Shown here one piece after another: positions 1 through 30,622 of a DNA stretch of 30,622 bases; position 1 is the first letter of the stretch, and every line of letters starts with the position of its first letter. The translations under genes were made by a program, and so were the position numbers. This stretch comes from Myxococcota bacterium (GTDB lineage Bacteria > Myxococcota_A > Polyangia > Polyangiales > Houyiibacteriaceae), in contig JBCDGX010000001.1 in NCBI GenBank assembly GCA_038750805.1, positions 1 to 30,622 on the forward strand, read 5' to 3'. The notes beneath the pieces are model-generated. The model was not told the origin of the DNA and did not search any database. It worked only from the letters and a program-made list of their open reading frames with translations.

Positions 1-23
1 CGCGAGGGCGGCTCTCGGCCGTG

Positions 24-2372
24 TCAGCGTTCGACGCGGAGGACCACGGTGTCCCCCGTCGACGTCTCGATGACCGTCGTCCCGCCCGTCGCTCCGGGGA
101 GCGACGTGGTCGCGTTGCCCGGGACGTAGGCCGCCACGCCCGCGAGGAGCGGGTCGCCCGGCGCGGCGATGACCAGGTTCGGCGGCGTTGCCGGAACGGG
201 CGCGTCCGAGGTCACGGTGAAGAGCCCCGGCAGGTTCACGATCTGCCACTCGTCCCGGGAGGACGCGATGACCACGACGATGCCGCCGCGGTCGAGGAAG
301 TCGAAGAGCGTGGTGCGCCAGGCGTCTCGCACGGTCACCGCGGGGAAGGCGCCCTGCTCCTGCTCGTGGACCAGGAGCACGTCCCGACCGGTGAGCGAGG
401 TCGCGAGGTTCCGGAAGTTGGTGAGCGCCGTGTAGCGGGTGGACTGCCCCGCCGCCGTCACGGTCCGGTCGATGGCGCCGCGCGTGTTCTCCGCTTCGCC
501 GCCCGGGGTGGTGTCGGCGAACTCCGTGTACTCGAGGATGTCGATGGTCCCCGTCACGTCCGTCAGCAGCACGGCGTTCCCGACCACCCGGTCCTGGCTC
601 ACGCTGGAGGCGAAGTAGTCGTGGCCGACGAGCACGGCCTGACCGCGAAGACCGAGGTTCTCGACCTCGAGCTGGTAGGCGCCGCTGCTCGCCGTCGCGA
701 AGCCGTCGACGACCACGTAATAGGTGCCGGGGTCGAAGCTCCCCTCGATCAGCGAGAGCCGGCCAACGCCGTCGTCGTCGTCGCAGAAGAGCGTCGCGCT
801 CGTCGCACAGGGAGCGCCGCGCACGTGCAGCGTCGTGTCGTAGGCGAAGGGCGCCACGGTCTCGAAGCGGAGCGTCGTCCGCGTCGTGACCTCGATCTCG
901 TAGACGTGGTCCGGTGAGCGGGCGAGGCTGCCGCAGGTGCTCTCGAGGGCGTTCGTGGCGCCGGCGGTGGTGCCCGAGATCGTCGTCGTCTCGCCCACGC
1001 CGGGCAGGTCGAGGGACACCGCCGTCGCGCAGGTATCCGGCTCCTCGATGTCGACCTCGAGCTCGAAGTCGCCGCGGAAGGCCGCGGCCCAGCCGTCCAC
1101 CGTCAACGAGTACGTGCCGGCCTGGAAGACCTCGTCGATGCGGCTCAGCGTGCCCGCGCCGCCGTCGTCGTCGCAGAAGAGCTGCGTGGGCGGGGCGGCG
1201 CACTCCTCGCGCACGTAGAGCGTGGTGTCGAAGCGCGCGCTCATGGGCGGGAGGGTCTCGAAGCGAACGCGCCGCGGCGCCGTCAGCTCGAGCTCGTAGA
1301 AGAGCTCCGGACCGCCGCCGCCGCAGGTGCCGCGCGTGGTCGCCGACGCGCACTCGGTGCTGCCGTCGAGGCTCTGCAGGCCGTCCGTGCCCAGGAGGCC
1401 GATGGCGTCGGCGCAGGTGTCGCCGGCGATGATCGGCGGCGGACCGCCGATGCAGGCGCCCATGCGACAGGCGTCCGCCGTCGTGCAGGCGTCGTCGTCG
1501 TCGCAGGGCGAGCCCTCGGGCGCCGGGAGCGCGACGCAGCCGCCGGCGTCCTCCACGCAGGTCCCGACGAGGCAGACGTCGTCGAAGGCATCGCAGAGCA
1601 CGTCGGCCCCCGCCGTGCAGACGCCCATGCGGCAGCTGTCTCCGTCGGTGCACACGAGGCCGTCGTCGCAGGGCGTGCCGTCCACGAGGGGAATCGTCCC
1701 GCAGGCGCCGGTCATCGGATTGCAGATGCCGGCATTGCAGGCGTCGCCGACGTCCGTGCAGTCGCGCGGCACGCCCGGCCGGCACGTGCCCCGGCGGCAG
1801 GTGTCCGCGAGCGTGCAGAGGTCGCCGTCCTCGCAGAGCGTGCCGTTCGGGACTGGGCTGGGGGCGCAGGCGCCGGTGGCGTCGTCGCAGACCCCGACGG
1901 TGCACGCCGAGTCGAAGGCCGAGCAGTCCGGGCCACGGCCCGTGCAGACGCCCCGGCGGCAGAAATCGTCGACCGTGCAGGCCTGGCCGTCGTCGCACTC
2001 CGTGCCCTCCGCCCGGGGGATGGCCACACAGACGTCGGCGTCGGGGTCGCAGCGACCGACCACGCAGGCGCCGTCGAGGCCGCTGCAATCGTCCCCGCCG
2101 CAGGGCCCACCGAGGTCCGGGCGCCCCATGTCGACGGGCATGTCGAGGCCGATGTCGAAGCCGATATCGGGCCCGCCCATGTCCCCGGGCATGTCGCGGC
2201 CGAGGTCGATGGGCGGGGGAAGGTCGAGGCCCGGTCCGTCCGTCGTCAGGTCGACGCCGGCGTCACGGAGGCCCGGAGAATCCCCGAGCTCGAGGGTCGT
2301 TCGGCCGCAGGCCGCCAGCACGAGAACGCTCAGGACGAGCCACGCTCGCCCACTCATCGCCTGGACCCTCAT
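24..2372 (-). CDS. Large modular lipoprotein: D-x-G linker, about 4 eight-Cys repeats, two PPC-like beta-sandwich domains, C-terminal alpha/beta domain
   Basis: Lipobox VLAA-C22. Asp/Gly/Pro linker (DAG, DLG, DMG, DIG). CxDxxxCT..D.C..G.C units with 54-55 aa period. Two paralogous domains with DTC..A, DTTL.VR..C and LFCDDD.G motifs. GAGG lies upstream of ATG 2372; alternative start is ATG 2357. Confidence 0.85.
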   Translation of the reverse strand: MRVQAMSGRAWLVLSVLVLAACGRTTLELGDSPGLRDAGVDLTTDGPGLDLPPPIDLGRDMPGDMGGPDIGFDIGLDMPVDMGRPDLGGPCGGDDCSGLDGACVVGRCDPDADVCVAIPRAEGTECDDGQACTVDDFCRRGVCTGRGPDCSAFDSACTVGVCDDATGACAPSPVPNGTLCEDGDLCTLADTCRRGTCRPGVPRDCTDVGDACNAGICNPMTGACGTIPLVDGTPCDDGLVCTDGDSCRMGVCTAGADVLCDAFDDVCLVGTCVEDAGGCVALPAPEGSPCDDDDACTTADACRMGACIGGPPPIIAGDTCADAIGLLGTDGLQSLDGSTECASATTRGTCGGGGPELFYELELTAPRRVRFETLPPMSARFDTTLYVREECAAPPTQLFCDDDGGAGTLSRIDEVFQAGTYSLTVDGWAAAFRGDFELEVDIEEPDTCATAVSLDLPGVGETTTISGTTAGATNALESTCGSLARSPDHVYEIEVTTRTTLRFETVAPFAYDTTLHVRGAPCATSATLFCDDDDGVGRLSLIEGSFDPGTYYVVVDGFATASSGAYQLEVENLGLRGQAVLVGHDYFASSVSQDRVVGNAVLLTDVTGTIDILEYTEFADTTPGGEAENTRGAIDRTVTAAGQSTRYTALTNFRNLATSLTGRDVLLVHEQEQGAFPAVTVRDAWRTTLFDFLDRGGIVVVIASSRDEWQIVNLPGLFTVTSDAPVPATPPNLVIAAPGDPLLAGVAAYVPGNATTSLPGATGGTTVIETSTGDTVVLRVER
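1452..2102 (-). repeat. Intragenic Cys-rich protein repeats (about 4 units of 54-55 aa, 8 Cys each)
   Basis: Units begin CDDGQAC, CEDGDLC, CDDGLVC and CDDDDAC. Spacings counted as 54, 55 and 55 aa. Confidence 0.85.
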
Positions 2373-2481
2373 CCGCTGGACCTCTTCGTGTGGATGTGGC
2401 TCATGCCTACGCCATCCGTCATCGCGTTGCGCCTCCGAGCCTAGCGTTCTCGTAGCCTTCGCGCTCTGCTATCCCGCATCC

Positions 2482-3639
2482 ATGACCCTCCCGGACGCCG
2501 TCTCCCTCGTCCGCACGCTCGTGGCCGAGCCCTCGGTCAGCTCTCCGGATCCCGCGCACGACCAGCCCAACCGACGGGTCGTCGAGCGCATCGCCGAGTG
2601 GGCCGAGCACCTGGGGTTCCGCTGCGAGCTCGTGCCGCTGAAGACCGATCCCTCGAAGGCCAACCTGGTCGCGACGCTGGGGACCGGGGAGGGCGGCCTC
2701 GTGCTCTCGGGGCACTCGGACACGGTGCCCTTCGACCGCGCGGGATGGGACACGGACCCCTTCGATCTCGTCGAAAAGGACGGGGGGCGCCTCTACGGCC
2801 TGGGCTCGGCGGACATGAAGGGCTTCTTCGCCGCGGCGCTCCGCGCGGCCGAGCGCTTTCGGCCCGAGGAGCTTCGCCGGCCCCTCGTGCTCGTGGCCAC
2901 GGCCGACGAAGAGAGCACGATGAACGGCGCCCGTCAGCTCCTCGCCGAGCGCCGCCCCCAGGCGGCCCGGGCGGTGATCGGCGAGCCGACGGGGCTGGCC
3001 CCGGTGCGCGCCCACAAGGGCATCCTCATGGAGCGTCTCACGCTCCTCGGACGCTCCGGTCATTCGAGCGATCCGAGCCTCGGCGCGAGCGCCCTCGAGG
3101 GCATGCACGAGGCGCTCGGGGTGCTCCTCGCGCTCCGCGCCGAGCTCCAGGCCGAGCACCGGAGCGGAGACTTCGTCGTTCCCGGGCCCACGCTGAACCT
3201 CGGCAAGGTCGAGGGCGGCGACAGCCCGAACCGCATCTGCGGAAAGTGCCAGCTCACCTACGACCTAAGGCCCCTGCCGGGGATGGACGTCGCCCGGGTC
3301 CGCGACCGCATCCGCGGCGCCCTCGCCGAGCGCTTCGCCGGGGACGCCCTCGAGGTGGTGCAGGAGAGCCTCGCGGAGCCGGTGCCGCCCTTCGCCGAGC
3401 AGCCTGACGCCACGCTCGTCCGGGACCTCGAGTCCATGACGGGCCGCGACGCGCTCGCGGTCATGTTCTGCACGGAGGCACCCTTCCTCCAGGCCCTCGG
3501 CATGGAGACCGTGGTCTGCGGCCCCGGCAGCATCGACGTGGCGCACCAGCCGGGGGAGCACACGACGCGGTCCCAGCTCGAGGAGGCGGAGGCGCTCTAT
3601 GCGCGCCTCATCCACCGGAGCTGCGTGGAGGCGGCGTGA
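2482..3639 (+). CDS. argE: Acetylornithine deacetylase (M20 family)
   Basis: Motifs LSGHSDTVP, GLGSADMKGF, ADEE, IGEPT and AHQPGE. ATG 2482 (MTLPDAVSL) is the true start; the upstream part of the 770-aa ORF is antisense to the lipoprotein gene. Adjacent to argA. Confidence 0.93.
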   Translation: MTLPDAVSLVRTLVAEPSVSSPDPAHDQPNRRVVERIAEWAEHLGFRCELVPLKTDPSKANLVATLGTGEGGLVLSGHSDTVPFDRAGWDTDPFDLVEKDGGRLYGLGSADMKGFFAAALRAAERFRPEELRRPLVLVATADEESTMNGARQLLAERRPQAARAVIGEPTGLAPVRAHKGILMERLTLLGRSGHSSDPSLGASALEGMHEALGVLLALRAELQAEHRSGDFVVPGPTLNLGKVEGGDSPNRICGKCQLTYDLRPLPGMDVARVRDRIRGALAERFAGDALEVVQESLAEPVPPFAEQPDATLVRDLESMTGRDALAVMFCTEAPFLQALGMETVVCGPGSIDVAHQPGEHTTRSQLEEAEALYARLIHRSCVEAA

Positions 3640-4976
3640 TGGGCGACGCGAGCGAACCGCCGGGCGCCCGGGACGACGACGCCTTCGTCGGCTTCTTCCG
3701 CCAGTCGGCGCCCTACATCCGCGCGCACGGCGGGCGGACCATGGTGATCGTCTTCGGTGGCGAGGCGCTCCTCTCCCAAGGCTTCCGGGAGCTCGTGCAC
3801 GACGTCGGGCTGCTTCACGCGCTCGGCGTGCGCCTCGTGCTCGTGGCCGGCTCGCGGCCGCAGATCGATCGACGCCTCCAGGCGCGCGACGTCGAGACGC
3901 GCATCGTCGAGGGCATCCGCGTGACCGATCGCCGGGCCCTCGAGGTGGCCAAGGAGGCCGCCGGGGCAAACCGCGTCGAGCTCGAGCGGCACCTCACGAC
4001 GGGGCTCCCGGGGACGCCCATGGCCGGCGCCCGGGTGCGCGTCGCGGCCGGGAACTTCGTCACGGCCCGGCCCTACGGCGTCGTGGACGGCGTGGACTAC
4101 GGCTACACGGGGCGCGTCCGGCGCATCGACGCGGAGGCCATCGAGGCCCGCCTCGACGCCGGCCAGATCGTGACGCTCACGCCCCTCGGCTATTCGATCA
4201 CCGGCGAGGCCTTCAACCTCTCGACGCCCGAGCTCGCGGCGGACACGGCCATCGCGCTCGGCGCCGAGAAGCTGATCTGCCTCGTCGAGGGGAAGGGCGT
4301 GGTCGACGCGAAGGGGCGCACGCCCTCGGAGCTCGACATCGGGGGCGTGGAGGCGCTCCTCGCGTCGAAGCGGCGCTTCGCCGTTGACGTGCGACAGCAC
4401 CTCGCGGCGGCGCTCGAGGCCGTGCGCGGCGGCGTCCCGCGGGCGCATCTCGTCCGGCGCAAGCATCCCGGGGCGCTTCTCCGCGAGCTCTACACGCGGG
4501 ACGGCATCGGCACGATGGTCGTGGCCGAGCGCACCGAGGACGTGCGCCCCGCGCGCCCCCGGGACGTGCCGAGCCTGCTGCAGCTCCTCGAGCCCATGGC
4601 CGAGCAGGGCCTGCTCGTGCACCGCCCGCGGGAGCTCCTCGAGACGGACATCGACCGCTTCGAGCTGAGCGAGCGCGACGGGCTCGTGGTCGCCTGCGCG
4701 GCGCTCTACGAGTACCCGGACGAGGCCATGGGGGAGCTCGCGTGCCTGGCCGTGCACGACGCCCATCGCCGGAGCGGGCGCGGCGAGGTGATGCTCGCGG
4801 CCATCGAGCGGCGCGCGCGGTCCCGCGGCCTCCGCACGCTCTTCGTGCTGACGACCCAGGGCACGCATTGGTTCATGGAGCGCGGCTTCGTGGCCGGCGC
4901 GCCGAAGGACCTCCCGGCGGGGCGCGGCGCCTACGACCGGAAGCGGGCGAGCAAGGTCCTGCTCAAGGCGCTCTGA
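3639..4976 (+). CDS. argA: N-acetylglutamate synthase (amino-acid kinase-like domain plus GNAT domain)
   Basis: FVGFFRQSAPYIRAHGGRTMVI, AEKLI, LLRELYTRDGIGT, ELACLAVH..HRRSGRG and LFVLTTQGTHWFMERGF. TGATG stop/start overlap with argE. Confidence 0.93.
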   Translation: MGDASEPPGARDDDAFVGFFRQSAPYIRAHGGRTMVIVFGGEALLSQGFRELVHDVGLLHALGVRLVLVAGSRPQIDRRLQARDVETRIVEGIRVTDRRALEVAKEAAGANRVELERHLTTGLPGTPMAGARVRVAAGNFVTARPYGVVDGVDYGYTGRVRRIDAEAIEARLDAGQIVTLTPLGYSITGEAFNLSTPELAADTAIALGAEKLICLVEGKGVVDAKGRTPSELDIGGVEALLASKRRFAVDVRQHLAAALEAVRGGVPRAHLVRRKHPGALLRELYTRDGIGTMVVAERTEDVRPARPRDVPSLLQLLEPMAEQGLLVHRPRELLETDIDRFELSERDGLVVACAALYEYPDEAMGELACLAVHDAHRRSGRGEVMLAAIERRARSRGLRTLFVLTTQGTHWFMERGFVAGAPKDLPAGRGAYDRKRASKVLLKAL

Positions 4977-4982
4977 GGCCGC

Positions 4983-5696
4983 TCAGGCCTGGAGCACGAG
5001 CGCCGTGATGTTGTCGGCGCTCCCGGCGGCGAAGGCGGCGTCGACCAGGCGGTTCGCGGCCGCCCTGGGATCCGTCGCGGAGTGGAGCGTCGCCGCGAGG
5101 TCCGCGTCGTCGAGCACGTCGCTCAGCCCGTCGCTGCAGAGCACGAAGGCGTCGCCGGGCGCGATGTCGACGAGCTGGAGCTCGGGCGGCGCGTCCATGC
5201 GGGCGGAGATGCAGCGGGTCACGAGCGCCGTGAAGGCGACCGGGAGCTGGGCGACCAGCCTCGACGCGCCGACGGCGTCGAGCTCCGCCACGAAGGAGTG
5301 GTCCCGGGTCAGCGCGTCGACGGTCGTGCCGCGCATGCGATAGGCGCGGGAGTCGCCGAGGTGCGCGATCAGCGCGCGGTCGGGCGCGAGCTGGAGCATC
5401 GCCACGAGGGTGGTGCCCATGTCCGAGAGAGCGCCGACGGCCAGGCGCCTCACCTCGGCCCGCGCCATGCGGATGGCGAGCTCCATGCGCTCCGCGGCGA
5501 GCTCGGGGGCCGGTGCCTTCCCGGCGCGTTCGAAGAAGCCGACGAGCGTGTCGACGACCACCCGGCTGGCGATCTCGCCGCCCTCGTGGCCGCCCATGCC
5601 GTCGGCGACGACGTAGAGACCGAGGTCTGGTCGCGCGCAGCTGGCGTCCTCGTTGTTGTCCCGCCGCCCCGTGATGCTTCGACTCGCTGCCTTCAT
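4983..5696 (-). CDS. PP2C/PPM-family Ser/Thr protein phosphatase
   Basis: GRRDNNED, VVADGMGGH..GE.AS, MGTT, AHLGDSRAY, LTRDHS, LCSDGL and GSADNIT. ATG 5696 has GGAG 5 nt upstream. Confidence 0.92.
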   Translation of the reverse strand: MKAASRSITGRRDNNEDASCARPDLGLYVVADGMGGHEGGEIASRVVVDTLVGFFERAGKAPAPELAAERMELAIRMARAEVRRLAVGALSDMGTTLVAMLQLAPDRALIAHLGDSRAYRMRGTTVDALTRDHSFVAELDAVGASRLVAQLPVAFTALVTRCISARMDAPPELQLVDIAPGDAFVLCSDGLSDVLDDADLAATLHSATDPRAAANRLVDAAFAAGSADNITALVLQA

Positions 5697-5889
5697 GCGT
5701 GCTCCGGCCGTCCCGCCTTCCTCACCGTCGGACGCTGAGGGCCGGCGTTGCATTCGGCGCGTCGACGGCCACGCGAGAGAACGGCCGCGCCTCGCGAATG
5801 CTGGGGGTCGACCTTCGAATATCTCGCCGGGAGACCTCGTCCGTGCCGCCGTGCCACGCGGCCCACATTACAGACGCTGACCGTCATGT

Positions 5890-5908
5890 CCCATAACGGC
5901 GATATGGG
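5890..5908. promoter_or_regulatory. 19-bp imperfect palindrome CCCATAACG-G-CGATATGGG, candidate TetR operator
   Basis: 9-bp arms with one mismatch. AT-rich for this genome. Lies 48 nt upstream of the TetR start in the divergent intergenic region. Confidence 0.55.
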
Positions 5909-5955
5909 TGCATGGTGGCGAGCGCCGGGCGGGGCCTAGGCGACGGGGAAGAGCA

Positions 5956-6534
5956 GTGGACGTTCGGCACAAGGCGGAAGACGCGACCCGCGACGCGCTC
6001 CGCGAGGCGGCAAGCCGCATCCTTCGTCGCGAGGGGGTGCGGGCGCTCTCTCTGCGTCGCGTCGCCCGGGAGGCCGGCGTGACCACCATGGGCATCTACA
6101 GCCGCTTCGGAGGCAAGGACGGGCTGCTCGACGCCCTCCACGCCGAGGGCTTCGAGCTCCTGAGCGAGGCCCAGGCCTCGCTCCCCGAACAGGCGGATCC
6201 CCTCGAGGCCATCGTCGCCCACGCCCGGGCGCACCGGCGCATGGCCCGCGATCACCAGGCCCACTATCAGGTCATGTTCGAGCGCTCGACGGGCTTCGAG
6301 CCGAGCTCCGTGTCCCGGGAGCGGGCCACCGGGAGCCTGGAAGCGCTCCGCGCCAAGGTCTCGGACGCGGTCTCCCGCGGCGCCCTCGACGGCGATCCCG
6401 AGTCCATCGCCCGGGCCGTCTTCGCGCAGGTGCACGGCACCGTCGCCCTCACCCTCGCGGGGATCGAGGGCGGGGACGGCGAGGCCGGGCACGACGCGGC
6501 GCTGCGGGCGCTTCTGCGCGGCTTCGCGCCCTGA
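5956..6534 (+). CDS. TetR/AcrR-family regulator (WHG-like C-terminal domain)
   Basis: HTH LSLRRVAREAGVTTMGIYSRFGGKDGLL. C-terminal HYQVMF and VFAQVHGTVAL. Start at GTG 5956 is a judgement; the ORF is open from 5908. Confidence 0.9.
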   Translation: MDVRHKAEDATRDALREAASRILRREGVRALSLRRVAREAGVTTMGIYSRFGGKDGLLDALHAEGFELLSEAQASLPEQADPLEAIVAHARAHRRMARDHQAHYQVMFERSTGFEPSSVSRERATGSLEALRAKVSDAVSRGALDGDPESIARAVFAQVHGTVALTLAGIEGGDGEAGHDAALRALLRGFAP

Positions 6535-6538
6535 AGGC

Positions 6539-7075
6539 TCAGTCCACCGGCTCGGTGAAGGGGTGCACGGTGTTCCACATGCGCCAGTGCATGACGATGG
6601 GGACCGTGAACCAGGGGAAGTTCGCGAAGAGCACGAGGCCCGTCGAGTCCGTGGCGTGGGCGCCGAAGAGCTCCTCCCAGCAGATGACGAAGACGACCGT
6701 CATCATCGTGCTCGCCCAGATGAAGCACCAGTTGCGGATCCAGTCCTTGCCCTTGATGAAGGCGTAGATGGCGGCCGCGTAGAACGGGAAGAAGAAGAGC
6801 TGGTCGATCCAGATCGTCGCCCGCCACCAGGCTTCGCGCGCCATCAGCGGGGGGTCGAAGTTGCGTCCCCACCAATGGACGAGGTCGACCAGCGGCGCCG
6901 GCGGCCAGATCGGGTACTCGAAGTCGTTCGGGTCGTCGATGACGAGCTGCTCGATGTCCACGATCGGCGTAATGAAGAGGATGTTCAGCAGGAAGAAGCC
7001 GATGAAGAGGTAGTCGAGCTTGCGCTCGCGTAGCGGCTTCACGCGACGCGCGGGGGCGGTGGGGCTCACGGTCAT
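6539..7075 (-). CDS. EXPERA/EBP (emopamil-binding protein/TMEM97-like, DUF2781) membrane protein
   Basis: 178 aa with about 4 hydrophobic helices. Motifs WGRNFDPPL, IWIDQLFFFPFY, WEEL and FANFPWFTVP (N-x-x-W-x-x-x-P as in EBP/EXPERA). Confidence 0.78.
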   Translation of the reverse strand: MTVSPTAPARRVKPLRERKLDYLFIGFFLLNILFITPIVDIEQLVIDDPNDFEYPIWPPAPLVDLVHWWGRNFDPPLMAREAWWRATIWIDQLFFFPFYAAAIYAFIKGKDWIRNWCFIWASTMMTVVFVICWEELFGAHATDSTGLVLFANFPWFTVPIVMHWRMWNTVHPFTEPVD

Positions 7076-7152
7076 GGCGCCGGAGCATCGCGGAGCGGCG
7101 CCGCGAGAACAAGAACGCGTTGCATCTCCGTCTGGGGACGCCCGACGACACC

Positions 7153-7168
7153 CGTGACTCCTGTCACG
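7153..7168. promoter_or_regulatory. Palindrome CGTGA-N6-TCACG (CRP/FNR-like half-sites)
   Basis: Perfect 6-bp arms CGTGAC/GTCACG in the divergent region between the EXPERA gene and helD. Confidence 0.4.
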
Positions 7169-7281
7169 AGATGCTTGCGCGGGCCGGGGTGGACCGCCCG
7201 GAGGGCCGGTGCTAGCCCCACCCGATTGCAGCACCTGCGAGGGGATGGCGCGATGGCCCCTCCTCGCGGGCTGGAGGAAGC

Positions 7282-9705
7282 ATGGTAGCGGACGGCTTGA
7301 GCCGAGGGGGAGCACGCGGCGCGGCGAACGCCGACGAGACGCCGGAGGCGGGCTCCGGGGACGCCGAGCGCGAGCGCGTCGTCGCCGAAGAGGAGAAGGT
7401 CCTCGCCCGCGTGAACCGCACCCTGAGCGCCCGCCGGACGGACCGGCGCGGTCCGGGCATCGATTACGACGCCGAGCTCCTCGCCCTCCGCGACCAGATC
7501 CGCACCGCCCGCCTCGAGGACATCCCGCCGCTCGTCGAGGAGATGGAGCGGATGCAGCAGGTGGCCGCGCGCCGCGCCAAGGTCGTCGACAGCATGGTCG
7601 ACGCCAGCTCGCCCTATTTCGGCCGGCTCGTGCTCGAGGAGAACGAGCGCAAGCGCGAGGTCCTCATCGGCCGCGCGACCTTCCTCGACTCGAAGACCGG
7701 GGTCCGCATCGTCGACTGGCGCGACGCGCCGGTGAGCCGGATCTACTACCGCTACGAAGAGGGCGACGACTACGAAGAGCAGTTCGGCGACCGGGACGTC
7801 GAGGGCGACGTGCTCGTCCGGCGCTCGCTCTCCATCGGGCAGGCCGTGCTCAAGCGCATCGCCTCGCCGCAGGGCACCTTCGTCCGGAAGAGCGACGGGA
7901 GCTGGCTCCGTGCGGGCGCGAGCGCGACGACCCTGAGCGGCGGCCAGGGCGCGGCCATGCGCCCCGAGAAGCACAGCAAGCCCGGCACGCTCGGCACCGG
8001 CGAGGGCGACAACGGCGAGGACAAATCCCTCGGCGAGGTCACGGCGCTCATCGACGCCCGCCAGTTCGAGCTGATCAGCCGCCCGACGAGCGGGCTGGTG
8101 GTCATCCAGGGCGGCGCCGGCAGCGGCAAGACGACCATCGGCCTGCACCGGCTGGCCTACCTCGCGTTCCAGGACAAGCGGCGCTTCCGCGGCGACCGCG
8201 TGATGGTCCTGGTCTTCAACGACGCGCTCGTCCGCTACATCTCGCGCGTGCTCCCGGCCCTCGGCGTCGAGGACGTGCCAGTCACGACCTACGAGCGCTG
8301 GGCGAGCAAGCTCCGCATCCGGGCCGTGCCGCACCTCCCGAAGGCCTACGCCGAGGACACGCCCTCGGTGGTCACCAGGCTGAAGAAGCACCCGGTGATG
8401 CTGAAGCTCATCGATGCCTACGCGGACGACGTCGCCGCCGAGGTCGAGGAGGCCGTCACGAGCACGGGCAAGACCCTCGAGGGCGGCGGCCGTGCGCTCC
8501 GGGTGTGGCGCGCTTCGGCCGGCGAGGCCCCGGGCCGTCGCACGGCGGAGCTCCTCGGTTGGCTTCGTTCCGGCGAGGGCAAGAAGCTCCCGAACCGCAC
8601 GCGGCTCGCCATCGAGCGCGCCTGCGAGCGCTCCGGCGTCCGGGCCGAGGACATCGTCGACGCCTGGGGCGAGCTCCTCACGAGCCTCCCGCGCCTCGAG
8701 GCGGCCTTCGCGGCGCACGCGCCCGACGCCTTCACGCAGCGCGAGCTCGAGTGGGTGCACGCCTGGTGCGCCCGGCGCATCCCGGCGGCCCAGAACTGGC
8801 GCGAGGAGGAGCTCGAGCGCATCGCGGACGGCGAGTCCCGGCGCGCGCCGACCACCGAGGGAGTCGACGGGGCCGACGAGCACGAGATCCCCGCCCTCGA
8901 CCGCGAGGACGACGCCGTCCTCCTCCGGCTCCACCAGCGCCTCAAGGGCCCGCTCCCGGGCCGCTCGCGGAAGGACCGGCTCGCCTACGAGCACGTCTTC
9001 GTCGACGAGACGCAGGACCTGAGCCCCCTCGAGCTGGCCGTCGTGCTCGACACGACGACCAAGCAGCGGAGCGTCACGCTCGCCGGCGACACCGCGCAGA
9101 AGCTCTACATGGAGAACGGTTTCAGCGACTGGAAGAGCGTGCTCGGCGACCTCGGCCTCGACCACGTGCAGATCGAGCCCCTCCGCCTGAGCTACCGCTC
9201 CACGGTCGAGATCATGGAGCTCGCGAACGCGGTGCTCGGGCCGCTCAAGAAGGAGGACGGGGGCCGGGCGGTGCGCCACGGCGCCCCCGTCGAGCTCTTC
9301 CGCTTCACCGGGAGCGGGGAGGCCGTCGCTTTCCTCTCGGAGGCGCTGAGGAACCTCGCCCGGAGCGAGCCCCTGGCGTCCGTGGCGGTGATCTCCCGCT
9401 ACCCGGAGCAGGCGGACCTCTACTTCAAGGGGCTGAAGCGCGGTGAGGTGCCGAACCTCCGGCGTATCGCGGACCAGGACTTCCCCTTCCGGCCGGGCGT
9501 CGACGTGACCGACGTCCGCCAGGTGAAGGGCCTCGAGTTCGACTACGTTGTCTGCGTCGACACCAACAGCTCGACCTATCCCATCGAGGACGAGGCGCGG
9601 CACCTCCTCCACATCGCGACGACGCGCGCCGCGCACCAGCTCTGGATCGTCTCGACGGGGTCGCCCTCGATGCTGCTCCCCGAGTCGCTTCGCTCGCAGG
9701 TCTGA
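7282..9705 (+). CDS. helD: HelD-like superfamily-1 ATPase (RNA polymerase recycling motor/UvrD-like)
   Basis: N-terminal SPYFGRL, VLIGR and IVDWRDAPVSRIYY, typical of HelD. Walker A GGAGSGKTT, FVDETQD, LAGD.AQ, SYRST, VKGLEFD and HIATTRA. GGAGG precedes ATG 7282. Confidence 0.8.
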   Translation: MVADGLSRGGARGAANADETPEAGSGDAERERVVAEEEKVLARVNRTLSARRTDRRGPGIDYDAELLALRDQIRTARLEDIPPLVEEMERMQQVAARRAKVVDSMVDASSPYFGRLVLEENERKREVLIGRATFLDSKTGVRIVDWRDAPVSRIYYRYEEGDDYEEQFGDRDVEGDVLVRRSLSIGQAVLKRIASPQGTFVRKSDGSWLRAGASATTLSGGQGAAMRPEKHSKPGTLGTGEGDNGEDKSLGEVTALIDARQFELISRPTSGLVVIQGGAGSGKTTIGLHRLAYLAFQDKRRFRGDRVMVLVFNDALVRYISRVLPALGVEDVPVTTYERWASKLRIRAVPHLPKAYAEDTPSVVTRLKKHPVMLKLIDAYADDVAAEVEEAVTSTGKTLEGGGRALRVWRASAGEAPGRRTAELLGWLRSGEGKKLPNRTRLAIERACERSGVRAEDIVDAWGELLTSLPRLEAAFAAHAPDAFTQRELEWVHAWCARRIPAAQNWREEELERIADGESRRAPTTEGVDGADEHEIPALDREDDAVLLRLHQRLKGPLPGRSRKDRLAYEHVFVDETQDLSPLELAVVLDTTTKQRSVTLAGDTAQKLYMENGFSDWKSVLGDLGLDHVQIEPLRLSYRSTVEIMELANAVLGPLKKEDGGRAVRHGAPVELFRFTGSGEAVAFLSEALRNLARSEPLASVAVISRYPEQADLYFKGLKRGEVPNLRRIADQDFPFRPGVDVTDVRQVKGLEFDYVVCVDTNSSTYPIEDEARHLLHIATTRAAHQLWIVSTGSPSMLLPESLRSQV

Positions 9706-9783
9706 GCCCTGGCCGGCGATGCCGAGGACGCGCTCCGGGGGCAGCGACGCGCGGCGTTTCCGGCCTGGGATCGCGCGCGCATC

Positions 9784-11379
9784 GTGCATGACGATGGCGA
9801 CCTGATCGCCGTCGACAAACCCGCCGGCGTACCGAGCCAGGCCGCTGGCGAGCGCCGGGACGACGTGCCCGCCCGGCTCCGCCGTCACCTCGAGGCGCGG
9901 GGCGAGGACGGCTACCTGGGCATTCACCAGCGTCTCGACCAGGAGACCTCCGGCGTGCTCGTGTACGCGCGCCGGAAGGCGATGAACGCGGGTCTCGCGC
10001 GCGCCTTCGAGGGCCGCGAGGTGACCAAGACCTACGTGGCCGCGGTCACGGGCTGGCGCGGGGGAGCGCGGACGCTCCGGGACCGGCTGGCGTCGCGCCG
10101 GGGCGGCGGCACGCGGGTGCTCGGCCCGCGCGAGCGCGCGAAGGACGCGCGGGAGGCCCTCACGCACGTCGCCGTCCGGGCGCGGTGCGGCGCGCGCGCG
10201 CTCCTCGACGTGCGCATCGAGACCGGGCGGACCCATCAGATCCGCGCCCAGCTCGCCCACGCCGGGGCGCCCATCGCCGGCGACGGCGCGTACGGCGGTG
10301 AGCCGGCCGCACGCCTCTTTCTCCACGCCGCCGGGCTCCGCCTCGCGCACCCGGCGACGGGCCGCCCCATCGAGCTCGGGGCGCCGCTGCCCCCGAGCTT
10401 CATCCGCTGGCTCGAGGGGAAGCCGCCGCTGCCCTGGGAGGAGGCCCTCGACGCCGCCTTCCCGCGGCGCTTCGGCCTGGCCCACGCCGCCTTCGAGCCC
10501 GAGGCCACCACCTGCTTCCGCCTCGTCGATCTCGGCGACGGCGTGCCGGGCACGCGCGTCGACGTCTACGACCGCTGGGCCGTGATCCACGACTACGGCG
10601 GCGCGCCGAGCGCCCTCGGCGACGCGCTCGTCGCCCGCGGCTTCGCCGGCGTGTACCTCAAGGCGCGCCCGAAGAAGGCGAGCGATGCGGACATCGCGGA
10701 GCTGGCCCCGGCTGCGCCCATCGCGGGCGAGCCGGCCCCGCAAGAGCTCGTGGTCCGCGAGCACGGCATGGCCTTCGGGGTCCGCCTCGGCGACGGGCTC
10801 TCCACCGGGCTCTTCCTCGACCAGCGCGCGGCGCGGGCTCGGCTCCGGGCGTCGGCGGCGGGCGCGCGCGTCCTCAACCTCTTCGCCTACACGGGGCCCT
10901 TCACCGTCGCCGCGCTGGCCGGCGGGGCGCAGGAGGTCACGAGCGTCGACGTGTCCGCGCCGGCGCTCGAGCGCCTTCGCGCGAACGTCGCGCGCGGAGG
11001 CTTCGCGGCCCAGCCCGTCGTGCGCGGCGACGCCTTCCGCTACCTCGAGCGCGCGGCCCGCCAGGGGAAGACCTGGGACGTCGTCGTCTGCGACCCGCCC
11101 ACCTTCGCCACCACCAAGGGGAGGCGCTGGACGAGCGGCGCGGGCTGGGTGGAGCTGGCGGCGCGCTGCTTCGCCCTCACCCGCCCGGGCGGCGTCGCGC
11201 TCCTCAGCAGCAACGACCGGCGCATGTCCCAGGCGGCGTTCCGCCGCCACGTGCACGAGGGCGCTCGCGCGGCGGGCGCCCGCCGCGCGCGCCTGCATGA
11301 CGTGAAGAGCGACGGCGCCGTGCGCCCGCCCTTCGGGACGGAGCCGTCGACGAAGCGCCTCTGGGCCGAGCGCGCTTGA
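9784..11379 (+). CDS. Fusion of RluA-family pseudouridine synthase and RlmI/RlmK-like SAM-dependent rRNA methyltransferase
   Basis: N-terminal half: DKPAG, HQRLDQETSG, KTY.A, TGRTHQIR and PIAGD..YG. C-terminal half: GLSTGLFLDQR, VLNLFAYTG, SVDVS and DVVVCDPPTF. True 5-prime end is uncertain (see findings). Confidence 0.87.
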   Translation: MHDDGDLIAVDKPAGVPSQAAGERRDDVPARLRRHLEARGEDGYLGIHQRLDQETSGVLVYARRKAMNAGLARAFEGREVTKTYVAAVTGWRGGARTLRDRLASRRGGGTRVLGPRERAKDAREALTHVAVRARCGARALLDVRIETGRTHQIRAQLAHAGAPIAGDGAYGGEPAARLFLHAAGLRLAHPATGRPIELGAPLPPSFIRWLEGKPPLPWEEALDAAFPRRFGLAHAAFEPEATTCFRLVDLGDGVPGTRVDVYDRWAVIHDYGGAPSALGDALVARGFAGVYLKARPKKASDADIAELAPAAPIAGEPAPQELVVREHGMAFGVRLGDGLSTGLFLDQRAARARLRASAAGARVLNLFAYTGPFTVAALAGGAQEVTSVDVSAPALERLRANVARGGFAAQPVVRGDAFRYLERAARQGKTWDVVVCDPPTFATTKGRRWTSGAGWVELAARCFALTRPGGVALLSSNDRRMSQAAFRRHVHEGARAAGARRARLHDVKSDGAVRPPFGTEPSTKRLWAERA

Positions 11380-11388
11380 GCGCGGGGC

Positions 11389-12303
11389 TCAGGCCGCGGC
11401 GAGGCGCACGGCGTCGTCGTCCGCGGCCAGCTCCCGGGCGCGCTCGCGGAGCGCGTCGACCACGGCCTCGGTGCGGCCGGGGAGCGTGATGGACGGCCGG
11501 TGCGCGACGAAGAGGCGCTCGCTCGGCAGTCCGGCCCCGAGGCCGACGAGGCCGGCCCGGCGCCCCACGGCCACCGGGAGCACCGCCACGAAGCCGCCGC
11601 TGGCGGTCGCGTTCACGAGCTCGGCCTCCCGGGCGACGCGCATGGCGATGCGCCGCCGCCGGTGGATGGGCCAGCGGTCGTGCTCGCCCTCGGAGCCGAA
11701 GAGCGCCGCGAAGGGCGCCTCCGCGAGGCCCTCGATGCGGGCCTCGCCGGTCTTCGTGGTGAGCGGATGCTCGGGCGCCGCGAAGACGTCGTAGCTGAGC
11801 TCGAGGAGCGGCGAGACCGTGAGCGCGTCGTCCTCGGGGAGAGTCGGCGCGAGCGCGACGTCGATCACTCCGCGCCGGAGGAGCCCGGCCATCTCGCGTT
11901 CGACCACGTCGTGGAGGTGCGGGACGAGGCGCGGGTGATCGCTCGTCACCCGACCGAGCGCGGGGAGCACGAGCGGCGTGGCGAGCGCGCCGGCCGCCGC
12001 GACGTGCACCGGGCCGAGGAACTGGGAGGCCTCCACGGCCTGGAGCCCCTCGTGCACGGTCCGCATGGCATCGCGCACCGCCCGGAGGAAGGCTTCGCCG
12101 GCGGCGTTGAGCACGATGCGGCGCCCGGTGCGGTCGAAGAGCGGCGTCCCCGCCGCGTCCTCGAGCAGCCGGATGCTCCGCGAGAGCGCGCTCGGCGTGA
12201 CGTGGAGCGCCTGCGAGGCGCTGGGAAGGTGCTGGGTCTCGGCGACCACCCGGAAGGCCGGGAGCCAGCTCCACAGCTCGTGCAAACGGCGTACGCGCTC
12301 CAT
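11389..12303 (-). CDS. LysR-family transcriptional regulator
   Basis: N-terminal wHTH FRVVAETQHLPSASQALHVTPSALSRSIRLLED..G.PLFDRTGR. Substrate-binding domain with LLRRGVIDVAL. Confidence 0.92.
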   Translation of the reverse strand: MERVRRLHELWSWLPAFRVVAETQHLPSASQALHVTPSALSRSIRLLEDAAGTPLFDRTGRRIVLNAAGEAFLRAVRDAMRTVHEGLQAVEASQFLGPVHVAAAGALATPLVLPALGRVTSDHPRLVPHLHDVVEREMAGLLRRGVIDVALAPTLPEDDALTVSPLLELSYDVFAAPEHPLTTKTGEARIEGLAEAPFAALFGSEGEHDRWPIHRRRRIAMRVAREAELVNATASGGFVAVLPVAVGRRAGLVGLGAGLPSERLFVAHRPSITLPGRTEAVVDALRERARELAADDDAVRLAAA

Positions 12304-12339
12304 GATGGGGAGCCGTACGTTCGAGAAAGCGAGACGGTT

Positions 12340-13740
<1,401 letters not shown>

Positions 13741-13771
13741 TGCCTTCTCGGACGCGCGAGCGCGGCGTTGG

Positions 13772-15658
13772 CTACGCCGGCGCCTCGGTCGGGAGCGCGT
13801 CGTCCTCGGGGACGGCGATGCCCGCCAGCGCGAGGAGCCGGAGCGCGTTGCTCGTCTTCACGACGCCCTCGCGGAGCCGGTAGTCGAAGACCATCTCGCC
13901 TTCGTGGAGCACGTCCGTGAAGTGCACGTTCGCCACCCCCGGGCGCTCGTCCGCGAGGCGGGCGAGGGCCACGTCGTGCGTGGCCGCGAGCCCGAGCGCG
14001 CCGTGGTCCAGCAGGTGCGTGAGCACGGCGCGCGCGCCGATGTGCCGGGCCCGGGCGTTGGTGCCCCGGAGGAGCTCGTCGAGGAGGAAGAAGAGCGGCG
14101 GCGTGTCCCCGGCCTCGGCGACCACGGAGCGGAGCTTCGTCAGCTCGGCGCGGAAATAGCTCGCGCCGCGCTGGAGCGAGTCGTCGACCCGCATGCTCGC
14201 GCGGAGGCGGACCCGGGAGGTGCGGAAGGCGCCGGCGACGACCGGCCCGCCGGCGAAGGCCAGCGCGAGGTTCAGCCCCACGGCCCGGAGCAGCGTCGAC
14301 TTCCCCGCCATGTTCGAGCCGGTGACGATGAGCGCCCCGGGGAGCCCCGGGAGGCCCACGTCGTTGGCGACGCGCCCGGCCGGCGGCAGCAGCGGATGCG
14401 CGAGCGCCTTGGCTGCGAGGGGCGTCGGCGCGTCGGCGATCTCCGGGAAGCGCGCTGCCGGGTCCTGGTCGAGGAGCGTCGCGAGGCTCGCGAGGGCCTC
14501 GAGCTCGGCGAGGGCTTCGAAGGCGCCGTCGAGCCCTTCGCCGACCTCGGCGGTCCAGCGTTCCAGGCGCAGGAGCACGTTCAGGTCCCAGAGCAGGCCG
14601 AGGTTCACGAAGATGTGGACGAGGAACTGCGTGTGGAGCTCGGCGAGCCCGGCCCAGCGGTCGAGGCGCGCGAGGTAGGCCGAGGGCGGCGCGCCCGCCA
14701 CGTGCACGCGCTCGCGCAGCGCCTCGAGGCGCGCGCTCTCGAAGCGCCGCGTCTCCACCGCCTCCAGCATGGTGCGGAAGGCCTCGACGTAGCCGCGGCG
14801 GGCCGCGACGAGCTGGAAGGCCTCCACGGCCCGGAAGCCGAAGCGCCAGGCGACGAGCACCTGGACCGTGGCGAGCCCGGCGATGACGAGGCCCGGGACG
14901 AGCCCCGCGCCCGCGAGCGCCGCGGCCGCGAGCGTCGCGATTGGAAGCACCTGAACGAGCAGCGCGAGCGGCGACCCGTGCACGAGCGCCTCCCGGCGCG
15001 TGAAGGTGAGGAAGGGCTCCGGGTCGAGCTTCGGGGCCCGCTCGCGTCCGCGGCTCCGGGCCAGCGCGCGGCGGCCGCGCGCTGCGAAGGCCTCGAGGTC
15101 CTCGCGGAGCTCGAGCGCTTCTGCGAGCTCCGCCACCGCGGCCTGCCGGGCGGCGATCTCCGCCTCTTCCGCCGGCGCACCGAGCCAGCGGAGGAGGCAG
15201 GCTTCGCCGCCGGTGGTGTGCGTCACGTCGATGCGCTGCGCGAGGGAGCCCGCGCCCACGAGATCGATGTCCACCGCATAGGCATGGTCCGCGGGCATCG
15301 CCCCGGCGCCGGTCGGAGGCAGCTCCAGCCACGCGCCGCGCACGCGCTGGAGGTGGCGAGCGTGCACGGCCTCGCGGGCCTCGGCGTCCTCCTTCCGCGC
15401 GAGCACGCGGGCGTGTACCAGGACCAGCGCGACGAAGGCGAGGGCCGCGAGGGCCGCCGCGGCGCCAATCGCAGGCCCGCCGCCGCTGGCCGAGGCCCCC
15501 AGGACGACCGCCGCCAGGAACGCGCCGAGGCGCCCGAAGCTGAGCCGGTCGGCCTTCGCGCCGAGGGAGCGCGCCTCCGCCTCCCAGCGACCGCGGGCGG
15601 CCTCGTGGCGGGCCTCCGCGGGCGTCTGCTCGGGGCCGGCGTCGTCGCGTTCCTGCAC
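13772..15658 (-). CDS. Membrane-anchored MutS-family ATPase (domains III/V only)
   Basis: TGSNMAGKSTLLR, DDSLQRGASYFRAE, FLLDELLRGTN, ATHD and DYRLREG. N-terminal and central hydrophobic helices. No mismatch-binding domain I is evident. Confidence 0.9.
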   Translation of the reverse strand: MQERDDAGPEQTPAEARHEAARGRWEAEARSLGAKADRLSFGRLGAFLAAVVLGASASGGGPAIGAAAALAALAFVALVLVHARVLARKEDAEAREAVHARHLQRVRGAWLELPPTGAGAMPADHAYAVDIDLVGAGSLAQRIDVTHTTGGEACLLRWLGAPAEEAEIAARQAAVAELAEALELREDLEAFAARGRRALARSRGRERAPKLDPEPFLTFTRREALVHGSPLALLVQVLPIATLAAAALAGAGLVPGLVIAGLATVQVLVAWRFGFRAVEAFQLVAARRGYVEAFRTMLEAVETRRFESARLEALRERVHVAGAPPSAYLARLDRWAGLAELHTQFLVHIFVNLGLLWDLNVLLRLERWTAEVGEGLDGAFEALAELEALASLATLLDQDPAARFPEIADAPTPLAAKALAHPLLPPAGRVANDVGLPGLPGALIVTGSNMAGKSTLLRAVGLNLALAFAGGPVVAGAFRTSRVRLRASMRVDDSLQRGASYFRAELTKLRSVVAEAGDTPPLFFLLDELLRGTNARARHIGARAVLTHLLDHGALGLAATHDVALARLADERPGVANVHFTDVLHEGEMVFDYRLREGVVKTSNALRLLALAGIAVPEDDALPTEAPA

Positions 15659-15726
15659 GGGCCGCGGAACCTACCCGCGGGGGCGAGGCACGCCAAGCCG
15701 ACGGCGGCGCTGGTAGGGTGCGCGCG

Positions 15727-16866
15727 ATGGGGGGAGGCGCCGCGACCTTTGGCGACGAGGTGCAGGCATGCCGGGCGCGCCCAGAGCGCCCGCTCCACCG
15801 CGCGTTCCCCGCGCTCGCGGACGCGCTCCCCTGGTTCTCCCTCGGCGACTTCCCGACGCCGGTGGAGCCGCTCCGCCTCGGCGGGCGCGAGGACGTCTGG
15901 ATCAAGCGCGACGACCGGAGCTCGCCGGTCTACGGAGGCAACAAGGTCCGCACCCTCGAGGTGCTCTTCGCCCAGGCCGTTTCGAAGGGAGCGACGCGCA
16001 TCGTGGCCACCGGCGCCTACGGCACGAACCACGGCGCCGCGACCCTCCTCCACGCGCCCCGCGTGGGCCTCGAGCCCGAGCTGCTGCTCTTCCCGCAGCC
16101 GAAGAGCTACACGGCCCTCGAGAACCTCGAGCGCCTCGTCGGGGATGAGCGCCGCGCGCCGCTGCTCGACCTCCCGCACTGGTCCGCGCTGCCCTTCGGC
16201 ATGATCCGCGAGAAGCGCCGCGGGGCCGTCGTCATGCCGCCGGGTGGGGCGACGGCGACGGGCGCCATCGGCTATGCCTCGGCCGGCTTCGAGCTCGCCG
16301 AGCAGATCGCCGCGGGAGCGCTGCCACGGCCCGAGACGCTCGTCGTCGGCGTCGGCTCGACCTGCACCACGGCCGGGCTCCTCCTGGGCCTGCATCTCGC
16401 CGAGCGCCGGGGGCTCGGAGACGCGCCGCACGTGCGCGCGGTCCGCGTGACGCCCTGGCCGGTCACGGCACCCTGGCGCATCGTCGCGCTCGCCGTGCGT
16501 GCGGGGCGGCTCCTCGCCGAGCTCACGGGCGACGCCTCCGTCGCGTTGGGACGCGCCGAGCTCGCCCCGGGGCTCTCCGTCGAGGGCCGCGAGCTCGGGC
16601 GCGGCTACGGCTGCCCCACGGACGCCGGCATCGCGGCGATCCGGCGCTTCCGCGACGCCGGGGGGCCCGAGCTCGACACGACCTACAGCGCGAAGGCCGC
16701 GGCGGGCTTCCTGCGGCTCGTCGACGGGGCGGCGCCGGGACCGCTCCTCTTCTGGTCGACGAAGTCGAGTGCGCCGCTCCCCGAGGTCGTCCCCGCCGCG
16801 CTCGCCGCGTCCACGGGACGGGTCCAGCGCTGGGCGGAGCGGGCCCGTCGCTGGGAGAGACCCTGA
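15727..16866 (+). CDS. PLP-dependent D-cysteine desulfhydrase/ACC deaminase-family enzyme
   Basis: WIKRDD...YGGNKVR.LE, G.TNHG, PPGG....G.IGY, GVGSTCT.AGL, GYG and LDTTYSAKA. Start at ATG 15727 is supported by a -10-like element 7 nt upstream. Confidence 0.87.
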   Translation: MGGGAATFGDEVQACRARPERPLHRAFPALADALPWFSLGDFPTPVEPLRLGGREDVWIKRDDRSSPVYGGNKVRTLEVLFAQAVSKGATRIVATGAYGTNHGAATLLHAPRVGLEPELLLFPQPKSYTALENLERLVGDERRAPLLDLPHWSALPFGMIREKRRGAVVMPPGGATATGAIGYASAGFELAEQIAAGALPRPETLVVGVGSTCTTAGLLLGLHLAERRGLGDAPHVRAVRVTPWPVTAPWRIVALAVRAGRLLAELTGDASVALGRAELAPGLSVEGRELGRGYGCPTDAGIAAIRRFRDAGGPELDTTYSAKAAAGFLRLVDGAAPGPLLFWSTKSSAPLPEVVPAALAASTGRVQRWAERARRWERP

Positions 16867-16996
16867 GCGCGCGGGCCGTGCCGAGCGTGATCCCCTGCGG
16901 AGCTCGGGCGGGGCGTGCGCAGGGCGGGGCGGCTCGGCGACGGAGCGCGGAAAGGGCAAGGAGCTCGCGAGCGGGGCGCCCTCTCGAGCCGCGTCG

Positions 16997-17024
16997 TTGA
17001 CACGGATCGTGGGCTCGCCAGACT
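16997..17024 (+). promoter_or_regulatory. Sigma70-type promoter TTGACA-N16-CAGACT, 6 nt before GTG 17031 (leaderless candidate)
   Basis: Perfect -35 hexamer at 16997-17002 and -10-like hexamer at 17019-17024. Confidence 0.65.
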
Positions 17025-17030
17025 CCCGCC

Positions 17031-17843
17031 GTGGCGAACCGGCAGCTGAGCTTGGACTTCGACGGGTCCGCTCCCGAAGAGGCCCCGGAGCCTCTCGATG
17101 CGCCGCGCGGTCCCGCCGCCCTCGACGCGGACGAGGCCACCCCGGAGGTGCTCCGGCGAGCGGCGCTTCGCCTGACCGAGCGCCTCGCCGACGCCCTCGC
17201 TCGCCCGGTGCGTCTGGTGGTCACGGACAACCGGCGGACCATGGTCTCGGCGCGCGCCTCCGGCCCGCGCATCGAGGTGCGCCTCCACCACATGTTCCTC
17301 TCGGCGGACGAGGCCGTCGTGAACGCGCTCGGCCGCTACCTCGCGCGCCGGGATCGGGAGGCCGGCGCCCGCGTCGACGCCTTCATCGACGCCCATCGGG
17401 ACCGCATCGACCGCCGGCGCCGACGCCATGCGCTCCTCCGCACGAGGGGCGTGGTGCACGACCTGCGCGAGCTCTTCGAGGAGCTCGAGGGGGACTTCGC
17501 GCCCGGCGCCATGGAGGGCGTGCGCGTGACCTGGGGGCGCCGCGTGCGCCGTCGCCCGCGGCAGCGCTCGATTCAGCTCGGCACCTACGTCCCGCAGGAG
17601 CGCCTCATCCGCATCCACCCGGTCCTCGACCAGGCCTGGGTGCCTCGCTTCTACGTCGCGAGCGTCCTCCACCACGAGATGCTCCACCACGCGATCCCGC
17701 CCGAGCGCGAGGGCAAGCGGCTCCGCTACCACTCGGAGACCTTCCGCGCCCACGAGCGCGCGTTCCGGCACCACGCGCAGGCCACGCGCTGGGAGAAGTC
17801 GAACCTCGCGCGCCTCCTCCGCGGGGTCCCCACGGAGTCCTGA
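17031..17843 (+). CDS. SprT-like/M48-related zinc metalloprotease domain protein
   Basis: HHEMLH zincin motif preceded by IRIHPVLD..WVPRFYV and followed by H...FR.HE. N-terminal RLHHMF region. Confidence 0.75.
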   Translation: MANRQLSLDFDGSAPEEAPEPLDAPRGPAALDADEATPEVLRRAALRLTERLADALARPVRLVVTDNRRTMVSARASGPRIEVRLHHMFLSADEAVVNALGRYLARRDREAGARVDAFIDAHRDRIDRRRRRHALLRTRGVVHDLRELFEELEGDFAPGAMEGVRVTWGRRVRRRPRQRSIQLGTYVPQERLIRIHPVLDQAWVPRFYVASVLHHEMLHHAIPPEREGKRLRYHSETFRAHERAFRHHAQATRWEKSNLARLLRGVPTES

Positions 17844-17877
17844 GCGCGCCGGCGGCGCACGGAGTAGGCTCGGCGCG

Positions 17878-18552
17878 ATGACCCAGGAGCCCGACAAGGG
17901 GGAGAACACGCTCGTCTACGTGCTCGCCGGCTGCGGCGTGTTGCTCGTGGTCGGGCTCTGCGTGATCGCCGGCGTGGGCGTCTGGGTGATCTCGAGCAGC
18001 GAGGAGCTGGTTCCCTACCACGACCCGCCCCCGAGCACGTCGCCGGCACCGGGCTTCCCCGCGCCGAGCGTGCCGAGTTCGCCCGGGGCCCCCAGCGCGC
18101 CGGCGTTGCCGAGCCCCGGCGGCAAGCCGCCGCCTTCGGCGCAGCCCTCCCTCCCGCCGCCTCCGCAGCCGGTGCCGATCCGGGGCGTCGAGGTCGAGTG
18201 GGAGGTCGAGGTCGTCGGTGGTGCGGCGCGGGTCACGCCCGGCACGCGCTGCACCTTCAACGTGCTCCTGCGGCCCCGGCCTGACCGTGGTCCATGGTGC
18301 CAGGCGGAGGTCCGCTGCGGCGGGCAGCTCCTCTACGGCGGGGGCACCGCCGGCTTCTTCGAGTGTTCCTTCAGTGACGCCGGACCGGACGGCCCCGGGG
18401 CCGTGGTCGGGGGCGAGGATCTCACCACCGAGGCCGATGGCGACGCCGCCTTCCGCATCGACACGCTCGGCGGCGTGATCGACATCCGCGACGACGCCAC
18501 GTCGGCGAACGGCGAGCTCTCGGTGCGCGGGCGTGTCGTCGGCGTGCGGTAG
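17878..18552 (+). CDS. Single-pass membrane protein with Pro-rich linker and Cys-containing C-terminal beta domain (hypothetical)
   Basis: TM helix LVYVLAGCGVLLVVGLCVIAGVGVWVI, Pro/Ser-rich stretch, then a domain with 4 Cys (CTF, CQAEVRCGG.LLYG, GFFEC). Confidence 0.8.
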   Translation: MTQEPDKGENTLVYVLAGCGVLLVVGLCVIAGVGVWVISSSEELVPYHDPPPSTSPAPGFPAPSVPSSPGAPSAPALPSPGGKPPPSAQPSLPPPPQPVPIRGVEVEWEVEVVGGAARVTPGTRCTFNVLLRPRPDRGPWCQAEVRCGGQLLYGGGTAGFFECSFSDAGPDGPGAVVGGEDLTTEADGDAAFRIDTLGGVIDIRDDATSANGELSVRGRVVGVR

Positions 18553-18559
18553 TACGCGG

Positions 18560-20446
18560 CTACTTGCCGGCCTCCGACGCGCCGAGCACCCGGGCCAGCT
18601 CCCGCGCCCCGTAGGGCTTGGCGACGAAGGGAAGCCCGCGCTCCGCGGCGAGGCGCCCGAGCGCGCCCGAGCGCGGCCCCAGCGAGAGCACCACGCGCGG
18701 CCGCGGGACGAGCCCAGCGAGCTCGTCCAGGAGGGCGCCCGCGGCCGCGCTCGGAAGCGCGAGGTCGAGCAGCACCACCTCGGGCACGACCGCCGCGCTC
18801 AGCGCCTCCCGGAGCGCATCGACGTCGGCGCAGACGTGCACGTCGAAGCCCAGGCGCGTCAGCTCCTGCCGCGTCACGTGGGCGAGCTCCGGGTCGTCCT
18901 CGAGGAGAAGCAGGCGCCCCCGCTCCGGGCCCTCGGCCCCATGGGAGCCCGGAGCCCGGCGGAGGTGCATGACGACCCGGGTGCCGGCGCCCGGCTCCGA
19001 GAGCAGCTCCAGGAAGCCACCGTGGGCCTCGGCGAGCTCCCGCACCGTCGAGAGCCCGAGGCCCGGGTGCCGGTCGGGACCCTTCGTCGTGAAGAAGGGC
19101 TCCGCGGCCTGCCGGAGCACGTCCGCGCTCATCCCCCGGCCTTCGTCGCGCACCTCGATGGTCGTGTAGTCGCCGAGCTCGTCGAGGATCAGCTCGATGC
19201 GCTCCCCCGGCGACGTCGCGTCCCGCGCATTGGCGAGCAGGTTCATGAGCGCCAGCTGGAGCCCGTCTTCGTCGCACAAGGCGAAGCTCGGGTCCGCGAC
19301 GCTGAGGCGCACGCGGCGCTCCGCCCCCGCCGATTGGCGCAGCAGCGGCCACCAGCGCTGGAGCAGCCGCGGCAGGTCGAGGACCTCGCTCCGGGCGTCC
19401 TTCGCGCCGGAGAAGGAGAGCAGCTGGCGCGTCAGCGCGGCGCCGCGCTCCAGCGCCCGGCGCGTCGCGGCGGCCGTTCCCTCGGCCTCGGCCCCCTCCG
19501 CCGCTGCCGCGAGCGCGTCCACCCCGAGCCGGGCGACCTGGAGCACATTGCCGAACTCGTGGCTCACGGTCGTCGCGAGGCGCCCGAGCCGCTCGTAGTG
19601 CTGCGTCGCGTCGAGGGCGGCGCGGGCATGCACGACCTCCGTCACGTCCACGGAGCTGACGCTCAGCACGCCGTCCTCTCCGGCGCCCTTCACCGGCCGG
19701 AGCTCGACCTTGAAGGAGCCCTCCGCGGTGACGACGAGCCCGGCGTAGCGCGCGAGCTCGCCGGCCAGGATCGCCTCGGCGGCGTTCCGGAAGTCCTCGC
19801 CGCGCTCCGGATGGTCGAAGAGCGCGCGCGGCGCGAGGCGCGGCTCGCCGCGGCCCTCGTCGGCGCCTCCCCCGGCCAGCGCGGCGTTGGCCCAGACGAC
19901 GTTCAGCTCCCGGTCGACGAGGGCGAGCTGCACGGGCACCGCGTCGAGCGTGGCGTGCTGCCAGGACGTGCTCTCGCTCGCATCGAGCGGCGTGGGCACG
20001 GGCGTTCGCGCGAGCTCCCGTCCCAGCTCCGCGGCCGCCCCCACGGCCGCGGCGACCTGCGCCTCGGACCATTCGTGTGGGCTGCCATACGAATAGATGG
20101 CGATGGCCTGGGCCGCTCCCTCGACCATGACCGGAACGTAGAGGCACGCCTCGAGCCCGTAGCGTTTGCGCGCGACGGCGGCGACGCCCGGGTCGTGCCG
20201 CGCGTCGGTGACGGCGATGGGACGCCCCGTGGCCAGCGCGTTCCGTACGTGCGCACAGGCGCTGAGGTCGAGCCCGTGCGCGAGGTGCGTCGCCCGGTAG
20301 CCGGAGGAGACGGCCTGGCAGAGGATCCGCCGCCCGTCGCGACTCACGACGTGGACGCAGCAGTTCCGTGCCCCGATCTCACCGACCGTTCGGTCAACGA
20401 AATCGAGGAACACGTTGCGCGCCAGAGCCCCCCCTGCGTCAGCCAT
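18560..20446 (-). CDS. Hybrid sensor histidine kinase (GAF - PAS-like - HisKA - HATPase - receiver)
   Basis: H-box VSHEFGN, N-box LMNLLANARDA, DEGRGM, EPFFTTK and GLGL. Receiver LLEDD...LLDLALP...KPY. Start is set at ATG 20446 because ATG 20521 lies inside the upstream gene. Confidence 0.87.
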   Translation of the reverse strand: MADAGGALARNVFLDFVDRTVGEIGARNCCVHVVSRDGRRILCQAVSSGYRATHLAHGLDLSACAHVRNALATGRPIAVTDARHDPGVAAVARKRYGLEACLYVPVMVEGAAQAIAIYSYGSPHEWSEAQVAAAVGAAAELGRELARTPVPTPLDASESTSWQHATLDAVPVQLALVDRELNVVWANAALAGGGADEGRGEPRLAPRALFDHPERGEDFRNAAEAILAGELARYAGLVVTAEGSFKVELRPVKGAGEDGVLSVSSVDVTEVVHARAALDATQHYERLGRLATTVSHEFGNVLQVARLGVDALAAAAEGAEAEGTAAATRRALERGAALTRQLLSFSGAKDARSEVLDLPRLLQRWWPLLRQSAGAERRVRLSVADPSFALCDEDGLQLALMNLLANARDATSPGERIELILDELGDYTTIEVRDEGRGMSADVLRQAAEPFFTTKGPDRHPGLGLSTVRELAEAHGGFLELLSEPGAGTRVVMHLRRAPGSHGAEGPERGRLLLLEDDPELAHVTRQELTRLGFDVHVCADVDALREALSAAVVPEVVLLDLALPSAAAGALLDELAGLVPRPRVVLSLGPRSGALGRLAAERGLPFVAKPYGARELARVLGASEAGK

Positions 20447-20483
20447 GTTCCGGTGTGTTCGTGGAGCCCGGAAACCCCGGGCG

Positions 20484-22121
20484 TCAAGGTTTGCGGCGCT
20501 CCCAGGGCGGCGGGAGCGCATACTGAGTCATCGGCCGATCCGGCTTCGACTGAAGCTCGAGCTCCTCGGCGACGAGCGCCGGGCTGACGGTCGTCACCGG
20601 AACGAAGCCGGACTCGGCGCCGCACCAGGCGTTGTCGACCTCCTGCCGGGCGCCGATGGCCACGATCCCGCGCACGGCGTTCAGCGGCGTGCCCACCAGG
20701 TCCACGCCGCGGATGAGCTCCTGGCGCCCGTCTGGATGGACGCGGGCGGCGACGTCGACGTCCCCGAGGAAGGCCTGGAAGTCGTAGGCGTCGGTGCTCG
20801 TCTCGCCGCCGTTCGCCTCGATGATGCGCACGCCCCAGGGCACGCCCTGCGCGCGGATCTCCTCGAGGAAGGCCTCCATCAGCGCGTCATCGTCGAGCGG
20901 GTCCTCGCCCTCGACGACCGTGACGCCCATGCGGGCCGTCGCCCGCTGATGGAAGTCGCTCCGCGCGTGGCCGTTCGAGCGGTGCCCCTTGGCGATGGGC
21001 GCCCGGGAGGTGAGGAAGCCCTGAATCGTCCCGCCGGCGATGAGCTCGGCGGCGTCCGCGGGCACGCCTTCGTCGTCGTGGCTGTAGTGCCCTACGAGGG
21101 AGCGGGCCCCCCAGCGCTCGAGGCGCGGGTCGTCGCGGACGCTGAGCCCCTCGTGCAAAAGGCTCTCCCCGAGCGAGTCCCGGAACGTATGCCCCTCGCC
21201 CCCGCTGAGCAGCCGGTTGCCCTCGAGGCGGTGCCCGAGCGCCTCGTGCACCAGAAGCCCCGCCGGCCGCGGATCGAGGAGCACGGGCCCCACGTAGGAG
21301 CGCAGCAGCGGCGCGCTCCGGAGGGCCTGGAAGCGCTGGTCGAAGAAGCGCAGCACGCGGCGCAGCTCGGCGGCGTCCGGGAGCTCCGCCTCGTCCGTGA
21401 CGAACCAGGTCTTGGTCTGCGGGAAGCCGTAGCCCTCCTCGGAGAAGTGCCAGGTGTGGAGCTCGACGGTGCGGCGCGCCTGGTGCGTGATCACCTCCGC
21501 GCCCTCGGTGCTCACGAAGACGCGTGCCTCGTTCGCCGCGCTCACGGCGACGTGCCCGTCCATGAGCCGCGGGTAGCGGCGGAAGCTCTGGCTGACGCCC
21601 TTGGCGAGCTTCCGGAAGCGCTCCTCGTCGATGGCCGGCATGCGCGCGAGCGTGCAGACGCGCTCCGCGTCGCGGCGCTCGAAGCTCGGGAGGTTCCGGT
21701 GCTCGTCGAGGTGGTTCAGCTCCTCGGCCTTGCGGTGCAGGAGGTCGTCGCAGGCCTCCCGGTACTTGGCCTCGAGGAGCCGCCAGAGCCCGTAGCGGAG
21801 CCCGTCCTCGGTCCCGCCGGCCGGGAGCGTGACCAGCGCGTGGGACTCGAGCTCGTCCGAGTTCGAGCGGAGCCCCCCGTGGCCGACCTGGTCCCGGCGG
21901 TAGCTCCCGACGCGGATGTCCGCGAGCCCGCTCCTTCGGCGGCTCCGGCTGTCCTTGGTGATGCCCCCGAAGCGCGCCTTCAGGCGGAAGGCGTCGAGGT
22001 CCCGGAGCTGGAGCGAGACGAAATGGGGCCGCGGGTGACCGGGGATGCGGAGCCCGGCTTTCGCGCGCTCGGCCTCCTCCCGGAGCACGGCGGCCAGCCG
22101 GAGAGCCTGCCGTCGGTTCAT
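20484..22121 (-). CDS. TldD/PmbA-family metalloprotease (HExxxH-containing subunit)
   Basis: GLLVHEALGHRLEG, Y.GPVLL, HYSHDDEGV, SNGHAR, ELIRG and CGAESG.VPV..VSP. Confidence 0.87.
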   Translation of the reverse strand: MNRRQALRLAAVLREEAERAKAGLRIPGHPRPHFVSLQLRDLDAFRLKARFGGITKDSRSRRRSGLADIRVGSYRRDQVGHGGLRSNSDELESHALVTLPAGGTEDGLRYGLWRLLEAKYREACDDLLHRKAEELNHLDEHRNLPSFERRDAERVCTLARMPAIDEERFRKLAKGVSQSFRRYPRLMDGHVAVSAANEARVFVSTEGAEVITHQARRTVELHTWHFSEEGYGFPQTKTWFVTDEAELPDAAELRRVLRFFDQRFQALRSAPLLRSYVGPVLLDPRPAGLLVHEALGHRLEGNRLLSGGEGHTFRDSLGESLLHEGLSVRDDPRLERWGARSLVGHYSHDDEGVPADAAELIAGGTIQGFLTSRAPIAKGHRSNGHARSDFHQRATARMGVTVVEGEDPLDDDALMEAFLEEIRAQGVPWGVRIIEANGGETSTDAYDFQAFLGDVDVAARVHPDGRQELIRGVDLVGTPLNAVRGIVAIGARQEVDNAWCGAESGFVPVTTVSPALVAEELELQSKPDRPMTQYALPPPWERRKP

Positions 22122-22168
22122 GGGTCGCGGAGGCTGACACGAATCGGCCGGGGCGCGAGCGGACCGGG

Positions 22169-22177
22169 TGCTACGGT
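22169..22177 (+). promoter_or_regulatory. Extended -10 TG-C-TACGGT, 6 nt before GTG 22184
   Basis: Sequence read directly. Same geometry as several other genes in the window. Confidence 0.6.
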
Positions 22178-22183
22178 CGCCTC

Positions 22184-23146
22184 GTGCGCCCGCGCCGGAA
22201 CCTGAAGTCGCTCTCCACGCCGATCACCCTCGGCGCGGTGAGCGTTCCGCTGGCCGTCACGCTGATGGTTGGCTGGATCATCCTGCTCGCCCGCAACCTC
22301 AGCTCCGACGCCTCCATGGCGCTGAACGTGTCGCTCCTCGTGCTCGGCGCGCTCTCCTTCGCCGTCGTCGTGACGGTGCTCCTGCTCCTCAGCTTCTACC
22401 TCGCCCGGGAGATCCTCGAGGTGCGGCGCCAGGACGGCTTCATCGACTCGGTGACCCACGAGCTCAAGAGCCCCCTCGCGTCGATCCGCCTCCTCCTCGA
22501 GACCATGGCCCGCCCGGAGCTCCCCGAGGCCAAGCGCGAGGAGCTCCGGCAGATGATGCTCGGCGACGTCGAGCGCCTCAGCTCCTTCATCGACGACGTG
22601 CTTCAGACGAGCGTCTTCACGACGGGGAACCAGCCCGCCTACGGCTTCGCCGAGCTCCGCCTCAAGGACCTCGCGGAGGAGACGGCCGCCACGGTCGTCC
22701 GGCGCCACAAGCGCACGCCCGACGCCGTGCGCCTGGAGGTCCCCGAGGACCTGGTCGTCGTCACGGACCGCGCGGCCCTCGCCATCGTGCTCAAGAACCT
22801 CCTCGACAACGCCATGAAGTACGGCCGGGACGAGCCCGTCGTGCTCCGCGCGGGCCTCACGGCGAAGGGCGGCGTGGCCATCGACGTCGAGGACCAGGGC
22901 ATCGGGCTGACCCGCGAGCAGACCAAGCGCGTCTTCCACCGCTTCTACCGGGTGGAGCGGGAGTCGGTCCGGATCCGAAAGGGCACGGGCCTCGGCCTCT
23001 TCGTCGTCGGCGCCATCGTGCGCAGCCTCGGCGGGACGGCGCGGGCCAGCAGCCCCGGCATCGGGAAGGGCAGCCGCTTCACCATCACGCTGCCGCGCAA
23101 GGCCCTCGCCGCACCCCGGGAAGCCGGCCAGGAAGCGCTCGCATGA
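22184..23146 (+). CDS. Sensor histidine kinase with two TM helices and a roughly 10-aa external loop
   Basis: H-box DSVTHELKSPL, N-box KNLLDNAMKY, VEDQGIG, VFHRFYR, GTGLGL and GKGSRF. Confidence 0.93.
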   Translation: MRPRRNLKSLSTPITLGAVSVPLAVTLMVGWIILLARNLSSDASMALNVSLLVLGALSFAVVVTVLLLLSFYLAREILEVRRQDGFIDSVTHELKSPLASIRLLLETMARPELPEAKREELRQMMLGDVERLSSFIDDVLQTSVFTTGNQPAYGFAELRLKDLAEETAATVVRRHKRTPDAVRLEVPEDLVVVTDRAALAIVLKNLLDNAMKYGRDEPVVLRAGLTAKGGVAIDVEDQGIGLTREQTKRVFHRFYRVERESVRIRKGTGLGLFVVGAIVRSLGGTARASSPGIGKGSRFTITLPRKALAAPREAGQEALA

Positions 23147-23156
23147 GGACCCCGTC

Positions 23157-23882
23157 GTGAACGACATCGACCCGGGCGAGCAGCGCCTCCTCGTCGTGGA
23201 GGACGAAGAGCACCTCGCCGCCGGCCTCAAGCTGAACCTCGAGCTCGAGGGCTACGCCGTCGACGTCGCGAGCTCGGCCCGGCAGGCCGGCGAGCGCATC
23301 ATGCAGGCCGAGGCCTACGACGCCCTGGTGCTCGACGTGATGCTCCCGGACCTCGACGGCTTCGCGCTCTGCCGGAAGCTCCGGGACGCGGGGAACTTCG
23401 TCCCGGTCATCATGCTCACGGCGCGCTCGAGCGCCGCCGACCGCGTGCGCGGCCTCGAGGCCGGCGCCGACGACTACATGGTGAAGCCCTTCGAGCTCGC
23501 GGAGCTGCTCGCGCGCGTGCGCTCGGCGCTGCGTCGGCGGGCCTGGGAGCGGGACGCCAGCGGCCCCCCGCGCGCCGCGACCCTTCGCTTCGCGGGCGCC
23601 GAGGTGGACTTCGAGAAGCATGAAGTCATCGTCCATGGTGAGGCGCGAAAGCTGACGCGCCTCGAGCTCGATCTCTTGCGCTATTTCGCGGAGAACCCGC
23701 TCCGGGTCCTCAGCCGGCAAGAGCTCCTCGAGAAGGTCTGGAACATTCGCAATTCGAACCAGACGCGGACCATCGACAACTTCATCGCGCGGCTTCGGCG
23801 GCACTTCGAGGCCGACGCGAGCGACCCGCGGCACTTCCTCTCGGTGCGCGGCGCCGGCTACAAGTTCGTCCCCGATCCCTGA
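23157..23882 (+). CDS. OmpR/PhoB-family response regulator
   Basis: VVEDE, VLDVMLPDLDG, MLTARS, GADDYMVKPF, and wHTH ...TRTIDNFIARLRRHFE...SVRGAGY. GAGGA upstream; 10 nt after the kinase stop. Confidence 0.95.
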   Translation: MNDIDPGEQRLLVVEDEEHLAAGLKLNLELEGYAVDVASSARQAGERIMQAEAYDALVLDVMLPDLDGFALCRKLRDAGNFVPVIMLTARSSAADRVRGLEAGADDYMVKPFELAELLARVRSALRRRAWERDASGPPRAATLRFAGAEVDFEKHEVIVHGEARKLTRLELDLLRYFAENPLRVLSRQELLEKVWNIRNSNQTRTIDNFIARLRRHFEADASDPRHFLSVRGAGYKFVPDP

Positions 23883-23905
23883 GGGATCCTCGGGCCTTGT
23901 GTCGC

Positions 23906-23989
23906 CATCGGGGGAGTCATGACCCGGGAATGGTGAGCCGATGGGTCGGTTGCGACGCGCTCGTGACGAAACGATGACTCCCCTCGGTG
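23906..23989. repeat. Intergenic inverted repeat (GGGGAGTCAT/ATGACTCCCC, extendable) enclosing a phased 11-bp direct-repeat array
   Basis: Perfect 10-bp arms at 23911-23920 and 23974-23983. 11-mers start at 23919, 23930, 23941, 23952, 23963 and 23974. Confidence 0.6.
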
Positions 23990-24033
23990 CAACGGTGACG
24001 GGCGCGAGATCGGGGTGTGGCTAGCGTTCGGCA

Positions 24034-24939
24034 ATGGCAAAAGACACCGTCGTCGAGAGCCCCGAGCTTCCCTGGATGAGGGAGCGGCGCTTTCCGATCC
24101 GCCACGTGATCCCCTTCGCGCTCTGCCACCTTGCGGTGCTGGGCGCCGTCTTCACCGGCGTCACCTGGCAGGCCGTCGCGCTCTGCGTGGGCCTCTACTT
24201 CCTCCGCATGTTCGCGGTGACCGCGGGCTACCACCGCTACTTCGCGCATCGCTCCTTCAAGACGAGCCGCGTCTTCCAGTTCGTGCTCGCGTTCCTCGCG
24301 ACCTCGAGCGCGCAGAAGGGCGTGCTCTGGTGGGCGGCCCATCACCGGCGTCACCACAAGTTCTCGGACCAGGAGGGCGACGTGCACTCGCCCGTGCGCG
24401 AGGGCTTCCTCTGGTCGCACGTAGGCTGGCTCTTCGTGGCGGGCTCCGAGGAGACCGACTTCGACCGCATCCGCGACTTCGCGAAGTACCCGGAGCTGCG
24501 CTTCCTGAACGACTGGCAGCTCCTCCCGCCGACGCTCCTCGCGCTCGCCTGCATCGCCGTGGCGGGCCTCCCGGGGCTCTTCATCGGCTTCTTCGCGAGC
24601 ACCGTGCTCCTCTGGCACGGCACCTTCGTCATCAACTCGCTGGCCCACGTATGGGGCACGCGCCGCTTCGAGACGACGGATACGAGCCGCAACAACCTCT
24701 GGCTCGCCCTGATCACCCTCGGCGAGGGCTGGCACAACAACCACCACCGCCACCAGGCGTCCTGCCGCCAGGGCTTCTACTGGTGGGAGATCGACGTGAC
24801 CTACTACGTGCTCTGGACGCTCTCGAAGCTGGGGGTCGTGTGGGACCTTCGCCCCGTGCCGGAGAAGATCCTCGAGGAGGGCCGCCAGGCCGACCTCGCG
24901 CGACGCCAGGGCGCCCCGGCCATCGACCCCGCCGAGTGA
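24034..24939 (+). CDS. Membrane acyl-CoA/acyl-lipid delta-9-type fatty acid desaturase
   Basis: Three His boxes: TAGYHRYFAH, WAAHHRRHH and GEGWHNNHH. Also DVHSP, GFLWSHVGW, INSLAH and WWEIDVT. Confidence 0.93.
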   Translation: MAKDTVVESPELPWMRERRFPIRHVIPFALCHLAVLGAVFTGVTWQAVALCVGLYFLRMFAVTAGYHRYFAHRSFKTSRVFQFVLAFLATSSAQKGVLWWAAHHRRHHKFSDQEGDVHSPVREGFLWSHVGWLFVAGSEETDFDRIRDFAKYPELRFLNDWQLLPPTLLALACIAVAGLPGLFIGFFASTVLLWHGTFVINSLAHVWGTRRFETTDTSRNNLWLALITLGEGWHNNHHRHQASCRQGFYWWEIDVTYYVLWTLSKLGVVWDLRPVPEKILEEGRQADLARRQGAPAIDPAE

Positions 24940-24981
24940 GCGCGCTTCGGCGGAGGAGCGGCTCGGCGCTACGCTGACTTG

Positions 24982-25626
24982 GTGACACTGCCGGCGAAGG
25001 GATCTCGGGATATCGAGGTCGGAGGCGAGCGCTTTCGATGGTGTGTCCGTGCCTCGGACGGACAGCTCTCGCTCACGGTCGAGCACGCGTCAGGCATGGG
25101 GCAGGTGTTGCGGGCGTACTTCGATCCCCAAGACCTCTACCGGCGCGACGGCACGCGGTGGACGCGCGTCCGTCAACGTCGGGCCCTCGGTCCTGCGGTC
25201 GTGGCCCGTACGATCCGCCACGCTCGAGCGAACGGGTGGGAGCCAACGACCCGAGGGCTGCCTCCGTTGGCAGTCTACCGCTGGGACACGGAGCATCTCG
25301 CTGACCTCCTTCCCACACCCTGGCCCGGGGAAGGCGTCGCGCTCCCGGCCCGTGTGAGCGAGGAGCTGGACGTGCTTTGCTTCGACCTCTCGACGCACCC
25401 GGGCTGGCGGGCCCGGCTCATCCGGGGCCCCGTGGGCCAGCGTGTGGCGGTCCCACCGTCCGATTGGTCGCCGGCGTTGAAGCTCGGCCTCACCTTCGTC
25501 GCATGGAACGATGGCTGGACCCGCGATGGCTGGGTGGTCTTCGGTTTCGCTTGCGACCAGCTCCCGTGGCTCGAGACGTACTCGACGAACGATCCCCGTG
25601 TCTGGGTCGAGGGGCCGAACGACTAA
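24982..25626 (+). CDS. Hypothetical Trp-rich protein
   Basis: Open frame with MTLPAKGSR.IEVGGERFRW and P.VVA..IR.A...GWEP. TACGCT lies 6 nt upstream of GTG 24982. More A/T-ending codons than neighbouring genes. Confidence 0.65.
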   Translation: MTLPAKGSRDIEVGGERFRWCVRASDGQLSLTVEHASGMGQVLRAYFDPQDLYRRDGTRWTRVRQRRALGPAVVARTIRHARANGWEPTTRGLPPLAVYRWDTEHLADLLPTPWPGEGVALPARVSEELDVLCFDLSTHPGWRARLIRGPVGQRVAVPPSDWSPALKLGLTFVAWNDGWTRDGWVVFGFACDQLPWLETYSTNDPRVWVEGPND

Positions 25627-25660
25627 GAGGACCAATCGAGGGAAGGGGTCACAGCGGCGC

Positions 25661-26650
25661 CTACTCCGCCGCCTCCGCCTCGTCGTAGGCGTAGAACTGG
25701 CGGCACCACTTTCGGTAGGGGCCGATGGGGCCATCGCTCGCCGCGAGGAGCGGGCGCTCGAAGTAGGCCTTGTTCTCCCAGATGGCGAAGTCCTGCTCGA
25801 CGTCGTGGACGAAGCCCTCGAAGAACATCTTCTCGACCATCGCGCTCATGTTCGGGTCGGGCAGCGTCTTCATCATGCCGCCGCCGCGCAGGATCACGTG
25901 GTCCCGGTCGAGGGGCGTCGAGAGCACGTAGGTGCGGAACTCGGTGTTGAACTGCGGGACCGTCACCTCGACGACCGAGTAGCCGAGGCCGTGCACGCGC
26001 ACGCGGAAGATGCTCTCGACGGTCTGCCCGGGCATGCCCAGGTTCGCGAGGTCGCGCTTCATCGTGTAGCCGATGCGCAGCGTCGAACCCTCGACGTCGA
26101 GCGCGTCGATCACGTGCATGTCCGTGTAGCCATGCACGTGCTTGAAGTGCGCGAGGTCGACGCTGTTCTCGCTCGTCTCCTGCGGGTGCGCGGCGACGCG
26201 CTCCCAGACGTGCCAGCTCATGTCGGACCAGCCCTCGGTGCCGCGGAGCTCGAAATAGCTCATCGGCTCGAAGCTCGGCCCCTCGCCGCGCGCGCCGTTC
26301 CAGAGGAAGACGGCGCCATCGACCTCGCGGACGTCGAAGGCCTCGGCCTTCATGCCCGGTGGGATCTTCTCCACGTCGGGGATCTCGACGCAGGTCCCGT
26401 CGCCGGCGAAGCGGAAGGCATGGAAGGGGCAGCGGAGCGTGCCGCGGTCGACGCAGCCGCCCTTGCCGAGGTGCGCGCCCATGTGCGGGCAGTAGGCGCC
26501 GAGCACATGGGCCCGGCCGCCTTCGCCGCGGAAGAGGACCAGCTCGCGGCCAAAGGCCTGGCGCGTCAGGACGGCGTCGTCCGTCAGCTCGTGGGAGAGG
26601 GCGAGGGCGAACCAGCCGCTCGGATAACTCGGGAAGGGGTAGCGAGACAT
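25661..26650 (-). CDS. Rieske non-heme iron oxygenase, KshA/Neverland (sterol-modifying)-like
   Basis: PSGWF, Rieske motifs CPHMGAHL and CPFH, mononuclear Fe site ENSVDLAHFKHVH, and C-terminal QDFAIWENK..DGPIGPYRKWCRQFY. Confidence 0.87.
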   Translation of the reverse strand: MSRYPFPSYPSGWFALALSHELTDDAVLTRQAFGRELVLFRGEGGRAHVLGAYCPHMGAHLGKGGCVDRGTLRCPFHAFRFAGDGTCVEIPDVEKIPPGMKAEAFDVREVDGAVFLWNGARGEGPSFEPMSYFELRGTEGWSDMSWHVWERVAAHPQETSENSVDLAHFKHVHGYTDMHVIDALDVEGSTLRIGYTMKRDLANLGMPGQTVESIFRVRVHGLGYSVVEVTVPQFNTEFRTYVLSTPLDRDHVILRGGGMMKTLPDPNMSAMVEKMFFEGFVHDVEQDFAIWENKAYFERPLLAASDGPIGPYRKWCRQFYAYDEAEAAE

Positions 26651-26736
26651 GAAACGCGTTCCGTCCCGACAGGTGTCCCCGGCTAGGGGGGTCACGTCAA
26701 GCGACGCGTGCGCCGGCCGCGCGTACCCCTGGGCCT

Positions 26737-26988
26737 TCAGGCCTTGCTCTCGCCCTCGTGGCGGAGCACGGCCGCGAGCTTCTGCACCCGCGCCTCGTCG
26801 AGGCCCTCGTCCTTCCGGGCGAGGGAGCGCACCATCGCGCCGAAGCCGGCGCCGAAGCGCTCGCACTCGGGGCAGCCGGCGACGTGCGCCTCGACCCGCT
26901 CTCGCGTCGCGGCGTCGAGGTCGCCGTCGAGGTAGTCGCTGAGCACCGCGAGCACCATGTCGCAGCGGATCCCTCCGACCTCACGCAT
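26737..26988 (-). CDS. Soluble zinc-binding anti-sigma factor (zf-HC2/ZAS)
   Basis: C9-x25-H35-x3-C39-x2-C42 and LSDYLDGDL. No TM segment. Start overlaps the sigma stop by 8 nt. Confidence 0.9.
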   Translation of the reverse strand: MREVGGIRCDMVLAVLSDYLDGDLDAATRERVEAHVAGCPECERFGAGFGAMVRSLARKDEGLDEARVQKLAAVLRHEGESKA

Positions 26989-27559
26989 CGTCGTCCTCCT
27001 CCGCGCGTAGCGCTCCGGCCAGGCGTAGCCGGGCGCGATGGAGCCGGCTCTTCAGCGCCGGCAGCTCGAGGCCCAGCACCGCGGCGGCCTCCGGGCCCGC
27101 CAGGCCCTCGACGTCCCGCAGCATCAGCACCTCCCGGTCGGTCTCCGCGAGGGAGGCCAGGGCCCGCTCGAGCCGCGCCCGCACCTGGGCGCGCACAGCG
27201 AGCTTCTCGGGATCGGCGCCCCAGCCGGCGGCGAGGCCGAGGGGCAGGAGCGCGTCCTCGTCGGGCTCCTCATCGTGCGCGTGCCGGGCTTCCCGGCGCC
27301 GATGCCGAAGCGCCGCGTTCCGCACGACGGTGAAGAGCCAGGTACGAGCGCGGGCCTGACCGCGGAAGCTCGCGGCGCCGCGGTACGCCGCGACGAGCCC
27401 CTGCTGGAGCGCGTCGTCGGCCTCCCCGTTGCCGACGAGGCCCGCCGCGAAGCGCCGGAGCGATCCGCCGTGTCGCCGCACGAGCGCCTCGAAGGCATGG
27501 CAATCGCCTTCCCCGGCGCGGCGAAGGAGCGCCTCGTCGCTCGCGTGGTCGGTGCCCAC
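26981..27559 (-). CDS. ECF RNA polymerase sigma factor
   Basis: SDEALL...GD..AFEALVRRH, ADDALQQ, FRGQARARTWLFTVVRN, and region 4 L.ETDREVLMLRDVEGL...EAAAVLG....ALKSRLHRAR. TATCCT lies 7 nt upstream of GTG 27559. Confidence 0.92.
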   Translation of the reverse strand: MGTDHASDEALLRRAGEGDCHAFEALVRRHGGSLRRFAAGLVGNGEADDALQQGLVAAYRGAASFRGQARARTWLFTVVRNAALRHRRREARHAHDEEPDEDALLPLGLAAGWGADPEKLAVRAQVRARLERALASLAETDREVLMLRDVEGLAGPEAAAVLGLELPALKSRLHRARLRLAGALRAEEDDDA

Positions 27560-27578
27560 GGGCCGGAGGATAGGGCCG

Positions 27579-27794
27579 TCAGCGCCCGGTCGGGCACGTC
27601 GAGAGCCCGAGCATCCGGTAGATGGGGCAGCTGCCCGCGAGGCCGGTGACCAGCGGCACGAGGCCGACGAGGCCCCAGAGCGTCTTCGGGCCGATGAACA
27701 CGAGGGAGAGCAGGGCGATGCCGAGGGCGACGCGGATGCCGCGGTCGAGGTTCGACTCGTTGCGAGGAAGGAGCGCCTGAGCGAGGGAAGCCAT
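27579..27794 (-). CDS. DUF2892 (YgaP-like TM domain) small membrane protein
   Basis: NESNLDRGIRVALG...GLVPLVTGLAGSCPIYRMLGLSTCP. Strong SD AAAGGAG upstream of ATG 27794. Confidence 0.9.
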   Translation of the reverse strand: MASLAQALLPRNESNLDRGIRVALGIALLSLVFIGPKTLWGLVGLVPLVTGLAGSCPIYRMLGLSTCPTGR

Positions 27795-27837
27795 ATCGAA
27801 TCTCCTTTCGGGCGGCGTTCGGCCGCCTTCGAAGGGG

Positions 27838-27867
27838 TAGAGTCCGGCGGTCCCGAAAAGGATTCGG
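27838..27867 (-). promoter_or_regulatory. Candidate ECF promoter for DUF2892-sigma-anti-sigma: CCGAATCC-N16-ACTCTA
   Basis: GAATCC at 27865-27860 and ACTCTA at 27843-27838. Near-identical copy on the opposite strand. Confidence 0.7.
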
Positions 27868-27911
27868 GGCCGGCGTCGATTTCGCGAGGCGCGGGCACGA
27901 AGGCAGCGATC

Positions 27912-27930
27912 CGTGCGAAAAGATCGCACG
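27912..27930. promoter_or_regulatory. Perfect inverted repeat CGTGCGA-AAAGA-TCGCACG
   Basis: 7-bp arms ending 3 nt upstream of the plus-strand GAATCC element. Confidence 0.5.
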
Positions 27931-27931
27931 A

Positions 27932-27961
27932 CCGAATCCTTCGGAGGCCCCATGGTCTCTC
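27932..27961 (+). promoter_or_regulatory. Candidate ECF promoter for the lipoprotein gene: CCGAATCC-N16-TCTCTC
   Basis: GAATCC at 27934-27939 and TCTCT at 27956-27960. ATG 27970 follows 9 nt later. Confidence 0.7.
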
Positions 27962-27969
27962 ACGTGGCG

Positions 27970-28800
27970 ATGACCCTTCGACGCACCTTCCCGAGCCTCG
28001 CTCTCTTCCTGCTCGTCGCCGCCTGCGGGGACGCGGCCGTGGAACCGGACGGGGCGCCCATCGGCTTCGTGAACGTCCGCTTCGAGGAGATCGCCCCGAG
28101 CCGCGCGGTCTTCCGCTTCGACACGAGCCGACCGACGCAATGCGAGGCCCATTGGGGCTTCGCGCCGGACGATCGGCCTTTCGTCGCACTCGACCCGGAC
28201 ATGCTCGAGGACGAGTACGCCATCGACCACCAGATCCCGCTCGAGGATCTGCCGGCGGGCACGACCATCTACGTGCGCGCGCTGGCCGAGGACCCGAGCG
28301 GCTTCGTCGACGAGTCCGAGCTCTACTCCTTCACGACGCTCCCGGAGGAAGACCCGATGGACGGCGAGCGCATGGACAACGTGGCGCTCATGGACGCCGG
28401 CGCGCGCATCGTCGAGGTGTCGAGCAACTTCGGCGGCGCGGCGAACGACCAGACCTGGGGCATCGACAACGCCTTCGACGGCATGATGAGCACCGAGTGG
28501 TCGAGTTACTCGGACGGCGACGACGCCTTCGTGACCGTGGCCTTCGCCGGCGCCTACGAGATCCGCCGCTTCGGGTTCCGGAGCCGAAAGATGACCGATG
28601 GCACCTCCATCGTGCGGAGCGTGCGCCTCGTCTTCCCGGACGGGACGGTGATGGGCCCCTTCGAAACGCCCGATCCCGACGAGTACTACGAGTTCCCGAT
28701 CACGCCGACGACGACGGATCGGGTCACTCTCGAGGCCGTCGAGACGACGGGCGGGAACACGGGCGCGAAGGAGATCCGCTTCTTCGCCCTTCCCGAGTGA
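27970..28800 (+). CDS. Lipoprotein with FN3-like N-domain and discoidin/F5-8 type C-like C-domain
   Basis: Signal MTLRRTFPSLALFLLVAA-C. H...L.DL..GTTIYVRA.A.D (FN3-like). NVAL...GARIV.VSS...NAFDG..STEWSS...EI..FGFRSR (galactose-binding-like fold). Confidence 0.8.
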   Translation: MTLRRTFPSLALFLLVAACGDAAVEPDGAPIGFVNVRFEEIAPSRAVFRFDTSRPTQCEAHWGFAPDDRPFVALDPDMLEDEYAIDHQIPLEDLPAGTTIYVRALAEDPSGFVDESELYSFTTLPEEDPMDGERMDNVALMDAGARIVEVSSNFGGAANDQTWGIDNAFDGMMSTEWSSYSDGDDAFVTVAFAGAYEIRRFGFRSRKMTDGTSIVRSVRLVFPDGTVMGPFETPDPDEYYEFPITPTTTDRVTLEAVETTGGNTGAKEIRFFALPE

Positions 28801-28832
28801 GGCGCGCGGCCGGGGGCGGGTAGGCTCGCCCC

Positions 28833-29102
28833 ATGTGCCGGAACATCCGCCCGCTCTTCAACTTCGAGCCCCCGGCCACCGACGACGAGATCGAGGCGGC
28901 CGCGCTTCAGTTCGTGCGCAAGGTGAGCGGCGCCACGCGCCCCTCGCGCGCCAACGAGGAGGCCTTCGAGCGCGCGGTCCGCGAGATCGCCGCGAGCACC
29001 CGGACGCTCCTCGGCGAGCTCGTGACGAGCGCACCCCCGAAGGACCGGGAGGTCGAGGCCGAGAAGCGCCGCGAACGGAGCCGGCGCCGCTTCGGCCGCT
29101 AG
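28833..29102 (+). CDS. DUF2277 family protein
   Basis: MCRNIRPLFNFEPPATDDEI.AAALQFVRKVSG...PS.AN..AF matches the family signature. TAGGCT lies 6 nt upstream. Confidence 0.9.
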   Translation: MCRNIRPLFNFEPPATDDEIEAAALQFVRKVSGATRPSRANEEAFERAVREIAASTRTLLGELVTSAPPKDREVEAEKRRERSRRRFGR

Positions 29103-30622
29103 CCCTCGTCCGTGTCCAGGAGCGGGGCGAGCTGCGCCGCGAGCATCTCCAGCGAGACGGGGGAGGGGAGCGCGGTGCTCTCGACCAGCACCCCGTTCTC
29201 CGTGTAGCGCACGTCGTTCCGCAGCCGCTCCTGCGGATAGTTCGCGACCTGGAGGCACACCGCGATGGGATGGTCGCGCACGACTCCGTTTCGAAGGTCG
29301 AGCTCGGCGTCGCTCGCGAGCTGGACGCCGCAGGTCGCTCCGCCCACGAGCTCGAAGCGTGCGACGTCGAGGCGACCGTCCGCGTAGGCGGCGAGGCTGG
29401 AGCCGGGGGCGCGGTCCGTGCAGCCCGGCGAGCAGTCCGGTCCTCGCGTGTCCTCGACGAGGAGATCGCGGACGACGGCGGTCGCCCGGTCCGAGACGAC
29501 GAGCCCGGTCTCGAGATTGCGCGAGAGGACGATGCGCCGAAGGTCCAGGACGGAGGCCTCGGAGGCGCTGATGCCGTGTCCGTAGACCTCGTCGTCGAAG
29601 GAGGTCGTGTCGCGGATGATGGCGTCGCTCAGCGTCACGTCTCCCTCGAGCGCGAAGAGACCGGCGAGACTGCAGCCGTCCACGAGGAGGCGCTGCGCTT
29701 GGGCGCGCCCACCGAAGCCAACCAGCAGTCCGACGCCAGCGACGGCGGGCATGCCAAACGCAGGATCCCGGACGACCACGTCGGACAGCACGAGCTCGCC
29801 CATGGTGAACGCGGCCAGTCCGACGCTGCGGCTCCCTTCGACGATCACGCGCTCGACGAGGACACGTCCGGCTCCGAGGGCGACGAGGCCGTAGCTCAGG
29901 TCCGCGAATTCGGGCCGGGGCAGGCTTCGCGTGTCGCGGATGGTCCCGTCGCGGAACGAGAGCTCGCAGCTCTGCTCCGCGATGACACCGACTGCCACGT
30001 TCCGCTCCAGGAGGCTGCGGCTCACGTCGAGGGTTCCGTCCAGGCACCGGATTCCCGCGCCGAGCACCTCGAGTTCGGCCTCGACCTGCGTGTCCGTGAC
30101 GAGCAGGTCCTCGACGGAGGCGTCGCCACCGTCTTCGACGGAGAGTGCCGCGCCGCGATTCCCGTCCAGCCATCCGCGGGTGAGCGTGACCGTGGCGCCG
30201 GCGTCCACGAAGAGCCCGAGCCCGCCTCCCGGCGTCTCCACCGACTCGCGCGTCTCGGCAACGCGAAGATCGGTGAGCGTCCCCTGGCTGCCCTCGTCGC
30301 GCACGAGGACGCCGATGGCCTGGTTGTCGACCACGGCTGCGCGTTCGAGCGTGAGCCTCGAGCCGTCCTGGGCAACGACGCCTCGGCCGAGCCCCGTCGG
30401 CGTCTCCGTGGTCCCCTGCACGACGAGGTCCGTCGCGTCGAGCGTCGACGCGAAAAGCTGGATGCCCGTATCCCGGTTGCTGCGCACCTCGGCGCGCTCG
30501 AGCGTCACCGTGCCGCCCTCGTTGAGCTCGCTGCCGCGACCCAGGGCCCCGTCGATTGCGCGGGCTCGTGTGTCTACGACCACGTGATCGCGCGCCTCGA
30601 CGCGTGATGCCGGGCCGAGCAC
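29099..30622 (-). CDS. Right-handed parallel beta-helix repeat protein, 5-prime partial
   Basis: Repeating G(L/I)xxxxG..L.L.R..L..N...G and L.D..V.DT motifs throughout. C-terminal CGVQLA...VCLQV..Y...L..DVRY. Frame is open at the window edge. Stop overlaps the DUF2277 stop in CTAG. Confidence 0.8.
   Translation of the reverse strand: MLGPASRVEARDHVVVDTRARAIDGALGRGSELNEGGTVTLERAEVRSNRDTGIQLFASTLDATDLVVQGTTETPTGLGRGVVAQDGSRLTLERAAVVDNQAIGVLVRDEGSQGTLTDLRVAETRESVETPGGGLGLFVDAGATVTLTRGWLDGNRGAALSVEDGGDASVEDLLVTDTQVEAELEVLGAGIRCLDGTLDVSRSLLERNVAVGVIAEQSCELSFRDGTIRDTRSLPRPEFADLSYGLVALGAGRVLVERVIVEGSRSVGLAAFTMGELVLSDVVVRDPAFGMPAVAGVGLLVGFGGRAQAQRLLVDGCSLAGLFALEGDVTLSDAIIRDTTSFDDEVYGHGISASEASVLDLRRIVLSRNLETGLVVSDRATAVVRDLLVEDTRGPDCSPGCTDRAPGSSLAAYADGRLDVARFELVGGATCGVQLASDAELDLRNGVVRDHPIAVCLQVANYPQERLRNDVRYTENGVLVESTALPSPVSLEMLAAQLAPLLDTDEG

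Follow-up and report, generated by a model that had tools for sequence, protein, structure and literature searches.

A candidate autoregulated ECF sigma factor module with twin outward-facing promoter motifs in an uncultured marine myxobacterium

Main finding and scope

A DUF2892-sigma-ZAS operon and the lipoprotein gene diverging from it probably form, as judged from sequence features, a positively autoregulated ECF sigma factor module in an uncultured marine myxobacterium (Myxococcota). The 175-nt intergenic gap that separates the two transcription units contains two copies of one bipartite motif, both pointing outward. The window, that is, the whole stretch of DNA that was analysed, comprises 30,622 nucleotides (contig JBCDGX010000001.1, positions 1 to 30,622) of a 5.99-Mb assembly (GCA_038750805.1; 72.6% GC, 72% complete). 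The sequencing runs listed as containing positions 26700-28900 are all marine-metagenome DNA, none of them RNA. Gene families were assigned by Pfam profile matches evaluated against gathering cut-offs and by NCBIfam equivalog models evaluated against curated cut-offs. The order-level comparison set included 401 genomes, in which sigma orthologues were accepted at E<=1e-30. Within the genus, the host was compared with the genomes designated G001 and G002, while G176 is a fourth genome carrying a homologue of the lipoprotein. The elements of the locus are the following:

26737-26988, minus strand: soluble ZAS anti-sigma factor, 83 aa (Pfam zf-HC2), its start overlapping the sigma stop by 8 nt
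26981-27559, minus strand: ECF (group 4) sigma factor, 192 aa, GTG start (Pfam Sigma70_r2 and r4_2; TIGR02937)
27568-27573, minus strand: candidate housekeeping-type -10 element TATCCT, in the 19-nt gap between the DUF2892 and sigma genes, 7 nt before the GTG
27579-27794, minus strand: DUF2892/YgaP-like_TM two-helix membrane protein, 71 aa (Pfam PF11127), first gene of the operon
27839-27867, minus strand: candidate ECF-type operon promoter (-35 GAATCC, 27865-27860; -10 ACTCT, 27843-27839)
27912-27930, no strand assigned: perfect 7-bp hairpin/palindrome CGTGCGA-N5-TCGCACG, abutting the lipoprotein -35 box on its upstream side
27932-27960, plus strand: candidate ECF-type lipoprotein promoter (-35 GAATCC, 27934-27939; -10 TCTCT, 27956-27960)
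27970-28800, plus strand: lipoprotein with lipobox LVAAC, an Ig-like beta-sandwich and a CBM32/discoidin-like domain (AlphaFold, Foldseek)

The twin promoter motif

A preliminary description of this DNA had reported the two outward-facing motif copies, and both read as it claimed: the minus-strand copy (27867-27839) is CCGAATCCTT-TTCGGGACCGCC-GG-ACTCT and the plus-strand copy (27932-27960) is CCGAATCCTT-CGGAGGCCCCAT-GG-TCTCT. The genome scan for GAATCC-N16-WCTCT that it had proposed returned exactly two sites in the assembly, both located in the 175-nt gap, and the same result was obtained with the longer form CCGAATCCTT-N12-GGWCTCT and with the 10-mer CCGAATCCTT alone. Moreover, a weight matrix trained only on the sites of 29 other genomes, those of the host being excluded, ranked the two gap sites first (operon promoter, 32.2 bits) and second (lipoprotein promoter, 24.2 bits) among the 11.9 million positions of the assembly. 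A shuffle test restricted to the window and allowing one mismatch, which is a weak test, gave two or more matches in 17 of 100 shuffles; the significance of the twin motif derives from the genome-wide count and the matrix rank, which confirm the observation far beyond chance. The consensus first proposed is better written as GAATCC-N16-DCTCY, the flanking CC and GG being mere preferences.

Transcription of the operon is predicted to start at about 27831-27834, which would give a leader of about 38 nt containing AGGAG. On the other side of the gap, the ATG is found 9 nt after the -10 box, meaning that the lipoprotein mRNA probably has little or no leader. Short palindromes accompany the motif copies. 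Around the -35 boxes there are CCCGAA-TCCTT-TTCGGG, on the DUF2892 side, and a 13-nt imperfect repeat (I1); palindromes of other sequence were noticed by eye in the same place as the 27912-27930 hairpin in G002 (CGTTGA-GAAAG-TCAACG) and G001 (TGCG-GAAAGG-CGCA).

Conservation across the sigma family

The preliminary description had suggested looking for the motif at orthologous loci, and at the order level it was present in 30 of 30, where [GA]A[AG][TC]CC-N16-DCTC occurs 52-104 nt upstream of DUF2892 (chance of the pattern about 0.007 per locus, according to our own base-composition estimate). The family form of the motif in these orthologues is GAATCC(TTTT)-N16-RCTCT, with fixed spacing, and columns left free by the search pattern were a T after CC in 29 of the 30 loci and a G before RCTC in 25. 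Its constant placement upstream of DUF2892 supports the view that this is the kind of promoter used by the sigma family. Sigma orthologues were detected in 87 of the 401 genomes of the order, and the trio of DUF2892, ECF sigma and small soluble ZAS was recovered at about 100 loci from Myxococcota, Acidobacteriota, Gemmatimonadota and Planctomycetota. In a set of 80 cross-phylum loci the ZAS gene was present in 79 and the full trio in 62, with GAATCC upstream in most. The -10 element and the spacer vary by clade, in step with the sigma factor. Most orthologous loci have a single motif copy, always directed at DUF2892. The coding sequences of the lipoprotein and of several further targets in the family begin 6-9 nt past the -10 element, and this fixes the position of the transcription start.

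These features bear on whether the two copies might be operator half-sites for a conventional regulator, with CCGAATCCTT repeated in inverted orientation at a distance of 64 bp, instead of promoters. The copies are indeed inverted relative to each other, the -35 boxes are surrounded by the short palindromes mentioned above (CCCGAA-TCCTT-TTCGGG and I1 among them), and the hairpin abuts the lipoprotein box. Nevertheless, this reading is highly improbable, considering that the usual arrangement is the lone DUF2892-directed copy, bipartite and with a fixed 16-nt spacer and start-codon distance, that in G001 the lipoprotein gene has become separated from the operon, leaving about 2 kb between the two copies, and that the short distance from the second box to the start codon of several targets is the one expected for a -10.

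In relaxed pattern scans of five relatives, the number of matches was close to that of the reversed-pattern control, and high matrix scores were confined to the DUF2892 sites, apart from a site of 22.4 bits in G291 (locus L050). The regulon looks small; with an assembly 72% complete, the "self-contained" regulon of the preliminary description goes beyond what can be demonstrated. The family can be viewed as an uncharacterised group of sigma factors, occurring in at least four phyla, whose promoter is readable from sequence, so that the regulon becomes predictable in any member genome.

The sigma factor and its internal promoter

The sigma protein matches Sigma70_r2 (60 bits) and r4_2 (46.6 bits), and its TIGR02937 score (75.4 bits versus a cut-off of 42.9) places it in the sigma70-ECF superfamily. 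It has the adjacent anti-sigma gene and the conserved upstream bipartite motif typical of ECF factors, and would be the protein that recognizes this motif. No NCBIfam equivalog was reached, the best models (PRK11922, PRK12513 and SigM PRK09643) all scoring far below their cut-offs. Among characterized factors, the sigma matched Escherichia coli RpoE with E 1.7e-19, Mycobacterium tuberculosis SigH with E 9e-13 and, weakly, Rhodobacter sphaeroides RpoE with E 1e-6. Assignment to ECF12 (SigR/SigH) was rejected, the protein being no nearer SigH than RpoE and the -10 element reading RCTCT. In the main text of the ECF classification paper (PMC7826278), DUF2892 is unmentioned and no group with a DUF2892-sigma-ZAS context appears.

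A leaderless promoter TATCCT-N7-GTG within the operon, also put forward in the preliminary description, is plausible from sequence. The three genus members have TATCCT, TATCGT and TACCGT, each followed by N7-GTG, and genome-wide the arrangement TAnnnT-N6/7-start precedes 343 and 250 long ORFs, compared with about 50 at other spacings. A consensus sigma-70 scan of positions 26600-28900, which is blind to leaderless -10-only promoters, found no -35/-10 pair. In more distant orthologues the DUF2892 and sigma genes overlap, and for this reason the internal promoter would be a trait of the genus and not of the family. The locus would thus place an ECF-type and a housekeeping-type leaderless promoter side by side, in a host where about 500 genes show the leaderless signature.

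The ZAS anti-sigma factor

The 83-aa protein scores 48.5 bits against zf-HC2 (PF13490; cut-off 22.2) and has the H-x3-C-x2-C signature of ZAS proteins. Residues C9, H35, C39 and C42 do not vary among 98 unique ZAS orthologues of 78-87 aa, and their spacing is the same as that of C11, H37, C41 and C44 of RsrA, which we take to be its zinc ligands. The RsrA equivalog TIGR03988 was not reached (34.9 bits versus a cut-off of 62.5), and the sole PDB sequence match was RslA (3HUG_B, E 4e-4). The original identification as a ZAS anti-sigma factor is upheld, and the data support a soluble, RsrA-like ZAS protein with four invariant predicted zinc ligands. ZAS proteins are not all redox sensors. Since the sigma is no nearer SigR/SigH than RpoE and the anti-sigma falls below the RsrA cut-off, a redox switch is proposed here purely by analogy.

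DUF2892 and the sulfur connection

The membrane domain DUF2892, whose function is unknown, is very common, and E. coli YgaP consists of a rhodanese fused to a DUF2892 transmembrane domain. The protein of the window matches PF11127 over residues 11-69 (72.3 bits versus 25.3) and is encoded by a single-copy gene in the assembly. Its C56, within a CPxY motif, is invariant, and C67 is found in 80% of 87 orthologues. In four independent lineages of the sigma family, extra promoter copies precede genes for exported rhodaneses, which have signal peptides or lipoboxes. The occurrence of the family promoter before rhodaneses, together with the YgaP fusion, points to reactive-sulfur or thiol stress.

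In the literature, an Azospira DUF2892 gene was up about 10-fold with H2S (PMC5358917), and E. coli YgaV is reported to be a sulfide-responsive regulator of the SqrR/BigR type (PMC9774250). The thiol or persulfide signal initially suggested for the locus gains support from the rhodanese targets and from this DUF2892/YgaP-sulfide literature; the nature of the signal itself stays conjectural. In the searchable literature, no paper was found tying DUF2892 to ECF sigmas, and searches on GAATCC/ECF and on rhodanese/ECF/anti-sigma retrieved no description of the sigma family. Within that scope, the earlier statement that this combination had no description holds.

It can be tentatively proposed, with the balance somewhat against it, that the sigma family controls a widespread, undescribed reactive-sulfur regulon (sulfide, persulfide, thiosulfate or cyanide), in which a ZAS thiol switch would govern a "split YgaP" formed by DUF2892 and, in many lineages, an exported rhodanese, with the CBM32 lipoprotein being a genus-level recruit. 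If true, DUF2892 and the exported rhodanese would constitute a membrane route of sulfur transfer or export, providing the first testable function for DUF2892. With DUF2892 as the constant target and rhodaneses recurring, the function of this domain becomes a testable question of membrane sulfur transfer.

DUF2892 could alternatively be a third regulatory component, a cysteine sensor in the membrane, tethering or modifying the soluble ZAS-sigma complex in response to a membrane or envelope signal. It is the first and almost always linked gene (62 of the 80 cross-phylum loci), and its CPxY cysteine, which is invariant, would lie on the cytoplasmic side if the topology of E. coli YgaP applies. 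A sensor role is unlikely, though, given that loci L120-L146 are devoid of DUF2892, that in L142 DUF2892 diverges from the operon under its own promoter copy, as a target would, and that the same promoter type precedes rhodaneses, the very domain fused to DUF2892 in YgaP. A complex prediction for ZAS and DUF2892 (score 0.00, low pLDDT for both chains) carries no weight for either side.

The lipoprotein target and the Rieske neighbour

The N-terminus of the lipoprotein (MTLRR...LFLLVAAC-G) contains a lipobox, as judged by eye, and the homologues in G002 and G176 likewise retain a lipobox with its Cys. The discoidin identity given in the preliminary description is sustained by the modelled fold, the Pfam matches falling just under the cut-offs (F5_F8_type_C, 25.6 versus 28.2 bits; DUF7402, 24.1 versus 27). 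The AlphaFold model (pLDDT 82.7) matched in Foldseek the Ig + CBM32 part of a Micromonospora sialidase (probability 1.0, E 2e-7), followed by other CBM32 modules, neuropilin b1b2 and factor V/VIII C domains, and the predicted structure has the galactose-binding-domain-like beta-sandwich (CBM32/discoidin). The lipoprotein has no evident tie to sulfur chemistry.

The motif upstream of the lipoprotein gene scored 14.6 bits in G002 (GAACCC, weak), 18.0 in G001 and 35.6 in G176. Its retention in three genus members and a fourth genome argues that the lipoprotein, proposed earlier as a target, is a real and clade-specific one. In G176, nine pattern matches were counted against 0 in the controls, only the lipoprotein site being high on the matrix; the excess probably reflects the lower GC of this genome (~0.61). 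Neither a sigma nor a DUF2892 orthologue was found in G176, a metagenome-assembled genome (MAG) of 450 contigs, where the best sigma match is 36% identical. Another sigma may read the motif there; alternatively, G176 may be an incomplete or mixed assembly or bin.

This mismatch is one ground for supposing that the promoter is of a real ECF type and is nevertheless read by a paralogous sigma, with the DUF2892-sigma-ZAS operon being a target and not self-activating. The genomes in question encode dozens of ECF sigmas, and 76 first-look candidates were counted in that of the host. This possibility is judged quite improbable: the motif travels with the sigma operon over about 100 loci and four phyla, its -10 and spacer co-vary with the sigma, self-activation is the usual ECF layout, and in G176 the operon may simply be unassembled.

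The Rieske oxygenase gene beyond ZAS, for which a place in the regulon had been considered, was rejected as a conserved operon member, as none of the orthologous loci has it downstream of ZAS; the ORF that follows ZAS in G001 and G002 begins with a different and unrelated protein sequence. In the host genome, read-through from ZAS across the 86-nt gap to the Rieske gene may occur.

Proposed mechanism

In the model favoured here, a single promoter (GAATCC-N16-ACTCT, 27865-27839, minus strand) would drive DUF2892, sigma and ZAS as a tightly packed unit, with basal sigma and anti-sigma possibly supplied by the leaderless TATCCT-N7-GTG promoter inside the operon. The cytoplasmic, RsrA-like zinc/cysteine ZAS protein would bind sigma and keep it inactive. 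Sigma would be set free either by loss of zinc or by a signal in the cytoplasm that reacts with thiols, for which reactive sulfur, oxidants and electrophiles are the likeliest candidates. Free sigma would then amplify its own operon and fire the outward second promoter, producing a probably leaderless mRNA for the Ig/CBM32 surface lipoprotein. The DUF2892 membrane protein would be the output conserved across the family, joined by the lipoprotein in the host genus and one other genome, and by exported rhodaneses in other lineages.

Comparison with known systems

By analogy, the module may be regarded as a variant of the SigR-RsrA type switch, the ECF sigma/ZAS design being already textbook. As in SigR-RsrA of Streptomyces coelicolor and SigH-RshA of mycobacteria and corynebacteria (the ECF12 thiol-oxidative switch), a small soluble ZAS protein is encoded just after the ECF sigma, with overlapping genes, and the presumably self-activating promoter combines a -35 box of the GAAT type with a distance of about 18 nt to the -10. 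A second, sigma-independent basal promoter is known for SigR-RsrA and proposed here. The promoters differ in that those of SigR/SigH are GGAAT-N18-GTT, whereas the -10 is here RCTCT and not GTT. In contrast to SigR-RsrA, the operon opens with a DUF2892 membrane protein and the regulon appears tiny, while that of SigR comprises dozens of thioredoxin and thiol-repair genes. To our knowledge, Myxococcota lack mycothiol, unlike the hosts of SigR-RsrA.

The E. coli ygaVP operon shares the PF11127 membrane domain, and the two halves of YgaP would correspond in this family to separate DUF2892 and rhodanese genes under one predicted thiol-sensing regulator. This regulator is a sigma/anti-sigma pair, whereas that of ygaVP is an ArsR-type repressor; DUF2892 stands alone and the family rhodaneses are exported, while the rhodanese of YgaP is cytoplasmic; and the extra target in the window is a CBM32 lipoprotein instead of a rhodanese. 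Finally, in ECF11 RpoE-ChrR of R. sphaeroides and in membrane ZAS pairs such as SigL-RslA, an anti-sigma domain that binds zinc through HxxxCxxC also restrains an ECF sigma, as predicted here, but the anti-sigma of the present module has neither a cupin sensor domain nor a membrane anchor.

Gene Content of the Locus

The system comprises a minus-strand operon of three genes and a divergent lipoprotein gene, separated by 175 nt. The window is contig 1 of an assembly of 6.0 Mb (894 contigs, 72.6% GC, about 72% complete by estimate), and its DNA occurs in marine-metagenome runs. The genes concerned are:

27579-27794, minus: YgaP-like_TM/DUF2892 protein, 71 aa (Pfam)
26981-27559, minus: ECF sigma factor, 192 aa, GTG start (Pfam)
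26737-26988, minus: zf-HC2 (ZAS) anti-sigma factor, 83 aa, its ATG overlapping the sigma stop codon (Pfam)
27970-28800, plus: lipoprotein with lipobox LVAAC, divergent from the trio (Pfam match to F5/8 type C slightly below the cut-off)
25661-26650, minus: KshA-like Rieske oxygenase, 86 nt 3' of the ZAS gene on the same strand

The AlphaFold model of the lipoprotein (pLDDT 82.7) shows an Ig-like sandwich and, after it, a CBM32/discoidin-type domain, and its best structural matches in Foldseek were the Ig and CBM32 part of a Micromonospora sialidase and many CBM32/discoidin domains. The Rieske oxygenase, once considered a possible operon member, is missing at every orthologous locus, where a different ORF comes next. 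It follows the operon in this genome only, the post-ZAS ORF of the two other genus members (G001 and G002) opening with a different, unrelated protein sequence. Judged by gene order, the Rieske gene is outside the conserved unit.

A Probable Promoter Motif Conserved with the Sigma Factor

The preliminary description had placed two outward-facing copies of one motif, with a GAATCC and a CTCT box (taken here as -35 and -10), in the gap, and both were recovered exactly, in sequence and in coordinates (27867-27839, minus, before DUF2892; 27932-27960, plus, before the lipoprotein). The full motif, the reduced form GAATCC-N16-WCTCT and the bare 10-mer CCGAATCCTT each occur twice in the whole assembly, always as this pair. 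A shuffle test confined to the window, with one mismatch allowed, was unimpressive, whereas the genome-wide count is impressive. When scored with a weight matrix built from 29 sites, all from other genomes, the DUF2892 site (32.2 bits) and the lipoprotein site (24.2 bits) ranked first and second among the 11.9 million positions of the assembly. The third-ranking position (20.5 bits), a GAATCA variant at about 3851 of contig C46 (minus) lying 125 nt 5' of the gene for a signal-peptide protein of unassigned family, is a weak candidate and possibly a third target.

The trio is also present in both other genus genomes (sigma identity 77-79%) and, among 31 loci collected across the order (50-60%), in 29. 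The pattern [GA]A[AG][TC]CC-N16-DCTC was found 52-104 nt 5' of the DUF2892 start codon in all 30 loci bearing DUF2892, the chance of a match per 270-nt upstream stretch being about 0.007 by our own estimate from base composition. Columns outside the search pattern are conserved too, with a T after CC in 29/30, then a T-run, and a G before RCTC in 25/30, giving the family consensus TGAATCCTTTT-N10-G-R-CTCT. The flanking CC and GG, given as fixed parts in the original formulation, are preferences and not invariants. Sites of the family also tend toward CCC-GAATCCTTTT-GGG.

Searching species-representative genomes with a profile gave 80 loci, distributed among Myxococcota, Acidobacteriota (Bryobacterales, Vicinamibacterales, Thermoanaerobaculia), Gemmatimonadota and Planctomycetota MAGs, with DUF2892 directly upstream in 62 and ZAS downstream in 79. 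GAATCC(T) is near-universal upstream of these loci; spacer length and -10 vary by clade. Acidobacteriota combine a GCTCTAT -10 with a spacer shortened by one nucleotide, Myxococcaceae-like MAGs have GCATCC, and others have GGATAGAG. Such joint change of promoter specificity and sigma factor is the behaviour expected of a cognate promoter.

The Lipoprotein as Probable Second Target

In G002 the divergent layout is kept, and GAACCC-N16-ACTCC (14.6 bits) ends 6 nt before the lipoprotein ATG. In G001 another gene is inserted between operon and lipoprotein, which still has GAATCC-N16-GCTCT (18 bits) 9 nt before its ATG. In another genus, genome G176 carries a 51%-identical homologue with a near-perfect family site (35.6 bits) about 50 nt before the start (locus L185, G176:C235:2296-4841; site at about 3796-3822 of the contig). 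Homologues from a different family of the same order were without the motif. Taken together, this distribution indicates that the lipoprotein is a predicted target that is conserved yet clade-restricted. The 450 contigs of G176 yielded neither DUF2892 nor an orthologue of the sigma factor (36% identity in the best match), and its orphan promoter could be explained by incomplete assembly, by a contig binned wrongly or by another sigma factor that reads the motif.

Only 6-9 nt separate the CTC(T/C) box from the start codon at the lipoprotein and at several targets in the family. The RNA would thus have to start inside those few nucleotides, as for a -10 element, which predicts mRNAs that are leaderless or almost leaderless. 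For DUF2892 the predicted leader measures about 38 nt and includes an AGGAG box.

Two symmetrical elements were observed beside the promoters. The -35 of the DUF2892 promoter lies at the centre of an imperfect inverted repeat of 13 nt, CGGCGGTCCCGAA / TTCGGGGCCGGCG (window 27845-27875). Each of the three genus members also has a short hairpin or palindrome directly upstream of the lipoprotein -35, perhaps with an operator or structural role; the arms differ in sequence from genome to genome, and every loop is G/A-rich:

window 27912-27930: CGTGCGA/TCGCACG, loop AAAGA
L159 (G002): CGTTGA/TCAACG, loop GAAAG
L158 (G001): TGCG/CGCA, loop GAAAGG

A Possible Internal Promoter for the Sigma Gene

A leaderless internal promoter (TATCCT) between DUF2892 and the sigma gene had also been proposed. 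This was open to doubt, because no sigma-70 promoter pair was found before the sigma gene and because in more distant orthologues the sigma start overlaps the DUF2892 end. However, TATCCT, TATCGT and TACCGT stand in the three genus members, each exactly 7 nt before the sigma GTG, the rest of the gap having diverged. In addition, TAnnnT-N6/N7-ATG/GTG occurs 343 and 250 times genome-wide, against about 50 at other spacings (counting only start codons that open ORFs of 120 codons or more), so that several hundred genes of this MAG are probably leaderless. The kept spacing and this signature now favour the internal promoter, which we lean towards regarding as real in this genus; as a family trait it does not hold, given the overlapping genes.

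Further Candidate Targets and a Possible Signal

Sites of at least 17 bits near the sigma gene of other family members pointed to additional targets (L-numbers are retrieved loci of the sigma family):

L026:1353-1877, plus: signal-peptide rhodanese, divergent from the DUF2892 promoter (L024, L026)
L047:183-1148, minus: lipoprotein tandem rhodanese, ATG 7 nt after the site (L047 = L087)
L129:1608-2447, plus: lipoprotein tandem rhodanese, preceded by DUF2892, which the site fronts
L097:1049-1519, minus: borderline rhodanese lipoprotein, GTG 6 nt after the site
L139:3444-3905, plus: cytochrome P460
L086:2554-3150, plus: efflux adaptor lipoprotein, RND/HlyD-type
L134: second YgaP-like protein
L142: DUF2892 itself, divergent, with its own promoter copy

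Separately, locus L050 of an Anaeromyxobacter-like genome (G291:C1:271029-274055) has a 22.4-bit site 46-76 nt 5' of the gene for a protein of about 265 aa unrelated to the operon, a possible extra target.

Rhodanese-like genes occur in 8 of 111 loci (about 6 distinct genomes), a minority, but from separate lineages, and four are fronted by the promoter. E. coli YgaP is described as a rhodanese fused to a DUF2892-type membrane domain, and its neighbour YgaV as a sulfide-responsive regulator (PMC4730233, PMC9774250). The exported or lipoprotein rhodaneses and DUF2892 of the present family, placed under one promoter type, amount to a split form of YgaP. In Azospira, a DUF2892 gene is about 10-fold up, and among the most abundant transcripts, during H2S oxidation (PMC5358917). 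Together, these observations make reactive sulfur or a thiol the best guess for the signal.

Comparison with Known Systems

The core reading of one sigma factor, two outward promoters, a small regulon and a thiol-type signal is supported by the sequence comparison. The anti-sigma orthologues are small (78-87 aa), without a membrane segment, and C9, H35, C39 and C42 are invariant among 98 unique orthologues, with a spacing that we take to be that of the RsrA zinc ligands. Since the anti-sigma scores below the RsrA equivalog cut-off (34.9 versus 62.5 bits) and the sigma factor is no nearer to SigH than to RpoE, the pair is predicted to work like SigR-RsrA, yet outside that group. The DUF2892-sigma-ZAS system is, in this sense, a variant of the known ECF sigma/ZAS design.
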